Positions 1 through 64,000 of a stretch of 64,000 nt of DNA are shown one piece after another. Positions within the stretch are counted from its first letter, which is position 1, and each line of letters begins with the position of its first letter. The stretch is from sequence record PX393108.1; one strand, given 5' to 3'. The notes below the pieces were generated by a model. The model worked only from the letters and a program-made list of their open reading frames with translations, did not search any database and was not told where the DNA came from. The translations under genes were made by a program, and so were the position numbers. This DNA comes from a phage.

Positions 1-1491
1 ATTTTCAATATTATGACGTAAAGTTTTAAAGGTAACTTCTTGTCCACGGTAAAGTGTAGTTCCCGGAGGAAGAACTGATCCTTTGGCGAATGCAGAATCC
101 AGCGTCTCGATGTGTTTAATAGCTCGTTCCATGTATTCTTCACGGGTAGAATCTGGTTTACCCAAGAGGAACGAGTTCATTTCAACATATGAATCTGCAC
201 AATAATCTTCGATTACATCAGACTCAGCCTGAGTCAGTCCTTTTGGAGTTACTTCGGTGCTTGCGTATTCATATGCCTGAGCAGCAGATTCATTAATCAA
301 TTTATAAATGCCATTCATGACAAATTGAATAATAGCTACCTTTTCGTCTGGCGTGGCTTTAGAACCTTTAACTAAATCATTGATAATTTTCTTAATAACA
401 TCAAAGCTATTAGAAATATTAATGTCAGCGAGATCGCTTAAAATTTTATCGGTTTTATAATCAAAGAATTCTTTATTCTTTAAATATTCTTGAGAACCTT
501 GATATGTTATATCGCTCTGCAGCTTGATAGATGGATCACGTAAACGTGCATGGGCCAATGCAATATGATTTCGGAAGCTTTCTAGTTCATAATCATTAGA
601 TTTAAAACGAGAAGCACTTCTCATACCACCGATAGCTCCTTTGCCGAAGTTTGAACCAATCTGAATAACGCCAGAGTTCATTGGTCCTTCTGCTTTATAT
701 ACCGGAACTTTAGATTCAAACTCTTGATATTTTTTAGCGGCGAAGCTATCACCCTGAAGTGAAGCATCGACAGTAGAATATTGAGCTTGTGCTGCTAATC
801 GACGACTAATTTTAGTTTTCTGAATAACAGCTTGATCCGTACGCTTATCATTTTCTAGAGCAATAGAAGCGGCAACAGCAACAGCTTTAGGAACAGCATT
901 ACCTGTTTTAACGTCTACATAAACATCACCAACCTTTGATTCAACTTTTGTGAATAACTCAGTTGAAATAGGAGGTACACCTGGAATGTCTTCTAAATTG
1001 GCATTTTTACGGTAAACCATAATATATGCATACTTTTTATCGTAATCCCAGATTTCCTTTAAAAGAACATATCGACCTGCTCCTTTAGTACGTACTAAAC
1101 GGTCAGCAATAACTTGCATTTGACGAGCTGCACCGTTTGTTTTACTTTTTAGTACGCGGAATAGGCATGCGTCAATTTTATACTGTTTCATTGTTTGAAG
1201 AGCAGTATCAAAAACCGCATTAATGACACCAATTGGATTTCCACCCAAGTTTTTAAGTTTAACGAGCGATAGTTTCTCATTGACACCTATCATTACGATA
1301 TGCATCATTTTATCGCCTGGCTTAACGTTTTTATTTGTATCACCGCCAGAGGTGTATGTACAAAATCTAAATCCAGGAAGCACACTTTCTTCACCGGCTT
1401 GAATAGCAAAAATTTGAGGTATTTTATGCTTAGGATTTAAGTTAACAACCGGGGCCGAAGCGCCGTCAAATAATTCTGTAATAAGTTCCAT
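1..1491 (-). CDS. Alt-like ADP-ribosyltransferase paralogue; C-terminus runs off the window start
   Basis: Open minus-strand frame from ATG 1489-1491 to position 1 (absent from ORF track, no stop in window). N-terminus MELITELFD and long stretches align by eye with the adjacent alt product; DNA 1000-1490 resembles 3100-3590. LYRGQ Arg motif at window edge; SD AAGGA upstream. Confidence 0.7.
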   Translation of the reverse strand, partial: MELITELFDGASAPVVNLNPKHKIPQIFAIQAGEESVLPGFRFCTYTSGGDTNKNVKPGDKMMHIVMIGVNEKLSLVKLKNLGGNPIGVINAVFDTALQTMKQYKIDACLFRVLKSKTNGAARQMQVIADRLVRTKGAGRYVLLKEIWDYDKKYAYIMVYRKNANLEDIPGVPPISTELFTKVESKVGDVYVDVKTGNAVPKAVAVAASIALENDKRTDQAVIQKTKISRRLAAQAQYSTVDASLQGDSFAAKKYQEFESKVPVYKAEGPMNSGVIQIGSNFGKGAIGGMRSASRFKSNDYELESFRNHIALAHARLRDPSIKLQSDITYQGSQEYLKNKEFFDYKTDKILSDLADINISNSFDVIKKIINDLVKGSKATPDEKVAIIQFVMNGIYKLINESAAQAYEYASTEVTPKGLTQAESDVIEDYCADSYVEMNSFLLGKPDSTREEYMERAIKHIETLDSAFAKGSVLPPGTTLYRGQEVTFKTLRHNIEN

Positions 1492-1494
1492 GAT

Positions 1495-3588
1495 TTATCC
1501 TTGAACGAACTTGTAAGGTATGTTTGCAATATCTATGCAAGATGCAATAATTCCAAGAGATGATTCTACTTTTTGTTTAACATTTGATGAAACAAATGAT
1601 GCAAAGTCAACTCTGTCTCCTATTTCAATATCACCTGTCATTGCAACTACTTCACCAGTTTCCATTAGACGGTCACCGTCATAAATTACTGATTCGGTGA
1701 GTTCTTCCGTAGTCATAACTTCAGCTTGAATGAGTTTTGTATTATTAGATGTTGTTCCGTCATTATTAGAAGCATCAGTTATTTTATTAACTTTGACCAT
1801 CAATCCTCGTGGTAGAATAACTTCAGCTTCTGTTGCTATTCCGAGACTTCCTGGATATACAACATTAACTTTATGAGCTCCATCAATTGCCCATCCTATT
1901 TGAACTTTAACGTATTCAGGATTTTCTTTATACGCTCTTATTTCGCTTGGATTAATAGTTATTCCTTCTTCATTTTTATCAACTGTCAATTCATTACGAG
2001 CTTCTGGTTCTAAAAGACCAATACCAGCATGCGTAATTCCAAAACGCCCAAAAATGATAGGAGTTAAAGAAGTAGATACAAAATTTCTGAAATAGAACAC
2101 TTTATTTTTAACTAGCGCTTCGTATATAGGAGCAGTCATACTTTGAGCACGATAAACTGTAATGCCTTCTGGTATACGGTCACCGTTTTCAAAAGCTGAA
2201 TCTAAGTTATTTATAGCAGATTCAATTTCTTTTTCACTCATTACATCATATCGTTCTGGATTGTAGCGTCCTAAAAGAAGATTATTGATGTCAGTATATC
2301 CTGAACCACAATACTCTCTAATGCCGCGCTTTTGTGATGGAGTATATTTAGAACCATCACGGGCAATAGTAATATCAATCATTGGACCTGCACCAATTCC
2401 AGAAAAGCTATAAATCATTCTTTTGAGGAATTTAGTTTTTGCTGCGTTCCAGGAATTTTTAGTCATTTCTTCCCAGACTTCATCTGGCTGTCCTTTACGT
2501 GTTTTATTATGTTTATCAAGCCATTTATCTTTGTATTCTTCAAAGAATTTATTAACAGCTGCTGCGTATTTCTCTAAACATTTTATTGAAGTAGTTGGTT
2601 CATTTTTAATCGCATTAAGAATTACATCTTTAATTTTTTCAGAAACTTCATTAACCTCACTTTTTGAAAAGAATTTATAATCATAGTGAAGTTCATCTGC
2701 GGTTCCTTCGGCAATAATTTTTGCTGCCTTAGTTTTAGAAGCCAATGAATTAATTCCAAGTTTCATTTCTTCTGCTTCGGGAATTAAAGGAGCAGTAGCA
2801 GGTTTATTGAAATTAGCTGCGGTAGATTCATACTTCTGGAATAATTCACTTTCAAATCTAGAAGATTCTAATGATTGACTTTGCGCAATTGCTCTACGGG
2901 AAATTTTAACTTTAACGATTACAGCTTGGTCAGAACGCTTATCATTTTCTTGTGCAATAGATGCTGCAATTGCCTCATTTTTAGTTACTTGAGCTCCAGT
3001 ATCTTTATTGATATAAACATCGCCGACTTTCGATTCAACTTTAGTAAAGAGCTCGGTACTAATTTCCGGAACTCCTGGAATGTCTTCTAGTGATACATTT
3101 TTGCGATGTATAAGAATATATGCATACTTTTTATCGTAATCCCAGAGTTCCTTAAGAAGGACGTATCTGCCACCTGAACGACTACGGATAAGTCTATCAG
3201 CAATAAGTTGAATTTGACGAGCTTGACCAGCAGTTTTAGACTTAAGAATACGGAGCATACAGGCATCAATTTTATACTGACGCATCGTCTGCATCGCAAC
3301 AGTAAAAACTGAATTGATGTAATTAATTGGGCTTGGACCAAGACCTTTTAATTTAGCAATTGAACCTTTAGCAGTTAATGTAAAAGGAACAATATGCATC
3401 ATTTTATCGCCCATCTTTAAATCGCGATTAGTATCACCTCCAGATGTATAGGTACATAAACGAAAGCCTGGTTGTTCAATTGCGTCATCAACATGAACTG
3501 AAAAAATTTGTGGTATTTTCTTCTTTGGATTTAAGTTTGTAATCGGAAGAGTAGTATCTTCGTCAAATAATTCTGTAATGAGTTCCAT
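1495..3588 (-). CDS. alt: Alt, capsid-packaged ADP-ribosyltransferase
   Basis: ~697 aa directly downstream of the gene 30 region as in T4. ART-like R/S/E motifs (VYRAQ, STS, EAEV). Second ATG chosen because SD GAGAGGA abuts the first. TATAAATA late promoter upstream. Confidence 0.85.
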   Translation of the reverse strand: MELITELFDEDTTLPITNLNPKKKIPQIFSVHVDDAIEQPGFRLCTYTSGGDTNRDLKMGDKMMHIVPFTLTAKGSIAKLKGLGPSPINYINSVFTVAMQTMRQYKIDACMLRILKSKTAGQARQIQLIADRLIRSRSGGRYVLLKELWDYDKKYAYILIHRKNVSLEDIPGVPEISTELFTKVESKVGDVYINKDTGAQVTKNEAIAASIAQENDKRSDQAVIVKVKISRRAIAQSQSLESSRFESELFQKYESTAANFNKPATAPLIPEAEEMKLGINSLASKTKAAKIIAEGTADELHYDYKFFSKSEVNEVSEKIKDVILNAIKNEPTTSIKCLEKYAAAVNKFFEEYKDKWLDKHNKTRKGQPDEVWEEMTKNSWNAAKTKFLKRMIYSFSGIGAGPMIDITIARDGSKYTPSQKRGIREYCGSGYTDINNLLLGRYNPERYDVMSEKEIESAINNLDSAFENGDRIPEGITVYRAQSMTAPIYEALVKNKVFYFRNFVSTSLTPIIFGRFGITHAGIGLLEPEARNELTVDKNEEGITINPSEIRAYKENPEYVKVQIGWAIDGAHKVNVVYPGSLGIATEAEVILPRGLMVKVNKITDASNNDGTTSNNTKLIQAEVMTTEELTESVIYDGDRLMETGEVVAMTGDIEIGDRVDFASFVSSNVKQKVESSLGIIASCIDIANIPYKFVQG

Positions 3589-3612
3589 CATATCCTCTCT
3601 AGTGTTTATTCT

Positions 3613-3620
3613 ATTTATAA
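3613..3620 (-). promoter_or_regulatory. T4-type late promoter (TATAAATA) for alt
   Basis: Reverse complement of tatttata sits ~20 nt upstream of the alt start. Confidence 0.6.
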
Positions 3621-3624
3621 AATT

Positions 3625-3642
3625 AAAGGCCCGAAGGCCTTT
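3625..3642 (-). terminator. UUCG-tetraloop hairpin (AAAGGCC-UUCG-GGCCUUU)
   Basis: Perfect 7-bp inverted repeat with a 4-nt loop, followed in transcript orientation by a U-rich tract; lies between the small ORF and the alt promoter. Confidence 0.5.
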
Positions 3643-3829
3643 AATAATCTATTGGTAAGAGAGTACGATATATTTCAAACTTTGGACCTTTTTCATAGGC
3701 ATCAAATGTTTCTGTGAATTTATTATAAGCATATGCATCTATAAATTCAATCATAATTTGTGATACAGAAGTAGAAACATCTCCACCTTCTTTTTGAGCA
3801 ACGACAATTGTTTCTAAGTAAGCTTTCAT
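3641..3829 (-). CDS. hypothetical small protein (62 aa)
   Basis: ORF track; start overlaps the gene 30 stop (ATGA), suggesting translational coupling. Confidence 0.5.
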   Translation of the reverse strand: MKAYLETIVVAQKEGGDVSTSVSQIMIEFIDAYAYNKFTETFDAYEKGPKFEIYRTLLPIDY

Positions 3830-5289
3830 AGACCAGTTACCTCATGAAAATCACCAAATACATCCTCGAATGTATTAGCTTTAGTTTTATCTTCACGTAA
3901 ACGAATCGCAATTGGAAGAAATAATTTTACGTAATCAGTGCGGCCATCAGATTTTAGCCAACCGTTGCATTCGCACTCTAGAATTTTTCCAATATAATAA
4001 TTTTGGTTTTCCATAATGCGAGTACGGTCAAGTTCATGCGATTTTACACCGGCTTTATCTTTTAAGCCTGAACCAGCATTTACTTTAATTTTTCCACATT
4101 CTGATTCAAGAATAAATCCACCCGCTTTAGTAGGGTCTTTACGGTGAGGATAAATTCCTACAATTTTTAAATCAACATCAATTACTTCTTTAAATTTATA
4201 GAGATTTTTTGAACGAGCATTTTCCCACAATCCATCGATATTTTTGAGAATAATACCTTCAAGACCTTGGTCAATATATTTTTTATAAATTACCTTAGCT
4301 TCATCTAGGTTATTTACTACCTGGTTTTCAATTAAAATTACTTTATCATAACCTGATGTCATTTGTTCTAGTTTAGAAAAACGTACATCATATTTCAAAC
4401 GAAATGCAGGAAGACCGTATATTTCTACCAACGGGACATAATCCCAGACCTGAAACTTCATGCATTGAGCTTCTTTTTCAGAAATGGTTCCCTTTAAAGA
4501 TTTATTGGCGATGCCATTAGATGCAGTACGTGATTCAGCTACTTCGGCGAATTCTTTAGCTTTACTAATTTCAGGATAAGCATCAAAAAGAAAATCTAGG
4601 CCTTCTGGTTCCTTTTTAACTTGCTCATGGTATACCAATTCGCCATCAATTAACACACCTTCTGGATGAATCTGGCGGGCTTCAGCAGTCATTTTGATTA
4701 ACTCTTCCTTAAGAAGATCTAATCCTAGATATTCATTACCAGCTCGTGATAAAAGACGAACATCATCTAATTCATCGCCTCGGACTTCAGCAAAACACCG
4801 AGCTCCATCTGCTTTTAACTGCGCAAAGGCTGGAAACTTGATATTCTTACTAATGCCTTTTTCATCATAAGAACTTGCCAGCATTTGAGGTTGTTCAGGA
4901 ATTAAACCTGGCCAAACTTTATTTGCAATAGATACTGAAGCACCGCATTCAAGGTCTCGCATCATAACTCGACGCAAAACTTCAACATCATCCTTTTTAC
5001 CATCGGTGATATATCCAATTAATTCCTCAATTGCCGCATTTCCAGTCAATTTCCGAGTAGCTAACGTGAATTCAATGAAGTCAAGCATATCGGTAATAGT
5101 CAGCATTCCAAAACTCTGGGTAGCAATACCAGGTTTAGGCCATTTCTTGATATAATACTGTAACCCACGAGAATAAGTTAGACGATATACTCGTTTAAGC
5201 AATTCATTATCTTTATTCTTTTCAAGAATTGCTTGCTTCTGCTTAGTTGATCCAATAGATGCTATTTCATTCAGAATTTTAAGAATCAT
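3826..5289 (-). CDS. 30: ATP-dependent DNA ligase gp30
   Basis: 487 aa; MILKILNEIASIGSTKQKQAILEKNK... matches T4 DNA ligase as recalled; adenylation motif KADG (FAQLKADGARC). Confidence 0.97.
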   Translation of the reverse strand: MILKILNEIASIGSTKQKQAILEKNKDNELLKRVYRLTYSRGLQYYIKKWPKPGIATQSFGMLTITDMLDFIEFTLATRKLTGNAAIEELIGYITDGKKDDVEVLRRVMMRDLECGASVSIANKVWPGLIPEQPQMLASSYDEKGISKNIKFPAFAQLKADGARCFAEVRGDELDDVRLLSRAGNEYLGLDLLKEELIKMTAEARQIHPEGVLIDGELVYHEQVKKEPEGLDFLFDAYPEISKAKEFAEVAESRTASNGIANKSLKGTISEKEAQCMKFQVWDYVPLVEIYGLPAFRLKYDVRFSKLEQMTSGYDKVILIENQVVNNLDEAKVIYKKYIDQGLEGIILKNIDGLWENARSKNLYKFKEVIDVDLKIVGIYPHRKDPTKAGGFILESECGKIKVNAGSGLKDKAGVKSHELDRTRIMENQNYYIGKILECECNGWLKSDGRTDYVKLFLPIAIRLREDKTKANTFEDVFGDFHEVTGL

Positions 5290-5555
5290 TGTTCATCCTT
5301 CAGAGTTTGATTTACAGCTCTATTATAAATCAATTCATCATTAAGCTCAGTCAAAGACTTATGATATGTAGTTCTAACTTTATTTCCTTGCATCCAGTGC
5401 TTGATATAAATGAAACCTTGCTCTACGCATTTTTTAAAAATTCGTTCGTCTTTTTGAGCTCGGAATTCTGGATTGCATCTAAAAAATTGATTTACGTGAC
5501 CGTAATCACGCGTAGTATTACCTTCATTTTCATAAATAGTGTGAACGACAAACAT
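5286..5555 (-). CDS. hypothetical protein (30.1 position)
   Basis: ORF track, 89 aa; ATGA overlap with the gene 30 start region; synteny. Confidence 0.6.
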   Translation of the reverse strand: MFVVHTIYENEGNTTRDYGHVNQFFRCNPEFRAQKDERIFKKCVEQGFIYIKHWMQGNKVRTTYHKSLTELNDELIYNRAVNQTLKDEQ

Positions 5556-6403
5556 TAGAATGCTCCTTGGAAAATATTATCACCACAAGTAGGTCTATTA
5601 TACAAATACTCTATTCCACCAGGTTTAATATAGTTCCATGTCTGAAATGGATGTGTCTGATATGGATGATATGGATGATATAGATGATTATAAGGATTAA
5701 CTCCAGGCGTTCTCCAGGTAGTATTCCAAGGAAAAGAATTGTTTTTAACCATCTTCTCAATTACATCTTTTATAGCTTTTTCACTATCAAAACTTTCTTT
5801 ATTTTCCTTTGGTGAAAAAAGCTTATTTTCTACATCATTCCATGTATAAACTCGCTGCGCAGTTTTTGGAATATTGTCACGCTCTCCTCGAGCCATCCAA
5901 TAAACTGGAACATTTAATATTTCACTCGCGTGGTCGCAGTGGTGAGCGAGATCGTCAATATAACAAATTACGTTATATTTCTCTTTTGCCTTTTTGAATA
6001 ACTCTTCTTTTGAAGAATCATGACCACACATCATTACTTCTGAGAAGGCACCAGGAAAAAGAGCATTCAAATTAAATTGACGATTCAGCAGAGCGTCAAT
6101 AGAATCACCCAATGCTGTAACAGCTACAAAATTATAATCTTCTTTTAATTTGTTAATTACACACAGGGCATCTTTATATGGAGACAAGTAACGAATAAAA
6201 TCTGATCGATTGTATTTTTCAATTAGCTTGACGCCAAGTTCTTCATCACAATTAAAGAGTTTACCTGGAGAAATAAATTTCTCATCTTGGATCATTTTTA
6301 AAATATGTTCTAATGGAAGATTATATTTCTGGGCAAAATAAGGAAGGCCTGATTGCCAGCTTAAACATACACCATCAATATCAGTCAAAATAGTTGGCTT
6401 CAT
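5555..6403 (-). CDS. HAD-superfamily hydrolase-like protein with His/Tyr/Pro-rich C-terminal tail (30.2 position)
   Basis: 282 aa; N-terminal LTDIDGV resembles HAD motif I (DxDGV). C-terminal NPYNHLYHPYHPYQTHPFQ encoded by a 9-bp tandem repeat. Confidence 0.6.
   Translation of the reverse strand: MKPTILTDIDGVCLSWQSGLPYFAQKYNLPLEHILKMIQDEKFISPGKLFNCDEELGVKLIEKYNRSDFIRYLSPYKDALCVINKLKEDYNFVAVTALGDSIDALLNRQFNLNALFPGAFSEVMMCGHDSSKEELFKKAKEKYNVICYIDDLAHHCDHASEILNVPVYWMARGERDNIPKTAQRVYTWNDVENKLFSPKENKESFDSEKAIKDVIEKMVKNNSFPWNTTWRTPGVNPYNHLYHPYHPYQTHPFQTWNYIKPGGIEYLYNRPTCGDNIFQGAF
5650..5690 (-). repeat. short tandem repeat (~9-bp unit, ~3-4 copies) inside the 30.2-like ORF
   Basis: gatatggat gatatggat gatatagat seen directly; encodes the HPY repeats. 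Confidence 0.6.
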
Positions 6404-6864
6404 AGAGAGTCTCTTAATAGGTTTAACACATCAATAAATTCAGCTTCGGTTAGTATTGTATCATCTTTTGTTAGACCACTAGCCATGCTGTGCTTCAAAA
6501 CTTTTCCTTTCGAGGCTTGTAATGCATCGCGAAAGCCCTTATTTTGGATCGCTGCTTCAAAATATGCATTTGTGTATAATTCTTTCCAGGCTGGGGAGTA
6601 TCTTGAAAACGGAACTCCAAGCCAGAAGAGGGTCCCACGGTCCTGAGCTCTAGCATAAGACCTTCCAGCTTGTTGGGCGGCAAGCCCGGATAACCCAAAT
6701 ATACGACGTTGTTGTTCAACATTTTTCACCTTACATCCTTGGAGGAATCCTTCGAGACCTCCGAATTGAATACCATCCATGACGAAAGGCCATTGGGCGA
6801 AATTACTTAATGCACATGATGGCCATCTAAAATTGCTTCTTATCTCTAACTCAGACATTTTCAA
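6400..6864 (-). CDS. NADAR/YbiA-like protein (30.3 position)
   Basis: 154 aa; LSNFAQWPFVMDG resembles the FSNF..WP..DG core of YbiA/NADAR proteins as recalled. Not HMM-verified. Confidence 0.5.
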   Translation of the reverse strand: MKMSELEIRSNFRWPSCALSNFAQWPFVMDGIQFGGLEGFLQGCKVKNVEQQRRIFGLSGLAAQQAGRSYARAQDRGTLFWLGVPFSRYSPAWKELYTNAYFEAAIQNKGFRDALQASKGKVLKHSMASGLTKDDTILTEAEFIDVLNLLRDSL

Positions 6865-7057
6865 TACTTATAATTTCAACATCAGCCCAATGACCATAGC
6901 AAGGAAGACGAAATTCAACTGGCCAGTTAGGGTCCTTTTCTAATATAATAGACTCAACTTGTGGTTCTTCATGTTCATCAGTATATGGATTTTTATATGT
7001 TACTTTATATGTGACCTTAATGTACTGAATTCCAAAAATCTTATTAATTATATTCAT
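6851..7057 (-). CDS. hypothetical protein (68 aa)
   Basis: ORF track; tight packing in an operon-like array. Confidence 0.5.
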   Translation of the reverse strand: MNIINKIFGIQYIKVTYKVTYKNPYTDEHEEPQVESIILEKDPNWPVEFRLPCYGHWADVEIISIENV

Positions 7058-7251
7058 ACTAATTCCTTTAATCCGTAGATAGGAGATAATTCATCACCCA
7101 TACGAAGGTCTTCATTTCCATCTACCCAGGAAACAATATAAGCCTCTTTTATTTGAATACCACTCCATTTAAATGGAGGTAGAACCTTAGAAATTAATCC
7201 AGGTATACCAACTCCCTTTAATTCAACAGTTTGACCTAAAAAGAATTTCAT
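7054..7251 (-). CDS. hypothetical protein (65 aa)
   Basis: ORF track; ATGA-type overlap with the neighbour. Confidence 0.5.
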   Translation of the reverse strand: MKFFLGQTVELKGVGIPGLISKVLPPFKWSGIQIKEAYIVSWVDGNEDLRMGDELSPIYGLKELV

Positions 7252-7538
7252 TAGAACCTCATCTGAAAACTATGCGATTTAACATTACCACCACCAATGT
7301 CAGAAATATTAATTTCACGCGCAATTGAAGGGTCAATGTCAATTTCGCGATTGAGTTTAGTGATAGCTAAAGTATCACGCCCATTTACTGTACGGAATTC
7401 TAAAGGACATACTACATTAACATAGTTTTTAATCGATTCACTGGTAGGCTGCAAATGAGCAGGAAGGTCTTTAGGCGCCTTAGAGAAAACTACTTCGCAG
7501 AAGTTTTTACGAGTATCAAAATAAGTAGTCATAAACAT
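7251..7538 (-). CDS. hypothetical protein (95 aa)
   Basis: ORF track; SD GAGGAAAA 7 nt upstream, preceded by a UUCG hairpin. Confidence 0.55.
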   Translation of the reverse strand: MFMTTYFDTRKNFCEVVFSKAPKDLPAHLQPTSESIKNYVNVVCPLEFRTVNGRDTLAITKLNREIDIDPSIAREINISDIGGGNVKSHSFQMRF

Positions 7539-7545
7539 AGTATTT

Positions 7546-7559
7546 TCCTCAGTAAGGGG
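7546..7559 (-). other. UUCG-tetraloop hairpin (GGGGC-UUCG-GCCCC) just 5' of an RBS
   Basis: Perfect 5-bp GC stem; in transcript orientation sits immediately upstream of the SD of ORF 7251-7538. Confidence 0.5.
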
Positions 7560-7579
7560 CCGAAGCCCCTTATTTTATT

Positions 7580-7945
7580 TTAAATATCAAATTCGTTAAG
7601 AACTACATCAAAGATTGCTTCAAGATGCTCAGGTTTAGCTCTGTTACTCAGAATATGACGAATCCAAGTTTTAACCAGAAGCTTACGATTGACGCCATTC
7701 CAGCAAGGATGAGTCCCTAAATCACGTTGACGGAAATCATCATCTAATGCGATTTTAAAAGAAGAACCTTCTTTCGTGATTGAAACCGTAATGCCATTTT
7801 CAAATCGCATATAAACGTAGTTAGGAGTCATATACTGTTCAATTTCGCATACTGATCCATTTTGATGTTTCCAAAGGCAGATAGTATCAATAGAACCTGC
7901 AATACCGTTAGAAACATATTTACGTTCAAAGTTGATGTAGTTCAT
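7580..7945 (-). CDS. hypothetical protein (121 aa)
   Basis: ORF track. Confidence 0.55.
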   Translation of the reverse strand: MNYINFERKYVSNGIAGSIDTICLWKHQNGSVCEIEQYMTPNYVYMRFENGITVSITKEGSSFKIALDDDFRQRDLGTHPCWNGVNRKLLVKTWIRHILSNRAKPEHLEAIFDVVLNEFDI

Positions 7946-8013
7946 TTTTATTCTCCGAGATGTTTAATTGCGGTACAGGTATATAATATCATATCCTGTA
8001 CCAAAGTAAACAA

Positions 8014-8346
8014 TTATTTTACTACTTTCCAGTGCTGCATGTCAAGTTTACCAACTTTTTTCATCTTCTCAATTAAGCGTTCGGCACGTTGGCGAGCTGT
8101 AACATAATACCATTCACCCAATTCATTTTGTTCAATTTTTCCAACGATTACTGTATTCAATTCATAAATCCAACCAGTAAAGAAATTATGAACTTGGATT
8201 GTAAAGGTGAAATCTGTTCCCATACCTTCTGTTGTTTCTACTTCAATAATATCACCTTCAACTGCCATTAAGAACCACATAGTTTCATCATATTTACCAT
8301 TGAAGCATTTAGTTTTAACTGTGGCGTTCAGATTAATCGTTTTCAT
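8014..8346 (-). CDS. hypothetical protein (110 aa)
   Basis: ORF track; early-type promoter upstream. Confidence 0.55.
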   Translation of the reverse strand: MKTINLNATVKTKCFNGKYDETMWFLMAVEGDIIEVETTEGMGTDFTFTIQVHNFFTGWIYELNTVIVGKIEQNELGEWYYVTARQRAERLIEKMKKVGKLDMQHWKVVK

Positions 8347-8373
8347 TTTATTCTCCTTTGTTTGTGTAAGATA

Positions 8374-8403
8374 ATACTATCACAAAGGAACTATACTGTA
8401 AAC
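8374..8403 (-). promoter_or_regulatory. T4 early-type sigma70 promoter (-35 GTTTAC, 18-nt spacer, -10 TAGTAT)
   Basis: Reverse complement of gtaaac at 8398-8403 and atacta at 8374-8379, downstream of a terminator hairpin. Confidence 0.45.
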
Positions 8404-8433
8404 AACTTTATGCAATCTTTGGAAAATAAAAAA

Positions 8434-8451
8434 GGACTCCCGAAGGAGTCC
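8434..8451 (-). terminator. rho-independent terminator (GGACUCC-UUCG-GGAGUCC plus U-tract)
   Basis: Perfect 7-bp stem with UUCG loop, then UUUUUUAUUUU in transcript orientation. Confidence 0.6.
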
Positions 8452-8456
8452 TCAAC

Positions 8457-8633
8457 TTATGCTTTCTGCTTACCAAAACGAGAAGCATCATCTCGAAGAA
8501 CCGCACGTGCTCGGCGCATGATCTTCTCAACAGTTTGATTGATACGAGAGTTCGACCCACGCTTGTAACCAGCGCGTTTAGAATCACCAACTTTCTTTTC
8601 AACTGCTTTCTTTGCTTTAGCTTGTTTTGCCAT
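8457..8633 (-). CDS. small highly basic protein (58 aa from internal ATG)
   Basis: MAKQAKAKKAVEKKVGDSKRAGYKRGSNSRINQ...; the internal ATG has a GAG-type SD whereas the track ATG (8675) has none. Confidence 0.45.
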   Translation of the reverse strand: MAKQAKAKKAVEKKVGDSKRAGYKRGSNSRINQTVEKIMRRARAVLRDDASRFGKQKA

Positions 8634-8827
8634 TATAAATTCTCTTTTAAATGAAAATGCAGGACTTATTGGCATTGCCTGCGAAAGCCCTCAAGGGGTA
8701 CTTAGGTTTTGAATATTTACCGACAGGATAACCATAAACCTCGTCAACATTCAAGAGGTACACCGTAAAACAAAGTTCGACGGCTCCTCGTTTTAACTTC
8801 ACACTAAGGCAGTGACTCTCCAATAAA

Positions 8828-9076
8828 TTACTTCAGTGTTACCACAAAGTGACGAACTGCTTTTCGTGCGGCAGAAGCCAGAGGCTTAGCATATTTAAGT
8901 TCATCTTTTTCCTGGAGCTCAGCAGCTAATGCAGTTTGAGCAGGATTCAGATGTTTGAAATAACGCAGGATTTCAAGAGCTTCGGCTTCAACATCAATAG
9001 ATGCGCCATAGTTTTCGTGACCATTATTCCATGCGTTTCGTTGCAGTTCAAGAGCGTGTTGTAATTGTTTAATCAT
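8828..9076 (-). CDS. rIII: rIII lysis-inhibition accessory protein
   Basis: 82 aa; position next to gene 31; sequence MIKQLQHALELQRNAWNNGHENYG... matches recalled T4 rIII. Confidence 0.8.
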   Translation of the reverse strand: MIKQLQHALELQRNAWNNGHENYGASIDVEAEALEILRYFKHLNPAQTALAAELQEKDELKYAKPLASAARKAVRHFVVTLK

Positions 9077-9215
9077 TTAAAAATTCTCGTTAGAGATTAA
9101 AACTCGGTAGTCACGTTCTTCTGAATTTCATCTTCTTTCGACAGATCTCTCAGTTGTAGACTACCACGTAGAATTGTTCGGTTAACTTATTATTCCGACA
9201 CCCAATTCATATTAT

Positions 9216-9223
9216 TATTTATA
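9216..9223 (-). promoter_or_regulatory. T4-type late promoter (TATAAATA) upstream of rIII
   Basis: Reverse complement of tatttata in the 147-bp spacer between gene 31 and rIII. Confidence 0.45.
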
Positions 9224-9559
9224 TCACTTATAAAGACACGGAATAGCTTTATAGTGACAGGTAACGAATTTTTGTTTAATTTCTTTTGGCTGCTTAAGAC
9301 CCAGAGCTACAAAAGGATGTGGAACGTTTCGAATTTGACCAACTGGAAGAGAAGTCAAATCACCAACTTCACAGAAACCTTCAGGAACATCAGGACCAAC
9401 AGAGTGAATTACACACAGTTCAGGAACTTCACCTTGAACACGTTTACCGATAATAAGTCCTGATTCTGTAACTTCTTCATCACCGGCTTGTGCAGGTTCA
9501 GAAACTAAAATAACATATTCACCGACAGCACGAATTGGTAGCTGTTGTACTTCAGACAT
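9224..9559 (-). CDS. 31: gp31 co-chaperonin (GroES analogue)
   Basis: 111 aa, correct size and position; [29 protein letters not shown]... matches recalled T4 gp31. Confidence 0.9.
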
Positions 9560-9615
9560 CGTTTTTCCTTTTTGTTAACAGATGAATTAATAATAACAAA
9601 TAATTCTTAAAGCAT

Positions 9616-9924
9616 TTATTTACCAATAAATTGAAGCAAATGCTCAACTTTCATACCATTAACGGAAATCAATTTGTCAATAGAAAAACCTCGCCATGCA
9701 CCAAGCTCAACATCAAATACTGGAATCATATCAGTAGATTCTTTCCGAGTAGATTCAGTCAATTTACCGGTTTGCATAGTTGGCATAAAGTCAGCATCAC
9801 GAGTGCCTTTCATAGTACGAATAGTACCATCAGACTTTTCAAAAACCACGTTTGAAATACCCATGGACAATTTAGTTTTCAAAATTTCACGAATTGCTAC
9901 TTTCTGTTCAGTTGTCAGTTTCAT
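9616..9924 (-). CDS. hypothetical protein (31.1 position)
   Basis: ORF track, 102 aa; synteny. Confidence 0.6.
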   Translation of the reverse strand: MKLTTEQKVAIREILKTKLSMGISNVVFEKSDGTIRTMKGTRDADFMPTMQTGKLTESTRKESTDMIPVFDVELGAWRGFSIDKLISVNGMKVEHLLQFIGK

Positions 9925-10161
9925 TTATTTACCTATTACAGTTTTATGATAAATTGTTCCACGTTCTTTAAGAGTGGAAAGTAATTTTTGATATTTTTCT
10001 AAATCAGATTTCCAACTATGCGGTCTATCAATACAAACCCAGTTTGACTTATAATACTGTTTCCACCTAGAGAAAAAATACTTCTTATACTCTACAGCAA
10101 ATGAAATGTTCTCGGTAGAATAAGAACTAATTGCTGTGAGCTGTACCAAACGAAATTTCAT
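9925..10161 (-). CDS. hypothetical protein (31.2 position)
   Basis: ORF track, 78 aa; abuts the cd start. Confidence 0.55.
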   Translation of the reverse strand: MKFRLVQLTAISSYSTENISFAVEYKKYFFSRWKQYYKSNWVCIDRPHSWKSDLEKYQKLLSTLKERGTIYHKTVIGK

Positions 10162-10742
10162 TATTCACCACAGAATTCGTTGATATTTTCCCAGTTTAAC
10201 TTATTCAAGTTTTTCTTAGGAACATTAAACACTTCAATACCCGCATTTCGCAGAATATCATCCCAGCCAGGTTTATTTTTATCATATGTTTCGCAATAAA
10301 CCAGCTTTTTAATTCCAGATTGAGCTATCGCTTTTGCACAATCTGGGCAAGGAGAAAGTGTTACATACATAGTAGCACCTTCAATTGAAGAACCATTTCG
10401 TGCAGCAAACAAAATCGCATTTAGTTCAGCATGAATTTCATTTTTAGACGACCACTCAGAGTGAGCACTACGATGTTCTTTCGCCAAGACAAAACGATCA
10501 GTTGAACCAAATGATACGCATTCAGGCTTATGACCTTGAATGATAGTATGTTTAGGCTTATTCAGCAACCAACCTTGCTCAGCAGCATAATCGCAGCAAT
10601 TCACACCCCCGGCAGGTGAACCATTATATCCGGTAGAAATAATACGTCCATTCTTTTCAATTACTGCTCCTACCTTCCAGGAGCAACATTTTGATTCTTG
10701 TGATACTAAATATGCAATTTGAAGTACTGTACTCGCTTTCAT
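10161..10742 (-). CDS. cd: dCMP deaminase
   Basis: 193 aa; cytidine/dCMP deaminase zinc motifs HAELNA and PCPDC. Confidence 0.95.
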   Translation of the reverse strand: MKASTVLQIAYLVSQESKCCSWKVGAVIEKNGRIISTGYNGSPAGGVNCCDYAAEQGWLLNKPKHTIIQGHKPECVSFGSTDRFVLAKEHRSAHSEWSSKNEIHAELNAILFAARNGSSIEGATMYVTLSPCPDCAKAIAQSGIKKLVYCETYDKNKPGWDDILRNAGIEVFNVPKKNLNKLNWENINEFCGE

Positions 10743-11077
10743 TTCATAATCACCAGATAAGCAGATTTAGCAGTTTCAACACGATAAATTTCGTGACGAA
10801 GTTTAGTTATACTTTTAATAACAGAACTAATTATATTCTGCCCATCTTTAAAGCGGTTTTTCTTATCAATAAAAATTGCACCAGTCATCTTTTTGTGAAG
10901 CTCAACTGGATACTTCGTCACAATAATAGCATCATACACAGAAGGATGAATACTATTCACTAGAGTATCATTCATTAAAGTTATTCTAATGAACTGTGCT
11001 GTTTCAGAGTCAAGCGCTCTATGATCGCCAGTATCATTTTCAAGACAATTATCAATTATATCAGTTAAATTCATCAT
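10739..11077 (-). CDS. hypothetical protein (112 aa)
   Basis: ORF track; ATGA overlap with cd. Confidence 0.55.
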   Translation of the reverse strand: MMNLTDIIDNCLENDTGDHRALDSETAQFIRITLMNDTLVNSIHPSVYDAIIVTKYPVELHKKMTGAIFIDKKNRFKDGQNIISSVIKSITKLRHEIYRVETAKSAYLVIMK

Positions 11078-11310
11078 AGTACGCCATACACCCTTTGTGC
11101 TTCAACTAATCCATCAAAATCCAATTTGAGATGTGTTATTTGGTCACCATCACCTGGATTCACAATTACTAATACTGAACGAGGAGTTTCGGTAATAACA
11201 CGAACCGATGTTTCAGGAAATCGTTCAGAAACCTTATTTACTAATTCCTGAGCAAATAGTTTAACTTTTTCTTGGAATTCTTTAACAGTAATTGGTTTTT
11301 CGCTTAGCAT
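11074..11310 (-). CDS. hypothetical protein (78 aa)
   Basis: ORF track; overlaps neighbours at start/stop. Confidence 0.55.
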   Translation of the reverse strand: MLSEKPITVKEFQEKVKLFAQELVNKVSERFPETSVRVITETPRSVLVIVNPGDGDQITHLKLDFDGLVEAQRVYGVL

Positions 11311-11831
11311 GTTGATCCTAGCTCCTTACTTTCAACGTTTTTAACTAATTTGACAGAAACTAATTCGGCATCTTGGGTAATCATTACCGGGCCTTCTTCA
11401 TACTCTTCAAGATATTCTAGAGCTTTCTTTTTAGCTTCTTCCTTCGTATCAGTTTGAGCATAGATATAAAACATACAACCAGTAATACCTACTACTTTCC
11501 ACTTAATTTCTTTATCAGTTTTAATTTCAAATTTACTGATAGAGTCATCTTTTTGAACTTCTTCGAAAAAATAATATTCTGACATATAAGTAATTGAAAA
11601 TAGCGGGCTATCTTTATAAGATTCGCCCATTACATCAACAGCTTTATACCAGCAATCGTCAATTTCGCGTTTAATGCTAATAACATTTTTCGCAGGATCT
11701 ATTTTTACTTTAAATGAATTTTCCCCAATAAACTGGGCAATTCGTTTATTAGCCCCACAAGTTTCATTAAAAATATCTTTATATCCAGCTTTAAAGCGAT
11801 AAACCTTATCTTCTTCAAACCATTCGCTCAT
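11304..11831 (-). CDS. hypothetical protein (175 aa)
   Basis: ORF track; early-type promoter upstream. Confidence 0.6.
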   Translation of the reverse strand: MSEWFEEDKVYRFKAGYKDIFNETCGANKRIAQFIGENSFKVKIDPAKNVISIKREIDDCWYKAVDVMGESYKDSPLFSITYMSEYYFFEEVQKDDSISKFEIKTDKEIKWKVVGITGCMFYIYAQTDTKEEAKKKALEYLEEYEEGPVMITQDAELVSVKLVKNVESKELGSTC

Positions 11832-11861
11832 TTCAATTTCCTCATTTGTTTTGGTAGAGCT

Positions 11862-11891
11862 ATAATATCACAACTCTACCGTAAAGTAAAC
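11862..11891 (-). promoter_or_regulatory. T4 early-type promoter (-35 GTTTAC, -10 TATTAT)
   Basis: Reverse complement of gtaaac 11886-11891 and ataata 11862-11867, 18-nt spacer. Confidence 0.45.
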
Positions 11892-11893
11892 TG

Positions 11894-12169
11894 TTAAATT
11901 GCCTTGAATTCTGATGTTTGTGATTCAAAACGAATATCGCCTTTGATAACTAACTCAGCATCAAGACCAAATACGACAATGATATGCGCGGAACCTGGAT
12001 ACAGCGTAATTGCAATAGAATCCACTTGGTCTGGAAGCAAAGCGTTCAATACATGAGTCACTTGAGCGTGGATTCGAAGTTCAGCTGCATTATCAAGCTT
12101 TTCAAACATGTTATTAGCGATAATTTGGCTAAACACTACTTCTACGATTTTAGAATAAGTCGGAAACAT
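11894..12169 (-). CDS. hypothetical protein (91 aa)
   Basis: ORF track. Confidence 0.55.
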   Translation of the reverse strand: MFPTYSKIVEVVFSQIIANNMFEKLDNAAELRIHAQVTHVLNALLPDQVDSIAITLYPGSAHIIVVFGLDAELVIKGDIRFESQTSEFKAI

Positions 12170-12171
12170 AT

Positions 12172-12372
12172 TTACCTCACATAATTTTCTTCAAGCCAAT
12201 CAATAACATCCAACGCATTATCAAAAGTTGAACCATCTACTTTGTCTTCTGTTTCATAATCAAGAACATCTAAGCCTACTCTTCCATCAACAATAGGCCA
12301 TAAACAAAATAGATATTTCTTTTCTTTTTCAATTTTATCACAAAGACGATAAATCTTTTCTATATTATTCAT
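12172..12372 (-). CDS. hypothetical protein (66 aa)
   Basis: ORF track. Confidence 0.5.
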   Translation of the reverse strand: MNNIEKIYRLCDKIEKEKKYLFCLWPIVDGRVGLDVLDYETEDKVDGSTFDNALDVIDWLEENYVR

Positions 12373-12561
12373 AAGTTTTCCATGGTAAAGGCAGTTTAGT
12401 TTTCTTTACTGTTAGTTCAATATCAGGATTCTTTTCTCTTAATTTAAGGCATTCCTCCCAAGCTCTGATTTCACTAGTGAATACACAAAACTGCCCATTA
12501 CTAGTACCAACTAAACCACTATTTACAATAACAATAGACCAAGTTTCATGATGCCACGCCA

Positions 12562-12562
<1 letters not shown>
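12365..12562 (-). CDS. hypothetical protein (about 65 aa)
   Basis: ORF track frame; start taken at the ATG forming a TAATG overlap with the pseT stop. Confidence 0.45.
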
Positions 12563-13787
<1,225 letters not shown>

Positions 13788-13790
13788 TTA

Positions 13791-14021
13791 TTATTTCTCA
13801 ACCAATGATTGAATATAATCATGCAAGTCTTTAGATGCTTTACCCCACTTATTTTGGTATTCATTTTTAAGATTAGCCCGAGATTGAGCTAATAAAACAT
13901 CATTAGTTGGAGGTAAAGATTCTAACCGTTGAATCTGGCGTCCATAAATCATTGCAGCCATCTCGGATTCATAAATCAATCCTTTGAGATGTTCAAATTG
14001 ATGCCATGAAATCATTTGCAT
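13791..14021 (-). CDS. hypothetical protein (76 aa)
   Basis: ORF track. Confidence 0.5.
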   Translation of the reverse strand: MQMISWHQFEHLKGLIYESEMAAMIYGRQIQRLESLPPTNDVLLAQSRANLKNEYQNKWGKASKDLHDYIQSLVEK

Positions 14022-14311
14022 TTATCCTCTTTTAACTCTTGACGATAATAACATATCATAGTTTTCTGATCATGTACATATCGTTTTACATCATTAAGCC
14101 AAATGCGAAATTCCTGGGAATCTTCAAATGGCATACCGACCCAAGCTTTACCATCAATAACTTTAACTTGCCAAGATAGTTTAGCTTCATCATATGACTT
14201 TATTTGTACAGGCCAATTAGGATGAACTGTTTCTTTCTTTACTTCTAGAGGCTTTGTCGAACAACCAACTAGAAGACCAATAGATAATATTACTGCTGAT
14301 AGTTTAATCAT
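14012..14311 (-). CDS. putative lipoprotein (99 aa)
   Basis: N-terminal signal peptide with lipobox LLVGC|S. Confidence 0.55.
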   Translation of the reverse strand: MIKLSAVILSIGLLVGCSTKPLEVKKETVHPNWPVQIKSYDEAKLSWQVKVIDGKAWVGMPFEDSQEFRIWLNDVKRYVHDQKTMICYYRQELKEDKCK

Positions 14312-14661
14312 TTAGAAAGGTCCTGGATGTCTTCTGCGAACTTGTTGAAGGAGTTGTTGATTTGTTTTTCAACCAATCCTGGCTTATGAGCCACCACATC
14401 CGCCTTCTTTGCGTCTTTGCGCAGTTTTTCATTTTCACGCTCAATAGCAGCAATTGCCTCACGATTTTTATTATTCATCGCATCAATATAATTATACTGA
14501 ATTCGCAAATTATTTAATGCTAAAGCGTTTTCATTGGCCGTTTTTGTAATTTCTACAACAGACGTTTCTAATCTTTCAATTTTATTTTTTAAAATTAAAG
14601 AAGTTCCGCCCAATGCAATTACAATTAATAGCAAGCCTGCTGTCGTATTACTTAATTGCAT
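14308..14661 (-). CDS. membrane-anchored coiled-coil protein (117 aa)
   Basis: N-terminal hydrophobic helix GLLLIVIALGGTSLIL followed by a charged helical region. Confidence 0.55.
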   Translation of the reverse strand: MQLSNTTAGLLLIVIALGGTSLILKNKIERLETSVVEITKTANENALALNNLRIQYNYIDAMNNKNREAIAAIERENEKLRKDAKKADVVAHKPGLVEKQINNSFNKFAEDIQDLSK

Positions 14662-15158
14662 AAAGTTTTAATAACCTCTATAATATCGTCTTGAGAAAGA
14701 CCGTTAATTAAAATATGATGTTCAGCCGGAGATTTAGAAATTTTAAAGCATGCCTCAACATCTTCTGCCATATCTGATGCGCTACGATTTGGATTACTAA
14801 TTCCAAGACGATGTTTTCCCGTCAAAGGATTAACGATGATATAGCATTTACAGTTGTTAATATGAACATTAGGTTGAGTCTGATTAATGAACACATCACA
14901 ATCATATTTCGCAAGCTGATTTTCTAAAAAGACTTTCATCTCCTCAACTGCATCAGGAAGCATATCACGGGCTTGCTCAAGACGACGATTTCGATATTCT
15001 TTAATGGTCGTTTTCCGCTTGACTTGCTTAGCTAAATCTTTCTTAAGATCGGTGATATATCCAACTCGACGATTTCCTTTAAATACAGAAATCCCATCTG
15101 TAGTATCACCGTATGCTTCAACGACCATTTCAGTAGTAATAAGCTGTAAATCCATCAT
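14652..15158 (-). CDS. alc: Alc, transcription terminator on cytosine-containing DNA
   Basis: 168 aa, size and position between pseT and rnlA as in T4. Confidence 0.8.
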   Translation of the reverse strand: MMDLQLITTEMVVEAYGDTTDGISVFKGNRRVGYITDLKKDLAKQVKRKTTIKEYRNRRLEQARDMLPDAVEEMKVFLENQLAKYDCDVFINQTQPNVHINNCKCYIIVNPLTGKHRLGISNPNRSASDMAEDVEACFKISKSPAEHHILINGLSQDDIIEVIKTLCN

Positions 15159-15219
15159 AAAGTCCTCATGTTATGTCAGTAAGACTACTGTAACACAACA
15201 CGAGGGACTTGTAAACAGC

Positions 15220-16807
<1,588 letters not shown>

Positions 16808-16814
16808 AATAAAA

Positions 16815-16830
16815 TGGGCCTTGCGGCCCA
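16815..16830 (-). other. GNRA-loop hairpin (UGGGCC-GCAA-GGCCCA) between SD and AUG of denA
   Basis: Transcript reads UAAGGAG-hairpin-UUUUAUUAUG; the hairpin would bring the SD to ~8 nt from the start codon. Confidence 0.45.
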
Positions 16831-16834
16831 CTCC

Positions 16835-18013
16835 TTAAAAATATTTTTTAAAACCCATCATAACTTTATCATCAACATCATTATCAATCTGTGCTACAAG
16901 GTAAGATGACAGTTCTACTTCTTGTGGCGCGGATTGAACATTATCAGAATTAAGATATTCACGAATCCAAGGATACGGATGTTTAACCGGAGCATCGGTA
17001 ATTGGACATGGAAGACCACATTGTTTCATACGAGATACAGTTAAGTAATCAATAAAGCTCCACATGCTATTTGTATTTAATCCAGGAACATCGCCATCTT
17101 TAAATAAATGAACTGCCCAATCTTTTTCTTGGCGGTTAACTTCCATGAAAATATCAACTGCTTCTTGTTCACACTCTTGAGCAATTTTAACCCATTCATC
17201 GCCATCAGTACCGGATTGAAGTTGACGAATAATATATTGGGTGCCTTTAAGGTGAAGCTGCTCATCACGTGCAATGAACTTCATAATCTTGGCATTACCT
17301 TCCATGATTTCCATGTTCTTATGGAAGTTAAAGGTACATGCGAAAGATACATAAAAACGAATAGCTTCCAATGCGTTGATTACGTGCAGGCAGAGGTAAA
17401 GAGATTTCATTAGTGCTCGTTTAGCTTCGGCTTCTTGTTTAATAGCTCGATTTAAACGAAAATCAGCATCAGGAGATTCTTTAGCTAGTTCTACAAATTC
17501 TTTAGCATTTTCCCATTCACGGGTCTTCTTAAGAACATCATCGTAATAGCGACCAATGGACTCGGCGCGTTTCATAATATCTTCATCTAATACAATCTCA
17601 TCAAATACCTTTGATGGATCAGTATAAAGATTTCGCATGATATGAGTATATGAACGACTGTGAATAGTTTCACTAAAAGTCCATGTAGCAACCCATGTAT
17701 CAAGACTTGGGTCTGAAATTAACGACATAAGTACAGCAGACGGTGCACGACCCTGAATGCTATCTAGAAGTGATTGATACTTCAGGTTATTAGTAAAAAT
17801 ATCTTGCTGATACTGAGGAAGCTTGTTAAATTGTGCAGCATCCATCATTAAGTTTACTTCTTCAGGACGCCAGAAAAATGATAACTGCTTTTCGGTTAAA
17901 TCTTCAAAAACTTTATGGCGTTGAATATCATAACGTGCAATACCAAGACCTGAACCGAAGAACATAGGTTCTTTTAAAACATCAACTGGATTTGTATTAA
18001 AAACTGTGCTCAT
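16835..18013 (-). CDS. nrdB: ribonucleotide reductase small subunit, uninterrupted
   Basis: 392 aa continuous ORF; diiron/tyrosyl radical family motifs; no intron-like interruption. Confidence 0.95.
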   Translation of the reverse strand: MSTVFNTNPVDVLKEPMFFGSGLGIARYDIQRHKVFEDLTEKQLSFFWRPEEVNLMMDAAQFNKLPQYQQDIFTNNLKYQSLLDSIQGRAPSAVLMSLISDPSLDTWVATWTFSETIHSRSYTHIMRNLYTDPSKVFDEIVLDEDIMKRAESIGRYYDDVLKKTREWENAKEFVELAKESPDADFRLNRAIKQEAEAKRALMKSLYLCLHVINALEAIRFYVSFACTFNFHKNMEIMEGNAKIMKFIARDEQLHLKGTQYIIRQLQSGTDGDEWVKIAQECEQEAVDIFMEVNRQEKDWAVHLFKDGDVPGLNTNSMWSFIDYLTVSRMKQCGLPCPITDAPVKHPYPWIREYLNSDNVQSAPQEVELSSYLVAQIDNDVDDKVMMGFKKYF

Positions 18014-18064
18014 AAATTTTCCGCTTAGTTAATAGATAGTGACTCGTCCGTGAGTCAAATTATA

Positions 18065-20329
18065 TCATAATTTACAGGATGAACAATCTTCAGCTTTTGG
18101 AGTTTCTATTTCATAATCATCAGTACCAGAACCATCGCGGGTATTATGATAATAGAAATTTTTTCCGCCAAAATACCAAAAATACAAAAGGTCATCAATC
18201 ATTATTGACATTGGAACCTTTCCTTTTGGAAAAATCTGCGGGTCATAATATGTATTTGCTGAAGCTGATTGACATACCCATTTAAGCATAATAGCTACTT
18301 GCGTAAGATAAGGTTTATTACCTTTCTTAGCTAATTTCCACGTATAATCATATAGGTCTATGTTATGTTCAATATTGGGCACGACTTGATTAAAGGAACC
18401 CTCTTTTGATTCTTTAACAGAGACTGGTCCACGTGGAGGCTCGATACCGTTTGTACTGTTAGAAACTTGGGAAGATGACTCACATGGCATAAGTGCTGAT
18501 AATGTGCTATTACGGATGCCAAAGAGCTTAAGGTCTTCCCGCAGCGCCGACCAGTCACAAACGTATTTTGGAGCTGCGATTTGGTCAATCTTTTTATTGT
18601 ACCAGTCGATAGGTAATTCGCCTCGAGACCAACGAGTGTCTGAATAATATTCGCAAGGTCCTTTTTCTTTGGCGAGCTTAATGGATGCTTTGATGAGTCC
18701 ATACTGTAATCTCTCAAATAGTTCATGTGTTAAATCGTTAGCATCTTCATAAGAAGCAAAGTTACTTGCCAGCCAAGCTGCATAGTTAGTAACACCTACA
18801 CCAAGATTTCGACGCTTTTTAGCTTTTTCTGCTTCAGGAACTGGATATCCTTGGTAATCCAAAAGATTATCAAGAGCACGAACTTGAACTTCTGCTAATT
18901 CGTTGATTTTATCTTGGTCTTGCCAATCGAAGTTATCCAACACAAATGCAGATAACGTACACAATCCAATTTCAGCATCAGGACTATTCACGTCATTTGT
19001 TGGAATAGCAATTTCACAACACAAGTTACTCTGACGAATAGGTGCCTTTTCACGAATAAATGGAGTATAGTTATTCGTATTATCAATGAACTGTACATAA
19101 ATCCTTGCTGTTCCTGAGCGTTCAGTCATTAGCAATTCAAACAGTTCACGGGCTTTAATACGCTTTTTACGAATATTAGGGTCTTTTTCTGCGGCTTCAT
19201 ATAATTCACGGAAACGGTCTTGGTCTTTAAAATAAGAATAATAAAGCTCACCACCCATTTCATGTGGACTGAACAAAGTAATGTAGTCGTTCTTTCCGAA
19301 TCGTTCCATCATTAGGTCATTCAGTTGAACGCCATAATCCATATGACGAATACGGTTTTCTTCTACGCCTTTGTTATTTTTCAAAACGAGAAGATTTTCA
19401 ACTTCCAAATGCCAAATAGGATAATAAGCAGTAGCAGCGCCGCCACGAATTCCACCCTGTGAGCATGATTTAACAGCAGTCTGAAAATGTTTCCAAAAAG
19501 GAATAACACCAGTATGACGCACTTCACCTGTACCAATCTTAGAACCTTCGGCACGAATCATACCAACGTTAATACCAATTCCAGCGCGTTTGGAGATATA
19601 TTCAACAATTGAAGCGGAAGCCTTATTGATAGACTTTAATGAATCACCTGCCTCAATAACAACGCATGAACTAAACTGTCGAGTCGGAGTACGGCAACCA
19701 GCCATAATAGGAGTTGGTAATGAAATCTGTCGAGTAGATACCGCTTCATAAAAACGAATAACGTGTTTTAGTCTATCAACAGGTTCATCTTGATGCAATG
19801 CCATTCCAATAGTCATAAATGCAAACTGCGGAGTTTCATAAATTTGACCAGTGGTTTTATCTTTAACTAGATATTTTTCTTTTAATTGCATCGCCCCAGA
19901 ATAAGTAAATTCCATATCCCGCTCATGCTTAATTTTTGATTCTAAAAATGTAATTTCTTCGGCAGAATATTTTGACAACAATTCAGGGTCATATTTACCT
20001 TCATTTACACAGTAAGAAATATGGTCAATAAATGAACGTGGTTCATATTGTCCGTAAACATGCTTACGAAGAGCAAACATTAAACAGCGTGCAGCTACAT
20101 ATTGATAATCAGGCTCTTCAACTGAAATAGAATTCGCAGCAGCCTTAATGACAATAGTCTGAATGTCATCAGTGGTCATTCCATCACGGAGATATGATTT
20201 AATATTTTCATATAATTCATAAGGATCTACAGATGTTCCTTCAGCTGCCCAAGATAAAACTTTAATAATTTTTTGCGGGTCAAAGCTCTGAGAAACACCA
20301 CTACTTTTGATAACATTAATTAATTGCAT
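18065..20329 (-). CDS. nrdA: ribonucleotide reductase large subunit
   Basis: 754 aa; class Ia RNR large-subunit length and motifs (C-terminal CSSCKL-type redox tail). Confidence 0.95.
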   Translation of the reverse strand: MQLINVIKSSGVSQSFDPQKIIKVLSWAAEGTSVDPYELYENIKSYLRDGMTTDDIQTIVIKAAANSISVEEPDYQYVAARCLMFALRKHVYGQYEPRSFIDHISYCVNEGKYDPELLSKYSAEEITFLESKIKHERDMEFTYSGAMQLKEKYLVKDKTTGQIYETPQFAFMTIGMALHQDEPVDRLKHVIRFYEAVSTRQISLPTPIMAGCRTPTRQFSSCVVIEAGDSLKSINKASASIVEYISKRAGIGINVGMIRAEGSKIGTGEVRHTGVIPFWKHFQTAVKSCSQGGIRGGAATAYYPIWHLEVENLLVLKNNKGVEENRIRHMDYGVQLNDLMMERFGKNDYITLFSPHEMGGELYYSYFKDQDRFRELYEAAEKDPNIRKKRIKARELFELLMTERSGTARIYVQFIDNTNNYTPFIREKAPIRQSNLCCEIAIPTNDVNSPDAEIGLCTLSAFVLDNFDWQDQDKINELAEVQVRALDNLLDYQGYPVPEAEKAKKRRNLGVGVTNYAAWLASNFASYEDANDLTHELFERLQYGLIKASIKLAKEKGPCEYYSDTRWSRGELPIDWYNKKIDQIAAPKYVCDWSALREDLKLFGIRNSTLSALMPCESSSQVSNSTNGIEPPRGPVSVKESKEGSFNQVVPNIEHNIDLYDYTWKLAKKGNKPYLTQVAIMLKWVCQSASANTYYDPQIFPKGKVPMSIMIDDLLYFWYFGGKNFYYHNTRDGSGTDDYEIETPKAEDCSSCKL

Positions 20330-20646
20330 AAGTCCTCAACTTGAAAATCGTCTTTAAACAATCGGTTAACTATATGAGCTATTATATCACCATGACACGG
20401 CTTTGGTTTACATGTGCATCCTAGCCTCATTCCACGTAAAGGCTCTAAATGTGCTTTAGTTATTTCTCCGGATTTAATTCGACGTATAAAATCTTTTTTG
20501 AATAATTCAATGGCAGCCTCCCGGCTGCCAGCATCTTTACCGACGTAATTTCCCCAAAATGTACCACGGTGAATATTAACATCAAAGTCGGATTTATATT
20601 TATTCACTACCCGGCATAGACGGCCCGCGTGGTAATAATTCGTCAT
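20320..20646 (-). CDS. hypothetical Cys/His-containing protein (108 aa)
   Basis: ORF track; contains [11 protein letters not shown]. Confidence 0.55.
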
Positions 20647-20875
20647 ATTGTTTTTCCGTTAAAACAGTAATATCATAATAACAATCAGAAGAAGTTTTAA
20701 CTGTAGAAATTTTATTATCAAAATACTCACGAGTCATTTTATGAGTATAATATTTTTTACCATAAATTATAATAGGCTGTTCTGGTCCTGGAACTTCTAA
20801 CTCGCTTGGATTAGGAAGTGTAAAAAGAACGACACCAGAAGTATCCTTAAATCGTAAAATCATATATCCTCTCAA
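20600..20875 (-). CDS. hypothetical protein (91 aa)
   Basis: ORF track; overlaps the downstream ORF by 47 nt. Confidence 0.5.
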
Positions 20876-20886
20876 TTAAATTAAAA

Positions 20887-21747
20887 TTACACCGCCATCT
20901 TTCCTTTAATTGGCGGGTGAGATACATAGTTGTTAAGAACAAAATTATGCGGCTTTGCGAATTGACTCAACCAAAATACCTGCGATTCTGTGTCCCATTC
21001 ATCAAATTCATCTGGAAATTTTAATTGTAATTCGCATAAATCCATAGGTTCACGACGCAAAATTTCTTTACATTGTTCTACGTGATTCATATAGATATGA
21101 GTATTACCACCAGAAAATATCAAATCTCCTGGAATAAGATTACACATCTTAGCTACAATATGAACTAACGTAGCATATGATGCAATATTAAATGGAAGAC
21201 CGAGGAAAACATCTACCGAACGTTGATACCACTGCAGATCCAAATAGCCATTACGCACATTAAACTGATAGAACATATGACAAGGCGGTAATGCCATTTG
21301 CTTAAGTTCTGCCGGATTCCATGCTGAAACAATTTGACGTCTATCATTTGGCAGTTTTTTAATACGTTCAACAACTTCTATAATTTGATCTACGCCACCA
21401 AAATCGCGCCACTGTTTTCCATAAATTGGACCAAGTTCACCGCTATGGTATCCTAAATCTTTTGCTTGATTTTCGTAATTTTCATCCCAGACTGTTTTGC
21501 CTTGAATTAATGAATCATGTTGAATTAATCGCAAATCATTGACATTTGTGCTTCCCGATAAAAACCATATTAGCTCAGCAATACAGGCTTTCCATGCTAA
21601 TTTTTTAGTTGTTACCGCAGGAAAACCTTTAGTTAAATCCCAGCGTAATTTAGTACCGAACAAAGCAATTGTTCCTGTGCCTGTTCGGTCATCAGTTTCA
21701 TAGCCATTTTCAAAAATGTCTTTAATTAAATCTTGGTATTGTTTCAT
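20887..21747 (-). CDS. td: thymidylate synthase, uninterrupted
   Basis: 286 aa continuous; ThyA active-site region (ALPPCH) present; no intron. Confidence 0.95.
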   Translation of the reverse strand: MKQYQDLIKDIFENGYETDDRTGTGTIALFGTKLRWDLTKGFPAVTTKKLAWKACIAELIWFLSGSTNVNDLRLIQHDSLIQGKTVWDENYENQAKDLGYHSGELGPIYGKQWRDFGGVDQIIEVVERIKKLPNDRRQIVSAWNPAELKQMALPPCHMFYQFNVRNGYLDLQWYQRSVDVFLGLPFNIASYATLVHIVAKMCNLIPGDLIFSGGNTHIYMNHVEQCKEILRREPMDLCELQLKFPDEFDEWDTESQVFWLSQFAKPHNFVLNNYVSHPPIKGKMAV

Positions 21748-21791
21748 TTAGTACCTTATATAAATTATAATACATTTTATGAAGCTAATAA

Positions 21792-22151
21792 TCAATACGG
21801 TTTAGCATCAAATTTTCTTTCGATTTCAGGAGTGAAATATAATTCTTTACCACGTTTGGAAAAACGACCAATAATATGATAATTATTCTCATCAAACGTG
21901 ATATTACCAATATCCATAGCTTTCAACCAAATATCGATATTTCTATCTAGTTTTATATCAAAATTCCAATACGGAGAACTATTACCAAAAATACTACAAG
22001 CGGATTCAGTGAAACAACTGCTATAAATCTTGTCTTTAGGAACTACTAATTGATAGACGCCTTTAATAAACTGAGGACCCTGCCATTTTGGTTGTTTCGC
22101 GTCTTTTTCTAATAGAATAGGGTAATAATTAAAATTCATATTTTCCGCCAC
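21792..22151 (-). CDS. hypothetical protein (119 aa) inserted between frd and td
   Basis: ORF track; fills the frd-td junction with its own short spacers. Confidence 0.55.
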   Translation of the reverse strand: MAENMNFNYYPILLEKDAKQPKWQGPQFIKGVYQLVVPKDKIYSSCFTESACSIFGNSSPYWNFDIKLDRNIDIWLKAMDIGNITFDENNYHIIGRFSKRGKELYFTPEIERKFDAKPY

Positions 22152-22159
22152 GTGTTATT

Positions 22160-22986
<827 letters not shown>

Positions 22987-22997
22987 ATTATCTCCTA

Positions 22998-23330
22998 TTA
23001 AAAAGGATCAGGAACATATCCACTAGCTTTAATCATTTTAACTAATGTTACCATTCCTTTGTTAACTGCTTGTGAGATTTCATCAAAAACTTCATCATTA
23101 AAAAGTTCTAGCACACCCTTCTGAACTTTTAATTTACAGCCAACAATTTCGTCATCGCCTATAGTAAATTCATTACCGCCAATTCCACCGAAAAACTTAA
23201 TTACCCCAGTTAACTGTCTTCCACGAGAATATGGGTCATGTGATAAAGTAATATGAGTCACCCCAGGTACAGTTTTAAATTGACAGCGAATGTTTACTTG
23301 AGAAATTCCAGTTACATGAATGTCAGACAT
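22998..23330 (-). CDS. hypothetical protein (110 aa)
   Basis: ORF track. Confidence 0.55.
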   Translation of the reverse strand: MSDIHVTGISQVNIRCQFKTVPGVTHITLSHDPYSRGRQLTGVIKFFGGIGGNEFTIGDDEIVGCKLKVQKGVLELFNDEVFDEISQAVNKGMVTLVKMIKASGYVPDPF

Positions 23331-23340
23331 AATATTTTCC

Positions 23341-23583
23341 TCAAACAGACTTTTTCACAGTTTTCCAATCAGCTTTAAACTGATCAACATCAGAATGGTA
23401 AATCCAGAATCCTGCGCTTTCTCCATCCTCATAAAGAGGGCATCCATCGCATTCATCTTCCCATCCCATATCACGCAAAAGACGTTCAGCTTTTTCAACG
23501 AGTTCAGAATCTTTACCGATGATATTAAAATACCATTTACCTCTAACTTCTGAATCTTTGATGCTCTGGCGTTGTAATCTCAT
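23341..23583 (-). CDS. hypothetical protein (80 aa)
   Basis: ORF track; early-type promoter upstream. Confidence 0.55.
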   Translation of the reverse strand: MRLQRQSIKDSEVRGKWYFNIIGKDSELVEKAERLLRDMGWEDECDGCPLYEDGESAGFWIYHSDVDQFKADWKTVKKSV

Positions 23584-23608
23584 TTTATTCTCCTTAGTTG
23601 ATAGGGTA

Positions 23609-23638
23609 ATAGTATCACACTACTACCCTTCTGTAAAC
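23609..23638 (-). promoter_or_regulatory. T4 early-type promoter (-35 GTTTAC, -10 TACTAT)
   Basis: Reverse complement of gtaaac 23633-23638 and atagta 23609-23614, 18-nt spacer. Confidence 0.45.
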
Positions 23639-24018
23639 TACTTTTTGAAAGTTTTTCGCAAAAGTTCAATGATTTCATCTACATTGTTTTCGTCAACAAT
23701 GCAGTGAATTTTTGTTACGCCAGAAACCTTGTCTTCGACTTCATCTTCTTCAGAAGTCGATTCTTTATACTCGCGGAAACAATGAAATTCGTCTTCGCAA
23801 ATTTCTGAAAGTCTATCACAAAGGTAAAAATGCTTTCCATTAGCGCATTCAATGTGTTTTACAGCTTTAAATCCATTAGCAAAGAAAACTTCTTTAACTT
23901 CAAACCATCCGCCATTTTCTCGAATAATTTTAACTATTGACGCATTAGATCGTGGGCTATAATTAATAAATGCATCAATAAGTCTTGGAACAAGTTCATA
24001 CTTTTTGCCAATATACAT
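23638..24018 (-). CDS. hypothetical protein (126 aa)
   Basis: ORF track. Confidence 0.55.
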   Translation of the reverse strand: MYIGKKYELVPRLIDAFINYSPRSNASIVKIIRENGGWFEVKEVFFANGFKAVKHIECANGKHFYLCDRLSEICEDEFHCFREYKESTSEEDEVEDKVSGVTKIHCIVDENNVDEIIELLRKTFKK

Positions 24019-24062
24019 TGTGTTTTCCTCATTTTAATAGGGGCTTGATAGCCCCTTGATAA

Positions 24063-24314
24063 TTATTGTTCAATTAGTCCCATGTAAAATTCTGCGTCTT
24101 CAGAATCCATGCCGTCACAATACTCATTAGCCATAAAGCGGGTGAGGTCTTCAAGAGGACCTTCAATAACAATAGAAAAATTGCAATAATTGGGATCATC
24201 GTGAATACTTGTGATACTAAGCTCAGGATAACGATTACGAATAATTTCTTCAATATATTCAAAATCAACGATGTCAATATCAACTTTAGCCATATTATTT
24301 TCCTCTTTAATCAT
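24063..24314 (-). CDS. hypothetical acidic protein (83 aa)
   Basis: ORF track; early promoter cassette upstream. Confidence 0.5.
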
Positions 24315-24336
24315 CAGCAGTATTGCCGATAGTTGT

Positions 24337-24366
24337 ATAGTACCACAGTCCTTGTGGTATGTAAAC
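24337..24366 (-). promoter_or_regulatory. T4 early-type promoter, copy of a repeated ~50-bp cassette
   Basis: Reverse complement of gtaaac 24361-24366 and atagta 24337-24342; the surrounding ~50 bp recurs at 45536-45588 and partly at 41675-41716. Confidence 0.5.
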
Positions 24367-24397
24367 CGTTTTGTGAAAAAATTTTTGAAATAAAAAA

Positions 24398-24416
24398 GGG
24401 GACCTCTAGGGTCCCC
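24398..24416 (-). terminator. rho-independent terminator downstream of gene 32
   Basis: GGGGACC / GGTCCCC stem then UUUUUUAUUU in transcript orientation. Confidence 0.6.
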
Positions 24417-24438
24417 AATTAATTAGTAATATAATCTA

Positions 24439-25347
24439 TTAAAGGTCATTCAAAAGGTCATCCAGGTCCGTGTCATCAGCACTAGATGAACTGCCAGAGC
24501 TTGAGCTCATAAAATCATCTTCAGTTTTTGTTTTGAAGTCATCAACATTAAATGCATCCAAATCATCAGCAACTTTATCAGCTTTCTTAGCGGCAGTCGC
24601 TGCGGCACCACCCATAGCAGCAGTTCCCATAACTTGACTGAACTTAGTGCTCAGTTCTTCAAACGATTTGAATTTATCTTTAGAAGTCATTTCAGAAAGG
24701 TCAACCATTTGTTCGAACAGTTCTTTCTGGAAAGATTCATCATCAATGTTTGGAATCGCAGATTGATTCAGGAATTTAGATTCGTCGTAGTTACTAAAAC
24801 CAGAAACTTGTTTAACTTTCAGTACAAAGTTAGCACCTTCCCACGGACAAGTTACATCAACCGGAGTTTCACCCATTTCAACATCAACTGCAATCATTGC
24901 ATTGATTTTATCCCAGATTTTCTTACCGAAACGGTATTTAAATACTTTACCTTCATTTTCTGGAGCAGCTGGGTCTTTTACTACAAGAATGTTAGCCCAG
25001 TAAGAAGTTTTACGTTTAACAAGACCATATTCTTTATTGTCAGTGTTGTACAAATCATTTTTATTGATGTACTGACATACTGGACAAGAATCGTAATCAC
25101 CGTGGGTAGATGAACAGTTTTCAATATACCATTTACCATTTTTCTTGAAACCGTGATTTACAAGAATTGCGAATGGTGCTTGTTCATCATTTTTAGACGG
25201 AAGAAAACGAATTACTGCTTGACCGTTACCCGCATTGTCGAGTTTCAGTTTCCACTCGCCTTTATCTTCAGAAGAAAAACCACCTTTATTTCCAGCCAGT
25301 TTAGCCATTTGTGCAGCGAGTTCAGCAGTAGATTTACGTTTAAACAT
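24439..25347 (-). CDS. 32: gp32 single-stranded DNA-binding protein
   Basis: 302 aa; [50 protein letters not shown]... matches recalled T4 gp32; acidic C-terminal tail. Confidence 0.97.
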
Positions 25348-25414
25348 TTTTATTTCCTTTTTAATTTAATTAACAGTTGGTGCTATGACGATGTATGACC
25401 TCATAGCTGGTCAG
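25348..25414 (-). promoter_or_regulatory. gene 32 translational operator (5' pseudoknot plus unstructured A/U-rich leader)
   Basis: Leader reads ...GCUAUGAGGUCAUACAUCGUCAUAGCACCAACUGUUAAUUAAAUUAAAAAGGAAAUAAAAAUG, matching the known autoregulatory site of T4 gene 32. Confidence 0.7.
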
Positions 25415-25430
25415 TGAGATAATTATAATC

Positions 25431-25438
25431 TATTTATA
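25431..25438 (-). promoter_or_regulatory. T4-type late promoter (TATAAATA) upstream of gene 32
   Basis: Reverse complement of tatttata. Confidence 0.45.
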
Positions 25439-25446
25439 ATAAGCAA

Positions 25447-26100
25447 TTAATACTTACAAGATTTCACAGTTTCAATGAAAACACTTTTGGCTTTCTGTGA
25501 ATCAATATTTAAAATTTTTCTATAAGCTTTTAACTTTATAGAATAATTATTCCAGACTAAATTATCAGTCTGTTCATCATGTTTATCAATTATATTTAAA
25601 AACGAATCAAGCAAGATAAACGTCTCAAACGAAATTATATTCGATTGAAGTAGTTTAAAAATATAACTTGATTGAACTTTTGGATTATATTCAAAAATTT
25701 CTTTAAAAGCAGAAACTTCAACTTTTTTACTAAAATAATAAATGTTGCGAATATCTTCTTCAAACTTAAATTTAATTTGCTTTAAGCGTCCGATATATTC
25801 ACGATAAAACACAAGTGCATCAGCGTCAGAGATGTCACCAATCCAAGCATCTTGGTTAGCAACAAGATTGCTTATAAAGATTAAAGCAAGTTCCTTTAAT
25901 TTATATTTTTCTGATAACTTCTGGAAAAAATACTTATCCCTTCGCTTTTGATAAGCGGCATCAGACACCCGCATGCACCAATTATACTTAATTACATCAT
26001 ACTTTCCATTCATATGTTGTTTTATCATTAAGTATAATTTATAAACTGATTTACCATCAATGTATCTTTCACCACCAGCAGGCATGCGGAGTTTAATCAT
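25447..26100 (-). CDS. 59: gp59 helicase-loading protein
   Basis: 217 aa; size and position between 33 and 32 as in T4. Confidence 0.9.
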   Translation of the reverse strand: MIKLRMPAGGERYIDGKSVYKLYLMIKQHMNGKYDVIKYNWCMRVSDAAYQKRRDKYFFQKLSEKYKLKELALIFISNLVANQDAWIGDISDADALVFYREYIGRLKQIKFKFEEDIRNIYYFSKKVEVSAFKEIFEYNPKVQSSYIFKLLQSNIISFETFILLDSFLNIIDKHDEQTDNLVWNNYSIKLKAYRKILNIDSQKAKSVFIETVKSCKY

Positions 26101-26435
26101 AGTAGAAAATCTAATGTATTAGTTTTTTCACAACGAACAACAGAAGGACGTAAAAGATTTTCGTCAATAGCTTCTGACTGAATTTTTTCAATTATACCCG
26201 AAGGAATAAATTTAGCAAATTGAGTTTCAGGAATAGAATTTTCTTCCAAGAATGCTGTTGTAGCTTCAAGATAACTCATTCCAAACTCTTCTACCATTTT
26301 TTCAATAATAAATCCATTTTCTTGGCGGTCAAGAAGCTTTGCAATTTCATCCTTTTCTTTCTTAATTGAAAGTTCTTTTTCTGAAAGACCGGTCTCATCG
26401 ACCGGACGAATATCATTTAGAGAAAACTGTGTCAT
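26097..26435 (-). CDS. 33: gp33 late-transcription co-activator
   Basis: 112 aa from MTQFSLNDIRPVDETGLSEKELSIKK...; the track's upstream ATG adds 3 codons. Confidence 0.85.
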   Translation of the reverse strand: MTQFSLNDIRPVDETGLSEKELSIKKEKDEIAKLLDRQENGFIIEKMVEEFGMSYLEATTAFLEENSIPETQFAKFIPSGIIEKIQSEAIDENLLRPSVVRCEKTNTLDFLL

Positions 26436-26682
26436 AAAGTTCAACTACCTCTTCAGTTTCAGCTTCAAACACATCACGGTTATCTTTATGATACAAAGCT
26501 AATAGACGATTAAACATCTTGCCATCAACGCCAAGTTCATCTTTGGCACGAATTCGAATGTCTTTAATCAATTCATTATAACCAGAAATTTTCAGTTTAT
26601 GATCAGATGCTTCTTTAATAAATTTAGCCAAGTCTTCGCCATGGATAGCTTCATCAAATTCAACCATTTCTTTTTTAGCCAT
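26413..26682 (-). CDS. dsbA: DsbA double-stranded DNA-binding protein
   Basis: 89 aa; position between rnh and 33. Confidence 0.85.
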   Translation of the reverse strand: MAKKEMVEFDEAIHGEDLAKFIKEASDHKLKISGYNELIKDIRIRAKDELGVDGKMFNRLLALYHKDNRDVFEAETEEVVELYDTVFSK

Positions 26683-26690
26683 TATTCACC

Positions 26691-27608
26691 TCAAAATTCA
26701 TTAATGCTATTAGTTAATTTAGAAAGACCCGCTTTTACAAAATATGAATAAATTTTGCCACGCGGTGGTAATTTATATGAATTATAGTAATTCACAATGT
26801 TTGAAGCAATATTATCAGGAATATAATCAAAATCAATTAGAACTAAATTTTCTTTATACCGATTATATTCAGATTCAGTGAGAAGCACCTTAGCTTGCTC
26901 ACGGTCATTAGCAATAGCTTCAACAATAGAGGTTTTCATTGAAGGAGTTCGTTCACCTTCAACTCTGGTAAACCAAAAGTCAGATCGTACTTTAACTGAA
27001 GCAACGTTATCCTTTTTGTCACCTTTAAGGATTTTAGTCATACAGTCAATTTCAGCAGAACCGCTTTTAATTTTAACCCATTTCTTGTGCATCGGTGACC
27101 ATTGCTTAACATTTGGGTATTTGTGAAGTTGAGTAAAGTCACCATCCGATGAAATGATTAAAATCTTATGTCCTTCTAAAGAGAACTTTTTAACAAGAAC
27201 AGCAATATGGTCATCTGCTTCATACTTATCAATATCCATAACAATGTATGGCATATAAGCTTTCAATTCATCTATAACTTTATGACTGGATTCAAAATAA
27301 CCTTCCCAGTCCCAAGTAGATTCTTCTCGTGCTTTTCCACGGTTTTTCTTATAATAATAAGCAAAATCACGACGCCAGTATCCAGATTTCGCGTTATCAA
27401 TACACAGTACAATTTTAGTGTATCCAAGAGCTTTTGCTTTTTTGACATTAAACTTAATTGAGTTCAATATCAAATGACGAACCATTGATAAATTAATTTT
27501 TTCTTTATCTGGGAAGTTTACCAAAGCAGTTGAAAGCGCAATTTGACTAAAGTCAATTAAGCAGATTCCTTCTTTGTAATCTTCATCCAGCATCATTTCT
27601 AAATCCAT
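26691..27608 (-). CDS. rnh: RNase H (5'-3' exonuclease, FEN family)
   Basis: 305 aa from MDLEMMLDEDYKEGICLIDFSQIA...; position next to gene 34. Confidence 0.9.
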   Translation of the reverse strand: MDLEMMLDEDYKEGICLIDFSQIALSTALVNFPDKEKINLSMVRHLILNSIKFNVKKAKALGYTKIVLCIDNAKSGYWRRDFAYYYKKNRGKAREESTWDWEGYFESSHKVIDELKAYMPYIVMDIDKYEADDHIAVLVKKFSLEGHKILIISSDGDFTQLHKYPNVKQWSPMHKKWVKIKSGSAEIDCMTKILKGDKKDNVASVKVRSDFWFTRVEGERTPSMKTSIVEAIANDREQAKVLLTESEYNRYKENLVLIDFDYIPDNIASNIVNYYNSYKLPPRGKIYSYFVKAGLSKLTNSINEF

Positions 27609-27670
27609 ATGAACCTCGTTCAATTAGTGAGATTTCTATTATATACCATCCGAATCTTAAAGTAAACAAG

Positions 27671-27678
27671 TATAAATA
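27671..27678 (+). promoter_or_regulatory. T4-type late promoter (TATAAATA) for gene 34
   Basis: Exact TATAAATA about 35 nt upstream of the gene 34 ATG, followed by SD AGGAG. Confidence 0.7.
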
Positions 27679-27712
27679 CTTATTATTGAAAACACAATAG
27701 GAGCCCGGGAGA

Positions 27713-30700
27713 ATGGCCGAGATTAAAAGAAAGTTCAGAGCAGAAGATGGTCTGGACGCAGGTGGCGATAAAATAATCAACGTAGCTTTAGCTGATCGTA
27801 CCGTAGGAACTGACGGTGTTAACGTTGATTACCTAATTCAAGAAAACACAGTTCAACAATACGATCCAACTCGTGGATATTTAAAAGATTTTGTAATCAT
27901 TTATGATAACCGCTTTTGGGCTGCTATAAATGATATTCCAAAACCGGCAGGAGCTTTTAATAGCGGGCGCTGGAGAGCATTACGTACTGATGCTAACTGG
28001 ATTACAGTTTCATCTGGTTCATATCAATTAAAATCCGGTGAAGCTATTTCGGTTAACACTGCAGCTGGTAATGATATTACATTTACTTTACCATCTACTC
28101 CAATTGACGGTGATACTATCGTTCTCCAAGACATTGGAGGAAAACCTGGAGTTAACCAAGTTTTAATTGTAGCTCCAGTGCAAAGTATTGTAAACTTCAG
28201 AGGTCAGCAAGTACGTTCAGTACTAATGACTCATCCAAAATCACAGTTGGTTTTAATTTTTAGTAATCGTCTGTGGCAAATGTATGTTGCTGATTATAGT
28301 AGAGAAGCTGTAATTGCAACACCAGCGAATACTTATCAAGCGCAATCTAACGATTTTATCGTACGTAGATTTACTTCTGCTGCACCGATTAATATTAAAC
28401 TTCCGAGATTTGCCAATCACGGCGATATTATTAATTTCGTCGATTTGGATAAATTAAATCCGCTTTATCATACAATTGTTACAACATATGATGAAACCAC
28501 TTCAGTACAAGAAGTTGGAACTCATTCTATTGAAGGCCGTACATCTATTGACGGTTTCTTGATGTATGACGATAATGAGAAATTATGGAGATTATTTGAC
28601 GGGGACAGTAAAGCACGTTTACGTATCATAACAACTAATTCAAACATTCGTCCAAATGAAGAAGTTATGGTATTTGGTGCGAATAATGGAACAACTCAAA
28701 CGATTGAGCTTCAGCTTCCAACTAATATTTCTGTTGGTGATACTGTTAAAATTTCCATGAATTACATGAGAAAAGGACAAACAGTTAAAATCAAAGCTGC
28801 CGGTGAAGATAAAATTGCTTCTTCAGTTCAATTGCTGCAATTCCCAAAACGTTCAGAATATCCGCCTGAAGCTGAATGGGTAACTGTTCAAGAATTAGTT
28901 TTTAACGGTGAAACTAATTATGTTCCAGTTTTACAACTTGCTTATATAGAAGATTCTGACGGAAAATACTGGGTTGTACAGCAAAACGTTCCAACTGTAG
29001 AAAGAGTTGATTCTTTGAATGATTCTACTAGAGCAAGATTAGGCGTAATTGCTTTAGCTACACAAGCTCAAGCTAATGCCGATTTAGAAAATTCTCCACA
29101 AAAAGAATTAGCAATTACTCCAGAAACATTAGCTAACCGTACTGCTACAGAAACTCGTAGAGGTATCGCAAGAATAGCAACAACTGCTCAAGTGAATCAG
29201 AACACCACATTCTCTTTTGCTGATGATATTATCATCACTCCTAAAAAGCTGAATGAAAGAACTGCTACAGAAACTCGTAGAGGTGTTGCTGAAATTGCTA
29301 CGCAACAGGAAACTAATGCAGGTACTGATGATACTACAATCATTACTCCTAAAAAGCTTCAAGCTCGACAAGGTTCTGAATCATTATCAGGTATTGTAAC
29401 CTTTGTATCTACCGCAGGAGCTACTCCAGCTTCTAGTCGTGAATTAAATGGTACAAATGTTTATAATAAAAACACTAATAATTTAGTTGTTTCGCCTAAA
29501 GCTCTGGATCAGTATAAAGCTACTCCAACACAGCAAGGTGCAGTAATTTTAGCAGTTGAAAGTGAAGTAATTGCTGGACAAAGCCAAGAAGGATGGGCAA
29601 ATGCGGTTGTAACACCAGAAACGTTACATAAAAAGACATCAACTGATGGAAGAATTGGTTTAATTGAAATTGCTACGCAAAGTGAAGTTAATACAGGAAC
29701 TGATTATACTCGTGCAGTCACTCCTAAAACTTTAAATGACCGTATAGCAACTGAAAGTTTAAGTGGTATAGCTGAAATTGCTACACAAGTTGAATTCGAC
29801 GCAGGCGTCGACGATACTCGTATCTCTACACCATTAAAAATTAAAACTAGATTTAATAGTACTGATCGTACTTCTGTTGTTGCTCTATCTGGATTAGTTG
29901 AATCAGGAACTCTCTGGGACCATTATACCCTTAATATTCTTGAAGCAAATGAGACACAGCGTGGTACACTTCGTGTAGCTACACAAGTTGAAGCTGCTGC
30001 AGGAACATTAGATAATGTTTTAATAACTCCTAAAAAGCTTTTAGGTACTAAATCTACTGAAGCACAGGAAGGTGTTATTAAAGTTGCAACTCAGTCTGAA
30101 ACTGTGACTGGAACGTCAGCAAATACTGCTGTATCTCCAAAAAATTTAAAATGGATTGTGCAGAGTGAACCTACTTGGGCAGCTACTACTGCGATAAGAG
30201 GCTTTGTTAAAACTTCATCTGGTTCAATTACATTCGTTGGTAATGATACAGTTGGTTCAACACAGTCGTTAGAATTATACGAGAAAAATAGCTATGCAGT
30301 ATCACCATATGAATTAAACCGTGTATTAGCAAATTATTTACCGTTAAAAGCAAAAGCTGCTGATACAAATTTATTGGATGGTCTAGATTCATCTCAGTTC
30401 ATTCGTAGGGATATTGCACAGACGGTTAATGGTTCACTAACCTTAACCCAACAAACGAATCTGAGTGCCCCTCTTGTATCATCTAGTACTGCTACGTTTG
30501 GTGGTTCAGTTTCGGCAAATAGTACATTAACTATTTCTAATACTGGAACGGCAACTCGTCTGATTTTTGAGAAAGGACCTCAAACTGGAACTAACCCAGC
30601 ACAGACGATGACTATCAGAGTTTGGGGAAATCAGTTCGGTGGCGGTTCAGATACAACACGTTCTACTGTATTTGAAGTTGGTGATGAAACGTCTAATCAC

Positions 30701-31582
30701 TTTTATTCTCAACGTAATAAAGCTGGGAATATAACGTTTAGTATCAATGGTACTGTAATGCCAATAAATGTTAATGCTTCGGGTTCTTTGAATGCGAACG
30801 GCGTTGCAACATTTGGTAGTTCAGTTACAGCCAATGGTGAATTCATCAGCAAGTCTGCAAATGCTTTCAGAGCAATAAATGGCGACTATGGATTCTTTAT
30901 TCGTAATGATGCTGCTAACACCTATTTTATGCTTACTGCATCGGGTGATCAGACTGGCGGATTTAATGGATTACGTCCTTTAGCTATTAACAATGCATCC
31001 GGTCAAGTAACGATTGGTGAAAGCTTAATCATTGCCAAAGGTGCTACTATAAATTCAGGTGGTTTAACTGTTAACTCGAGAATTCGTTCTCAGGGTACTA
31101 AAACCGCTGATTTATACACCCGTGCACCGACATCTGATACTGTAGGATTCTGGTCAATTGACATTAATGATTCAGCTACTTATAACCAGTTCCCGGGTTA
31201 TTTTGAAATGGTTGAAAAAACTAATGAAGTGACTGGACTTCCATACTTAGAACGTGGCGAAGAGGTTAAATCTCCTGGTACGTTGACTCAGTTTGGTAAC
31301 ACACTTGATTCGCTTTACCAAGATTGGATTACTTATCCAACGACTCCAGAAGCACGTACCACTCGCTGGACCCGTACATGGCAGAAAACCAAAAACTCTT
31401 GGTCGAGTTTTGTTCAGGTATTTGATGGCGGTAACCCTCCTCAGCCGTCTGATATCGGTGCTTTGCCATCTGATAATGCTACAATGGGGAATCTTACTAT
31501 TCGTGATTTCTTACGAATTGGTAATGTTCGCATTATTCCTGACCCAGTGAATAAATCTGTTAAATTTGAATGGATTGAATAA
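27713..31582 (+). CDS. 34: gp34 long tail fibre proximal subunit
   Basis: 1289 aa, same length as T4 gp34; repeated fibre motifs (TATETRRG..IATQ, ITPKKL); first gene of the fibre operon. Confidence 0.97.
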   Translation: MAEIKRKFRAEDGLDAGGDKIINVALADRTVGTDGVNVDYLIQENTVQQYDPTRGYLKDFVIIYDNRFWAAINDIPKPAGAFNSGRWRALRTDANWITVSSGSYQLKSGEAISVNTAAGNDITFTLPSTPIDGDTIVLQDIGGKPGVNQVLIVAPVQSIVNFRGQQVRSVLMTHPKSQLVLIFSNRLWQMYVADYSREAVIATPANTYQAQSNDFIVRRFTSAAPINIKLPRFANHGDIINFVDLDKLNPLYHTIVTTYDETTSVQEVGTHSIEGRTSIDGFLMYDDNEKLWRLFDGDSKARLRIITTNSNIRPNEEVMVFGANNGTTQTIELQLPTNISVGDTVKISMNYMRKGQTVKIKAAGEDKIASSVQLLQFPKRSEYPPEAEWVTVQELVFNGETNYVPVLQLAYIEDSDGKYWVVQQNVPTVERVDSLNDSTRARLGVIALATQAQANADLENSPQKELAITPETLANRTATETRRGIARIATTAQVNQNTTFSFADDIIITPKKLNERTATETRRGVAEIATQQETNAGTDDTTIITPKKLQARQGSESLSGIVTFVSTAGATPASSRELNGTNVYNKNTNNLVVSPKALDQYKATPTQQGAVILAVESEVIAGQSQEGWANAVVTPETLHKKTSTDGRIGLIEIATQSEVNTGTDYTRAVTPKTLNDRIATESLSGIAEIATQVEFDAGVDDTRISTPLKIKTRFNSTDRTSVVALSGLVESGTLWDHYTLNILEANETQRGTLRVATQVEAAAGTLDNVLITPKKLLGTKSTEAQEGVIKVATQSETVTGTSANTAVSPKNLKWIVQSEPTWAATTAIRGFVKTSSGSITFVGNDTVGSTQSLELYEKNSYAVSPYELNRVLANYLPLKAKAADTNLLDGLDSSQFIRRDIAQTVNGSLTLTQQTNLSAPLVSSSTATFGGSVSANSTLTISNTGTATRLIFEKGPQTGTNPAQTMTIRVWGNQFGGGSDTTRSTVFEVGDETSNHFYSQRNKAGNITFSINGTVMPINVNASGSLNANGVATFGSSVTANGEFISKSANAFRAINGDYGFFIRNDAANTYFMLTASGDQTGGFNGLRPLAINNASGQVTIGESLIIAKGATINSGGLTVNSRIRSQGTKTADLYTRAPTSDTVGFWSIDINDSATYNQFPGYFEMVEKTNEVTGLPYLERGEEVKSPGTLTQFGNTLDSLYQDWITYPTTPEARTTRWTRTWQKTKNSWSSFVQVFDGGNPPQPSDIGALPSDNATMGNLTIRDFLRIGNVRIIPDPVNKSVKFEWIE
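29141..29284 (+). repeat. direct repeats inside gene 34 (24-bp exact copies 120 bp apart)
   Basis: actgctacagaaactcgtagaggt at 29141-29164 and 29261-29284; related cctaaaaagct units recur downstream. Confidence 0.6.
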
Positions 31583-31590
31583 GAGGTATT

Positions 31591-32706
31591 ATGGAAAAAT
31601 TTATGGCAGAGTTTGGACAAGGATATGTCCAAACGCCATTTTTATCGGAAAGTAATTCAGTAAGATACAAAATAAGTATAGCGGGTTCTTGCCCGCTTTC
31701 TACTGCAGGACCATACGTTAAATTTCAAGATAATCCTGTTGGAAGTCAAACATTTAGCGCAGGACTTCATTTAAGAGTTTTTGACCCTTCCACCGGAGCA
31801 TTAGTTGATAGTAAGTCATATGCTTTTTCAACTTCAAATGATACTACATCAGCTGCTTTTGTTAGTTTCATGAATTCTTTGACGAATAACAGACTTGTTG
31901 CTATATTAACTAGCGGAAAGGTTAATTTTCCTCCTGAAGTAGTATCTTGGTTAAGAACCGCAGGAACGTCTGCTTTTCCATCTGATTCTATATTGTCAAG
32001 ATTTGACGTATCATATGCTGCTTTTTATACTTCTTCTAAAAGAGCTATTGCATTAGAGCATGTTAAACTAAGTAATAGAAAAAGCACAGATGATTATCAA
32101 ACTATTTTAGATGTTGTATTTGACAGTTTAGAAGACGTTGGAGCTACGGGATTTCCTAAAAGAACATACGAAAGCGTTGAGCAATTTATGTCAGCAGTCG
32201 GTGGAACTAATAACGAAATTGCGCGTCTACCAACTTCAGCTGCTATAAGTAAACTCTCTGATTATAATTTAATTCCTGGCGATGTTCTTTATCTTAAAGC
32301 TCAGTTATATGCCGATGCCGATTTACTCGCGCTTGGAACTACAAATATATCTATCCGTTTTTATAATGCATCGAATGGATATATTTCTTCAACACAAGCT
32401 GAGTTTACCGGGCAAGCTGGGTCTTGGGAATTAAAAGAAGATTATGTGGTTGTTCCAGAAAACGCTGTCGGATTTACGATATATGCACAAAGAACAGCAC
32501 AAGCTGGTCAAGGTGGCATGAGAAATTTAAGCTTTTCTGAAGTGTCAAGAAATGGAGGTATTTCGAAACCTGCTGAATTTGGCGTCAATGGTATTCGTGT
32601 TAATTATATCTGTGAATCTGCTTCACCTCCGGATATAATGGTACTTCCTACGCAAGCATCGTCTAAAACTGGTAAAGTGTTTGGGCAAGAATTTAGAGAA
32701 GTTTAA
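31591..32706 (+). CDS. 35: gp35 long tail fibre hinge protein
   Basis: 371 aa; follows gene 34 with an 8-nt spacer. Confidence 0.9.
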   Translation: MEKFMAEFGQGYVQTPFLSESNSVRYKISIAGSCPLSTAGPYVKFQDNPVGSQTFSAGLHLRVFDPSTGALVDSKSYAFSTSNDTTSAAFVSFMNSLTNNRLVAILTSGKVNFPPEVVSWLRTAGTSAFPSDSILSRFDVSYAAFYTSSKRAIALEHVKLSNRKSTDDYQTILDVVFDSLEDVGATGFPKRTYESVEQFMSAVGGTNNEIARLPTSAAISKLSDYNLIPGDVLYLKAQLYADADLLALGTTNISIRFYNASNGYISSTQAEFTGQAGSWELKEDYVVVPENAVGFTIYAQRTAQAGQGGMRNLSFSEVSRNGGISKPAEFGVNGIRVNYICESASPPDIMVLPTQASSKTGKVFGQEFREV

Positions 32707-32711
32707 ATTGA

Positions 32712-32729
32712 GGGAGCCTTCGGGTTCCC
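32712..32729 (+). terminator. UUCG hairpin terminator after gene 35
   Basis: GGGAGCC-UUCG-GGUUCCC followed by UUUUUCUUU. Confidence 0.55.
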
Positions 32730-32737
32730 TTTTTCTT

Positions 32738-32745
32738 TATAAATA
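32738..32745 (+). promoter_or_regulatory. T4-type late promoter (TATAAATA) for genes 36-37-38
   Basis: Exact TATAAATA 24 nt upstream of the gene 36 ATG. Confidence 0.65.
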
Positions 32746-32768
32746 CTATTAAAATAAAGGGGCATACA

Positions 32769-33428
32769 ATGGCTGATTTAAAAGTAGGTTCAACAACCGG
32801 AGGCTCTGTCATTTGGCATCAAGGAAATTTTCCATTGAATCCAGCCGGTGACGATGTACTCTATAAATCATTTAAAATATATTCAGAATATAATAAACCA
32901 CAAGCTGCTGATAACGATTTCGTTTCTAAAGCTAATGGCGGTATTTATCTAAACCGAGTTACCTTTAACAAGGGTATTCAAGTCCCGGGAGCTGGCAATG
33001 GTCTGACCGGGATGTTTGTTGGGCCAGGTGATGGAGCAACTTATGATAATGTTAACCTTGATATAATATCTTGGTATGGTATAGGATTTAAATCATCTCA
33101 AGGAACAGGACCTAGGACAATTGTTTTTAACGTTCGTGACGGTGAAATTTCGGCCCGTGGTAATATAAATTCACAGCGTCAGGTGCGAGCCGAAGCCGCA
33201 GCGCCCATTGCCGCAAATGATCTTACTAGAAAAGACTATGTTGATGGAGCAATAAATACTGTTACGGCAAATGCGAACTCTAGAGTGTTACGATCTGGCG
33301 ACACTATGACGGGTAACTTAACCGCACCAAACTTTTTTTCACAGAATCCTGCATCTCAACCTTCACACGTTCCACGATTTGACCAAATCGTAATTAAGGA
33401 TTCTGTTCAAGATTTCGGCTATTATTAA
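32769..33428 (+). CDS. 36: gp36 long tail fibre distal connector
   Basis: 219 aa; position between 35 and 37. Confidence 0.9.
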   Translation: MADLKVGSTTGGSVIWHQGNFPLNPAGDDVLYKSFKIYSEYNKPQAADNDFVSKANGGIYLNRVTFNKGIQVPGAGNGLTGMFVGPGDGATYDNVNLDIISWYGIGFKSSQGTGPRTIVFNVRDGEISARGNINSQRQVRAEAAAPIAANDLTRKDYVDGAINTVTANANSRVLRSGDTMTGNLTAPNFFSQNPASQPSHVPRFDQIVIKDSVQDFGYY

Positions 33429-33436
33429 GAGGACTT

Positions 33437-36400
33437 ATGGCTACTTTAAAACAAATACAATTTAAAAGAAGCAAAACCGCAGGTGCACGTCCTGCTGCTT
33501 CAGTATTAGCCGAAGGTGAATTGGCTATAAACTTAAAAGATAGAACAATTTTTACTAAAGATGATTTAGGAAATATCATTGACTTAAGCATTTCTGCTGG
33601 CGGTAGTATCAGTGGAAATATCACTCAAACTGGCGATTATTTACAAAATGGAACATATAATCTTAATGGAAACCAGTTTGTTTATGCAGGAAAATATATT
33701 GAATTTTTACCTAAAACTGCTGGTAATGGTGCTTGGGCAAACCAACATAAAAATAAAGCTCCTATCTTTACAGATTTAAGTTCAACTACTTCTACTTCAG
33801 AATACCATCCGCTAATTAAGCAGCGTTACAAAGATGGGACTTTTTCTGTTGGTACGTTAGTAAATGAAGGAAGTTTTAAAATTCATTATATTAATGAATC
33901 GGGAACTTCAAAATATTGGACATTTCGTAGAGATGGTGGATTTGTTGTTGATACAGGAAGTTTAACAGTAACAGATGGAAATATTTCTGCTTCTGGTAAT
34001 ATTAATTCGGCTACTGGGATAGTTTCTGCTCCGCGCGTCAATACAAAAAATATTAACCTGAGTTCTAAAACCTTTATACCGAATAATGACACGGGTTATG
34101 ACATTGTTTCTTTACCTACTTGGATTTATAATCCACCAGCAGATGGTTCTGACCGTGATACAAACGGATTGAACTACATGCGTAAAATGCGGGCTTCAAA
34201 TACTTCTAGCATTTTCCATGAAATAGTTGACTGTCGTTCGGGAAAACCACAAGAAATTTCTTGGTGGACCGGCGTAGGACCTTCATCTTTCCAGTGGGCG
34301 TTTGATACCTCTGGACGTATTACCGCAGGTAAATCTATTTCAGTAGGTCTTCCTGATAGTGGTACAAATGGTCGTTATCCTTTAGATTCTGCAATTTCTA
34401 TTGGTATTGCGATTGGCGATAACGATACCGGTATTAAATGGGTCCGCGATGGCGTTTATGACCTGATGGCTAACGGTATTTCATCCGCTACCATTTTGAA
34501 TAATGGTATTAATAGTACTAAAAAATTGATGGTTGGTTATAGTCGAGATTCCGGTTCTACTTGGGATTTCCCAAATAACAACCAAGCAATGTTTACTGCG
34601 CGTACAGATATTGATGGTAATAATAACGGCGATGGTCAGACTCATATTGGTTATAGCAGCAATTCTAAAATGTATCACTATTTCCGTGGCACGGGTCGTA
34701 TGTCTGTTAGCATGGGCGATGGACTTCTTGTTGAGCCAGGTATTTTAGACATTAAAACTGGGTCTAATAGAGTTGCTATTAGAGCAGATGGTACATTTGA
34801 CTCAACCCAACGTATTTCAATGCGTACTGGATTATTTTTATCAGGTGATGATAATACCAATGCTTTGTCATTTAAAGCGCCTACAGGTGTTGACGGGACA
34901 AAAACCATTAACTGGGATGCAGGCACTCGTAATGGTCAGAATAAAAATACTGTAACCATTAAAGCGTGGGGTAACTCATTTAACTCAACTCCAGGTAATA
35001 GAGAAACTGTATTCGAAGTTTCAGATTCACAAGGTTATTATTTCTACGCTCAACGTACTAATCCTGCGTCAGGTCAAACAGTAGGTCCTATTAATTTTAA
35101 ATTTAATGGTACTGTAGAAACTGGACATATTGTCGGGCTCGGAAATATAAGTGCCTCTGGTACAGGTTCTTTTGGTGGCAATGTTACTATGTCTAACGGT
35201 TTGTTTGTCCAAGGTGGTTCTTCTATTACTGGACAAGTTAAAATCGGCGGAACTGTTGATGCATTAAGAATTTGGAATGCTGAATACGGTGCTATTTTCC
35301 GTCGTTCAGAAGCATCTTTGCATATTATCCCGACTCCTAAAGATGCCGGTGAAAGTGGTGGAATAAGTAATCTTCGTCCGCTTAGTATCAGCCTTAATAA
35401 TGGTATGGTACAAATGCGTCATTCTGTCACGTTAGGCGATGACAGCAGAGGTGGCAATATGATTACTGTAGACAACGATAATAAACTTGTTGTTATTACT
35501 AGTCATAGTCGCATTTCTCCTAATTACCGTATGCAGTTAGGTCAGGCTGCGTACATTGATGCAGAATGTACTGATGCTGTTCGCCCTGCTGGTGCAGGTT
35601 CATTCGCTTCACAAAATAATGAAAACGTTCGTGCTCCGTTCTACATGAATATAGATAGAACCGATACAAGCACTTATGTTCCTATTTTGAAGCAACGTTA
35701 TGTCCAAGGTAATGGTTGCTATTCATTAGGAACTTTAATTAATAATGGTAACTTCAGGGTTCATTATCATGGTGGCGGAGATAACGGTTCTTCAGGACCA
35801 CAAACAGCTGATTTTGGATGGGAATTTATTAAAAACGGTGATTTTATTTCACCTCGCGATTTAATAGCAGGCAAAGTCAGATTTGATAGAACTGGTAATA
35901 TTACCGGTGGTTCTGGTAATTTTGCTAACTTAGATACGACTTTAAACCGTAAAGTAACTACCGGCTGGATTAACTATTCTTCTGTGAGTGGTTGGTATAA
36001 ATTGGCAACAGTAACTATGCCTCAAGGTGTAGCTACGGTCCAATTTAAAATAACAGGCGGTTCCGGTTTTAACGTTGGTATTTTCAAACAAGCAACAATT
36101 AATGAAATTGTATTACGCTCGGGTAATAATACACCTAAAGGAATTAATGGTGTTTTATGGCAGCGTGAAACAGATGCTATTAAAGATATTGCGTATATTA
36201 ATACCTCAGGCGATGAGTATGATGTTTATATTAGTTGTGGCACTTATTTAAATAGACTTACCATAGAATATAGCACTTCAGAAAATGCTTCTGTGGTAGT
36301 TCATGGATTATATGGGCCTACGCAATCGCCGGTAGAAGAGCTTCCTGTAGATATTGTTAAAGGTCGTGTTTTTAAACTTCTTAATAATAGCTCAGGCGTT

Positions 36401-37393
36401 TTTGACGCGGGTAGTTCTAATATTTCTACAAATGCAACTTTTGTGGCAAATACTACTATAGGATACCGTCACAAATCTAACGGCGACGAAAGTGGCTCTG
36501 CAGCTGCTCTGTTTTATAATGATGGTACTACGTTCCACATATTATTAACAGATAAAAATACCGATACTGATAAAACTAAAGCCTCGGGTTCTTATAATAG
36601 CTTGAGACCTTTTTCTATCAATATCGCTTCAGGTAAAGTAACTATTTCAAACTCTATGAGCGTTTCTGGGGTATCAGAGTTTTGGAATGGCCTTAACATC
36701 AAAAATAATGGAAGCATTAACTTTGATAAGTCTGGTGCTAACCCGAGAAATATGAGAATATTTCATGCTGGCGATGCTTCTCGCGGTAACCGCATTGAAA
36801 TTGCAGATGAAACTAACTATATTGCTTACTTTGAAAAAACTCCAGGTGGAGCTAACCGCTTTGTAGTAAATAATGCTACTGTAGCTGGTGTTAACCAAAT
36901 GAATTCATTTGGTATTAATATCAATAACGCACTTGGTGGAAATAGTATAGCATTTGGTGATAATGATACTGGAATTAAACAATCCGGTGACGGAATTCTT
37001 GATATCATTACTAACGCCGCACGCCGAATGAGATTCCAATCGGGTGACACTTATTCTGACATGAATATAAATGCACCAAACGTTTATATTCGTTCTGATA
37101 TTCGTTTGAAATCTAATTTCAGACCTATTGAAAATGCTCTTGAAAAGGTTGAACAGCTTGATGGTTTAATCTATGATAAAGCTGACTATATAGGCGGTGA
37201 AATTGTTCAGACTGAAGCGGGTATTGTGGCTCAAACACTGCAAGATGTTTTACCAGAAGCAGTTCGTGAAGTTGAAGATATTAAGGGTAATAAAATACTC
37301 ACTGTTTCTTCTCAATCCCAGATTGCTCTTCTAGTTGAAGCTGTGAAAACACTTTCTGCTCGTGTAAAAGAACTTGAATATAAACTTATGTAA
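33437..37393 (+). CDS. 37: gp37 long tail fibre distal subunit with C-terminal intramolecular-chaperone-like domain
   Basis: 1318 aa; N-terminus MATLKQIQFKRSK... matches recalled T4 gp37; C-terminal ~100 aa begin with SDIRLK (residue ~1220, nt 37094), resembling the autoproteolytic motif of endosialidase/T5-type chaperone domains. Confidence 0.95.
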   Translation: MATLKQIQFKRSKTAGARPAASVLAEGELAINLKDRTIFTKDDLGNIIDLSISAGGSISGNITQTGDYLQNGTYNLNGNQFVYAGKYIEFLPKTAGNGAWANQHKNKAPIFTDLSSTTSTSEYHPLIKQRYKDGTFSVGTLVNEGSFKIHYINESGTSKYWTFRRDGGFVVDTGSLTVTDGNISASGNINSATGIVSAPRVNTKNINLSSKTFIPNNDTGYDIVSLPTWIYNPPADGSDRDTNGLNYMRKMRASNTSSIFHEIVDCRSGKPQEISWWTGVGPSSFQWAFDTSGRITAGKSISVGLPDSGTNGRYPLDSAISIGIAIGDNDTGIKWVRDGVYDLMANGISSATILNNGINSTKKLMVGYSRDSGSTWDFPNNNQAMFTARTDIDGNNNGDGQTHIGYSSNSKMYHYFRGTGRMSVSMGDGLLVEPGILDIKTGSNRVAIRADGTFDSTQRISMRTGLFLSGDDNTNALSFKAPTGVDGTKTINWDAGTRNGQNKNTVTIKAWGNSFNSTPGNRETVFEVSDSQGYYFYAQRTNPASGQTVGPINFKFNGTVETGHIVGLGNISASGTGSFGGNVTMSNGLFVQGGSSITGQVKIGGTVDALRIWNAEYGAIFRRSEASLHIIPTPKDAGESGGISNLRPLSISLNNGMVQMRHSVTLGDDSRGGNMITVDNDNKLVVITSHSRISPNYRMQLGQAAYIDAECTDAVRPAGAGSFASQNNENVRAPFYMNIDRTDTSTYVPILKQRYVQGNGCYSLGTLINNGNFRVHYHGGGDNGSSGPQTADFGWEFIKNGDFISPRDLIAGKVRFDRTGNITGGSGNFANLDTTLNRKVTTGWINYSSVSGWYKLATVTMPQGVATVQFKITGGSGFNVGIFKQATINEIVLRSGNNTPKGINGVLWQRETDAIKDIAYINTSGDEYDVYISCGTYLNRLTIEYSTSENASVVVHGLYGPTQSPVEELPVDIVKGRVFKLLNNSSGVFDAGSSNISTNATFVANTTIGYRHKSNGDESGSAAALFYNDGTTFHILLTDKNTDTDKTKASGSYNSLRPFSINIASGKVTISNSMSVSGVSEFWNGLNIKNNGSINFDKSGANPRNMRIFHAGDASRGNRIEIADETNYIAYFEKTPGGANRFVVNNATVAGVNQMNSFGININNALGGNSIAFGDNDTGIKQSGDGILDIITNAARRMRFQSGDTYSDMNINAPNVYIRSDIRLKSNFRPIENALEKVEQLDGLIYDKADYIGGEIVQTEAGIVAQTLQDVLPEAVREVEDIKGNKILTVSSQSQIALLVEAVKTLSARVKELEYKLM

Positions 37394-37394
37394 A

Positions 37395-37412
37395 AGAGGG
37401 CTTCGGCCCTCT
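37395..37412 (+). other. UUCG hairpin between genes 37 and 38
   Basis: AGAGGGC-UUCG-GCCCUCU immediately before the gene 38 SD (AAGGA). Confidence 0.5.
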
Positions 37413-37423
37413 AAGGATTTTTA

Positions 37424-38209
37424 ATGGCAATTGTAGGTGTTCCTGGCTGGATTGGTGAATCTGCCGTGAATGAAACTGGACAACGTTGGATGGATGCTGC
37501 AATGAAAGCAGTTCGTGTTTCAGTTCCCGGTTGGATGAGCTCAATGGCTGGACAATCTAAAGAAGTATATTATAGCATTGGTGCTAGCAATTCTTATAAT
37601 AAAGACACACTAATAAATTGGATAAAAGCCCAAGGAAGTACTCCTGTTGTTATTACAATTACAGGCAATATCGTTTCTTCATCGACAGGTCAACCATGCT
37701 TAGATTTTCCTAGCTCATTAACTAATGCGTACGTGACACTTAATATCAATTCAGGTGTGCATGTTTGGGGTCGTGGAGGGAATGGTGGAAATAACTCTGC
37801 TGGTGGAGCAGGAGGAACTGCAATAAATAACGGAATTGGAACTAGATTACGTATTAACAACAACGGTGTTATCGCAGGAGGCGGTGGCGGCGGTGGCGGC
37901 GGATACTACTCTCCTTTTTCACAAATGAAATTGACTTTTGGCGGTGGCGGCGGTCGTCCATTTGGTGCTGCTGGCGGCTCTGCTAATATGGAACAAGGTG
38001 CTACCGCTGGTACTATTTCTGCACCCGGTAAAGGGTCTGTTAACGGTATCTATAATGGCGGGAATGGTGGTGATGCCGGAGCTGCAGGAGGTAAATGTAA
38101 TATTCGCGGCCAAGGATCAGAATATAACGGCGGCGCAGCAGGTAAAGCTGTTACTGGTAATGCTCCAACTTGGACTAAAGTTGGTACAATATACGGTTCA
38201 AGAGTATAA
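37424..38209 (+). CDS. 38: gp38 receptor-recognising adhesin (T2-type, glycine-rich motifs)
   Basis: 261 aa; several poly-Gly tracts (GGGGGGGGGYY, FGGGGGRPFG, NGGNGGDAGAAGG) separated by variable segments. Confidence 0.9.
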   Translation: MAIVGVPGWIGESAVNETGQRWMDAAMKAVRVSVPGWMSSMAGQSKEVYYSIGASNSYNKDTLINWIKAQGSTPVVITITGNIVSSSTGQPCLDFPSSLTNAYVTLNINSGVHVWGRGGNGGNNSAGGAGGTAINNGIGTRLRINNNGVIAGGGGGGGGGYYSPFSQMKLTFGGGGGRPFGAAGGSANMEQGATAGTISAPGKGSVNGIYNGGNGGDAGAAGGKCNIRGQGSEYNGGAAGKAVTGNAPTWTKVGTIYGSRV

Positions 38210-38239
38210 TTTGAATAAATATCCTTAAAAGGAGGGTCT

Positions 38240-38896
38240 ATGGCAGCACCTAGAATATCATTTTCGCCCTCTGATATTCTGTTGGGTGTTCTAGATCGCT
38301 TGTTCAAAGATAATGCTACCGGGAAAGTTCTTGCTTCCCGGGTAGCTGTCGTAATTCTTTTGTTTATAATGGCGATTGTTTGGTATAGGGGAGATAGTTT
38401 CTTTGAGTACTATAAGCAATCAAAGTATGAAACATACAGTGAAATTATTGAAAAGGAAAGAAATGCACGCTTTGAATCTGTCGCCCTGGAACAACTCCAG
38501 ATAGTTCATATATCATCTGAGGCAGACTTTAGTGCGGTGTATTCTTTCCGCCCTAAAAACTTAAACTATTTTGTTGATATTATAGCATATGAAGGAAGAC
38601 TACCTTCAACAATAACCGAAAAATCACTTGGAGGATATCCTGTTGATAAAACTATGGATGAATATACCGTTCATTTAAATGGACGTCATTATTATTCCAA
38701 CTCAAAATTTGCTTTTTTACCGACTAAAAAGCCTACTCCCGAAATAAATTACATGTACAGTTGTCCATATTTTAATTTGGATAATATCTATGCTGGAACA
38801 ATAACCATGTACTGGTATAGAAATGATCATATAAGTAATGACCGCCTTGAATCAATATGTTCTCAGGCGGCCAGAATATTAGGAAGGGCTAAATAA
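38240..38896 (+). CDS. t: holin
   Basis: 218 aa; MAAPRISFSPSDIL...VAVVILLFIMAIVWYRGDSFFEYYK matches recalled T4 holin T with one TM helix. Confidence 0.95.
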   Translation: MAAPRISFSPSDILLGVLDRLFKDNATGKVLASRVAVVILLFIMAIVWYRGDSFFEYYKQSKYETYSEIIEKERNARFESVALEQLQIVHISSEADFSAVYSFRPKNLNYFVDIIAYEGRLPSTITEKSLGGYPVDKTMDEYTVHLNGRHYYSNSKFAFLPTKKPTPEINYMYSCPYFNLDNIYAGTITMYWYRNDHISNDRLESICSQAARILGRAK

Positions 38897-39169
38897 TTAT
38901 TTGTTTGTATACATCTCTAGATATCGATATACACCCTCAAAACCCTCGTTGAATTCGTCGATGAGGGTTTTCTTATCTTCTTGGGTTAATTCAGAAACAA
39001 TTTTACGGAATGAATTCTGATTTAATTTTCTACCTTCATGCGTTACTCCAATCTCATTCAGAAATGCAATAAAATTAGCACGATTCTCAACAATATCTTC
39101 TCTGGAAAATTTAATCAAAATGGACGCAACAGTAATAATTTCACGAACTGTATCAATGTTTTTATTCAT
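38897..39169 (-). CDS. asiA: anti-sigma70 factor AsiA
   Basis: 90 aa; MNKNIDTVREIITVASILIKFSREDIVENRANFIAFLNEIG... matches recalled T4 AsiA. Confidence 0.95.
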   Translation of the reverse strand: MNKNIDTVREIITVASILIKFSREDIVENRANFIAFLNEIGVTHEGRKLNQNSFRKIVSELTQEDKKTLIDEFNEGFEGVYRYLEMYTNK

Positions 39170-39181
39170 TAACTATACCAC

Positions 39182-39334
39182 TCAATTAGTTGACTTTATT
39201 ATAATATCATCAGACGCTTGATTTGTAAACTGGTCTGTGTTATTTTCTTCAAAAATTTTTTCTACGAATTCCTTGAACGACTTACGTTCCTGAGCTACAT
39301 TATGCTCGATTACCTTTTCAAGATTATGACTCAT
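39182..39334 (-). CDS. small acidic protein (50 aa), not in ORF track
   Basis: Hand-translated MSHNLEKVIEHNVAQERKSFKEFVEKIFEENNTDQFTNQASDDIIIKSTN; its ATG overlaps the arn stop (ATGA). Confidence 0.4.
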   Translation of the reverse strand: MSHNLEKVIEHNVAQERKSFKEFVEKIFEENNTDQFTNQASDDIIIKSTN

Positions 39335-39609
39335 TCGAAATAATCTTCAATTTCGTAATCATGGACATAAATCATTATAGTTTTTAATACATCATCAATA
39401 CTTTTTCCTGGAGCTGGAATTACGTAAAAATATCCCGCCTTTGAGTTATCTTTATAAGTTCCAATCAAGAAATCATTATTCTCGAGATGCAGTTCTTCAA
39501 CTAATTCATTAACAATTGAGTGGTATAAATTTGGTAGAAACTTATATAGCTTTTCTAGAATATCAATTTTGATTGTATATTGAACCACAGATTGAGAATC
39601 AATAATCAT
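39331..39609 (-). CDS. arn: anti-restriction nuclease Arn
   Basis: 92 aa; position between asiA and motA as in T4. Confidence 0.8.
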   Translation of the reverse strand: MIIDSQSVVQYTIKIDILEKLYKFLPNLYHSIVNELVEELHLENNDFLIGTYKDNSKAGYFYVIPAPGKSIDDVLKTIMIYVHDYEIEDYFE

Positions 39610-39692
39610 AGACCTTCCCCTTATGTTTCTGTTTGCGATTAGATTCTTTAAACGCTTTCTTCTTATCCTTATGAACAGAAGCTTTATTAAAA

Positions 39693-39911
39693 TTATGTTT
39701 TGCGACTAAATTGTTCATAGTGCTGAATTACCTCTCTTAAACATTTGCATGTGAATGAAAACTTTTTAGCTACACCACATTCAAATATATGTTCTCTTAA
39801 ATCACGTGTATCAGTATATCCCATCTCAACGATAAAATGCCGTATTAGATTTTTATCTTTATCATTAAGAGAATTAAAATAATCGGATTTTGAATTAATT
39901 TCCCTGGCCAA
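39693..39911 (-). CDS. hypothetical protein (72 aa)
   Basis: ORF track; one of four ORFs between arn and motA. Confidence 0.5.
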   Translation of the reverse strand: MAREINSKSDYFNSLNDKDKNLIRHFIVEMGYTDTRDLREHIFECGVAKKFSFTCKCLREVIQHYEQFSRKT

Positions 39912-40191
39912 ATTGAATCACCTTCAGTTGACGTTTTAGTTCTTTTATCATCTCTTCGTTCATCGCAATATAAAGATCGCGTAAAGCAGGCTTTAGCATT
40001 CCATTTACTGGAGAACTAAATGGGCATACATAATCTTTTCCTACGAGCTTTTTAGTGAATTCCATATTACAGAACTGAAATGCCGGTTCATTGGCATAAA
40101 TTCCCCATTTGGTTGACATCATTTTATTGGCATATTCTAATGCCTGGATTTGATTCATAATTCCATCAATTTGAAACTTTTTAATATTCAT
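39895..40191 (-). CDS. hypothetical protein (98 aa)
   Basis: ORF track. Confidence 0.5.
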   Translation of the reverse strand: MNIKKFQIDGIMNQIQALEYANKMMSTKWGIYANEPAFQFCNMEFTKKLVGKDYVCPFSSPVNGMLKPALRDLYIAMNEEMIKELKRQLKVIQFGQGN

Positions 40192-40652
40192 TAGTAAAGG
40201 TCCTCAGAGTAAAGTTCTTTTTCACTACCACCACGTTCAATACGCACTTGTCCAGCATAAGTTGCAATAATCATTGCTTCTTCACGTGTCCAATAATTAC
40301 TATATTGGTCAATAAACCCTTGGTCATCATCACAAACTTGTTGAGTAACTAATTGAGGTTTAACTGCATCTAAAACTGCTGCCATATCTTTAGAATAATG
40401 ACGAGCACCTGGAATAACAAGAGTTCGTCCATCTTTTAATTTAAAACGGTTGGCTGCGCAAACAATTCGTCGTTGATACTTTTGGTTTTCATCCCAGTAT
40501 GCAGTCTGCCAACAGATTTCAGGAACTTCATCTAAAACATTTTGTTCTGTGTATTCACCACTGTAAGAAGCTAATTTAGCCGCCAAACTTTCTGGAGTCT
40601 CACGTGACAAAGCTTTATCTAACAGAGCTAAACGTTCTTTAAAAGTTTTCAT
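40191..40652 (-). CDS. hypothetical protein (153 aa)
   Basis: ORF track. Confidence 0.55.
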
Positions 40653-40993
40653 TTAAACCATCCTTTAATACGCTGCCACAAAGTTTTCTGTTGAGCTTTG
40701 TTAACACCAATTGAGCGAATAACTGGTTGAGATTCCTGGAATTCTTTATAATCAGCAAGGTAAATTTCGTAAGCTGCATCCGTAAATGAACTTATCGCTG
40801 CCATGAAGTTTTTACGTACACCGCCAGGAGCTACTCCGTTGGGTAATTCAGAATTTTCACGAATAATTAAATATAACCCAGCTCTAACCTTAACAATAGT
40901 TCCAAGATAAGCTCCATGGTACCAGATATCCCACCCCTCTTGAGTGGGTTCTGCACAACGACGAAGTTCATTGATAATTTCTAACTTGTTCAT
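40649..40993 (-). CDS. hypothetical protein (114 aa)
   Basis: ORF track; ATGA overlap with the upstream ORF. Confidence 0.55.
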
Positions 40994-41003
40994 TATTTAT
41001 TCC

Positions 41004-41639
41004 TCACAGTTCAGATGCTACGGTGATTACTGCTTCAATGTTTTCTGCCGAGCGTTTAATGTCAAGATACACATTACCATTTTTAGCGATTTTACATGAC
41101 ATTCCGATATCAGTAAATTTCTGAATATGATGTTCCATCATTTTGTATCCAAAAATTCGCATATTTCCATTGTTGTTAATTTCAAAATTACGAATTCCGT
41201 GAGTGCGTTTTTCTAAAATAGCGAGATAGTTACTACGATAAGTTTCAACCTTTTTAAGAACAAATCCATTTTCATCTAAAAGTTTTAACATGAAGTCTTT
41301 ATCTTCTTCCATATCAGAAGTAATCTCACGAGCTTTACGAGTTGCTCGTTTTTTCAGTAGTTCCGGAGCATTTTCCTGTGCGTATAAAGTTGCTGCATTT
41401 GAAATAATATCCTGAGCTTCACCAGTAATGATTAATCCATCACCAGATTTCTCCACCAGGCCTTTTTTAATCAATACCCCAATATTACTATTAACTACTG
41501 CATTACCTAAATCTGGATGCACCTCACGAACTTCTGCAGCTGTAATGAAATCTTTCTTAGCAATGGTAATTAAAATCGCAGCAGTTTTTTCATTCAGAAC
41601 ATCGTTAGAAGCTTTGATGATGTAAGTTACTTTAGACAT
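41004..41639 (-). CDS. motA: MotA middle-transcription activator
   Basis: 211 aa; MSKVTYIIKASNDVLNEKTAAILITIAKKDFITAAEVREV... matches recalled T4 MotA. Confidence 0.95.
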   Translation of the reverse strand: MSKVTYIIKASNDVLNEKTAAILITIAKKDFITAAEVREVHPDLGNAVVNSNIGVLIKKGLVEKSGDGLIITGEAQDIISNAATLYAQENAPELLKKRATRKAREITSDMEEDKDFMLKLLDENGFVLKKVETYRSNYLAILEKRTHGIRNFEINNNGNMRIFGYKMMEHHIQKFTDIGMSCKIAKNGNVYLDIKRSAENIEAVITVASEL

Positions 41640-41680
41640 TTTCTAATCTCCGTAATTCTGTATCAGTAGTTGATAGTTGT

Positions 41681-41710
41681 ATAGTACCACAGTATGCTTT
41701 GGTTGTAAAC
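41681..41710 (-). promoter_or_regulatory. T4 early-type promoter upstream of motA
   Basis: Reverse complement of gtaaac 41705-41710 and atagta 41681-41686; shares the tagttgtatagtaccacag module with two other copies. Confidence 0.5.
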
Positions 41711-41741
41711 CGTTTTGTGAAAAAAATTTTGAAATAAAAAA

Positions 41742-41761
41742 GGGAGAGCCTCGGCTCTCCC
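41742..41761 (-). terminator. rho-independent terminator after the gene 52 / small ORF unit
   Basis: GAGAGC / GCUCUC stem followed by UUUUUUAUUUC in transcript orientation. Confidence 0.55.
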
Positions 41762-41767
41762 TAAAAT

Positions 41768-41917
41768 TTACTGCATGACTGTGATAACTGTCATGATAAC
41801 ACGTTGAATTCCGAACGCAAGAAGACCTCCTGCTACGGCTGGAACAACACCTAAACCCGCCAGTAAAATGCAACCGGATACTAATGCAGCGCCTGTAATA
41901 CCTATGAATGGACTCAT
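41768..41917 (-). CDS. small hydrophobic membrane peptide (49 aa), coupled to gene 52
   Basis: Hand-translated MSPFIGITGAALVSGCILLAGLGVVPAVAGGLLAFGIQRVIMTVITVMQ; ATG overlaps the gene 52 stop (ATGA). Replaces the implausible track ORF 41643-41873. Confidence 0.45.
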   Translation of the reverse strand: MSPFIGITGAALVSGCILLAGLGVVPAVAGGLLAFGIQRVIMTVITVMQ

Positions 41918-43242
41918 TTGATTTCCTCTAAATCTTTGGTGTATTCTGTAACTACATCAGTAGTTTTCCAATATTCGTTTTCTTCTTTTTTAGCTTTAGC
42001 TTCTTCAGCAAGTTTCTTTGCTTCGTCGGAAGTCATATGAAAAATATTCATTCCGACTAGTTTATCAACATAAGAAGAATACATATCAATTTTAGAAAGT
42101 TCTTCAGTCAGTTCTTTGCGAGTTTTACCCTGTACAACGATTTCACCTGAAATTACTTTCTTAATGAAATGTGCCTTGGCAAAGGCTAAACGAAATGCCG
42201 ATTCAGTTTCTTTGATTTTGTTATCAATTCGTTTTTGGACATAAGTTTTACGAACTTCAACGAAGTCTTTAATTAAATCAACTACGTTATCGTAAACTTG
42301 TAGTTTTCCTTTCTCATTAATAACGGTAATATTCTGGGAACGACGCTCAATCAACCCGAAGTCTTTCATGATTTTTGCATGGCGTTCTTCTTCGTTATCG
42401 CTCAAGGAATATTCTTTACGGAATTTAACTTTGAAGCCAAAACCATGCTCACCGCAAGCATCATCCCACGTAATGAAGCCTTTATCTTCAAGCGGGTCTA
42501 AGATTTTACTCACATAAGTTTCACGATCATACTTATACGGAATCTCAGTGATATTCATTTGAGTTCGTGAGGTAAACTTGTACGTTCCACGAATTTCATA
42601 TTGACCGTCAATTTCAACGACTTCACCGCGAAATTCTGGGAATTCTACCTTCGGTTTAGTTACTTTCTTTCCTTGAAGAGCTTGTAGTACAGCTTTCTTG
42701 ACAGAAGAAACGCTATGAGGAAGAATGTAAGTTGCATAACCAGTTGCAATACCGGAAACACCATTAAGAAGAACGGTAGGAATAATAGGCAAATAGAAAG
42801 CAGGCGGAATGTGTTCTTTATCTTGATGTACCGGAGCATATTCAGTATCTTTATATACGTTATAGAAATTTTTACTTACACGAGCAAAAATATAACGACT
42901 TGCCGCTGCTTTTTGAACAGTACGAGAACCAAAGTTTCCTTGACCATCTAACAAAGGAAAGTTATTATTCCAAGTATTAGCCATCAAAGCCCCCGCATCT
43001 TGCGCAGAGTTTTCGCCATGATGATATCCAAGGTCCGCTACACCGCCTGCAATAGAAGCGAGTTTGTGAAACTTATCTTTATTTCCTCGTGCCAAATCAA
43101 GAGCTCGAGCGATAACAAATCGTTGAACTGGCTTAAATCCATCAATCATATTTGGAATAGCACGATTTTCAACCGTGTACATAGCATAAGCCAGTGCTTC
43201 ATTATCAATGATACTTTTTAAATCGCGATTATTCAGTTGCAT
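41914..43242 (-). CDS. 52: gp52 topoisomerase II medium subunit (GyrA-like)
   Basis: 442 aa; size and position as in T4; putative active-site Tyr region present. Confidence 0.95.
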   Translation of the reverse strand: MQLNNRDLKSIIDNEALAYAMYTVENRAIPNMIDGFKPVQRFVIARALDLARGNKDKFHKLASIAGGVADLGYHHGENSAQDAGALMANTWNNNFPLLDGQGNFGSRTVQKAAASRYIFARVSKNFYNVYKDTEYAPVHQDKEHIPPAFYLPIIPTVLLNGVSGIATGYATYILPHSVSSVKKAVLQALQGKKVTKPKVEFPEFRGEVVEIDGQYEIRGTYKFTSRTQMNITEIPYKYDRETYVSKILDPLEDKGFITWDDACGEHGFGFKVKFRKEYSLSDNEEERHAKIMKDFGLIERRSQNITVINEKGKLQVYDNVVDLIKDFVEVRKTYVQKRIDNKIKETESAFRLAFAKAHFIKKVISGEIVVQGKTRKELTEELSKIDMYSSYVDKLVGMNIFHMTSDEAKKLAEEAKAKKEENEYWKTTDVVTEYTKDLEEIK

Positions 43243-43379
43243 AAATTTACCATACTAGTGAATGTAGTGCCATAATAACATCAGAAATGAAAAGCACGAC
43301 TTGAATTAATCCGAACATTACTCCATAATATAGTGCTATCAATAAAATAGCAAGGGCTAATAAATAGCCCAAGATTTTC

Positions 43380-43538
43380 TTAATCATTAGTAGATAACAA
43401 CACAAATGTTAAATATGCACACATACCCTGAGCTAAAGCTTGTGAAAACACACTGCTAGCATCGATGCAGATAGTTAAAACACATGCTACTATCCAACAA
43501 ATAAATGAAATAACTCCTAATAATTTTGCAATATTCAT
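43380..43538 (-). CDS. ac: Ac (acridine-sensitivity) small membrane protein
   Basis: Hand-translated 52 aa MNIAKLLGVISFICWIVACVLTICIDASSVF...; hydrophobic; position between stp and 52. Confidence 0.55.
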   Translation of the reverse strand: MNIAKLLGVISFICWIVACVLTICIDASSVFSQALAQGMCAYLTFVLLSTND

Positions 43539-43545
43539 ATTTTCC

Positions 43546-43626
43546 TCACTGGCGTCCGAAGACGCCTTTAGTTTTAAGATTGTTACGATAGAACTGCATC
43601 ACGTGTTCGTTATGGAAATTACTCAT
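43546..43626 (-). CDS. stp: Stp peptide (activator of host anticodon nuclease)
   Basis: Hand-translated 26 aa [26 protein letters not shown] matching recalled T4 Stp; TAATG overlap with the ndd stop. Confidence 0.7.
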
Positions 43627-44084
43627 TAGTATGCCTGCAAAACAAATTTAAAGTTATCAGCCAACATACGGTTCATTTCTTCAAGCGTTTGATACTCAGA
43701 ATGATGATTACGAGTAAACGCCAAAGCTAACTGACCTTTTCCAAATCCCGTCGTCAGAGGTTTCATCTTAGAAGCAGGTAAATAAAATACCGTGTATGTA
43801 ACATTGTTATTTGCAATAGTACGCGCAAGCTGAGACCGACGCTGGCGAATATGACTTAGAACTGCACTGAATCCTTGCTTAGAACGCTGATTACCTACAT
43901 AAAATCGTGCAGACACACATGGATTACTAAATAGACGACCATCTAATTTACTTACTAAAAAGTAAAATCCAGGGTTAGACAAAATGTCTTTATGCGGAGT
44001 TCCAAAAACCCATTCACCGCCCTTGATTGTACCAATAACAGTTGCGCCTGCATTATTCAGATCAGTAACAGTCATATATTTCAT
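43626..44084 (-). CDS. ndd: Ndd nucleoid-disruption protein
   Basis: 152 aa from [18 protein letters not shown]... with SD GAGGAAA; the track's upstream ATG lacks an SD. Confidence 0.85.
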
Positions 44085-44144
44085 TTTAATTTCCTCTAAA
44101 TTATTTTCTACTCCAAGGCCGCATGAATACACACGGCCGATAAA

Positions 44145-44360
44145 TTAATCGTCGCAGTCGACGCTCAATTCCCAGAACTCTTCTACGGTATAAGTTTCAG
44201 TATCATTTTCAATACAGAAACGTTCATTGCTGTTATTTGCTAAAGTAGCGTTAACTGTCATTTTCTCGCTAGTGCTCTTAAGAGGTGAAATACGAATTAA
44301 CTGATCACCATTATCTAAACAGAAAATTTCACCAACTTTTACATCTTTAAAAATTTTCAT
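44145..44360 (-). CDS. hypothetical protein (71 aa)
   Basis: ORF track. Confidence 0.5.
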   Translation of the reverse strand: MKIFKDVKVGEIFCLDNGDQLIRISPLKSTSEKMTVNATLANNSNERFCIENDTETYTVEEFWELSVDCDD

Positions 44361-44368
44361 AATTCACC

Positions 44369-44479
44369 TCAAGGAGTATAAAATCCAAATGCAGTTGTTG
44401 ACCATCCCATCCAATATGGGAAATTTGCGCCAATATAAAACATAAGAATATAAAACCAACCGCTCAGCAAATTCATCAT
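44369..44479 (-). CDS. small hydrophobic peptide (36 aa), not in track
   Basis: Hand-translated MMNLLSGWFYILMFYIGANFPYWMGWSTTAFGFYTP; ATGA overlap with the upstream ORF. Confidence 0.35.
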   Translation of the reverse strand: MMNLLSGWFYILMFYIGANFPYWMGWSTTAFGFYTP

Positions 44480-44694
44480 TTTACACCATTCCAAATTGTT
44501 TCAACCACAGATTTTAAGCCATTTTGGTGAATATCCATTCCGACAACTGCCATCAAATAGATTCCAACTACAACTGAACCTAAGGCGAAAATCAACATGA
44601 AAATGAATAAAGCTGGAAAAATATTATCGAAAAACCATTCAATAAATGTAAAAGCACTACGTTTACGCTTCATATTTTCCTCACATAAATCCAA
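44476..44694 (-). CDS. small membrane protein (72 aa)
   Basis: ORF track; hydrophobic helix FPALFIFMLIFALGSVVVGIYLMAVVG. Confidence 0.5.
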   Translation of the reverse strand: MDLCEENMKRKRSAFTFIEWFFDNIFPALFIFMLIFALGSVVVGIYLMAVVGMDIHQNGLKSVVETIWNGVK

Positions 44695-44794
44695 AGTAAG
44701 CGTTTAATACATCAATCATTAAAACGATTGGGAATATACTCAAAACTACTAATATTATAACTACATTCCATATAGCTTTAACAATCTTTTTCAT
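44681..44794 (-). CDS. small membrane peptide (37 aa)
   Basis: MKKIVKAIWNVVIILVVLSIFPIVLMIDVLNAYFGFM from the internal ATG with strong SD GGAGG; the longer track ORF would overlap the promoter. Confidence 0.4.
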   Translation of the reverse strand: MKKIVKAIWNVVIILVVLSIFPIVLMIDVLNAYFGFM

Positions 44795-44822
44795 TTTCTG
44801 TTCCTCCGTAGTTGATAGGGTA

Positions 44823-44852
44823 ATAATACCACAGAGGAACAGTCTTGTAAAC
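44823..44852 (-). promoter_or_regulatory. T4 early-type promoter (-35 GTTTAC, -10 TATTAT)
   Basis: Reverse complement of gtaaac 44847-44852 and ataata 44823-44828. Confidence 0.45.
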
Positions 44853-44859
44853 AACTTTT

Positions 44860-44958
44860 TTAAAAATATTCGTAATAAATGTGAATACCAACTACTACCG
44901 CTGAAACTTGTGCAACCCACCACGCACAAGCAATAAGTACAGAATTCAAAATTTTCAT
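44860..44958 (-). CDS. small hydrophobic peptide (32 aa), not in track
   Basis: Hand-translated MKILNSVLIACAWWVAQVSAVVVGIHIYYEYF; SD GAGGT. Confidence 0.35.
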   Translation of the reverse strand: MKILNSVLIACAWWVAQVSAVVVGIHIYYEYF

Positions 44959-45041
44959 AATAACCTCATCACAAAAGTAAATACTAAACAAATCAATGGA
45001 ATACTAATTAACCAAACAAAACACCACCACAATGAACTCAT
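44955..45041 (-). CDS. small hydrophobic peptide (28 aa), not in track
   Basis: Hand-translated MSSLWWCFVWLISIPLICLVFTFVMRLL; ATGA overlaps at both ends. Confidence 0.3.
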   Translation of the reverse strand: MSSLWWCFVWLISIPLICLVFTFVMRLL

Positions 45042-45310
45042 AGTTCAATCTCAGCGATTTTCATTTCATTACTATTAATAGCCGCTTTAAGACTATCTGA
45101 AAGAATTACATTCCAGTGGTCATTCATATGACCATTAACTAAACGTGTAATTTCTTCGGGAGTTGAAAAATAAGGCGTATCAGACTCCCAATGCGATAGT
45201 CCCAAGCGAGTATAAATCATACCTTCATCATCGCTAGAATATTCAACTGACACAAACTCATCAGTTATTTTATGTTTAGCGTAATAAAATTTAAATTTCA
45301 TTTTACTCAA
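45038..45310 (-). CDS. hypothetical protein (90 aa)
   Basis: ORF track. Confidence 0.5.
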   Translation of the reverse strand: MSKMKFKFYYAKHKITDEFVSVEYSSDDEGMIYTRLGLSHWESDTPYFSTPEEITRLVNGHMNDHWNVILSDSLKAAINSNEMKIAEIEL

Positions 45311-45513
45311 TAATCCGCTAAAAGATCGACGATTGCATCACGAAGACACTTATTCGCAATACGCTTAAGAGCAATTTCAGTTTCTGGAGCATTTTGAATA
45401 ATCATTGAATTCAATTCAGCCTCAGCAAACTGAAGTTCTTTAACTAATTCAGCTTTATATTTTCCTTGCCCTTTCTTAGCTTTTGCTCGTTTTAATTCAG
45501 CTGTAGTAAACAT
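45307..45513 (-). CDS. hypothetical protein (68 aa from internal ATG)
   Basis: MFTTAELKRAKAKKGQGKYK... with SD GGAGAA; the upstream part of the track ORF overlaps the promoter cassette. Confidence 0.45.
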   Translation of the reverse strand: MFTTAELKRAKAKKGQGKYKAELVKELQFAEAELNSMIIQNAPETEIALKRIANKCLRDAIVDLLADY

Positions 45514-45547
45514 TTTGTTCTCCAAATCCGTATCAGTTGATAGTTGT

Positions 45548-45577
45548 ATAGTACCACAGTCCTTGTGGTATGTAAAC
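45548..45577 (-). promoter_or_regulatory. T4 early-type promoter, near-identical cassette copy
   Basis: gatagttgtatagtaccacagtccttgtggtatgtaaaccgttttgtgaaaa is shared with the copy at 24328-24380. Confidence 0.5.
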
Positions 45578-45593
45578 CGTTTTGTGAAAATTT

Positions 45594-46151
45594 TTAAATG
45601 GAAAGATACCATCCGTTGTAGTTGCTTTTTCTTACAACCTTACGAAGGTCTTCTCTATCACCGATGAACTTCGGAGTGTACTGGATGACACCTGGATGAA
45701 TTTCTTTAGTGTTGAATATAATTATACAGTCAGCGACCTGATGATTCAGAATGGGCCCTAGATTTATTCCAGAACCGTATGGATACTCTCCGCTGCATCC
45801 GGTTGTTACCGAAATCCAGCGTGAGTCAGTTTGGTGTGTTTTGACTTCTACACGAAGCCCGCAATATCTTGGATGCGCCAATACATCCCATGCATATGTA
45901 TACGGGTCATTAACATCCTCTTGGCCTTTGTTAACATACCCGCTCAACCAATCTGCTACAAAAAACTCTGCATACACAGCGATACGGCATCTTTCGATGA
46001 CTTCTGCTTTATCCTGATTAGGATTTTGTTTTAAAGAGTATCTTGCTGTATCAGCAATTTTGACCTTCATTTCACTAGTCAAGTCATTGTTCGATAGGGT
46101 AAATGTCGGAATCTGAAATAGTCTCTGTAAACCCGGATTCGTTTTCTGCAT
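45594..46151 (-). CDS. denB: endonuclease IV
   Basis: 185 aa; size and position next to rIIB as in T4. Confidence 0.85.
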   Translation of the reverse strand: MQKTNPGLQRLFQIPTFTLSNNDLTSEMKVKIADTARYSLKQNPNQDKAEVIERCRIAVYAEFFVADWLSGYVNKGQEDVNDPYTYAWDVLAHPRYCGLRVEVKTHQTDSRWISVTTGCSGEYPYGSGINLGPILNHQVADCIIIFNTKEIHPGVIQYTPKFIGDREDLRKVVRKSNYNGWYLSI

Positions 46152-46217
46152 TGAACTTTCCTTTTACGTCGGAATCACTGATATTCATACAATAAATCAT
46201 AGTTTCCCTTAAAACAA

Positions 46218-46233
46218 AAGGGCCGAAGCCCTT
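46218..46233 (-). other. UUCG hairpin (AAGGGC-UUCG-GCCCUU)
   Basis: Perfect stem/loop between denB and the 64-aa ORF. Confidence 0.45.
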
Positions 46234-46237
46234 TATT

Positions 46238-46432
46238 TTATTTGAACTGTGCAATTCTTTTCTCTAAACAATCCGCGTAAGATTTCATTGAGATGAACTG
46301 CGAAAGCAACAGTTCTTGCTCAACTGCATTAACCGTTGAAAACTTTTCACTTTCTAAAAATTTGCTCAGTGCATTAATTTTGAGCATTAATTGATCGTAT
46401 TCTTCTTTTACTCGTGCTTGATAACCTAACAT
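46238..46432 (-). CDS. hypothetical protein (64 aa)
   Basis: ORF track; SD AAGGAAAA follows an upstream hairpin. Confidence 0.5.
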   Translation of the reverse strand: MLGYQARVKEEYDQLMLKINALSKFLESEKFSTVNAVEQELLLSQFISMKSYADCLEKRIAQFK

Positions 46433-46446
46433 AATTTTCCTTAGTT

Positions 46447-46462
46447 AAGGGCCGAAGCCCTT
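46447..46462 (-). other. UUCG hairpin (AAGGGC-UUCG-GCCCUU) at the rIIB 3' end
   Basis: Second near-identical copy of the 46218 hairpin, immediately 5' of the next SD. Confidence 0.45.
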
Positions 46463-47399
46463 ATTTAAATTGTTCAGTAACGTCTTCAACTACTTCGTAT
46501 TGGCAGGTACGCATTTTAGCATCGTTGTAATCAATCGGAATTGATACTACATCGCGAGGATGTACTTTAACTTTTACAACTCGGCTGGTTGAACTGCCAA
46601 AGTGACGAATATAAGATTTAGAACACACGTGCAGACCGCGAGAACAAGTTTGTGTATCATCGTCATTCACACGAGTACGTGGCATTTTAACTACTTTACC
46701 AGGGCTGTTATCAAAGGTATTTGAGTGACAGTCAAAGTAATTGCTGCGAACTACTTTCCAAGCATAGAAGTAGCCGTCTTCTGTAATTTCAATATCGTTT
46801 GCTACCAAGAAATCAAAGAGTCGAGATACCGCTTTTTGGCTCGGGTTTTCCAACAGATTTTCCAAGAACGGAAAATAAAATTCAAAGTTTTCGCCTTTTT
46901 CCATCGAATCGAGAATACGATCAACTAAACCAGACCGCAATTCAATATTTTGATAGAACAAGCTTCCACCTTCAATTCGAACATCACCGGAAATATATTT
47001 TTCAACAGCGCGCCGAACGTTAATTTTTTGCGCTGCTTCTTCCAATTTATCTGCAACAAGCAGATTAAGAATTTCTTGGAAGTTTGAATGAGTATTAGGA
47101 GTTGCGTTATAAGTTACGCCGTCAACGGTAATTGAAATGAATTTTTTAGATGCATTCCAAATAATGTCAGATTTAGCAACTGGAGCAATAGCTGCATCGC
47201 TCTTAACTGTAACTGTAATGTCACCGCTAATGGTAACTTTGGAACGCTCAGCTTCTTCAGCATTTTTCAAAACACGACGGATTGTGTCAACCGATACACC
47301 TTGCCAATCAGCCAATTCCTGTTGAGTGTAATTACCACTTGAATACAGTTTGACAATTTCAGCTTGTTCGTTTTTGGTCAGGCATTTAATATTGTACAT
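46461..47399 (-). CDS. rIIB: rIIB membrane-associated protein
   Basis: 312 aa; MYNIKCLTKNEQAEIVKLYSSGNYTQQELADWQGVSVDTIRR... matches recalled T4 rIIB. Confidence 0.95.
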   Translation of the reverse strand: MYNIKCLTKNEQAEIVKLYSSGNYTQQELADWQGVSVDTIRRVLKNAEEAERSKVTISGDITVTVKSDAAIAPVAKSDIIWNASKKFISITVDGVTYNATPNTHSNFQEILNLLVADKLEEAAQKINVRRAVEKYISGDVRIEGGSLFYQNIELRSGLVDRILDSMEKGENFEFYFPFLENLLENPSQKAVSRLFDFLVANDIEITEDGYFYAWKVVRSNYFDCHSNTFDNSPGKVVKMPRTRVNDDDTQTCSRGLHVCSKSYIRHFGSSTSRVVKVKVHPRDVVSIPIDYNDAKMRTCQYEVVEDVTEQFK

Positions 47400-47410
47400 A
47401 ATTTTCCTTA

Positions 47411-49588
47411 TTAGGCCGCAAGGGCCTTCATAGTTTTAGCGATTTGGGAAACTTCATCATCACTTAAAGAGTTGCGATAACCGATGAAGTCGGAAACAAT
47501 ACGGAATTTCTTGGTAAACTCAGCAACCATTTTATCACTGTTTTTTGAAGCATTATTTGATAGTACATCAAAAAGATTAGTTACTGTCCAGATGTCATGA
47601 CCGATGGTACCTTTTCCACCGTTGAAATATATGCCCTGCAATGAACTAACCATATTACCAAGGCGAGTATATTCTTCAGAAACTTCATCTACACTGAAGT
47701 ACTTCATCATAAAATCTAGTTCAGGATACTTGATAATTTTATCAATATATCGTTTAGCTGAACTTGAATAACCTACATACTTATCATAATCTACAGCATC
47801 AAAAGCATCTACATATAAATCACGTAGAGTTTCAAAAATACATTGACACTGACCGAGTTCTTTTACCTTTTTCTGCAAAAGCGGACGAATAACATAAAAT
47901 TCATTAATGCCAATAAGATTAGCCATACGAGTCAAAATACTCGTAGATGGATGACAAAGCGATGTAGTACCATCCATAGAGAAAATATCAGAACGATGCA
48001 TGTATGCTACGTAACCAGTAATTTCATCTGCTTCTGACGTAAGTGTAAACAATTCCTCTTTTTCCCAGCGCCCGTCTTTAATTTCAAACTTAAACGCAGT
48101 AGCAGCTTTAGGACGAGGAGCTTTACTTTTAACTGCCTTCGGAATATAACTTTTAACTAAAGCTTCAATTTCTGACAAATAATGAATGTTAACTTCATCA
48201 CTTTCAAACATTGCCATAATATCAGGGAGTAAATCAATCTGTGATTCTACTTCCGGATTAATAAACAGAAGCCGCTCATTGTGATGAATATTCAAAGTGT
48301 TATTAAATTCACTATCATCTAACGCGCGTGCTAATCCACGGACAATATTAACACGATTTTTAGTATTATCAATAACAATATTAATTTTTGTCGTATTAAT
48401 ACCAAACAGACGATAGCTTGATGCAACGGCTGAAGTTTCATGACTTTGCTTAATGCGTTTCAGTCGAGGATCAAGATTTACTTCATACACAACCCCTGCA
48501 TTGCATAACTTACTGTCAGGTTCAAACATGCTCTGCATCTTTTTATATGACAGATTTTTAGTCGTGAATTTGACTGAATTGCTAATCATATAATCTCGAG
48601 CAGAATATCCCATCTTCATCAATTCACGGTATGTATGACGAGGAGATGTAGATTCTTTAAATCGTTTTACATCTTCATTGAATGCCTTCTCACTAAGCTC
48701 TTTAACACGCTCAATAATATTTTTACGAGTACGATCATCCAGCGAAAGAGCCTCACGCGATGGAGCAATATCAAGTGAACCCATCGGAAACTTAATATAA
48801 TTCACTTCATTGCGAATGCTTAACCAGTTACGGTCTCTAATAACACCGTCAATAGGATAAACAATACCGCCATAGATAGCATACAATCCACCACGATCTG
48901 GCCAGTATCTTTCTGGATTTACGCCGTAATAATCATCAAAATCCGGAAAATAATCAATTTCACGGTCAAGACCATTAATGATAGCCAAATCTTTGAATGG
49001 TCGCATGATATAAGAAACTTCATAAGCAAAGTTTCTAAAGTCTTTTTCTTCAACTGGAACTACGATTTCAATGCCAGTTTTATCATCTGGACCCATTTCT
49101 TTTACGAATGTAGGTTTAATCTGTGGACCATCACCATCCATGTAAGCTACATAACCACGAATTTCACCTTTATGATATGAAGTAATACTAAATGTATCAG
49201 TATAACTAAACGGAGATTTAGAACCTAAACCAAATCCACCAATGAAATCATTAGATTCAGCCTTAGATGAACTGAAGTATGAATTATACAACCCAGGAGA
49301 ATTATCATCACCTTGAATATCAAAATCGCTCATACCTGGACCAAAATCTCGACAAACAAATCGCGGATCTAATCGTCCTGGAACTTGAATGATAAATTTT
49401 TCAGGATTTCCATTGAGAGCATGAGCATCAATCATGTTGGTAATCAATTCACGGACTACTGCGCGAATCTTGTTTGTATACAAATCAGATGACAGAATTT
49501 TAAATACTTTAAGAGACGCTGTGATGCTAAATGCTTTTGATTTAGAACCATTACCAAGAATTGTTTCTTTTTCAGTGGTGATAATCAT
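47411..49588 (-). CDS. rIIA: rIIA protein (GHKL-type ATPase fold)
   Basis: 725 aa, same length as T4 rIIA; N-terminal ATPase-like region. Confidence 0.95.
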
Positions 49589-49598
49589 AATTTCCTCA

Positions 49599-49802
49599 TT
49601 AATTCATATTGCGTTTAATAACTTCAGCAACTTCTAGTAGTTCATCTTTAGTTGCGGTGTCGGATTGAATTTTATCTCTAATATCCTTAAAGCGGTTTTT
49701 AAACTCTTCGGCTTCTCCCATATCGAAAAAGCGTTGAATGATTCTATATTCTCGATGAACTGCTTTATCAAAAAGTTCTAAATTTACTTTATATGATTTC
49801 AT
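49599..49802 (-). CDS. hypothetical protein (rIIA.1 position)
   Basis: ORF track, 67 aa; good early promoter upstream. Confidence 0.6.
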
Positions 49803-49827
49803 TTCAATATCCTCATTTGCCCAATTA

Positions 49828-49857
49828 ATTATACCACATCCTTGTGGTAAAGTAAAC
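49828..49857 (-). promoter_or_regulatory. T4 early-type promoter (-35 GTTTAC, -10 TATAAT)
   Basis: Reverse complement of gtaaac 49852-49857 and attata 49828-49833, 18-nt spacer. Confidence 0.55.
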
Positions 49858-51677
49858 TATTGGCTCATCCATTCTTTACGAAGGTCAGCATTATCTCCCA
49901 TGAGCATTTCAAAAAGCTCTTTCCAGTTCTCAGGAAGTTTAACAACATCATATACTGGGTTTTGAATCATCTCACGATATTCAGATTTTTCCAAAGAGCC
50001 AAGTCCCTTAATATAACGGATGCTATGTTTAGGTAGAGCATCTTTAGCACTCTCATATTCAGCGACTGTATAAAACCATTCTTGTTTTTTACCGACCTGA
50101 GCGATGATTACAGGAGTTTTGACAAAGCGAATTCTTCCTTGTTCAAACAGTTCTGGCCAATTACTAAAAAATCCGAGCAGAGAAGGATAAATGCTTCCTA
50201 GACCATCATGGTCAGCATCGGTCATAATAGCAATATTATGATAATTCAAGTTTTCGGCTTTTTCACCAAGAACTAATCCAGTGATTGCGCAAATATCAAA
50301 CAGTTCTTTGTTTTTAAGCATATCAGCATATGACATACCCCAACTGTTGAGAACTTTACCACGTAATGGATAACCACCATGAAGTTCTTTATCACGAACA
50401 TCAATAAGATACCCAATAGCCGAATCACCCTCAGTCAAGAAAAGAGTAGTGTCAGCATCTTTACCACAAAGATTCGCTTTAATATGTTTATGAACCTTAG
50501 CTTTAGAAGCCTTTTTAGCTGCTTTAGTTTCTGCTGCTTTTTCTGCCGCCAATTTACGAGCCAAAGCAGCTTCAATGATTGGCATTAAAATTGCTTCATT
50601 ATTTAAAATAGCACGTGAAATCTTTTTAGCATCAAGCTGAATATGACTACGAATTTCACCAAATGGAGAAGTCAAACGCTCTTTAGTTTGAGAATCAAAT
50701 CGCATGTTTTTCATATCACGGACAAACATAACGATAGTCAAACATTCTTTAACACGTGCTTTAGTTACATCAATTTTGAACTTACGTTTGATTTGTGGAA
50801 TAAGGTCTTCACAAATATCATCCATAACACAGTCAATGTGATGACCACCATTCTTAGTATGAATGTTATTGACGTATGTTAATTGACGAAAACCATCCGG
50901 TGAACGACCAACCGCAATAGAGCAATTTTCCTGTTCTTGAACGATAGCATGCTCATCATATTGGCGTGCATATTTCTTAAAATTACCTTGAACCTTTTTG
51001 CCATTAAAGGTAAATTGAATATCAGGATAAACTACTGCAAGTGTCTGGAGACGATCTAGTGTAATGTCAAGATAAACTTGAGATAGCTCATTAGTTTCAA
51101 ATGACATAAAATCAGGAATGAAAGTAACGCGAGTTCCTTTCCATTTTCCAGGAATAGTTTCCCATGATTTATTTTCCATGCCGTTTGAACAACGAACTAC
51201 AATATTATTTTGACCGTCGCCAGTTTCACCGACAAACATCACAGAAAAAATGTTAGTTAAACTAGAGCCAACACCGTTCATACCGCCAGTGACGCGTTCT
51301 TTGTCATCGCCGAAGTTACCACCTGCTTTTGGAATAGTCCAGGCAGCAACAGGACCAGGAATTTCTTCACCGGTAGGTGTTTTAACCATCGCCTGTGGAA
51401 TACCACGACCGTTATCTTCAACTGTTACTTGATTGTTTTTGATAGTAACATTAATTTTATTCGCGAATTTAAACTTAGTACGAATACCTTCATCTACTGA
51501 GTTATCGATAATTTCATCAATAAGCTTAACAAGACCAGGTACATACTGAACACTTTCCCATTTACCAAACAGAAAGCGCTCATGCATTTCATTAGCAGAA
51601 GAGCCAATATACATGCCGCTACGCTTTTTGATATGTTCAATATCGCTCAGAATTTTAATTTCATTCTTAATCATCAC
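49857..51677 (-). CDS. 39: gp39 topoisomerase II large subunit (GyrB-like), uninterrupted
   Basis: 606 aa single ORF with ATPase N-terminal region and TOPRIM-like C-terminal part (EGDSA ... DxDG). Confidence 0.95.
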   Translation of the reverse strand: MMIKNEIKILSDIEHIKKRSGMYIGSSANEMHERFLFGKWESVQYVPGLVKLIDEIIDNSVDEGIRTKFKFANKINVTIKNNQVTVEDNGRGIPQAMVKTPTGEEIPGPVAAWTIPKAGGNFGDDKERVTGGMNGVGSSLTNIFSVMFVGETGDGQNNIVVRCSNGMENKSWETIPGKWKGTRVTFIPDFMSFETNELSQVYLDITLDRLQTLAVVYPDIQFTFNGKKVQGNFKKYARQYDEHAIVQEQENCSIAVGRSPDGFRQLTYVNNIHTKNGGHHIDCVMDDICEDLIPQIKRKFKIDVTKARVKECLTIVMFVRDMKNMRFDSQTKERLTSPFGEIRSHIQLDAKKISRAILNNEAILMPIIEAALARKLAAEKAAETKAAKKASKAKVHKHIKANLCGKDADTTLFLTEGDSAIGYLIDVRDKELHGGYPLRGKVLNSWGMSYADMLKNKELFDICAITGLVLGEKAENLNYHNIAIMTDADHDGLGSIYPSLLGFFSNWPELFEQGRIRFVKTPVIIAQVGKKQEWFYTVAEYESAKDALPKHSIRYIKGLGSLEKSEYREMIQNPVYDVVKLPENWKELFEMLMGDNADLRKEWMSQ

Positions 51678-51726
51678 TTATCCTCGTTTGGTTTCGGAAA
51701 TATTATACTCCAGTAATCATAAAGCT

Positions 51727-51744
51727 AAAGGCCCGAAGGCCTTT
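51727..51744 (-). other. UUCG hairpin (AAAGGCC-UUCG-GGCCUUU)
   Basis: Same sequence as the hairpin at 3625-3642; lies between the lipoprotein ORF and gene 39. Confidence 0.45.
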
Positions 51745-52016
51745 TATTTAAAGCGGATAGTCGAATCCTTGAAGAATAGACCAGAACATACGGTTCCTTC
51801 TACTTTCTGCCCGGTAGGTCCAATAGCACGAAATCCAGTATGTTGGAAATCATTTTCAGAGCAACCGAACCAATTATATCCAGTGATTTCAATATTAGTA
51901 AAACCACTTGAAGACAAAACTTTGGTTGCATTATCAGCATCAGTACATCCTACTAAAGATACTGCTAATACTAATGCCGCGATAGAACGATTAACATATT
52001 TCATAATTTCACTCAA
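51744..52016 (-). CDS. putative lipoprotein (90 aa)
   Basis: Signal peptide with lipobox LVGC|T. Confidence 0.55.
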   Translation of the reverse strand: MSEIMKYVNRSIAALVLAVSLVGCTDADNATKVLSSSGFTNIEITGYNWFGCSENDFQHTGFRAIGPTGQKVEGTVCSGLFFKDSTIRFK

Positions 52017-52380
52017 ATTTAATGGCTTGAAGGAGACTAATAATTCTCAAGCGACTTCTTTCATCTTTAACTGTAAAAGAAAGAGGGTCACCAGATTTCA
52101 TAGTGATGGTGCATCCAAAATCAAAATCTTCTGTAACTTCTTCGAATAGGTCAAACTCTTCATCATAAATTAGAACATTACTCTGAAAACTGTGAAGAAT
52201 TTTTCCATCATTTCCAGATGCTGTACTAATCATTGTAACATTATGGCCTTTCATATCTTCAACGGTAAATTCGCTTGTAGATATTACGGCATTAATAGAA
52301 CCATTCCTATAAATAGAAGAAAGCAGATATTTCTTTTCTTCACCTTCGCGAACACGATATTTCTTACCAATTTTAAACAT
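52009..52380 (-). CDS. hypothetical protein (123 aa)
   Basis: ORF track frame; ATG at 52380 preferred over the GTG the track treats as start. Confidence 0.55.
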   Translation of the reverse strand: MFKIGKKYRVREGEEKKYLLSSIYRNGSINAVISTSEFTVEDMKGHNVTMISTASGNDGKILHSFQSNVLIYDEEFDLFEEVTEDFDFGCTITMKSGDPLSFTVKDERSRLRIISLLQAIKFE

Positions 52381-52382
52381 AA

Positions 52383-52559
52383 TCACCCTTTAAGTAAGTC
52401 GTAAAATCCACCATTCACATGCTTAGGAGCAGAAGGCCGACGAGTAGACAAACGATGACATTTAGGGCAAACATCATTTTCTCGTTCAGAAATCTTTTTA
52501 ATTTTTTCATATTCATGCCCGCAATCTTCGGATTGGCATTTATAATCATACATTGGCAT
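52383..52559 (-). CDS. FmdB-like zinc-ribbon protein (58 aa), not in track
   Basis: Hand-translated MPMYDYKCQSEDCGHEYEKIKKISERENDVCPKCHRLSTRRPSAPKHVNGGFYDLLKG; two CxxC-type pairs in the pattern of FmdB/regulatory zinc ribbons. Confidence 0.45.
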   Translation of the reverse strand: MPMYDYKCQSEDCGHEYEKIKKISERENDVCPKCHRLSTRRPSAPKHVNGGFYDLLKG

Positions 52560-52561
52560 AA

Positions 52562-52855
52562 TTATTCCTTAAAATGTGCTTTCAACATCTGATACAAGGA
52601 CCACGCATGTTCATTATTTTCAATAGTAACTTTCATTACCGGGAATTCTGTGAAATCTTCTATCTGTTCTTGCTCTTCAGAAGCTTGGTATGGATTTTCC
52701 ACTTCATCAAAGAACTCAGCTTCGTTAGTAGAGAGCCAGATAAAGTTTTCGTCAAGGATATCAGCGCCGGCACAACGTTTGAGTACACCTGTGGATGTCA
52801 CAATTTTAGTAGGACGACTGAGATGGTCAACATCTAAAATTTTAAAAGGTTCCAT
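52562..52855 (-). CDS. hypothetical acidic protein (97 aa)
   Basis: ORF track. Confidence 0.5.
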
Positions 52856-52965
52856 ACCTAAACGTCGTGCGTAGATTCCGTTATCAGTATGGTCTTTAAT
52901 AAAAGCTTCTTAAGCTTGTTTATTTTTAAATTGATACCATTTATTAACTTCAAATCTAATAGCCA

Positions 52966-53181
52966 TTAATAAATTTCCTTCCAGTAAGTTGTACCGTCTT
53001 CAGTGATTTCACGGAATACACCATAAATCGGTTGTTTATCACCAACCTTTTCATACACATAAACTGAAGTCAAGTGAGTAAACTTAACGGTATGTTCTTT
53101 TTGAACTACTACCAAATCTGGATCAAATAATACATCTTCAAATTCGTCATTAGTGCAATTCTGAACAATTTTACGTTTCAT
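52966..53181 (-). CDS. hypothetical protein (71 aa)
   Basis: ORF track. Confidence 0.5.
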   Translation of the reverse strand: MKRKIVQNCTNDEFEDVLFDPDLVVVQKEHTVKFTHLTSVYVYEKVGDKQPIYGVFREITEDGTTYWKEIY

Positions 53182-53194
53182 TACAATATCCTCA

Positions 53195-53476
53195 TTAATT
53201 AAACAGTGGAGCGATGCGTTTCAGAAGAGTAGCAGCACCTTTGGCAAATTTTACATCATGAAAAACAGTTTCTTCTTCCGTTACAACACGAACTTTAATG
53301 TTTTCACAATCCCAATTTTTACGAACAATCTTCAAAAGCTGCAGTAAATCTTTACATTCAGCAATATCGATAACACATCCACGAGAATCTTCCATTATCG
53401 CACGATAACCATAAGCCATACCATAATCGTTGAAAGATTGTTCGATGATAATTAAGTTTTCCATTTTATTCTCCAA
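53195..53476 (-). CDS. hypothetical protein (93 aa)
   Basis: ORF track. Confidence 0.5.
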   Translation of the reverse strand: MENKMENLIIIEQSFNDYGMAYGYRAIMEDSRGCVIDIAECKDLLQLLKIVRKNWDCENIKVRVVTEEETVFHDVKFAKGAATLLKRIAPLFN

Positions 53477-53561
53477 GTTGTTTTCTGTATCAGTAGTTGA
53501 TATTGATATAATACCATAATCAACTACTGATGTATATAGTTTTATGAAAAAAATTTAAACT

Positions 53562-54059
53562 TTATGCACAGCGAGCTTTGCTATAATGTTTAATCCAACT
53601 TTCAGGAATGACTTTGTATGTTCCTAAAAATACCGCGTTGTACAGCTTAACACCATCTTCTACCCACTGATCGGTAATGTACGCGCACATAGCACGAGTA
53701 CGGCGTTTTTGAACAACCCCTTCCTCATCTTCAGTAAATTCGAATTCATAAGGAGCAACGAACTTAATAGCTTGACCGAGTTTCCACTTAAAGTCTACAC
53801 CTACATGTGAAGTATCAATCGTTTCAATTCCTTTAGCAGGAACAGCTTTCAAAAACGCAGACTCAAGAAATTTCGCACGAACATAGCCAAACTGAGGTTT
53901 AGACTTTCCATCTTTAGGAATGATACGCACTTTTACTTCAGAATCTTCATCTTTAACGCCATGTTTAAGCTGAATGCTTACAATTTCGACCAATTTTCCT
54001 GCTGCTTTAGAGCGGGATTTATCAGATACACGAGCTAATTCACCAATATTAATAATCAT
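53562..54059 (-). CDS. motB: MotB-like protein
   Basis: 165 aa; position upstream of dexA; the C-terminal segment YITDQWVEDGVKLYNAVFLGTYKVIPESW is paralogous to the next ORF. Assignment by synteny and size only. Confidence 0.55.
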   Translation of the reverse strand: MIINIGELARVSDKSRSKAAGKLVEIVSIQLKHGVKDEDSEVKVRIIPKDGKSKPQFGYVRAKFLESAFLKAVPAKGIETIDTSHVGVDFKWKLGQAIKFVAPYEFEFTEDEEGVVQKRRTRAMCAYITDQWVEDGVKLYNAVFLGTYKVIPESWIKHYSKARCA

Positions 54060-54103
54060 AGTTATTTCTCACTTGTTAAAAAGATTTTATACTCCGCGGG
54101 ACC

Positions 54104-54133
54104 ATTATACTCTGGTCCCAAGAGTTTGTAAAC
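54104..54133 (-). promoter_or_regulatory. T4 early-type promoter (-35 GTTTAC, -10 TATAAT) upstream of motB
   Basis: Reverse complement of gtaaac 54128-54133 and attata 54104-54109; the -10 lies inside an inverted repeat (gggaccA..Tggtccc). Confidence 0.5.
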
Positions 54134-54567
54134 TAGCTTACACGAACATTAATCACTGCGCTGCGAGGAACGACAGAATACTCTCCAGCATGAACTACAT
54201 TAAGAAGTTCAACGCCATCTTCAATCCACTGGTCAGTTACCCAACCGCCAATCGGATTCGCGAATGGACGACGAATATAAACTGCCTTACACAACAAATC
54301 AGTCGGGTCTTCAGGTTTTTCAATTTCTGTCAATAGATTAAAATCTTCTTCATAGATGATGAATGATGATACCCTTCCATAATAGTTTCTAATTTCCATG
54401 TACACTGTACCAATGAGAATTCCGCTATTAACACTAATAACAGTAAAAGGATATCCGCCAGTTGTACCAAGAAGTTCCCAAAACTTGCTATCAGTCGTAT
54501 TCGACATTGTCTGAAAATCAATTTCAGACGGTTTTTTCATTTGATACGTAGTATTAATTTTAATCAT
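54133..54567 (-). CDS. MotB-related paralogue (144 aa)
   Basis: C-terminal WVTDQWIEDGVELLNVVHAGEYSVVPRSA aligns with the C-terminus of the adjacent MotB-like ORF. Confidence 0.5.
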   Translation of the reverse strand: MIKINTTYQMKKPSEIDFQTMSNTTDSKFWELLGTTGGYPFTVISVNSGILIGTVYMEIRNYYGRVSSFIIYEEDFNLLTEIEKPEDPTDLLCKAVYIRRPFANPIGGWVTDQWIEDGVELLNVVHAGEYSVVPRSAVINVRVS

Positions 54568-54577
54568 AATTTTCTCT

Positions 54578-55081
54578 TTAGTCTAAGGTAATAAAGCCTT
54601 TTAATTCAGCATGCGATTTGCGGAACATTACTTGGTGCCCGCCAATGATAACTTCATCTTCAGGAACTTCGTATACAGCAAGATAAAATCCTTTAGAAGC
54701 TAATTCTTCACGCTCTTCTCGTGTGAACCATCTCATCATATCATATTCACTAGCGAAAGCAAAATGATAAAGAGCTATAAACCATCCTGGAATATAGTGA
54801 TCTACGCCTACATATTCCTCTTTCTCAAATTTAGTATTAATTGCTATATTAGCATTTTTAACTAATAATTTGTCTTCGCGCGGAAGAGGAATTCTTTTGT
54901 TATCATTACTATGATGTGTAAAATTAGGTCTATCATAACCTACGTGTAATAACCACTCTTCGCTCCATGAATCTATTATACTCCTGTATGGCGTTATTTG
55001 AACACAAAGATTTCGACGTATTGTTATAGCATCTTCACAATTAAGAATACTAAACGATGATTCAACACGATAAATTTTCAT
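54578..55081 (-). CDS. hypothetical protein (167 aa)
   Basis: ORF track. Confidence 0.55.
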   Translation of the reverse strand: MKIYRVESSFSILNCEDAITIRRNLCVQITPYRSIIDSWSEEWLLHVGYDRPNFTHHSNDNKRIPLPREDKLLVKNANIAINTKFEKEEYVGVDHYIPGWFIALYHFAFASEYDMMRWFTREEREELASKGFYLAVYEVPEDEVIIGGHQVMFRKSHAELKGFITLD

Positions 55082-55108
55082 TTTATTATCCTCAGTAGCT
55101 ATGGTGTT

Positions 55109-55138
55109 ATAATACCATAACTAACCGAGGAAGTAAAC
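55109..55138 (-). promoter_or_regulatory. T4 early-type promoter (-35 GTTTAC, -10 TATTAT)
   Basis: Reverse complement of gtaaac 55133-55138 and ataata 55109-55114. Confidence 0.45.
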
Positions 55139-55144
55139 AACTTT

Positions 55145-55828
55145 TTATCGTTTTGTTGGAAGGGATAGAGGATCGCAATCTTCCTCTGACGGAGCATCTT
55201 CAAGACCCATAGCATATCGCAAAGCATACTTCATCATCAGGATGTCTTTCGCACAGTCATGAATAGAATCATGTGCAACGAATCCATCTAAAGTTCCCTT
55301 TGGAAGAGGACATGTGGTCATATCACGAACAAGCAAAAGTGCTTCAATTCTAGTACGAATATCACGTTGATTCCAGAATTTACATGGTTCTAACTTAAAT
55401 GTATCAAGCTCATTCTCAGAAACGCCATTAAGACGTTGAATATCGCGAATGAGATCGACTAAAATTGGAAAATCAAACGACATTCCACGGCACCAGCCTT
55501 GAGATTTCCAAGGATCGATGTTATGTGCATTGATGTAATCATTAAATTTTGCAATACCATCGATAGTGCTTACATCTTCATCTGATGGCGCAATATTTTT
55601 TCGAGCTTCAGGAGACTGATTTTTCCACCATTCGATGGTGCTTTTAGTAAAAAGACGATGTCCTTTTTGGCTTTTTAAATCAAACTTGATTTTAATGCCG
55701 CGTGAAACTAATTCATCAAATGTTTCAACTACTTCTGGATTAGGGTCAAAGGCAATAACAGCTAAGTCAATAACAGCTGCCTTTTCACCGCTTCCCATTG
55801 TTTCAAAATCTATAATAAAATCAAACAT
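55145..55828 (-). CDS. dexA: exonuclease A (DEDDh 3'-5' exonuclease)
   Basis: 227 aa; N-terminal DFETMG and C-terminal HDSIHD exonuclease motifs; position before dda. Confidence 0.9.
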   Translation of the reverse strand: MFDFIIDFETMGSGEKAAVIDLAVIAFDPNPEVVETFDELVSRGIKIKFDLKSQKGHRLFTKSTIEWWKNQSPEARKNIAPSDEDVSTIDGIAKFNDYINAHNIDPWKSQGWCRGMSFDFPILVDLIRDIQRLNGVSENELDTFKLEPCKFWNQRDIRTRIEALLLVRDMTTCPLPKGTLDGFVAHDSIHDCAKDILMMKYALRYAMGLEDAPSEEDCDPLSLPTKR

Positions 55829-56103
55829 TAAATTTTCCTCGCTAAATCGCGAATTTGACCTACAGTATAATCTTGGATATAAACTTTATTAATGGGCTCA
55901 TCAATAAATTTTGCCATAGATTCAATATCTTTTTGTATCTCTTCAAGACTGTATACTATCTTTAAAGCTTTTTCGCGAATAGTAACATTATCAGGTCCTG
56001 AATTTTCTTGAATGACAGCTTTAACATTTGTCATAAGAGATTTAAACTGTTGCAAACTTAATTCAATCATTAATAACCGCCTTATAAAGATGGCTAATTT
56101 CAC
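55828..56103 (-). CDS. hypothetical protein (91 aa)
   Basis: ORF track. Confidence 0.5.
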   Translation of the reverse strand: MKLAIFIRRLLMIELSLQQFKSLMTNVKAVIQENSGPDNVTIREKALKIVYSLEEIQKDIESMAKFIDEPINKVYIQDYTVGQIRDLARKI

Positions 56104-56323
56104 CTAAAACATAATCACTGATTGTAACAGTTTTCACTTCACCGCAAAAGAATTCTAACGCAATCAAATCTCGTTCAATTTCTTCCAATTGAAGCATTAA
56201 CTTGCCTGATTCAATTTTCACGTTTTTGCGATTTTTACTATAAGCTATTTCATAAATTTCGCTCACTTTATCTTGGAGCAGATAAAACTGGTCTTTGGTT
56301 ATTTCCACGAATAGCTTCCTCAA
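56063..56323 (-). CDS. hypothetical protein (86 aa)
   Basis: ORF track. Confidence 0.5.
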   Translation of the reverse strand: MRKLFVEITKDQFYLLQDKVSEIYEIAYSKNRKNVKIESGKLMLQLEEIERDLIALEFFCGEVKTVTISDYVLGEISHLYKAVIND

Positions 56324-56329
56324 ATTTAA

Positions 56330-57649
56330 TCATACATAAAACACATCATAACGACCACGTGTTACACCAACATAAAGAAGCTGCTGAGCCAATTCAGCGT
56401 CTGCATAATGAATACAAGGCGTATAGATGAAAGCACGGTCTACAGACATACCCTGTGCTTTATGGAATGTTGATGCAGGAAGTGCTTTCACTTTACTAAA
56501 CTGTGATTTAGCATCCCAAAAATCACTCCACGGAGCTTTTCCACCTTTATTCCAATTTTTATAAGTTTCTGCCGTTTTACCTAAAAATAAGTTAAACTTA
56601 TACAGCTCTTCATCAGATGAAATTATTTTAATCTTTTCACGATAATATTCATCATCGCCGTAAGTTTCTACTGTTAAATCCCAATGACGAATTAGATATT
56701 CTCCAGAAACACCACGAGCTTTAACAAATGTTGATGTATACTCTGCTTCTATAATACGAACTAATTGTCCGTTATTAAAAATAATTTCTGACACAGGCTT
56801 TCCATCAATTTTATATGTTTTAATTAATGGTTCCTGCATTACAATAATTTCACCGACAATAAAATCTTTATCAGTTTCAAAAATCTTTTTGCGAATAATG
56901 CTGTTTAACTTGTCAACAGATTTATTCGTAAATGCCATTACACGATTTTCAAACAAATCATCCAGTGATTTTACGATTGAAAAATAATTTACCATAAAAT
57001 CGCGTAAAGCGGTATCACCAGTAAATCCACGTACTCCATGTCCGTCAACAATTTTATCATAAATCCACTTACCATTACGAACATCAGTAGCTACATCAAT
57101 AATAGGAGCATTACTACGTTTAACTTCAGTGAGTTCACACTGATAAAAATCTTTGTGTGTAAAGAATGGACTGATATAAGCAGTGTTTTCTCCTGGGTCA
57201 ACAGGTCTAATTTGCTTATTATCGCCTATTCCAATTATAGTACACCACGGCGGGATAGTTGAAAGCAGAATTTTAAATAGCTTTCTATCATACATTGATA
57301 CTTCATCGCAGATTAATACCCTGCATTTAGCTAAATCCGGTACTTCTTTTTGTTCAAAAAGAACGTTTTCTTCATATGTTACCGGGTTAATTTTGAGAAT
57401 ACTGTGAATAGTACTCGCTTCTTTCCCTGACAGTTTTGAAAGAATCTTTTTAGCTGCATGAGTAGGAGCTGCTAAAATAATGCCAGTTTCGCCCGTAGAT
57501 ATTAAGGCTTCAATGATGAACTTGGTAAGAGTAGTCTTACCAGTACCAGCAGGTCCATTAATAGTTACATGATGTTTCTTTTCTTTAATAGCCCTCATAA
57601 CGATGTTAAAGGCATTTTTCTGGCCTTCGGTCAAATCATCAAATGTCAT
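56330..57649 (-). CDS. dda: Dda SF1B DNA helicase
   Basis: 439 aa; Walker A GPAGTGKT; MTFDDLTEGQKNAFNIVMRAIKEKKHHVTING... matches recalled T4 Dda. Confidence 0.95.
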   Translation of the reverse strand: MTFDDLTEGQKNAFNIVMRAIKEKKHHVTINGPAGTGKTTLTKFIIEALISTGETGIILAAPTHAAKKILSKLSGKEASTIHSILKINPVTYEENVLFEQKEVPDLAKCRVLICDEVSMYDRKLFKILLSTIPPWCTIIGIGDNKQIRPVDPGENTAYISPFFTHKDFYQCELTEVKRSNAPIIDVATDVRNGKWIYDKIVDGHGVRGFTGDTALRDFMVNYFSIVKSLDDLFENRVMAFTNKSVDKLNSIIRKKIFETDKDFIVGEIIVMQEPLIKTYKIDGKPVSEIIFNNGQLVRIIEAEYTSTFVKARGVSGEYLIRHWDLTVETYGDDEYYREKIKIISSDEELYKFNLFLGKTAETYKNWNKGGKAPWSDFWDAKSQFSKVKALPASTFHKAQGMSVDRAFIYTPCIHYADAELAQQLLYVGVTRGRYDVFYV

Positions 57650-57957
57650 CGTAAATTCCCTGCAATTGGTATACTAACAATACGCCCAGTATCTAAAATT
57701 CGCCGATATAATCTTTGTGTGTCTACATCAGGCTTAACATGTTTAACTTCTATTTTATTAAACCAAAACTTGCGTGGAGTCTCAACTAATCTCGGAATTC
57801 CCATACCTAAAGCTAGTCGATACTGCTCTTTAAGAGTTGTAAAAACTTTATCGGCAATCTCCCTTTCAAAAAATACAGCAGGACGATGTTCATCAAGAGG
57901 AACAGGCACCGCAAATCCATCTTTATCTCTATACACTATCGCATATACATAAAACAT
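57646..57957 (-). CDS. hypothetical protein (103 aa)
   Basis: ORF track; ATGA overlap with dda. Confidence 0.55.
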   Translation of the reverse strand: MFYVYAIVYRDKDGFAVPVPLDEHRPAVFFEREIADKVFTTLKEQYRLALGMGIPRLVETPRKFWFNKIEVKHVKPDVDTQRLYRRILDTGRIVSIPIAGNLR

Positions 57958-57958
57958 A

Positions 57959-58705
57959 TTATCCTCGGATAAGTTTAAAAATTGAACAATTTAGCGGGTA
58001 TCCTCTTTTCAGTTTAAGTTTATCAATAAAAGACAAGTTTTGATACCGCTCTACACCTTGAATAATTTTATCACACATATCATATTGCATTTCTGCTTCT
58101 GACAACTTTTTCACAGTTTTCCAATCAGAGCCTTTAAGAAGAACGTTCAATTTAACAACTTCAGCGCCTTCTGCTATACGAGAACCATCAATACGAGCTT
58201 TGAGTGCTATAATCGTTAGCTTAACGTCAGAAGTTTGTTTTGATTTAGAAAGCTGAGAAATGTGCTCAATTCGGTTTTCACGTTTTTTCTGTATAGCTTT
58301 AATTTGATTATAAGTCTTTTTGATTTTAGCCCATTTCTTTTCATCTAAATTTAGTTTATGAACTTTTTTCGCAGATGAACGACCAATTCGCAAAGCAAAT
58401 AAATCACGCTTTTCAATCAACTCTTCTAAAGTATAATCAGAACGAAATGTATTGTACTTTTTCTTTACTGCAATAACATTCCCTTTAATGTATCCAACGT
58501 TATTATCAAAACGTTCTAATGATAATTTCTCTCCTTCAATACGATTATCAAAAGGTTCTCCTGAGTAAGCGCAAACTTTCTGATCTAAAATGTTCTTAAT
58601 GTAATTGAAGTCTAAGTTAAAATCTTTAGAACGTCTTTTAGCTGATGCCTGAGTATGCTCTAGACGACGTGTAATTTTACGAATTTGATTTTTAGACAGT
58701 TTCAT
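57959..58705 (-). CDS. srd: Srd-like protein (sigma-factor-related decoy)
   Basis: 248 aa basic protein in the T4 srd position between dda and the mod genes. Confidence 0.75.
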   Translation of the reverse strand: MKLSKNQIRKITRRLEHTQASAKRRSKDFNLDFNYIKNILDQKVCAYSGEPFDNRIEGEKLSLERFDNNVGYIKGNVIAVKKKYNTFRSDYTLEELIEKRDLFALRIGRSSAKKVHKLNLDEKKWAKIKKTYNQIKAIQKKRENRIEHISQLSKSKQTSDVKLTIIALKARIDGSRIAEGAEVVKLNVLLKGSDWKTVKKLSEAEMQYDMCDKIIQGVERYQNLSFIDKLKLKRGYPLNCSIFKLIRG

Positions 58706-58735
58706 ATTTTTCTCACGGACGGGTTAACTACTTAT

Positions 58736-58765
58736 ACTATAACATTTTTACTTCAGCTTGTAAAC
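58736..58765 (-). promoter_or_regulatory. T4 early-type promoter (-35 GTTTAC, -10 TATAGT)
   Basis: Reverse complement of gtaaac 58760-58765 and actata 58736-58741. Confidence 0.45.
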
Positions 58766-58821
58766 AACTTTATGAAAAATGCTTTAAAACTTTCATGGTA
58801 TAATGAATCTAAGTCCTTCCA

Positions 58822-59424
58822 TTATAGATTAAATCCTTCAAAATCAAGAGTATAGATAGTGTATGTTGAATACTTTTTATACTCGTATCTATCCGCAATT
58901 CTAAATACACTTCCAGCTGGTATCATTACTTCTTGTTCATCTGAAACTAATTCCATATTACGATAACGATGGCTATCCGGAAATTTAAAACTCGGACTAT
59001 ATTCTTTACAACGTAGAGCTTTTATAGCATACTCCTGAAAATTAAATACCATAGGAGCTTTGAATTCAAAAATAACTTGCGTGTTGTATTCTAATCCAGA
59101 AGCAAAATGCAGAGCTATATTTTTATCATATGAAGCTGATACTACTTTATCGAATGTAATAATATCAATTCCTTGATTTAACACCTGTTTAGTCTCAACT
59201 GGAACACCTCTCCAAAGAGGTTTATCGTTTGGAACCAAACGAGATTTGATTATTTCATTTAACCAAGAATGATCGTCTGGCTTATTAGTAATACAATGAA
59301 TTAAAAGTTCAATTTCTGATAAATTAAATCCTTCAGAAAGTAATTCTTCGCGAATAGAAGCACGCACAGATGCATCCATTGATTTGATTTTAAAATCTTT
59401 TAATTGCATTGCTGAATATTTCAT
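58822..59424 (-). CDS. modB: Mod-family ADP-ribosyltransferase (200 aa; downstream copy)
   Basis: LWRG (Arg), SASY (Ser-x-Ser) and EQEVMIP (ExE) ART motifs. modA versus modB assigned only by gene order, and the lengths do not fit that order cleanly. Confidence 0.7.
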   Translation of the reverse strand: MKYSAMQLKDFKIKSMDASVRASIREELLSEGFNLSEIELLIHCITNKPDDHSWLNEIIKSRLVPNDKPLWRGVPVETKQVLNQGIDIITFDKVVSASYDKNIALHFASGLEYNTQVIFEFKAPMVFNFQEYAIKALRCKEYSPSFKFPDSHRYRNMELVSDEQEVMIPAGSVFRIADRYEYKKYSTYTIYTLDFEGFNL

Positions 59425-60056
59425 TCAACTACCTCAATATCATACACTTTAAATGTTCCAAATGAATCGTGTAATTTTTCTTTTGAAATAGAAGTTATTT
59501 TATACTTTCCAATTGGAATCATCCATTCTTGTTCACGCACAATCATCATTAAGTTATCAGTACGTTCTGAATCTAATCCATCAGTATCTTCATATGTATA
59601 CTTAAACTCAGTATTAGGAGAAGAAAGTATAATATCGCTGATATGGTCAGAGTAATTAAAAGCTTTATCAGTTTTTAAGCGAAGTACTATTTCAGTGAAA
59701 TATTCAGCATAAGAAAAAGAACACGCTGTATGCAAACTAGTAGTAAATGAATCTACTCTGTTCGTTGAAAACACTTCTCCGACTTGTAAATCTTTAATGA
59801 GTTCTTTTGTCGATTTTGATATACCACGATATAACTGATAAGGTGATTCAGTTAAATGCTTTTTAATGATTTTATTCAACTGCCGATGAAGAGCTTCATT
59901 CTTTTTGGCTTCCATACATTGCCAAAGAACTGACTGTTCAAAGTCAGTAAATTTTTCACAGACCTTTTTATACATATCATATTGAAAATCGACACTTTCA
60001 GCTTTTATAGATAACTGTTCAACATCTGCGAGATTAATAATCATGATAGCCTCCAT
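59421..60056 (-). CDS. modA: Mod-family ADP-ribosyltransferase (211 aa; upstream copy)
   Basis: LYRG, STN and EQEWMIP ART motifs; early promoter upstream. Symbol tentative. Confidence 0.7.
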   Translation of the reverse strand: MEAIMIINLADVEQLSIKAESVDFQYDMYKKVCEKFTDFEQSVLWQCMEAKKNEALHRQLNKIIKKHLTESPYQLYRGISKSTKELIKDLQVGEVFSTNRVDSFTTSLHTACSFSYAEYFTEIVLRLKTDKAFNYSDHISDIILSSPNTEFKYTYEDTDGLDSERTDNLMMIVREQEWMIPIGKYKITSISKEKLHDSFGTFKVYDIEVVE

Positions 60057-60070
60057 ATACTTCAGAAGCT

Positions 60071-60100
60071 ATCATATCATTGTTAGGAAGGAAAGTAAAC
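60071..60100 (-). promoter_or_regulatory. T4 early-type promoter upstream of the mod genes
   Basis: Reverse complement of gtaaac 60095-60100 and atcata 60071-60076. Confidence 0.45.
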
Positions 60101-60111
60101 AACTTTTTGAA

Positions 60112-60294
60112 TTATTTTGCCCAGGGAGCCCAGGGCGGAGGGTCAAGATGGTATGAAGCTAGTTCTTCTAGAAGAGCATCTGGGGCTTCAATTCCATAAT
60201 TCTGTAATACTATACGGTACTCTTTCTTATAATCACTAGAATCATTCTGGATATTCGTAGAATGATTATCTTCTAACATCTCAAATAAATCCAT
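60112..60294 (-). CDS. hypothetical acidic protein (60 aa)
   Basis: ORF track. Confidence 0.45.
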   Translation of the reverse strand: MDLFEMLEDNHSTNIQNDSSDYKKEYRIVLQNYGIEAPDALLEELASYHLDPPPWAPWAK

Positions 60295-60302
60295 ATTAAT
60301 TC

Positions 60303-60773
60303 CTAGCGATAAAAACCAAATTGACGATTAGCTTCAATAATCTTTCTTTCTTCTTCGGACATTCTCCAGCGTAGTCCAACATCAAAATGAGCCCAGACCA
60401 TCTTAACGAATGCATTTATATCTTTAATATCTTCAATAATGAATGTTTTACTTTTAGAAGGTTGACTCGCTAATTTAACTTTATCGTCTTCAAACAGGTC
60501 AAAAAGACCATATTCATGAGCTCTTTTATAGCCTTTAATAGTTAAAGCTTCAGAAGAAGAAAATGGTGAATCAGTATTCTGCAAAATATCTTCAGTATGC
60601 TTTATAATTAGAATAACATTTTCTGGATATTTTCTTTCTTTTATATCTTTAATTAAAATATCCGGATTTTCTGCTAAAGGAATAATTAATGAGCACTTTT
60701 TATCAAGTGTATTTACTGATTTACCTTCTTTAGACATAAATTCTATTGAATAATGTTTTGCTACTTCAATCAT
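60303..60773 (-). CDS. hypothetical protein (156 aa)
   Basis: ORF track. Confidence 0.55.
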
Positions 60774-60918
60774 GTGATTTCCTCTTGCCTACTAATGGGC
60801 CGTCAGGAATTTTGTTTTCCTGGATATATTTCTCATTTTCTTCCATCATTTTACTGCCAATTTTAAGAAGCAAATCCAATGCTTCATTTGCTTTAGCCTT
60901 GGCCTCTTCTAGCGTCAT
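60766..60918 (-). CDS. small helical protein (50 aa), not in track
   Basis: Hand-translated [36 protein letters not shown]...; its 3' end overlaps the next ATG (ATGATTGA). Weak SD. Confidence 0.35.
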
Positions 60919-60926
60919 ATCTCTGT

Positions 60927-61130
60927 TCACGATTTATCCCCATAGATGTCTCTCATCAATTTAAGCGCTGAGCGTTCTAATTTCTTTTCTTTCTCAACGC
61001 TAATCATTGATTTCATCCATTCTTCTGATTCGTTCTGCATTTCTTTATTTGCTTGTTCAACCCAACCATCATCAATGTACATTGAGTTTGGTCTATTGAA
61101 CCATTCAAACATTTTCTTCAGAACTTTCAT
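60927..61130 (-). CDS. hypothetical protein (67 aa)
   Basis: ORF track. Confidence 0.45.
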
Positions 61131-61590
61131 TTGTTTTACCTAAAACAACAGTAGGAGCATCATCAAATTCATGAATTTTTAGCAAATTTGGATGTAAACT
61201 ATTCCACACAGAAGAAATAAAGTATGATAAAGCATCTTCACTCACAATTATAAATTTATTTCCTTTATCTATTTTCCAACTATATAGTGAATCGTACGAA
61301 TAAAAAGATAAAGGATTATCATTATATTGTTCTGCGCTAACATTAATGTATTCGGATTTAGTAAATGCTTCAATTGCTCTAAATGGAATATTTGGTACAG
61401 TTTCAATGATACCAATCTTTTTAAGCTTTATTTCAGCATCTTCTGGAACTGGCATTGAAACGAAATTTTCTACGAGATACATTGGGTCACAATAACCCTT
61501 ATCAATCATTACTGCTACGGTAATTGGAACGTCTTTAGCAAACGACATGCTATTACTGCTAATATACATTTCAAACAAAATCGCTTCCAT
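61105..61590 (-). CDS. hypothetical protein (about 161 aa)
   Basis: ORF track frame; start set at the ATG preceded by SD GAGGAAAA. Confidence 0.5.
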
Positions 61591-61598
61591 AATTTTCC

Positions 61599-61940
61599 TC
61601 AATCGCAAGATGTAGATGAACAACTAGAATCACAAGAACTTCCACACGAATCGCCCGTCCATACATGAACAGGAACATTAGTGTCATATGAATCAGAACT
61701 AGACTGTGTATTCTGTGTATTAGATGATGTAGTAGGTGTTGACCAGCGCCAAGGATTTTTATAATATTCTTGGGCTTCTTCATAAGTCATAGTAACTGCT
61801 TCTACTGTTCCATCTCCCATATAAACATATTCAACTACAGTTAAAGGAAGGTAGTCATTTGAAATAGGAACTACACCTTCTCCGGGAGTCGTAGAGAAAA
61901 AATCCGTAAAGAAGCTTTTAAACCAATTAAAGATAAACAT
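61599..61940 (-). CDS. hypothetical protein with Ser/Thr- and Cys-rich C-terminal tail (113 aa)
   Basis: C-terminus ...[15 protein letters not shown]...[15 protein letters not shown]. Confidence 0.5.
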
Positions 61941-62146
61941 TACAAAAAGCCTCTCTTGAATTCGACTTGCTTCTCGCCATAATCATATCGAATCTCTGAA
62001 TTAAATTCGACAGAACCATCTGCGTACATCATAAATGAATGCACAACAACTTCTGTAGACCATGGCTGTAGTTCATATTTCTTCATTACATGCCGTGAAA
62101 TGATAATATCTAAATCTTCATTTGGTTTAATCCAGCGATTTAACAT
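61940..62146 (-). CDS. hypothetical protein (68 aa)
   Basis: ORF track; consensus-like early promoter upstream. Confidence 0.5.
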   Translation of the reverse strand: MLNRWIKPNEDLDIIISRHVMKKYELQPWSTEVVVHSFMMYADGSVEFNSEIRYDYGEKQVEFKRGFL

Positions 62147-62172
62147 AGTGCTCTCCTCTATAAGATAATTCT

Positions 62173-62202
62173 ATTATACCATACTCATTTTAGAAAGTAA
62201 AC
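62173..62202 (-). promoter_or_regulatory. T4 early-type promoter (-35 GTTTAC, -10 TATAAT)
   Basis: Reverse complement of gtaaac 62197-62202 and attata 62173-62178. Confidence 0.5.
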
Positions 62203-62218
62203 CGGTAAAATGAAAAAA

Positions 62219-62236
62219 GGACTCCCGGAGGAGTCC
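62219..62236 (-). terminator. rho-independent terminator after soc
   Basis: GGACUCC / GGAGUCC stem followed by UUUUUUCAUUU in transcript orientation. Confidence 0.6.
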
Positions 62237-62242
62237 TTGAAA

Positions 62243-62488
62243 TTATTCACCAGTTACTTTCCACAAATCTTCGTTTGCAGTAATCCATTCAGTACGTTGA
62301 TTTTCTTCATATACTGTAGAATATGCTGCTTTTTCTGAAGGGAATGTCTGGTAATGAGAGCCAGAAATTTTGTGAACGTCAGAATAAAGAGGGAAAGCTA
62401 CAGAAATTTCCTTTCCTTCAATTTTCTTATTTCCATCTAATTTCTGCTCAAACGTTTTGATATTAACATAACCGCGAGTACTAGCCAT
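62243..62488 (-). CDS. soc: Soc small outer capsid protein
   Basis: 81 aa; MASTRGYVNIKTFEQKLDGNKKIEG... matches recalled T4 Soc; late promoter upstream. Confidence 0.9.
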   Translation of the reverse strand: MASTRGYVNIKTFEQKLDGNKKIEGKEISVAFPLYSDVHKISGSHYQTFPSEKAAYSTVYEENQRTEWITANEDLWKVTGE

Positions 62489-62504
62489 GTAATTCTCCTT
62501 TTAT

Positions 62505-62714
62505 TTAAATTACATGATTATTTATAATAAATTCTCGTGGAACGCTAAAATATCCAATTTTAGTTAATATAACAACATCACCGTTAATAACTACCGGAGA
62601 ATAATCGTCTGGAGCATTAAACTTCCAATGAGCTCTAATATTATATCCATCAGAACCAAATGCTCGACTAGCCGGTCTCCCGGCTTTTTGCCATGCATAA
62701 AAATCAAATTTCAT
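62505..62714 (-). CDS. hypothetical protein (69 aa)
   Basis: ORF track. Confidence 0.5.
   Translation of the reverse strand: MKFDFYAWQKAGRPASRAFGSDGYNIRAHWKFNAPDDYSPVVINGDVVILTKIGYFSVPREFIINNHVI
62520..62527 (-). promoter_or_regulatory. T4-type late promoter (TATAAATA) for soc
   Basis: Reverse complement of tatttata about 30 nt upstream of the soc ATG, inside the 3' end of the preceding ORF. Confidence 0.55.
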
Positions 62715-62911
62715 TTTGAATGCTCTATAATTAATTTTAAGGCTTCTTCATGCACCTTACCTAATTGTATATGTCCAGTTTTAATTGTGTAAGCTTTGTG
62801 GAGCTGATTAGATAAGAGCTCACATACGAGCTCCTTGTCATAATTTTTAAATAGCTGGTCAATACGTTTCTTGTGGGCTTTCTTAAGCTGGCGTTTATTT
62901 AAACGAGCCAT
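62711..62911 (-). CDS. hypothetical basic protein (66 aa)
   Basis: ORF track; ATGA overlaps. Confidence 0.5.
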   Translation of the reverse strand: MARLNKRQLKKAHKKRIDQLFKNYDKELVCELLSNQLHKAYTIKTGHIQLGKVHEEALKLIIEHSK

Positions 62912-63429
62912 TAATAACCTCGGTCTTGACGAGCGAAGTTTTCAGCATTTTTCAGATAATAAAGTTTAAAGATTTCTTCAGCAGTAAGGCCGAGACCTTG
63001 GAACATGTTCAGAACGAAATGAAGAATATCAATCATTTCGAATTTAATTTCCAACTGGTCTTGAGGAGACAAATCAGTAATTAGAGTTTCACGACGTTCA
63101 CCATGCTGCGACTTCCAAGGCTTCCATACAGCAGATGCATCTTTTTCACCATTGCTCATACCACCAAGAGAAGTCAGAAGTTCACGGAATTCATCATCAA
63201 TGTAATCTTTCTGATTACGCAGCCAATCGACAACTTCGCCTGCAGTAGCCAAATCATCAGGATGACGGTTATATTCAGGTTTATCTTTAGCTAAACGAAC
63301 CTGCAAAGATTTCTGCATATCAAGCATAACTTGCAGTGGGTCTTTTTCGTCACCGAGAATATCCCAGTATTCATTTTGAGCTTTATCAGCGCCTTCGATC
63401 AGTTGCGAACATTCATTAAAGTAAGCCAT
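62911..63429 (-). CDS. 56: gp56 dCTPase/dUTPase (MazG-like pyrophosphatase)
   Basis: 172 aa from MAYFNECSQLIEG... with SD GGAAAA; the track's longer N-terminus is hydrophobic and lacks an SD. Confidence 0.85.
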   Translation of the reverse strand: MAYFNECSQLIEGADKAQNEYWDILGDEKDPLQVMLDMQKSLQVRLAKDKPEYNRHPDDLATAGEVVDWLRNQKDYIDDEFRELLTSLGGMSNGEKDASAVWKPWKSQHGERRETLITDLSPQDQLEIKFEMIDILHFVLNMFQGLGLTAEEIFKLYYLKNAENFARQDRGY

Positions 63430-63500
63430 TATTTTTCCTTTCAATTCATGGGTTAGTAGATTAATTATACAATAAATATATAAAGCAATAAGGAGGACAT

Positions 63501-63701
63501 ATGGTACAAAAATTAATGGCACTTGTTAATGCCATAAAAGGTAATAAAAAACGTATAGCTTTTACTATTTCTGCTATGGTAGGAATTTTACTTTGGAATT
63601 TTGTTTTATCACCAATTGCTATTGCTCATGGTGTTAATATTCCAGTAATTACTCTTGATACATTCGTAGATTTAGCATTTGCTTTAGTTGGGTTAATTTA
63701 A
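63501..63701 (+). CDS. small two-helix membrane protein (66 aa) on the opposite strand
   Basis: ATG preceded by AAGGAGGA; hydrophobic segments IAFTISAMVGILLWNFVLSPIAIA and IPVITLDTFVDLAFALVGLI; lies between genes 56 and 61. Confidence 0.4.
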   Translation: MVQKLMALVNAIKGNKKRIAFTISAMVGILLWNFVLSPIAIAHGVNIPVITLDTFVDLAFALVGLI

Positions 63702-64000
63702 ATCTTAGCATATTTAGATAGCCGCATTTTAGCCATCAACCCCTGGGCAATATTATTTTTCATATATTCCATAATTTGTTCAGGGGTTGCACCTTCCTTT
63801 CTAATCATATCATTAACATCTTTTGATTTCCAGGGAGATTTGTCCCAAAACATAACCCTTTCTCCTGCATCAACTAATTTAGTCATTCGTTTAATAGTGT
63901 CAGGATGACGAGGTTCATTATCTAAAACCCACACACGTCTATCTTTAAATGGAACAATTTCTAGGTCTAATTGACCACCTGTAATAGCTATACCATTTTC
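63698..64000 (-). CDS. 61: gp61 DNA primase, C-terminal part (N-terminus beyond window end)
   Basis: Open frame continues to the window edge; assignment by position next to gene 56 and by reading the C-terminal peptide. Confidence 0.55.
   Translation of the reverse strand, partial: ENGIAITGGQLDLEIVPFKDRRVWVLDNEPRHPDTIKRMTKLVDAGERVMFWDKSPWKSKDVNDMIRKEGATPEQIMEYMKNNIAQGLMAKMRLSKYAKI

Follow-up and report, generated by a model that had tools for sequence, protein, structure and literature searches.

Directly downstream of alt in this phage (sequence record PX393108.1) lies a second gene of the same family, and we consider it likely that its product is a second functional Alt-family ADP-ribosyltransferase, which is packaged, trimmed by gp21, injected and directed at targets unlike those of Alt. 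The gene is located at the very edge of the window, as we call the whole analysed stretch of 64,000 nucleotides. Its minus-strand frame runs from position 1491 to base 1 with 497 of 497 codons open and begins with MELITELFD, the N-terminus shared with the adjoining alt, just as the earlier note had described, and the co-linear similarity over about 500 residues claimed there was recovered by BLASTP (44% identity and 61% positives over 504 columns, E 2e-125), which is far beyond chance. The tandem pair as such is already known: hundreds of Tequatrovirus records in GenBank list both genes as Alt-like ADP-ribosyltransferases, the two products have been described as paralogous Alt-like proteins with 43% identity (PMC13600099), and the duplication of alt was remarked on before in the T4 record, by Nolan et al. 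2006 and in a 2026 paper. The idea of a diversified arsenal, at which the earlier note had also arrived, is likewise in print as a hypothesis (PMC13600099). The features of the locus are listed in Table 1.

Table 1: Features of the alt locus (window positions unless residues are given).
Feature	Position	Strand	Remark
alt paralogue, first 497 codons (5' three-quarters)	1..1491	-	open frame to base 1; last 188 codons past window edge
Start of paralogue ART domain, aa 416-497	1..246	-	PF03496 37.5 bits at aa 416-489; holds LYRGQ
All-helical middle region of paralogue, aa 241-415	247..771	-	sequence unrelated to alt counterpart
Paralogue N-terminal alpha/beta domain, aa 12-240, PF26846 'Tevenvirinae_ADPRT'	772..1458	-	best conserved between copies
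Predicted 6-residue N-terminal propeptide MELITE of paralogue	1474..1491	-	ends in gp21-type I-T-E; same as T4 Alt propeptide
alt/paralogue junction	1492..1502	-	last alt codon, TAA 1495-1497, 3-nt spacer, AAGGA 1498-1502; read directly
alt, RB14-type allele, 697 aa + stop	1495..3588	-	97-99% identical to Alt of KRT47, RB14, bov9_1
alt predicted C-propeptide	1498-1692	-	
alt L-T-E C-terminal site	aa 630-632	-	
alt ART domain	1708-2457	-	VYRAQ 2143-2157; FVSTSL 2065-2082; EAEVILPRG 1804-1830
alt helical linker	2458-2865	-	
alt N-domain	2866-3555	-	
Regulatory spacer upstream of alt	3592..3642	-	hairpin, late-promoter box, ribosome-binding site
GAGG ribosome-binding site of alt	3594-3597	-	
T4 late-promoter box TATAAATA	3612-3619	-	sequence match; downstream of terminator hairpin
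Terminator hairpin AAAGGCC-TTCG-GGCCTTT	3625-3642	-	overlaps alt.1 stop
alt.1, upstream neighbour, 62 aa, hypothetical	3641..3829	-	marks synteny 30 - alt.1 - alt - paralogue - alt.-3

Judged from its sequence, the paralogue is of the full-length 'alt.-2' type, which has 685 aa in the relatives. Its orthologues are alt.-2 of RB14 and ime09, the second 'alt' of AR1, KRT47 gp193 and YEO24877-8 of SHFML-11 and 6phi13, all located at the same position with 97-99% protein identity and annotated as 'Alt-like RNA polymerase ADP-ribosyltransferase'; the copy in the window shows no substantial difference from them apart from the cut at the window edge, and in the common part only 2 non-synonymous changes separate it from KRT47 gp193 and ime09 alt.-2. 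Regarding the question whether the frame might be interrupted in its full length, the 188 end codons of the window's own copy lie beyond the edge and the relatives carry an intact gene: 685 codons are uninterrupted in KRT47, ime09, RB14, AR1, D5505 and bov9_1 as well as in seven of the eight contigs that encode exactly the alt.1 protein of the window (DNA identity 95.4-97.4%), the eighth contig (L017) being broken near codon 600.

The profile phrog_802 'Alt-like RNA polymerase ADP-ribosyltransferase' spans a protein that is 99% identical to the paralogue (P0001) end to end with an E-value of 2.5e-255, and PF26846 is precomputed on the same protein and on the 685-aa genes of the eight contigs. 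PF26846 followed by PF03496 confirmed the order of Tevenvirinae_ADPRT N-domain and ART domain in the orthologues, which consist of four parts, namely the MELITE propeptide, the N-domain, a helical middle region of their own and an ART domain of the R-S-E type with a tail carrying the conserved L-x-E/SVYDGDxLMETGE. An AlphaFold model of the paralogue N-domain reached a pLDDT of 84 and a pTM of 0.82, and helices were predicted at residues 250-414 of the middle region. Identity to alt is uneven along the protein: it is 56-76% in aa 1-250 (the range also of the 50-residue bins of the N-domain), drops to 10-14% between aa 250 and 400 and rises again to 22-49% over the ART part.

That the similarity might be confined to the N-terminus, with no ART fold behind it, is ruled out by these values for the ART part and by the HMM search, in which PF03496 (ADPrib_exo_Tox; curated cut-off 23.4 bits) matched alt with 129.2 bits and the paralogue fragment with 37.5 bits over profile positions 13-86 of 196, where the match is cut by the window edge. 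On the full-length KRT47 orthologue the same profile scored 72.8 bits over positions 13-191. The catalytic-arginine motif LYRGQ is present by the window edge as had been proposed (aa 480-484, window positions 40-54), while FVSTSL and EAEVILPRG fall past it and were read from relatives 95-98% identical in DNA; YRG, FVSTSL and EAEVILPRG are all kept in 13 of 13 orthologues and genomes. The paralogue shows the ART fold features of the R-S-E clade of mono-ADP-ribosyltransferases. The family profile aligns its YR and (Q/E)xE-LLPR segments with those of C3-like and iota-like toxins, LYRGQ being aligned with the YRG of the C3-like toxin 4xsg. A PDB sequence search with the full-length paralogue gave no match at E 0.01 or better, and the family profile alone reached PDB chains, namely those of C3-like and iota-like toxins, Certhrax and Vis; among the NCBIfam models none matched alt or the paralogue. 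The lower ART-domain score of the paralogue (72.8 bits, against 129.2 for alt) would fit a protein that is packaged but catalytically inert and serves as a structural core component, as a decoy, or to assist or regulate Alt, a reading that we regard as very improbable.

T4 itself lacks an intact copy. Its alt.-1 and alt.-2, two hypothetical proteins of 61 and 67 aa, are the same gene as the paralogue in a deleted form: the remnant DNA is 97% identical to the first 357 nt of the intact gene and 96% identical to its last 20 nt and the downstream region, and what was lost is about 1.69 kb between two copies of the 9-bp repeat CTAAAAAGT plus one A in an A-run, a 1-bp frameshift. In the T4 record, this remnant is noted as a duplicate of the beginning of alt. 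In the window the gene is present without the deletion. The T4-type deletion occurs in 91 records (T4 and 90 others), and the C-terminal 188 aa are found at at least 95% identity in 403 phage records including RB14, RB18, AR1, ime09 and T2. Being present in most relatives and missing from T4 through a deletion, the paralogue is a genuine, conserved gene, and from the broken contig copy and the 91 deleted records we conclude that it is dispensable at least on some hosts. These same losses, which mark the gene as clearly non-essential, are what one could quote for a functionless duplicate decaying towards the T4 state; however, the selection analysis already contradicts such a decay and leaves it the most improbable of the readings that we weighed. 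Pairwise dN/dS of the paralogue is 0.02-0.05 with dS up to 0.26, and across 13 genomes every domain stays within 0.016-0.07, the N-domain (0.017) and the C-tail being most constrained and the middle region reaching 0.07 among orthologues. Furthermore, the length of 685 aa is invariant, the catalytic and processing motifs are all kept in 13/13 genomes, and the gene persists in the 403 records mentioned.

The alt frame of the window (1495..3591, minus strand) encodes 698 aa if read from its first ATG; the second ATG at 3588, where MELITELFD begins, gives 697 aa. This alt is an allele other than that of T4: the identity of its product to T4 Alt is 72% over the whole protein and, between aa 251 and 600, ranges from 26 to 74% among 50-residue bins. 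An exact-sequence look-up of both the 697 and the 698 aa form gave no match. The paralogue ATG (1489-1491) follows 3 nt past the alt stop TAA, with the Shine-Dalgarno-like AAGGA 6 nt upstream of it, and the junction sequence contains neither a terminator nor a promoter, both genes being oriented in the same direction behind one late-promoter box. As in the family, the locus is situated between gene 30/alt.1 and alt.-3/gene 54 behind a putative late promoter, as shown by synteny and the match to TATAAATA, and T4 alt is a late gene (PMC9697503). Scanning positions 1-4200 for sigma-70 promoters and terminators gave no enrichment over shuffled sequences and missed the alt.1 hairpin, which was read by eye, and Rfam found nothing at gathering score across the whole window. 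The annotation of phage D5505 has a terminator at the position of this hairpin.

The earlier note had seen an N-terminal L-I-T-E site in both products, and indeed MELITE is identical in both to the propeptide of T4 Alt, which is removed at ITE-6, with a second, C-terminal cut at LTE-619 (PMC5694885). In the paralogue, gp21 prohead-protease motifs are found at both ends, namely MELITE and the aligned C-terminal QLEE/SVYDGD (a motif match), this Q-L-E-E/S site being followed by the conserved VYDGDHLMETGE. Since the two gp21 sites mapped in T4 Alt, ITE-6 and the C-terminal L-x-E, are kept by both proteins, packaging and injection of both is likely. For the paralogue this is suggested by the late promoter in common with alt, ITE-6, the C-terminal L-x-E and the conserved N-terminal domain together, and the conservation of the N-terminus is circumstantial evidence in this respect; the N-terminal 10-residue capsid-targeting sequence which the T4 internal proteins IPII and IPIII have in common is not found in other core proteins (PMC9958956), and we do not place the paralogue in that family. 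In the literature searched, no virion proteomics, activity assay, biochemistry or target list of the paralogue was found. In a T4-like Klebsiella phage with a single alt gene, ADP-ribosyltransferase peptides are reported to be abundant in virions.

One might also think of an active ADP-ribosyltransferase that stays unpackaged and acts late in the producing cell on host or phage proteins. Late expression by itself is no proof of incorporation into the head, and T4-type phages do use unpackaged enzymes of this kind, ModA and ModB (PMC5512222). Nevertheless we find this improbable, as the exact MELITE propeptide and the N-domain are retained together with the C-terminal L-x-E/SVYDGD..METGE, a segment which in T4 Alt is removed by gp21 inside the prohead, and as the N-domain and the processing parts are the most constrained ones, which is hard to explain unless they are used in assembly and processing.

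We also considered the N-domain as a general head-delivery module attached to many effectors, and this was rejected at the sequence level, not at the fold level. A profile search with the N-domain in 1.84 billion representative proteins yielded 73 clusters, mostly of Alt length (about 560-710 aa), in which the domain is N-terminal in all matches except two weak, repetitive ones. When 10 cluster members were scanned, six had a Pfam match and all six carry PF03496, the other four being without a recognised domain. The idea had come from a Foldseek search of the N-domain against BFVD, which gave matches with E-values from 1e-7 to 1e-4 and a query-normalised TM-score (TMq) of about 0.5, which are large uncharacterised proteins and proteins of other myoviruses named zeta toxin, ParB/Srx or deaminase.

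T4 Alt (gpAlt) is an NAD+--arginine ADP-ribosyltransferase present in about 40 copies per head. It has phrog_802, PF26846 and PF03496, the four-part layout and an identical MELITE in common with the paralogue, and also the aligned C-terminal L-x-E, the R-STS-ExE motifs, the locus and the late-promoter context, but across the full length the two are only 42% identical, a value that falls to 10-14% in aa 250-400. They also differ in the loop that precedes ExE. The stretch there reads GFPSEAE versus GIATEAE versus APSNEME in T4, with indels between STS and ExE. Following the T4 Alt model, the paralogue would be built into the prohead core and trimmed at both ends by the gp21 protease, after which it would stay in the finished head and enter the cell along with the phage DNA. 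There, within seconds of the start of infection, it would move ADP-ribose from NAD+ onto arginine residues of host proteins. The phage would then inject two ADP-ribosyltransferases besides making ModA and ModB early. As the middle region and the active-site loops of the paralogue are almost wholly unlike those of alt, the host proteins modified by the two enzymes would most likely not be the same. ADP-ribosylation of the RNA polymerase alpha subunit is known for T4 Alt only (PMC9503650) and the paralogue may well differ.

In other Tevenvirinae, too, alt has multiplied in tandem at this locus, as in ORF187c/188c of 44RR and ORF183c of RB49 (PMC1524935), and the Dhakavirus WG01 has three tandem alt genes there. 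Lineages and copy numbers differ in these cases; WG01 gp199 is nearest to the paralogue (51%) and gp200 to the alt of the window (67%, and 88-96% in the ART core). ModA and ModB of T4, which are present in the window at 58822-60056, are ARTs of the R-S-E clade and a tandem pair as well, but unlike the paralogue they are of about 200 aa, lack N-domain and propeptides and are early, unpackaged gene products (PMC5512222). Bacterial arginine/asparagine ART toxins (Vis, Certhrax, C3, iota/CPILE-a, VIP2, SpvB, Tre1) show 15-25% identity to the paralogue and are delivered by secretion systems or binary toxin components, whereas the Alt type is delivered via the phage head.

All knowledge on Alt comes from T4, which is of a minority type with the second gene deleted (about 90 records versus about 400 with it) and in which the first gene, too, is present as the rarer allele. 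With the T4-type deletion being confined to a minority, most natural T4-like coliphages probably inject two ADP-ribosyltransferases. More specifically, the paralogue might serve as a second effector that is injected and whose own helical region and active-site loops aim at host proteins spared by Alt, such as an anti-phage defence or toxin-antitoxin component; this idea is put forward tentatively, and we think it rather unlikely to hold in this form. To go by the title of a 2016 paper by Alawneh et al., T4 Alt is said to act on MazF. If the paralogue is indeed such a second effector, the 1.69-kb deletion in T4 would explain why it has never been studied, and some of the ways in which T4 and T2/RB-type phages differ in their sensitivity to defences may go back to it. 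The targets of the two enzymes are a tractable experimental question and not a surprise.

Window 1-6000 matched 545 phage records and belongs to a T4-like phage genome, the top match being Shigella phage KRT47 (Tequatrovirus ime09) with 98.0% over the full length. DNA ligase (gene 30), alt.1, alt and a second alt-type frame running off the window edge follow each other on the minus strand. Only 3 nt separate the TAA of alt from the ATG of this paralogue, which has AAGGA ahead of it, and the first nine residues of both products are identical. A BLASTP comparison of alt with the paralogue fragment was co-linear with 44% identity over 504 columns (E 2e-125), bearing out the tandem genes with a shared N-terminus described in the earlier note. 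Against the Pfam profile ADPrib_exo_Tox alt scored 129.2 bits and the fragment 37.5 bits (cut-off 23.4), the latter over the first 86 profile positions as expected of a domain that is cut by the window edge, where the proposed LYRGQ motif was also found.

Positions of the features discussed, in the window and in related records
Feature	Record	Position	Strand	Remarks
alt.1	window	3641-3829	minus	
Hairpin AAAGGCC-TTCG-GGCCTTT	window	3625-3642		upstream of alt; overlaps alt.1 stop
T4 late-promoter box TATAAATA	window	3612-3619		between hairpin and alt
alt	window	1495-3588	minus	ORF of 697 aa from ATG at 3588
Second exact TATAAATA	window	2208-2215	minus	within alt coding sequence
Paralogue	window	from 1491 off window edge	minus	497 sense codons, stop-free
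LYRGQ	window	40-54		paralogue aa 480-484
Second transferase pair	window	58822-60056	minus	200 + 211 aa
alt.-3 (DUF5498)	L001, related record with full-length paralogue	4083-4373		
Intact paralogue	L001	4434-6491		
T4 stretch aligned to it	L003, T4	5066-5451		
Three tandem Alt-like genes	L004, phage WG01	521-6633		631, 693, 707 aa
Split paralogue	L017, Logan DRR634204_19	8339-10394		599 + 78 aa

The paralogue comprises 2058 nt (685 aa) in the phages KRT47, ime09, RB14, AR1, D5505 and bov9_1, in which it is located between alt and alt.-3 and adjoins the convergent baseplate genes 54 and 48. Eight more genome or metagenome contigs encode the exact alt.1 protein of the window and all of them carry the tandem 697-aa and 685-aa genes, the paralogue being intact in seven and broken in one (L017), where a frameshift around codon 600 reflects an error of assembly or a separate inactivation event. 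None of the eight derives from the genome of the window, whose Alt protein had no exact match in the look-ups. The frame is uninterrupted for the 497 codons of the window and for the full 685 aa in the six named phages and seven of the eight contigs. The C-terminal 188 residues beyond the window edge, taken from the relatives, are present with at least 95% identity in 403 phage records.

In the full-length orthologue the ADP-ribosyltransferase (ART) domain matches ADPrib_exo_Tox completely with 72.8 bits, and the protein falls end to end into phrog_802 (‘Alt-like RNA polymerase ADP-ribosyltransferase’). The signatures of the R-S-E clade, aromatic-Arg LYRGQ, Ser-Thr-Ser FVSTSL and Glu-x-Glu EAEVILPRG, are invariant in 13 genomes, and in the family profile the YR and (Q/E)xE-LLPR segments line up with C3-like and iota-like toxins. 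Several known transferases could be superposed with an AlphaFold model (mean pLDDT 76), namely the arginine transferase Vis (15.1), Certhrax (12.4), C3bot2 (12.4), Tre1 (11.2) and VIP2 (11.1). That the paralogue is a decaying duplicate can be excluded by the strong purifying selection acting on it, with pairwise dN/dS of 0.02-0.05 at dS up to 0.26 and values by domain of 0.017 (N-domain), 0.070 (linker), 0.029 (ART domain) and 0.016 (C-tail).

T4 Alt, present in about 40 copies, belongs to the prohead core, is trimmed by the prohead protease gp21 and is ejected into the host (PMC9958956; PMC9026906), and mass spectrometry placed its cut sites at ITE-6 and LTE-619 (PMC5694885). The paralogue is identical to T4 Alt in MELITE, and its aligned C-terminal site reads Q-L-E-E↓S; the VYDGDHLMETGE after it differs little from Alt. 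This site is always (L/I)-x-E↓S throughout the family, and the paralogue is under the strongest constraint in its N-domain and C-tail. From these shared features we infer that the paralogue is likely to be packaged, processed and injected; virion proteomics or biochemistry of the second protein was not found in the literature searched.

The late-promoter box ahead of alt is followed by a GAGG ribosome-binding site, and neither a promoter nor a terminator was found between alt and the paralogue, so that the pair would most simply be co-transcribed into one late message. T4 expresses alt late (PMC9697503). The second box, about 720 nt upstream of the paralogue start codon, could be the source of a separate late transcript, but it may also be a chance occurrence, as the whole window contains 8 such octamers against 9.0 expected in shuffled sequence.

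Identity between the two products amounts to 56-76% in aa 1-250, 10-14% in the all-helical aa 250-400 and 22-49% from aa 401 onward (ART domain and tail). They differ by indels between STS and ExE and in the residues directly ahead of ExE, the location of the ARTT loop, which plays a part in substrate choice in C3-like and iota-like toxins. Given these differences, separate target sets for the two enzymes would be a natural expectation.

The paralogue is already known and ordinary for the T4-like phage group. Most of the 545 records bear two ADP-ribosyltransferase annotations within the matching region, and in many the pair is given as ‘Alt-like RNA polymerase ADP-ribosyltransferase (x2)’ or equivalent. 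Duplicated, paralogous alt genes were recorded by Nolan et al. 2006 in T4 (alt.-1/alt.-2) and, at full length, in 44RR, among others (PMC1524935). According to surveys, T4 Alt belongs to the Alt/VIP2 family within the R-S-E clade, and its late, baseplate-adjacent context is conserved (PMC5512222; PMC9503650). A wider range of targets and stronger suppression of host defence have been proposed for the pair (PMC13600099), which is also how the earlier note interpreted it. The note's reading of two tandem Alt-type transferases is supported here, and the packaging that it considered probable is likely from the sequence features.

The three tandem genes of Escherichia phage WG01 (Dhakavirus), located between alt.1 and alt.-3, show that the copy number at this locus varies from one to three across Tevenvirinae. 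A second transferase pair in the window (phrog_832, ‘RNA polymerase ADP-ribosylase’) matches two tandem genes of that name in phage slur02, which neighbour srd and dda and are for this reason taken to be modA/modB; this brings the R-S-E transferases of the window to four, in two pairs. Just outside the window, the paralogue is followed downstream by alt.-3; in T4, mutations that extend the C-terminus of alt.-3 escape the CmdTAC defence system (PMC11618068). Rfam at gathering score gave no family in the whole 64 kb, and no group I intron was recognised.

The N-domain of the paralogue corresponds to Pfam PF26846 (‘Tevenvirinae_ADPRT’) and was modelled confidently on its own (pLDDT 84, pTM 0.82). 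Foldseek against predicted viral structures found Alt homologues and, more weakly, large uncharacterised proteins of unrelated myoviruses. Its profile matched just 73 clusters among 1.84 billion representative proteins, at the N-terminus save for two weak, repetitive hits, and all six members with a Pfam hit (10 scanned) carry an ART domain; we thus claim no wider role for it. Four database proteins (P0003, P0004, P0005 and P0007) are of the paralogue type with 85-96% identity to the window fragment, yet begin with the Alt-type N-terminus MELITELFDEDTTLPITNLNPKKK; this hints at exchange between the tandem copies by recombination or gene conversion. The two N-domains of the window are identical over tracts of 18, 20 and 32 nt.

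At the position of the paralogue the T4 record annotates two small ORFs, alt.-1 and alt.-2, explained there by the first part of alt having been duplicated. Aligned to the intact gene, the T4 stretch shows 97% identity to its first 357 nt and then continues directly with its last 20 nt and the downstream region (96%). The breakpoint lies inside the 9-bp direct repeat CTAAAAAGT, one copy of which is present at each end of the missing ~1.69 kb, and one A missing from an A-run splits alt.-1 from alt.-2. This pattern indicates that T4 carries a deletion derivative of the full-length paralogue, with alt.-1/alt.-2 originating from the ~1.69-kb deletion and the loss of one A. The T4-type junction was found in 91 records, natural isolates among them; in the remaining matching records, e.g. 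ime09 and AR1 (gene annotated intact), and also in T2, the halves of the junction query match apart.

The alt gene of the window is itself a mosaic relative to T4 alt: identity is 94-100% in aa 1-250, drops to 26-38% in aa 251-400 and 45-74% in aa 401-600, and reaches 84-96% again in aa 601-697. This RB14-type middle occurs at at least 95% identity in 315 phage records. The ART core is 88-96% identical to that of Dhakavirus WG01 gp200, whose N-domain shows just 28-52% identity in aa 1-200, and the catalytic module thus seems to move between genera separately from the N-domain. What is established biochemically for T4 Alt may not carry over to the alt allele of the window. As for the paralogue, the point of remaining interest is its absence as an intact gene from T4, the model phage.

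Follow-up and report, generated by a model that had tools for sequence, protein, structure and literature searches.

What does the small protein encoded upstream of the DNA ligase gene in this phage do, and whose ADP-ribosylation would it reverse? The locus lies in a 64,000 nt stretch of phage DNA (PX393108.1; hereafter the window). The original prediction, made from the sequence alone, was of a NADAR/YbiA-like protein that could reverse ADP-ribosylation of nucleic acid or protein, including modification imposed by host defense toxins. We found that the gene is the ortholog of T4 gene 30.3, renamed adfN. It is an ordinary Tequatrovirus gene that has already been characterized and published.

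Coordinates and Genomic Context of adfN

The ORF list of the window contains a minus-strand ORF of 154 aa that begins with TTG (6400-6864). This ORF and its LSNFAQWPFVMDG motif (6772-6810) are real, as originally described, whereas the start required correction by 6 nt. The most likely start is the ATG at 6856-6858, the third codon of the longer ORF, because the resulting 152 aa (459 nt) match the T4 gene 30.3 annotation. The adfN coding sequence occupies 6400-6858 on the minus strand, with 152 codons and a stop at 6400-6402, as judged from the ORF list, the T4 annotation, identity with gp30.3 and the Pfam match given below. All AdfN residue numbers refer to the 152 aa form. Upstream, the ATG overlaps the stop codon of 30.4, and the adfN stop overlaps the start of gene 30.2 in the sequence ATGA (6400-6403), with 30.2 translationally coupled to adfN.

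The gene order, DNA ligase (3826-5289), 30.1, 30.2, adfN, and 30.4 to 30.8, is that of T4, and every gene in the series is on the minus strand. The same block (30.4, 30.3, 30.2, 30.1, ligase) is present in T-even-like viral contigs, and the DNA segment is ~96-97% identical to many Tequatrovirus genomes. A scan of 3600-9200 for sigma-70 promoters resulted in 22 sites vs. 21.1 expected and is thus uninformative. A perfect G+C-rich hairpin, AAGGGGCCGAAGCCCCTT, occupies 7551-7574, within the short intergenic space that separates 30.7 from 30.6; the scan marked it as terminator-like on the plus strand, and the genes are on the minus strand.

The product is identical to T4 gp30.3 (NP_049816) at 151 of 152 residues, the sole change being Met125 for Ile125. 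At the nucleotide level, 13 differences separate the two alleles and 12 of these are synonymous. Length, neighbors (30.4 upstream; 30.2, 30.1, and ligase downstream), the residues E36, K43, and H123, and the C-terminal helix are common to both. The Pfam family Phage_30_3 (PF08010) is matched over positions 1-138 of its 138-position model (E = 2.2e-70; 235 bits vs. a gathering cut-off of 36). By tblastn, 1511 phage records contain relatives, and most of these records are of T4-like myoviruses, which have many different hosts. Given the PF08010 score, the identity with gp30.3, the synonymous bias, and the number of records with relatives, the ORF at 6400-6858 is, on sequence grounds, not a chance ORF.

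Membership in the NADAR Superfamily

A Pfam scan of the single window protein returned PF08010 alone, with no match to the NADAR family (PF08719). A search of NCBIfam returned nothing, and phmmer against PDB sequences returned no NADAR. Searches by profile and structure were therefore needed. We aligned 61 full-length homologs of the window AdfN. The resulting profile found E. coli YbiA (PDB 2b3w) by hmmsearch with an E-value of 0.006, and hhalign of the alignment against YbiA gave a probability of 94% (E = 1.3e-7) over residues 15-122. The profile alignment pairs LSNFA..F..DG....EGFLQ..K with YbiA FSNFAAWPIKVDGKTWPTSEHYFQAQK, and in both the profile and the hhalign alignments the core motif LSNFAQWPFVMDG is paired with YbiA FSNFAAWPIKVDG. 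PF08719 is matched directly by 8/61 homologs (best E = 1.5e-7).

The AlphaFold2 model built on the alignment (pLDDT 93.2, pTM 0.89) has the NADAR alpha+beta fold and matches the fold of E. coli YbiA. A chance match of the LSNFAQWPFVMDG motif was considered and is rejected by the fold and profile results. By profile and predicted structure, and with the catalytic residues present, the window protein is a member of the NADAR superfamily. The original assignment to a NADAR/YbiA-like protein thus holds at the level of profile and structure; a direct match of the single sequence to the Pfam NADAR family, however, is absent.

Catalytic Residues and the C-Terminal Helix

Residues 17-29 (6772-6810, minus strand) carry the N-terminal NADAR core motif, LSNFAQWPFVMDG, which was placed by conservation among the homologs and by the YbiA alignment. 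A16, L17, S18, N19, F20, and F25 are invariant across the 61 homologs. The catalytic Glu36 (codon at 6751-6753, minus strand) is also invariant and pairs with YbiA E48. Lys43 (6730-6732, minus strand), the phosphate-coordinating Lys, is kept in at least 90% of the homologs and pairs with YbiA K55. The catalytic residues to which the original prediction pointed are therefore found in the alignment. Their equivalents are E43 and K50 in PnNADAR and E88 and K95 in the E. coli C7 NADAR; the Glu is described as contacting the ribose in both proteins, the Lys as binding phosphate, and K95 is essential in the C7 enzyme (Schuller et al., 2023; PMC11543638). In AdfN(T4), E36A and K43A both impair the protein, E36A in vivo as well as in vitro (PMC11825919).

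His123 (6490-6492, minus strand) is the only invariant His among the homologs. It would lie opposite YbiA E125 once the hhalign alignment is lengthened by one ungapped residue. This second catalytic position is Glu in YbiA-type NADARs, Asp in the DarT1-associated type, and His in phage NADARs (PMC11543638); Schuller et al. (2023) credit the phage His to an earlier bioinformatic study of the NADAR superfamily by de Souza and Aravind. In AdfN the Glu of the YbiA subfamily is thus replaced by the His of the phage gp30.3 clade, and for this reason we do not file the window protein as a member of the YbiA subfamily. E. coli YbiA (PDB 2b3w) and the Phytophthora NADAR (PDB 8bau) are both ~20% identical to AdfN and have Glu125 where AdfN has His123.

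The C-terminal alpha-helix (residues 138-152; 6403-6447, minus strand) is predicted from the AlphaFold2 model, where it covers residues 138-151, and from identity with T4. In RB69 this helix is lost through a frameshift, and it is required for full activity (PMC11825919). The window AdfN is full length at 152 aa and lacks the RB69-type frameshift: its 3′ end is identical to that of T4, with no insertion near nt 411.

Function of AdfN(T4) and Relation to Other NADARs

Johannesman et al. (2025; PMC11825919) traced DarTG1 resistance to gene 30.3, which they renamed adfN. Without adfN, T4 and T2 form no plaques on DarTG1 hosts. The effect of the deletion is specific to these hosts, and on plain K-12 the phage can dispense with the gene (PMC11825919; preprint 10.1101/2025.11.20.689424). 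In a T4 transposon screen, adfN insertions were completely lost on DarTG1 hosts (10.1101/2025.11.20.689424). RB69 is rescued by ectopic AdfN, truncation of the C-terminus weakens AdfN as do the two point mutations above, and the purified protein strips ADP-ribose from DNA; DarTG2 is not countered (PMC11825919). According to Cihlova et al. (2024; PMC11125620), 4/4 NADAR subtypes, gp30.3 among them, hydrolyze guanine-ADP-ribose in vitro and 0/4 hydrolyze thymine-ADP-ribose. Reversal of nucleic acid ADP-ribosylation imposed by a host toxin, which the original prediction had offered as a possibility, has thus been demonstrated for a T4 ortholog one residue different from the window protein (PMC11825919; PMC11125620), and the knockout phenotype that it had proposed on DarT-type hosts is published for T4 and T2 (PMC11825919; 10.1101/2025.11.20.689424).

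Carried over to the window, AdfN would be a stand-alone ADP-ribosylglycohydrolase of the NADAR fold that is expressed early in infection. Host DarT1 would place ADP-ribose on the N2 of guanine in the phage DNA and block its replication. AdfN would then cut the N-glycosidic bond between ribose and guanine, freeing ADP-ribose and returning the DNA to its unmodified state, and the phage would thus be able to replicate in cells that carry DarTG1. We consider it very probable (about 0.93) that the window gene is the adfN ortholog and encodes a guanine de-ADP-ribosylating enzyme that defeats DarTG1. The basis in the window is the identity with gp30.3 together with the NADAR fold, the presence of the catalytic residues, and an intact C-terminal helix. 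Enzymatic activity, action specifically on guanine and not on thymine, and the finding that AdfN is both necessary and sufficient to overcome DarTG1 come from the literature on the T4 protein and would apply here by analogy. We infer from the sequence that the Met125 variant behaves like T4 AdfN.

AdfN(T4) barely rescues non-T-even phages and does not neutralize DarT1 in uninfected E. coli. In Cihlova et al. (2024; PMC11125620), phage gp30.3 likewise gave uninfected cells no protection from DarT1. A model in which the free enzyme simply cleans DNA is therefore incomplete. Full activity is seen only in T-even infections, and the authors postulate an additional factor encoded by T-even phages.

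The antitoxin DarG1, as in the E. coli C7 NADAR and the Geobacter lovleyi NADAR (PDB 8bat), differs from AdfN in several respects. It has an N-terminal extension (219 aa in 8bat_A vs. 152 aa), whereas the core motif of AdfN starts at residues 13-17 with no extension. DarG1 has Asp at the second catalytic position, where AdfN has His. The DarG1 type is further marked by an adjacent darT1; the neighbors of adfN are 30.4 and 30.2, and neither darT1 nor any other ART gene is adjacent. AdfN(T4) also fails as an antitoxin in uninfected cells. YbiA is encoded by a housekeeping gene whose operon is under LexA control (PMC11125620), while adfN is a phage counter-defense gene.

Closer parallels are found in other phages. 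AdfN(Bas32) and AdfN(Bas60) (T5-like and Vequintavirinae phages) are, like AdfN(T4), phage-borne, stand-alone, guanine-specific NADARs that counter DarTG1. They belong to separate NADAR clades, were independently acquired and, unlike the T4 type, neutralize DarT1 without infection. AdfA (T4 gp61.2) and AdfM (T4 Tk.4) are, like AdfN, anti-DarT factors of T-even phages. In two-hybrid tests, association with DarT1 is seen for the RB69 AdfA(R164H) protein and not for AdfN (PMC11825919), whereas AdfM is a macrodomain protein that acts against the thymidine-modifying DarTG2 (10.1101/2025.11.20.689424). The T4 gene maps suggest that adfA and adfM lie outside the window.

Phage ADP-Ribosyltransferases and Alternative Functions

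The four ARTs named in the original prediction are all present, each on the minus strand. Alt (1495-3591) matches the Pfam family ADPrib_exo_Tox (E = 1.6e-37), and a paralog that is 44% identical to it by sequence comparison occupies 1-1491, encoding at least 497 aa and running past the edge of the window. By sequence comparison, ModA (58822-59424) and ModB (59421-60056) show 98 and 97% identity with T4 ModA and T4 ModB, respectively. The Alt paralog lies directly downstream of alt and extends to the ART "YRGQ" arginine motif. T4 has nothing longer at the same position than alt.-1 and alt.-2, short remnants of an old duplication, and the window phage seems to keep an intact Alt paralog. The ModB ORF is 211 aa vs. 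207 aa in T4; its N-terminus is extended by MEAI, and translation from the second Met would correspond to the T4-type start. Gene 30 (~126 kb in T4) and modA/modB (~12 kb in T4) share this one 64-kb window. The record is thus a permuted version of the T4 reference order and runs across the junction between the end and the start of that reference.

Since AdfN and the ART genes occur together within 64 kb, AdfN could be thought of as an eraser for the phage's own Alt, Alt paralog, ModA, and ModB, stripping host proteins of the ADP-ribose or RNA adducts and so tuning or resetting their modification. Co-occurrence of NADARs and ARTs was noted earlier by Iyer et al. (2022; PMC9503650), and co-occurrence is what ties AdfN to the phage's own ARTs here. 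Alt and ModA/ModB, however, are annotated as protein modifiers, whereas the NADARs tested act on guanine-linked ADP-ribose, including the four subtypes for which PMC11125620 gives cleavage of the guanine-linked and not of the thymine-linked form. The adfN deletion phenotype, moreover, is confined to DarTG1 hosts. We regard a role as eraser of the phage's own modifications as very unlikely.

Iyer et al. (2022; PMC9503650) proposed, by a contextual argument for phage NADARs in general, that these proteins mainly degrade soluble immune signals or toxins derived from ADP-ribose, such as cADPR variants. NADARs are ribosyl N-glycosidases that could in principle take small molecules, as YbiA does with riboflavin intermediates. 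The direct data for AdfN are nevertheless of de-ADP-ribosylation of DNA and of a phenotype that is specific to DarTG1 and requires the catalytic residues (PMC11825919). Soluble molecules are a highly improbable main substrate, although a second activity on them is conceivable. The match of profile and fold to E. coli YbiA would also fit a housekeeping N-glycosidase of the YbiA type that clears reactive intermediates of the riboflavin pathway. Against this, the Glu that defines that subfamily (YbiA E125) is His123 in AdfN, in the published phylogeny the closest neighbors of the T4 clade are the DarT1-associated NADARs and not YbiA, and adfN sits in a block of phage early genes. The chance that AdfN is such a housekeeping enzyme is close to negligible. 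The guanine de-ADP-ribosylating enzyme directed against DarTG1 is the function that we would assign to the window gene.

The Adjacent Gene 30.2 and the Overlapping Frame 30.3′

The product of gene 30.2 (5555-6403, minus strand; ORF list and PHROGs) is 282 aa in length and belongs to a PHROGs family without an assigned function; it has no Pfam match up to an E-value of 10. A comparison with the PDB, by single sequence or by a profile of seven sequences, found no relative. The AlphaFold2 model from the single sequence has a pLDDT of 38.7, too low to be of use. D8, D10, G11, T96, K132, K140, and D151 are invariant in seven homologs. The pattern of D8, D10, and G11, then T96, then K132 or K140, and then D151 bears a tentative resemblance to the motifs of HAD phosphatases. 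The C-terminal tail is rich in Pro, Tyr, His, and Asn and is missing from more distant homologs.

It is conceivable, though improbable, that the T-even factor that AdfN reportedly requires for full activity is encoded next door, with gp30.2 as the candidate, or that, in a related idea, AdfN has a second substrate tied to the phage's own ARTs. Among 80 viral contigs with a 30.3 homolog, gene 30.2 is near 30.3 only in the T-even-like syntenic block (~24 loci), and the text on the T4 transposon screen in DarTG1 hosts covers adfN without 30.2 (10.1101/2025.11.20.689424). The evidence leans against gp30.2 as a cofactor, and the idea is a weak one. The problem of the T-even factor has already been stated in the literature, and the window raises no new question about it.

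An out-of-frame ORF of 75 aa, 30.3′, lies within adfN (6495-6722, minus strand); it is annotated in T4 and matches Pfam DUF2883 (E = 4e-50). The 30.3′ frame diverges much faster than the 30.3 frame, with 90 vs. 100% identity in one locus and 55-63 vs. 86% in RB69-like loci. Its ATG is gone in several loci, and one locus has an in-frame stop. We considered 30.3′ as a functional overlapping gene and rejected this, as its conservation does not seem to exceed that imposed by the 30.3 frame. In these comparisons 30.3′ appears to be an overlapping frame free of constraint and not a gene.

Implications

The interest of the locus lies in correct annotation, as adfN is labeled "hypothetical protein" in most deposited T4-like genomes. 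An intact allele, with E36, K43, H123, and the C-terminal helix, would predict that the phage is resistant to hosts that carry DarTG1. Such predicted resistance is relevant to host-range prediction and to phage therapy.

Follow-up and report, generated by a model that had tools for sequence, protein, structure and literature searches.

Spacer alleles of a T4-type early promoter and the probable short-patch replacement behind an exact 52-nt repeat in a T4-like phage

Two identical units and one close variant in the phage DNA that we analyzed (record PX393108.1; the whole stretch of 64,000 nucleotides is called the window) are most probably T4-type early promoters, and the identity between the copy in front of the frd.3 homologue and the copy behind denB would result from short-patch ectopic replacement of a promoter spacer. 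We put the probability of this reading at about 85%. As T4 early promoters the elements are nothing out of the ordinary; two of the three show the arrangement published as promoter-early stem-loops (PeSLs), and the idea that such elements take part in recombination has also been published. What is new is modest: a polymorphism of four spacer alleles at the frd.3 promoter, probably the footprint of ectopic conversion, that is not described in the searchable literature. In the literature covered, searches turned up nothing directly relevant on gene conversion of promoters among T4-like phages or on start-site maps of the whole T4 genome.

Judged from its sequence, the window belongs to a T4-like coliphage (Tequatrovirus); three 1.2-kb probes taken around the sites retrieved hundreds of Tequatrovirus genomes at 97-99% identity. 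The early genes are on the minus strand, as are the window's genes, promoters and gene-end terminators described below. The first unit, at 24328, is located between gene 32 (24439-25347), which encodes the ssDNA-binding protein and whose transcription unit ends at a terminator just upstream of this copy, and the frd.3 homologue (24063-24293, 76 aa), which has the SD aagagga and an ATG 43 nt after the -10. The variant, at 41672, is located between motA.1/gene 52 and motA (41004-41639, 211 aa), whose start codon follows 41 nt after the -10. The second copy, at 45539, comes directly after denB (45594-46151, 185 aa), with the denB stop codon (45594-45596) 17 nt upstream of its -35. The interval between the identical copies contains genes 32, 59, 33, rnh, 34-37, t, asiA, motA and 52. 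Apart from the missing segG and a 37/38 region that has diverged, it is collinear with T4.

The repeat is an exact string of 52 nt with two occurrences, at 24328-24379 and 45539-45590, in the same orientation and 21.2 kb from each other. No other exact direct repeat of the 64-kb window is as long, the runner-up reaching 32 nt, and chance as its source is excluded by the lack of any match in 100 shuffles. An assembly artefact is disfavoured, as the same arrangement is present in about 100 independent records. The variant (41672-41744) has 88% identity with 24328-24400 over 73 nt; its 18-nt spacer is different and stands between two 22-nt blocks that match exactly. The original prediction, made from the letters of the sequence, had named both the identical pair and the variant, and both exist; however, its first range was 1 nt too long, its second (45536-45588) was displaced by 3 nt, and its range for the variant was 41675-41716.

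Read in transcript orientation, each unit has an A/T-rich tract ttttttatttcaaaaattttttcacaaaacg followed by GTTTAC, then 18 nt that end in gTGg, the hexamer TACTAT, a short leader, and an SD with ATG. In the core of the frd.3 promoter (24328-24379) the -35 is at 24361-24366, the spacer, here called allele A (ataccacaaggactgtgg), at 24343-24360, the TG of the extended -10 at 24344-24345 and the -10 at 24337-24342, with a predicted start at ~24330. The motA promoter has its -35 at 41705-41710, a different spacer (allele B, aaccaaagcatactgtgg) at 41687-41704, the -10 at 41681-41686 and a predicted start at ~41674. The corresponding positions of the post-denB promoter, which has allele A, are 45572-45577, 45554-45571, 45548-45553 and ~45541, and its A/T tract extends into the 3' end of denB. 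At all three sites the 18 nt from GTTTAC to TACTAT, equivalent to 17 nt from TTTACA to TACTAT, end in the gTGg of an extended -10; the A/T-rich tract reads tttttatttcaaaaattttttcacaaaacg or similar, and SD and ATG follow 34-43 nt after the -10. The mean A+T content of the 30 nt upstream of the -35 is 72%, compared to 64% for the window overall.

Early promoters of T4 have GTTTAC at -36 to -31 (PMC1524935) and are exceptionally strong sigma-70 promoters of the UP/-35/TGn/-10 type that are further stimulated by Alt (Hinton 2010, PMC2988021; Nolan et al. 2006, PMC1524935). Their consensus, GTTTAC-N14-gtggTAttaT (Miller et al. 2003), is quoted in the annotation of OL960580 (phage SA21RB), in which the orthologue of the frd.3 site is labelled "similar to phage T4 early promoter". 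The units in the window have the same -35, the same spacing, the same TGn and -10, the A/T tract and the orientation along the early-gene strand, and in T4 near-identical sequences occupy the orthologous positions upstream of frd.3, motA and ndd.6. Nothing essential sets them apart from the T4 promoters; the frd.3 spacer is that of the post-denB promoter here and that of the nrdC.10 promoter in T4. The designation of the units as early-promoter cassettes is thus borne out by the match to the T4 consensus, by the T4-orthologous positions and by the early genes that they face. Consensus and orthology make it likely that the promoters are active in this phage. Unmodified host sigma-70 RNA polymerase would read the three units immediately after infection and thereby transcribe frd.3, motA and the small ORFs that follow denB, each unit having an SD and start ~25-45 nt downstream.

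The same signature recurs throughout the window. There are 17 matches to the pattern GTTTAC-N18-TAnnnT, every one of them on the minus strand, where 0.86 +/- 1.11 would be expected; three of these are the cassette sites, and 14 are additional. Their consensus, GTTTAC a...c........TgTG. TAttAT, is the T4 consensus GTTTAC(N14)gtggTAttaT quoted in the OL960580 annotation. Only this T4-specific pattern was informative, as a generic sigma-70 scan had no discrimination (87 hits, compared to 77-79 in shuffles). Together with one match that has a 17-nt gap (7983-8011), the survey gives 18 promoter candidates, 14 of them with an SD plus ATG 25-43 nt downstream. Several of the candidates stand a short distance in front of longer ORFs: 11862-11891 (30 nt upstream of an ORF of 175 aa), 15187-15216 (28 nt, 168 aa), 27638-27667 (29 nt, 305 aa), 55109-55138 (27 nt, 167 aa) and 60071-60100 (26 nt, 207 aa). 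The candidates upstream of frd.1 (23609-23638) and of a 37-aa ndd.5-like ORF (44823-44852) have the 5' leader taccctatcaacta[c/a]ggag in common, and the one at 49828-49857 carries a spacer, tttaccacaaggatgtgg, that is related to allele A. Further motif matches are located at 54104-54133 (TTTACA-N17-TATAAT, 11/12) and 58736-58765. The match at 39201-39230 has a TG before the -10, and a simple rule did not find an SD/ATG near it; the match at 28166-28195, which also is without a nearby SD/ATG, is possibly not functional. A diverged member of the family (53499-53571, TATACA-N17-TATTAT) is 60% identical to the first copy, and its 5' leader, aactactgatacagaa, is also that of the motA promoter.

Terminators accompany only some of these promoters. 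The terminator of gene 32 (24398-24416) consists of GGGGACC-CTAGA-GGTCCCC followed by TTTTTTATTT, with a stem of 7 bp, 6 of them GC, and a folding energy of -14.3 kcal/mol; it is located 31 nt upstream of the -35. The one after motA.1/gene 52 (41741-41762) reads AGGGAGAGCCGAGGCTCTCCCT and then TTTTTTATTTC, has 9 bp, 6 of them GC (-19.7 kcal/mol, z = -4.3), and precedes the -35 by 30 nt. With a GC-rich hairpin and a U-run, both fit a rho-independent terminator. Upstream of the 45539 copy (45578-45640), no terminator was found, only a weak fold that is not of the terminator type. The claim that each unit is a terminator hairpin followed by a -35 therefore holds for the copies at 24328 and 41672 but not for the one at 45539, which begins 17 nt after the denB stop. 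Similarly, the claim of at least ten further copies with the same architecture is right for the promoter motif, but a terminator is present within 90 nt upstream in only 4 of the 18 candidates; the composite architecture recurs at 8374-8403 and 62173-62202, where the hairpin is 28 and 14 nt upstream, respectively.

How two distant promoters came to be identical is suggested by a comparison of the frd.3 promoter among related phages. We collected matches to cacaaaacRGTTTAC-N18-TACTATacaactatc from IMG/VR, metagenomes, T4 and two relatives; as these pattern scans yielded 8 loci from IMG/VR and 19 from metagenomes, frequencies were taken from allele-specific BLAST probes. In the sampled loci the flanks at frd.3 are constant, with the gene-32 terminator upstream and ggcaatactgct plus the start of frd.3 downstream, and the 18-nt spacer between them occurs in four forms, A to D, each of which is also found at another promoter. 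Allele A, present at frd.3 in the window and in one other phage (with a variant in a third), is also the spacer of the post-denB promoter, although T4 and other phages deviate from it there by a single C/T difference. Allele B (aaccaaagcatactgtgg) is present at frd.3 in two phages and at the motA promoter in every genome sampled. Allele C (aagcataaagctttatgg), the frd.3 spacer of T4 and SA21RB, is also that of the nrdC.10 promoter (55.36 kb in T4, and three further loci). Allele D (atccttgtccttccatgg), present at frd.3 in two phages and as a variant in a third, recurs at the e.8 promoter, exactly in one phage (L028) and with one mismatch in T4 and another phage (L019). T4 itself has an exact pair of 58 nt formed by its frd.3 and nrdC.10 promoters (146.85 and 55.36 kb), and further members of the family are located upstream of imm.1 (27.06 kb), nrdC.8 (53.92 kb) and e.8 (70.67 kb).

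With 51-nt allele-specific probes against 50,697 phage records, we counted about 100 records for A, 85 for B, 85 for C and 320 for D in which at least 80% of the probe was covered, and the matched positions fit the frd.3 locus; the counts are approximate and include redundant GenBank and RefSeq records. Each allele accordingly makes up roughly 14-54% of the records at frd.3. In the comparison with SA21RB, the closest relative in this region and a carrier of allele C, there are 15 mismatches over 1201 ungapped nt, and 10 of them fall within 24346-24367. This cluster has the form of a patch replacement in otherwise almost identical DNA.

The spacers themselves show dyad symmetry wholly between the -35 and the -10 at 24337-24360, 45548-45571, 49828-49857 and 16370-16391, and also in the nrdC.10 and frd.3 promoters of T4; examples are TACCACAaggacTGTGGTA, with arms of 7 bp, and CATAAAG-CTTTATG, a perfect 14-nt palindrome.

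The flanks group the three sites with other T-even early promoters in a paralogous sub-family that has at least 7 members. Common to all of them are a left flank of ~20-40 nt (ttttttcacaaaacgGTTTAC) and a right flank of ~15-17 nt (ggTACTATacaactatc). Neither convergence nor simple descent can account for identical non-consensus 18-mers across loci together with several alleles at one locus. Under the explanation that we prefer, the 18-nt spacer of the frd.3 promoter would have been overwritten by the post-denB spacer, which would have produced the exact identity over 52 nt. This would have happened by non-reciprocal homologous recombination, in the form of short-patch ectopic gene conversion or of template switching, for which the conserved flanks just described would have served as priming homology. 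The sequences themselves show the anatomy of the units, their orthology to T4 promoter positions, the spacer polymorphism, the patch-like replacement and the differing gene content beside the cassettes; promoter activity in this phage, the conversion mechanism and the direction of transfer are what we infer from them.

The surroundings of the frd.3 promoter suggest that exchange at this place is frequent. Two downstream haplotypes, distinguished by ~17 linked differences including a 3-nt indel, are located roughly 135 nt after the promoter, and two upstream haplotypes are recognized in the 3' end of gene 32. In a MAFFT alignment of ten genomes (L001, L002, L005, L014, L015, L018, L024, L025, L030 and the window), all four alleles are found on both downstream haplotypes, and B, C and D also on both upstream haplotypes. 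The presence of the alleles on nearly all haplotype combinations indicates intense recombination around the frd.3 cassette. Because the alleles are mixed over the haplotypes, the pattern fits recurrent ectopic events, with transfer in either direction, and equally well single events, in which each allele would have been copied into frd.3 once and then spread by allelic recombination. Since D is the majority allele at frd.3, this locus could for D be the donor and not the recipient. An earlier notion that D is foreign to frd.3 was dropped, as the probe counts make D the majority allele there, and with it any claim on direction was given up. Nor does the shared "T" variant of allele A prove that the exchange took place within the genome of this phage, since many phages with allele A are without an identical second copy. 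Among the best 8 allele-A records, 6 have one probe match only, so that their two copies are not identical.

A more far-reaching version of the conversion explanation is that the T-even promoters with the flanks cacaaaacNGTTTAC ... TACTATacaactatc form a concerted-evolution family and that the frd.3 promoter is a hotspot of ectopic short-patch conversion, its four spacer alleles having been copied from or to the post-denB, motA, nrdC.10 and e.8 promoters and being in linkage equilibrium with haplotypes ~135 nt away. We offer this version tentatively and regard it as rather unlikely to hold in full.

The reading of the cassettes in the original prediction is essentially that of the published PeSL model, in which they serve mainly as portable homology for reciprocal crossovers, whether these excise or integrate ORF mini-circles or exchange genes during co-infection; the identical copies would then be where modules are swapped. 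PeSLs were described in phages RB49 and phi1, where inverse PCR detected mini-circles (Arbiol, Comeau, Krisch 2010; PMC2839356), and were extended to T4/PST with the pattern TTTACW-N17-TAYWAT, a stem-loop just upstream, and an example from the same ndd region (Comeau, Arbiol, Krisch 2014; Fig. 6A in PMC4122927). The formation of mini-circles by recombination has been shown experimentally only for RB49/phi1 (PMC2839356). The units at 24328 and 41672, and also those at 8403 and 62202, have the PeSL components, that is a terminator, an A/T tract, a sigma-70-like promoter and an SD with ATG; TTTACA-N17-TACTAT fits the T4/PST type, indels of small ORFs adjoin the cassettes, and the ndd region is involved in both cases. 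In contrast to PeSLs, the 45539 copy and most promoters of the window are without a stem-loop, and the clearest footprint in our data is a non-crossover replacement of a spacer between distant cassettes. The PeSL papers do not discuss gene conversion, and the term has 0 occurrences in PMC2839356.

Gene order varies among relatives at two of the three cassettes (post-denB and motA) and is invariant at frd.3, where the flanking genes stay and the spacer is swapped. Unchanging gene order, which would have spoken against the original prediction, is thus not what two of the three sites show, in agreement with the PeSL picture. After denB, the order promoter, ORF A, ORF B, ndd.6 is found in the window, in UFV-AREG1 and in one further phage (L023), whereas in seven others (L007, L010-L013, L020, L026) the promoter is followed by ORF B. 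ORF A (45307-45513, 68 aa), the first gene after the second copy, is missing in T4; 129 phage records contain it, PST and T2 among them, and this restricted distribution is in line with the PeSL model. Of ORF B (45038-45301, 87 aa; ATG at 45299-45301), T4 retains no more than the final 8 codons (MKIAEIEL), which are joined to the SD/ATG of the promoter, and this remnant identifies T4 as a deletion derivative. At the motA site of three phages (L008, L022, L023), an ORF of 75 aa and an additional early promoter separate the motA-type promoter from motA; HP3 and Sf21 are examples of phages with this ORF between tandem cassettes. This insert is bracketed by a direct repeat of ~35 nt, TACTATa.a.ctatcaaataaatgaactgaaac; the 75-aa ORF is found in 168 records and is absent from the window and T4. 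Finally, promoters of the nrdC.10 type with identical leaders precede different genes in two phages (L029, L021).

The details of the junctions fit the PeSL model less well. The indel junctions that could be resolved are located at short SD/ATG homologies downstream of the -10 and outside the promoter core; those after denB use homologies of 5-10 nt around the SD/ATG, and one of the partners is inside ORF B and not in a cassette. A further junction in the SD region is seen at a mini-ORF of 22 codons (MFAPYIMAAVMLVCLYLLIKAC) with its own SD, which T4 carries between the early promoter and frd.1 (2519-2591 in the T4 segment L002, ~146.02-146.09 kb); it is unannotated in NC_000866 and absent at the corresponding place in the window (23588-23597). 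Arbiol et al. also mapped crossovers to the leader/SD/ATG part (PMC2839356). No relocation of ORF A or of the 75-aa ORF was seen in the 129 and 168 records, each of which has the ORF at one place only. Moreover, a crossover between the identical copies would yield a lethal deletion or an unpackageable duplication of the 21.2-kb block; with essential genes between them, only the non-crossover outcome would be viable, and the 52-nt identity is best understood as a trace that recombination left, not as a working exchange site. Module shuffling is an evolutionary by-product and not an established function. The PeSL model as the main explanation is possible, and we hold it to be somewhat doubtful. 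For the prediction that these repeats act as recombination sites for swapping gene modules, the outcome is divided: spacers appear to have been exchanged between distant cassettes and gene content differs at two of three sites, but the identical pair itself is not a usable swap site.

Lambdoid morons are ORFs flanked by a promoter and a terminator of their own, and the small accessory ORFs with their own promoter, such as the 75-aa ORF between two cassettes in L008, resemble them. However, the cassette described here is a common regulatory element of these phages and not imported DNA. The GC content of novel ORFs in T4-type phages is phage-like, and these ORFs are not counted among the morons (PMC1524935).

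A different explanation is that selection keeps the spacers identical, with the dyad-symmetric spacers (TACCACAaggacTGTGGTA; CATAAAGCTTTATG) serving as regulator sites or as tuners of promoter strength. The 7-bp inverted repeats in alleles A and C and the related spacers at 49828 and 16370 are consistent with this explanation, as is the view that T4 early promoters carry conserved information beyond the standard elements (Hinton review, PMC2988021). However, frd.3 tolerates four unrelated spacers, each with a substantial share of the records, identical 18-mers at different loci cannot be products of convergence, and no candidate binding protein was found; we therefore consider selection on the spacers, which may have a function all the same, improbable as the cause of the identity. 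Copies that are dispersed, near-identical and intergenic could also point to the insertion of small mobile elements (MITE-like or homing-associated) between genes, but this can be set aside as very improbable: every site is also occupied in T4 and other relatives, terminal inverted repeats and target duplications are lacking, orthologous sites differ in the 18-nt spacer only, and the strand bias is perfect and follows transcription.

The promoter element belongs to the textbook knowledge of T4, and a role for it in genome plasticity was proposed in print as early as 2010; in these respects nothing fundamental is added. The spacer replacement that we favour offers a natural example, in about 600 sequenced T-even phages, of 18-nt spacers that would have moved between promoters up to ~90 kb apart with the help of only ~15-40 nt of flanking homology. 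It may thus provide a sequence-based read-out of ectopic recombination in T4-like phages, for which sequencing an amplicon of the frd.3 promoter would suffice. The natural spacer variants are also a resource for studying the effects of spacers on very strong sigma-70 promoters. If the spacers differ in strength or regulation, then conversion would re-tune early expression by means of ready-made promoter variants.

Several other features of the window were noted. The homing endonuclease gene segG, located between genes 32 and 59 in T4, is missing (window 25347-25447, compared to 110-742 in the T4 segment L034); whether double-strand breaks of the SegG type near gene 32 lead to more exchange at the adjacent frd.3 promoter is a matter of speculation. 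Between frd and frd.1, ~510 nt (22762-23273) contain two small minus-strand ORFs (81 and 110 aa) that are present in SA21RB and absent from T4. A complete ORF of 698 aa (1495-3591, minus strand) presumably encodes an Alt ADP-ribosyltransferase, as recognized from the protein sequence; the segments 780-1452 and 2874-3546, 2,094 nt apart, are ~72% identical, and a second, diverged tandem copy of the Alt-like ORF seems to be present upstream of it. The region 29055-30039, which aligns to the tail-fibre gene 34 of T4, has several internal direct repeats of 25-68 nt with 66-84% identity. GC-rich hairpins recur in intergenic regions at 7542-7579, 46205-46242 and 46434-46471, and also at 3612-3645 and 51714-51747. 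Hairpins with terminator-like scores, AAGGGCCGAAGCCCTT and AAAGGCCCGAAGGCCTTT, stand on both sides of denB.1, and the hairpin at 46217-46234 is terminator-like on both strands.

Follow-up and report, generated by a model that had tools for sequence, protein, structure and literature searches.

In T4 (NC_000866), gp37, which forms the distal subunit of the long tail fibre, carries a receptor-binding needle of its own at the end and lacks an S74 tail, and gp38 is an unrelated 183-aa chaperone. T2, T6 and S16 belong instead to the majority architecture among T-even phages, described between 1986 and 2026; published work covers the structure of the S16 tip, how the S74 chaperone acts, the processing of gp37 in T2 and the function of gp38 as an adhesin. 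The S16 gp37-gp38 complex (PDB 6F45) is the only solved structure for this tip type. In S16, autocleavage at DLNVS^SDRRIKK takes off the last 113 residues of gp37 and exposes the docking surface for gp38 (PMC7917993), and three conserved tryptophans of gp38 fit into pockets at the base of gp37 (PMC6851490). In Yersinia T4-like phages (fPS), the aligned site reads DVYIR^SDGRLKI (PMC7917993), and proteolytic processing of gp37 has been shown for T2 (Drexler et al., 1986, summarised in PMC3157838). More distant chaperones are found on the endoNF sialidase tailspike (PDB 3GW6) and on a eukaryotic transcription factor (MyRF ICA, PDB 7DC3). In endoNF the cut falls immediately N-terminal of the conserved Ser911, with Lys916 as the general base, and in a eukaryotic homologue the equivalent Ser and Lys are both needed for cleavage (PMC3828593).

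Here we describe a locus of the same system as T2, T6 and S16, located in a window of 64,000 nucleotides of phage DNA (record PX393108.1). With very high confidence, we assign it as the T2/T6/S16-type long tail fibre tip of a Tequatrovirus coliphage, comprising a gp37 predicted to cleave itself and a gp38 adhesin predicted to bind Tsx. The assignment draws on the order of the genes, on family membership, on conserved motifs and a similar fold, and on the identity of the receptor region to adhesins whose receptors have been measured.

Organisation of the fibre locus

The tail-fibre genes lie in the canonical T-even order g34-g35-g36-g37-g38-t, as judged from open reading frames and Pfam matches. 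The open reading frames of gp37 and gp38 have exactly the coordinates and the strand given in the original prediction.

27713-31582: g34 (open reading frame and Pfam)
31591-32706: g35 (open reading frame and Pfam)
32738-32745, plus strand: TATAAATA box, exact match, 24 nt upstream of gene 36
32769-33428, plus strand: gene 36, small distal fibre subunit, 219 aa (open reading frame; Pfam Phage_T4_gp36, E = 2.6e-33)
33437-37393, plus strand: gene 37, long tail fibre distal subunit, a 1318-aa precursor of 142.0 kDa (open reading frame, PHROG, BLASTP)
37395-37412, plus strand: GC-rich hairpin with a UUCG tetraloop in the g37-g38 gap, followed by AAGGA and then the gp38 ATG (minimum free energy fold)
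37424-38209, plus strand: gene 38, receptor-recognising adhesin, 261 aa, 25.7 kDa (Pfam, PHROG and PDB matches)
38240-38896, plus strand: gene t, holin, the downstream neighbour that closes the fibre cluster (Pfam Phage_holin_T, E = 4.7e-117)

From its Pfam family, gp36 is assigned the role of linking gp37 to the hinge. Over its whole length (residues 1-1318) gp37 matched PHROG 1699, 'long tail fiber protein distal subunit', with an E-value of 0. The gene for gp38 lies directly 3' of the tail-bearing gp37 gene, 30 nt after its stop codon, and all minus-strand open reading frames within the two genes are of 85 aa or less. The T4 gene positions are shared, and t is 97.7% identical in nucleotides to the T4 holin gene. 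The downstream DNA (positions 38240-62000) has 97.5% identity to Escherichia phage ECO07P2, and many other Tequatrovirus genomes reach 95-97%; the window therefore belongs to the genome of a T4-like coliphage.

The octamer TATAAATA, which we take to be the T4 late-promoter consensus, also occurs at 27671, just upstream of g34. Because its total in the window is close to chance (8 matches, 9 expected), a function is argued only by the positions before g36 and g34. A late g36-g37-g38-t transcript likely starts at the box before g36. The hairpin between g37 and g38 (-13.4 kcal/mol, z = -1.85) was classed as terminator-like, and may have a role in RNA stability or partial termination; a UUCG-tetraloop hairpin is present in the g35/g36 gap as well. 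Rfam returned no RNA family for the window at gathering thresholds. A sigma-70 promoter scan of the locus showed no enrichment over shuffles (27 found, 22 expected), and is for that reason uninformative about late genes.

gp38 and its predicted receptor

Two parts of gp38 are distinguished below.

37424-37549, plus strand: gp38 residues 1-42, N-terminal attachment domain with Trp9, Trp22 and Trp37 (Pfam Gp38_N)
37769-38158, plus strand: gp38 residues 116-245, glycine-rich motifs and variable segments, predicted to form a polyglycine-II sandwich with receptor-binding loops

The protein matched the Pfam families GP38 (PF05268; E = 2e-71, residues 47-261, profile positions 1-218 of 218) and Gp38_N (PF21721; E = 7e-18, residues 1-42), and PHROG 2056 (1.6e-104). 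Solved structures were matched too, namely S16 gp38 (6f45_D; E = 4.7e-49, residues 8-259) and 9v85 (E = 1.1e-32, residues 39-261), the latter identified as the receptor-binding domain of PP01 gp38 (PMC12892980). Glycine accounts for 23% of all residues and for 32% from residue 120 on. It forms runs at 118-131, 152-160 (nine Gly), 173-177, 212-223 and 236-237, and the variable segments lie at approximately 161-172, 186-211 and 224-235. In our alignment, W9, W22 and W37 were invariant and aligned with the S16 tryptophans; the glycine columns were likewise invariant, and the segments between them varied relative to T2 and T6. Glycine-rich motifs with hypervariable segments are the adhesin architecture of Trojet et al. 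and Lutz et al. (PMC12032242). Hence a 261-aa gp38 with poly-glycine motifs between variable segments, as first proposed from the letters of the sequence, is borne out by the glycine runs and the GP38 family match.

We then compared gp38 with the adhesins of phages whose receptors are known. T2 (AP018813) has the same gene order and two-protein tip; its gp38 is 75% identical to ours over the N-terminal 148 residues and 67% overall, with divergent variable segments, and its receptor is FadL, in contrast to the Tsx predicted here. T6 (AP018814), the classic Tsx-binding phage, has the same architecture; its gp38 is 64% identical overall, and its variable segments are near the present ones (for example, YYSPFPQMRLTF against YYSPFSQMKLTF). 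The adhesins of about 20 sequenced phages are 98.9% identical to gp38. Two of these phages, FriedrichMiescher (Bas39, MZ501066) and JK38 (MK962755), differ from ours in gp38 only at K28R, S86Q and Q90V, so that residues 91-261, which contain every glycine-rich and variable segment, are 100% identical. The primary receptor of Bas39 is Tsx (BASEL supplementary table, PMC8594841), and JK38 was determined as Tsx/Kdo by RB-TnSeq (bioRxiv 10.64898/2026.04.02.716166). The alignment of variable segments with adhesins of known specificity, suggested at the outset as a check, has thus given identity to two Tsx-dependent phages. Because of this identity, we predict with high confidence that E. coli Tsx, the nucleoside channel, is the receptor of the present phage.

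That specificity would reside in the loops of gp38 had also been proposed, and this is supported by exchange experiments: in a T6-like phage, replacing gp38 from HVS2 onward suffices to switch the receptor from Tsx to OmpA (bioRxiv 10.64898/2026.04.02.716166). In the same study, a single gp38 loop substitution could switch OmpF to OmpW. It is the identity of the loop region alone that makes it safe here to predict a receptor from similarity, given that single substitutions can switch receptors.

The alternative that survives best is that the phage uses a receptor other than Tsx (OmpA, OmpF, OmpC, FadL or LPS), or that the gp37 shaft adds a second, glycan-type contact. Besides the ease with which single substitutions switch gp38 receptors, this reading could draw on the phylogenetic proximity of Type 1 OmpA adhesins to Tsx adhesins (PMC12032242), on the report that Gp37 also held porin-predictive k-mers (bioRxiv 10.64898/2026.04.02.716166), and on the shaft of the present gp37, a mosaic that differs from those of the Tsx reference phages and that contains a beta module resembling tailspike domains. 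We nevertheless consider it unlikely, since residues 91-261 are identical to those of two adhesins with measured Tsx dependence and the three substitutions (K28R, S86Q and Q90V) fall outside the glycine-rich loop region. Tsx is accordingly retained as the predicted receptor.

The mosaic shaft of gp37

The original prediction held that gp37 shares the N-terminal and central regions of T4 gp37. By BLASTP, residues 1-836 are homologous to T4 gp37 at 52% identity overall, and only residues ~573-836 are near-identical; the similarity breaks off at the point where the needle domain of T4 starts. The central part of the claim therefore stands; residues ~61-220 gave no useful T4 alignment and are T2-like rather than T4-like, such that the similarity to T4 was overstated at the N-terminal end.

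35153-35944, plus strand: gp37 residues 573-836, central shaft module near-identical to T4 (BLASTP)
35945-36415, plus strand: gp37 residues 837-993, T2-type-specific all-beta module
gp37 residues ~1-600: closest to REP1, 94-100% nucleotide identity in most 150-nt bins (75% at residues 151-200)
gp37 residues ~700-800: closest to T4 and T2, 74-91% nucleotide identity (T4 86-91%)
gp37 residues ~850-1318: closest to JoYop and REP1, 88-99% nucleotide identity

The 86-91% nucleotide identity to T4 comes from the 150-nt bins that begin at residues 701 and 751, and in some bins the central shaft is nearer to T4 than to T2. The T2 precursor is slightly longer (1341 aa versus 1318 aa); it is 56% identical to ours over residues 1-1088 and 79% over 1154-1318, and between them residues ~1089-1153 are replaced in T2 by unrelated sequence. 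The gp37 shafts of Bas39 and JK38 have only 50-70% nucleotide identity to the present one across most of the gene, and Bas39 gp37 is 1260 aa long. T6 gp37 is far shorter, at 994 aa. No record in the phage collection was colinear above 89% identity, and in a collection of 15 billion proteins the exact gp38 was present, whereas the exact gp37 was absent. By these comparisons, gp37 is a mosaic whose modules are known from other Tequatrovirus phages, and modular exchange is the documented norm for these fibre genes (PMC3157838). Segments related to gp34 were noted within the shaft, by a Pfam Gp34_trimer match at residues 519-651 and by BLASTP at 493-667 and 984-1077.

For the T2-type-specific part of the shaft, above all residues ~837-993, there is no solved or Pfam-described relative, and a sequence search of the PDB with residues 830-1160 gave no match. 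A low-confidence model of this module resembles beta-sandwich domains of polysaccharide-binding phage tailspikes, and the module is possibly a beta-sandwich knob. It is a doubtful but conceivable extension of this model that the knob would serve as a second, lateral carbohydrate-binding site (for LPS or O-antigen), in which case host range in T2-type phages would not depend on gp38 alone. If this were true, the mosaicism of the shaft would be adaptive rather than neutral.

The gp37 tail and its predicted cleavage

The following features were assigned at the C-terminal end of gp37.

36884-37093, plus strand: gp37 residues 1150-1219, mature tip ending in ...NAPNVYIR, the predicted docking surface for gp38 (aligns with 6f45_A)
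37091-37096, plus strand: predicted scissile bond Arg1219-Ser1220, placed by alignment with the S16 and fPS sites
37094-37390, plus strand: gp37 residues 1220-1318, intramolecular chaperone (Peptidase_S74/ICA domain), 99 aa, 11.0 kDa
37094-37096, plus strand: Ser1220, putative catalytic dyad with Lys1225
37109-37111, plus strand: Lys1225, putative catalytic dyad with Ser1220

gp37 contains a single SDIRLK, at residues 1220-1225. As the motif starts at Ser1220 of 1318, the tail comprises 99 residues, in agreement with the proposal that the last ~100 residues begin with it. Pfam Peptidase_S74 (PF13884), which is described as 'chaperone of endosialidase', matched residues 1220-1277 over its entire profile (positions 1-58 of 58). 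With an E-value of 9.8e-14 and a score of 51.8 bits against a cut-off of 22 bits, the SDIRLK/S74 assignment is far above chance. When full-length gp37 was compared with the PDB, the only sequence match was the S16 long tail fibre tip (6f45_A, E = 3.7e-9), in an alignment that spans the cleavage junction, where S16 has SDRRIK. With six T-even gp37 tips combined into a profile, matches were obtained to 6f45_A (1.5e-12), the MyRF ICA 7dc3_A (3e-5) and the tail fibre 8jov (7e-5). The same profile also gave many matches to influenza haemagglutinin HA2 (E ~1e-3); we regard these matches as chance because they concern the pre-cleavage region, came from a six-sequence profile, hit one family, and were absent when a single sequence was used.

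A database search with residues 1150-1318 retrieved diverse metagenomic S74 proteins with the junction consensus SDIRLKxNIxPIENALEKV. When 16 sequences of diverse S74 proteins were aligned, S71 and D72 were almost invariant and K76 was invariant. The spacing of Ser1220 and Lys1225 is the same as that of the endoNF dyad S911/K916. Sequence identity of the gp37 tail to the endoNF and MyRF chaperones is only 10-20%. The S74 domain occupies the last 99 of the 1318 residues, and the 70 residues before it align with the beta-helical tip of S16 gp37. Foldseek likewise placed 6f45 chains A-C first for the gp37 tip, with weak E-values. A chaperone-domain fold, without which the original prediction would not hold, was found for the tail, the fold evidence being of moderate strength. 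Several independent results thus support the membership of the gp37 tail in the intramolecular chaperone family.

Both proteins match the S16 tip, gp38 over near full length. The Ser-Asp-x-Arg-[IL]-Lys junction and the three Trp prongs of S16 are shared, and its polyglycine sandwich is predicted here too. S16 differs in the residues before the cut (DLNVS versus NVYIR), in the length of the tail (113 versus 99 residues) and in its host, Salmonella. The site in the present gp37 reads NVYIR^SDIRLKS. In T2 the motif NVYIR|SDIRLKS and 86 of the 99 tail residues are identical, and in T6 the tail is 113 aa long with 43/99 identical. VYIR is invariant in T2, T6, FriedrichMiescher (Bas39), JoYop and REP1, as is the longer VYIR-SD-x-RLK. 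Cleavage at this site would yield a mature chain of residues 1-1219 (131.0 kDa) and a released fragment of 11.0 kDa (computed masses).

It is conceivable that the S74-like tail is degenerate and non-cleaving and is kept in the mature fibre, with gp38 binding elsewhere or nowhere; cleavage in the present phage is a prediction from its sequence, and the fold evidence is of the strength given above. We judge this very improbable, however: both dyad residues and the motif around them are intact and do not vary among T2, T6 and relatives, the tail has 87% identity to its counterpart in T2, for which processing was demonstrated, and the S16 crystal entry, for which auto-cleavage is reported, aligns at the same site. 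Least credible of all is that gp38 is a T4-like assembly chaperone, released after gp37 has folded, with receptor binding in gp37: the idea was prompted by labels such as 'distal long tail fiber assembly catalyst' or 'tail assembly protein' on 84-99% identical homologues (e.g. teqsoen, RB18 and vB_Eco_EL), but these are annotation carried over from T4, gp38 has no detectable similarity to T4 gp38 (BLASTP best E = 21) and instead has strong adhesin-family matches plus two solved adhesin structures, the present gp37, which resembles that of T4 only as far as residue 836, lacks the T4 needle domain, and even the RefSeq note for T4 calls the T2-type 'gp38' an unrelated adhesin. The T4 arrangement is excluded for this tip.

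Cleavage, location in the virion and receptor use have been established for close homologues, and every sequence-level feature that defines the two families was found in the present proteins. Collectively, the sequence-level features of both families argue for the T2-type reading with which this work began, that is, a gp37 with a self-cleaving tail and a gp38 adhesin, and suggest the following model. gp37 would be made as a 142-kDa precursor, whose last 99 residues (S74/ICA) would assist three chains in folding into a trimeric beta-helical tip. After trimerisation, Ser1220, activated by Lys1225, would attack the Arg1219-Ser1220 bond and the 11-kDa chaperone would depart, exposing a flat trimeric end (...NVYIR). 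One gp38 would then dock on the end of the gp37 trimer via its N-terminal domain and the three conserved Trp, and the variable loops of its C-terminal polyglycine sandwich would touch the outer-membrane receptor, predicted to be Tsx. For the present phage, we infer cleavage, the exact bond, the 3:1 stoichiometry and the use of Tsx.

The only new items are a further recombinant allele of gp37 and the prediction of a specific receptor. For annotation, the value of the locus is that Tsx can be predicted as the primary receptor from its sequence, and that a label such as 'assembly catalyst' in databases is a wrong carry-over from T4 when applied to T2-type gp38. The locus also predicts that a swap of the C-terminal gp38 half could re-target host range, and that gp37 tips produced as recombinant proteins would need their 99-residue tail for folding.

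Transcription of the distal fibre genes

Two sequence boxes and two hairpins flank genes of the fibre cluster (all coordinates on the + strand):

27671-27678, TATAAATA box immediately 5' of gene 34
32710-32731, GC-rich hairpin with a UUCG tetraloop in the gene 35/gene 36 gap, T-rich stretch directly after
32738-32745, TATAAATA box immediately 5' of gene 36
37395-37412, GC-rich hairpin with a UUCG tetraloop in the gene 37/gene 38 gap, T-rich stretch directly after

We scanned the window for TATAAATA, the T4 late-promoter consensus, and found no such box preceding gene 37, gene 38 or t; its absence there suggests that genes 36, 37, 38 and t are co-transcribed. Only the placement of the boxes is suggestive, since their number in the whole window (8 observed vs 9 expected by chance) shows no excess. 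The hairpin between genes 37 and 38 has a folding energy of -13.4 kcal/mol (z -1.85), and the related record vB_Eco_NR1 carries an annotated terminator within the matching region. Both UUCG hairpins may influence how stable the RNA is, or serve as partial terminators.

A recombinant gp37 and its relatives

The gp37 fibre shaft is a new recombinant, composed of REP1-like, T4/T2-like and JoYop/REP1-like segments (REP1 and JoYop being related T-even-type phages). JoYop is the best colinear phage record for gene 37 (33437-37393, 88-89% identity). The exact gp37 protein was not found in a 15-billion-sequence collection; the exact gp38 protein was found in two Logan contigs.

In the record of Shigella phage JK38, gene 37 (978-5469 in its own coordinates) is split into two overlapping CDS, 978-3698 and 3685-5469, suggesting a frameshift or a sequencing error there. 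Many records name T2-type gp38 'assembly catalyst', 'tail assembly protein' or 'hypothetical', names that are T4-derived or uninformative.

The tip of gp37 and prophage tail proteins

A profile of six T-even gp37 tips (alignment A2, window 36737-37390) matched many influenza haemagglutinin HA2 chains at E about 1e-3, over the tip stretch N-terminal of the predicted cleavage site. This likeness is probably due to chance or composition, as no HA2 match was returned when the single gp37 sequence served as query.

Just N-terminal of the predicted cleavage site lies a module:

about 36930-37040 (+), gp37 residues about 1165-1200, NALGGNSIAFGDNDTGIKQSGDGILD module

Copies 45-65% identical to NALGGNSIAFGDNDTGIKQSGDGILD occur in many 'phage tail protein' entries from E. 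coli, Shigella and Salmonella prophages. Unlike gp37, these proteins lack the S74 tail (the Peptidase_S74 chaperone domain) and have a different C-terminal end. The distribution of NALGGNSIAFGDNDTGIKQSGDGILD is consistent with a swapping of tail-fibre modules between T-even phages and prophages.
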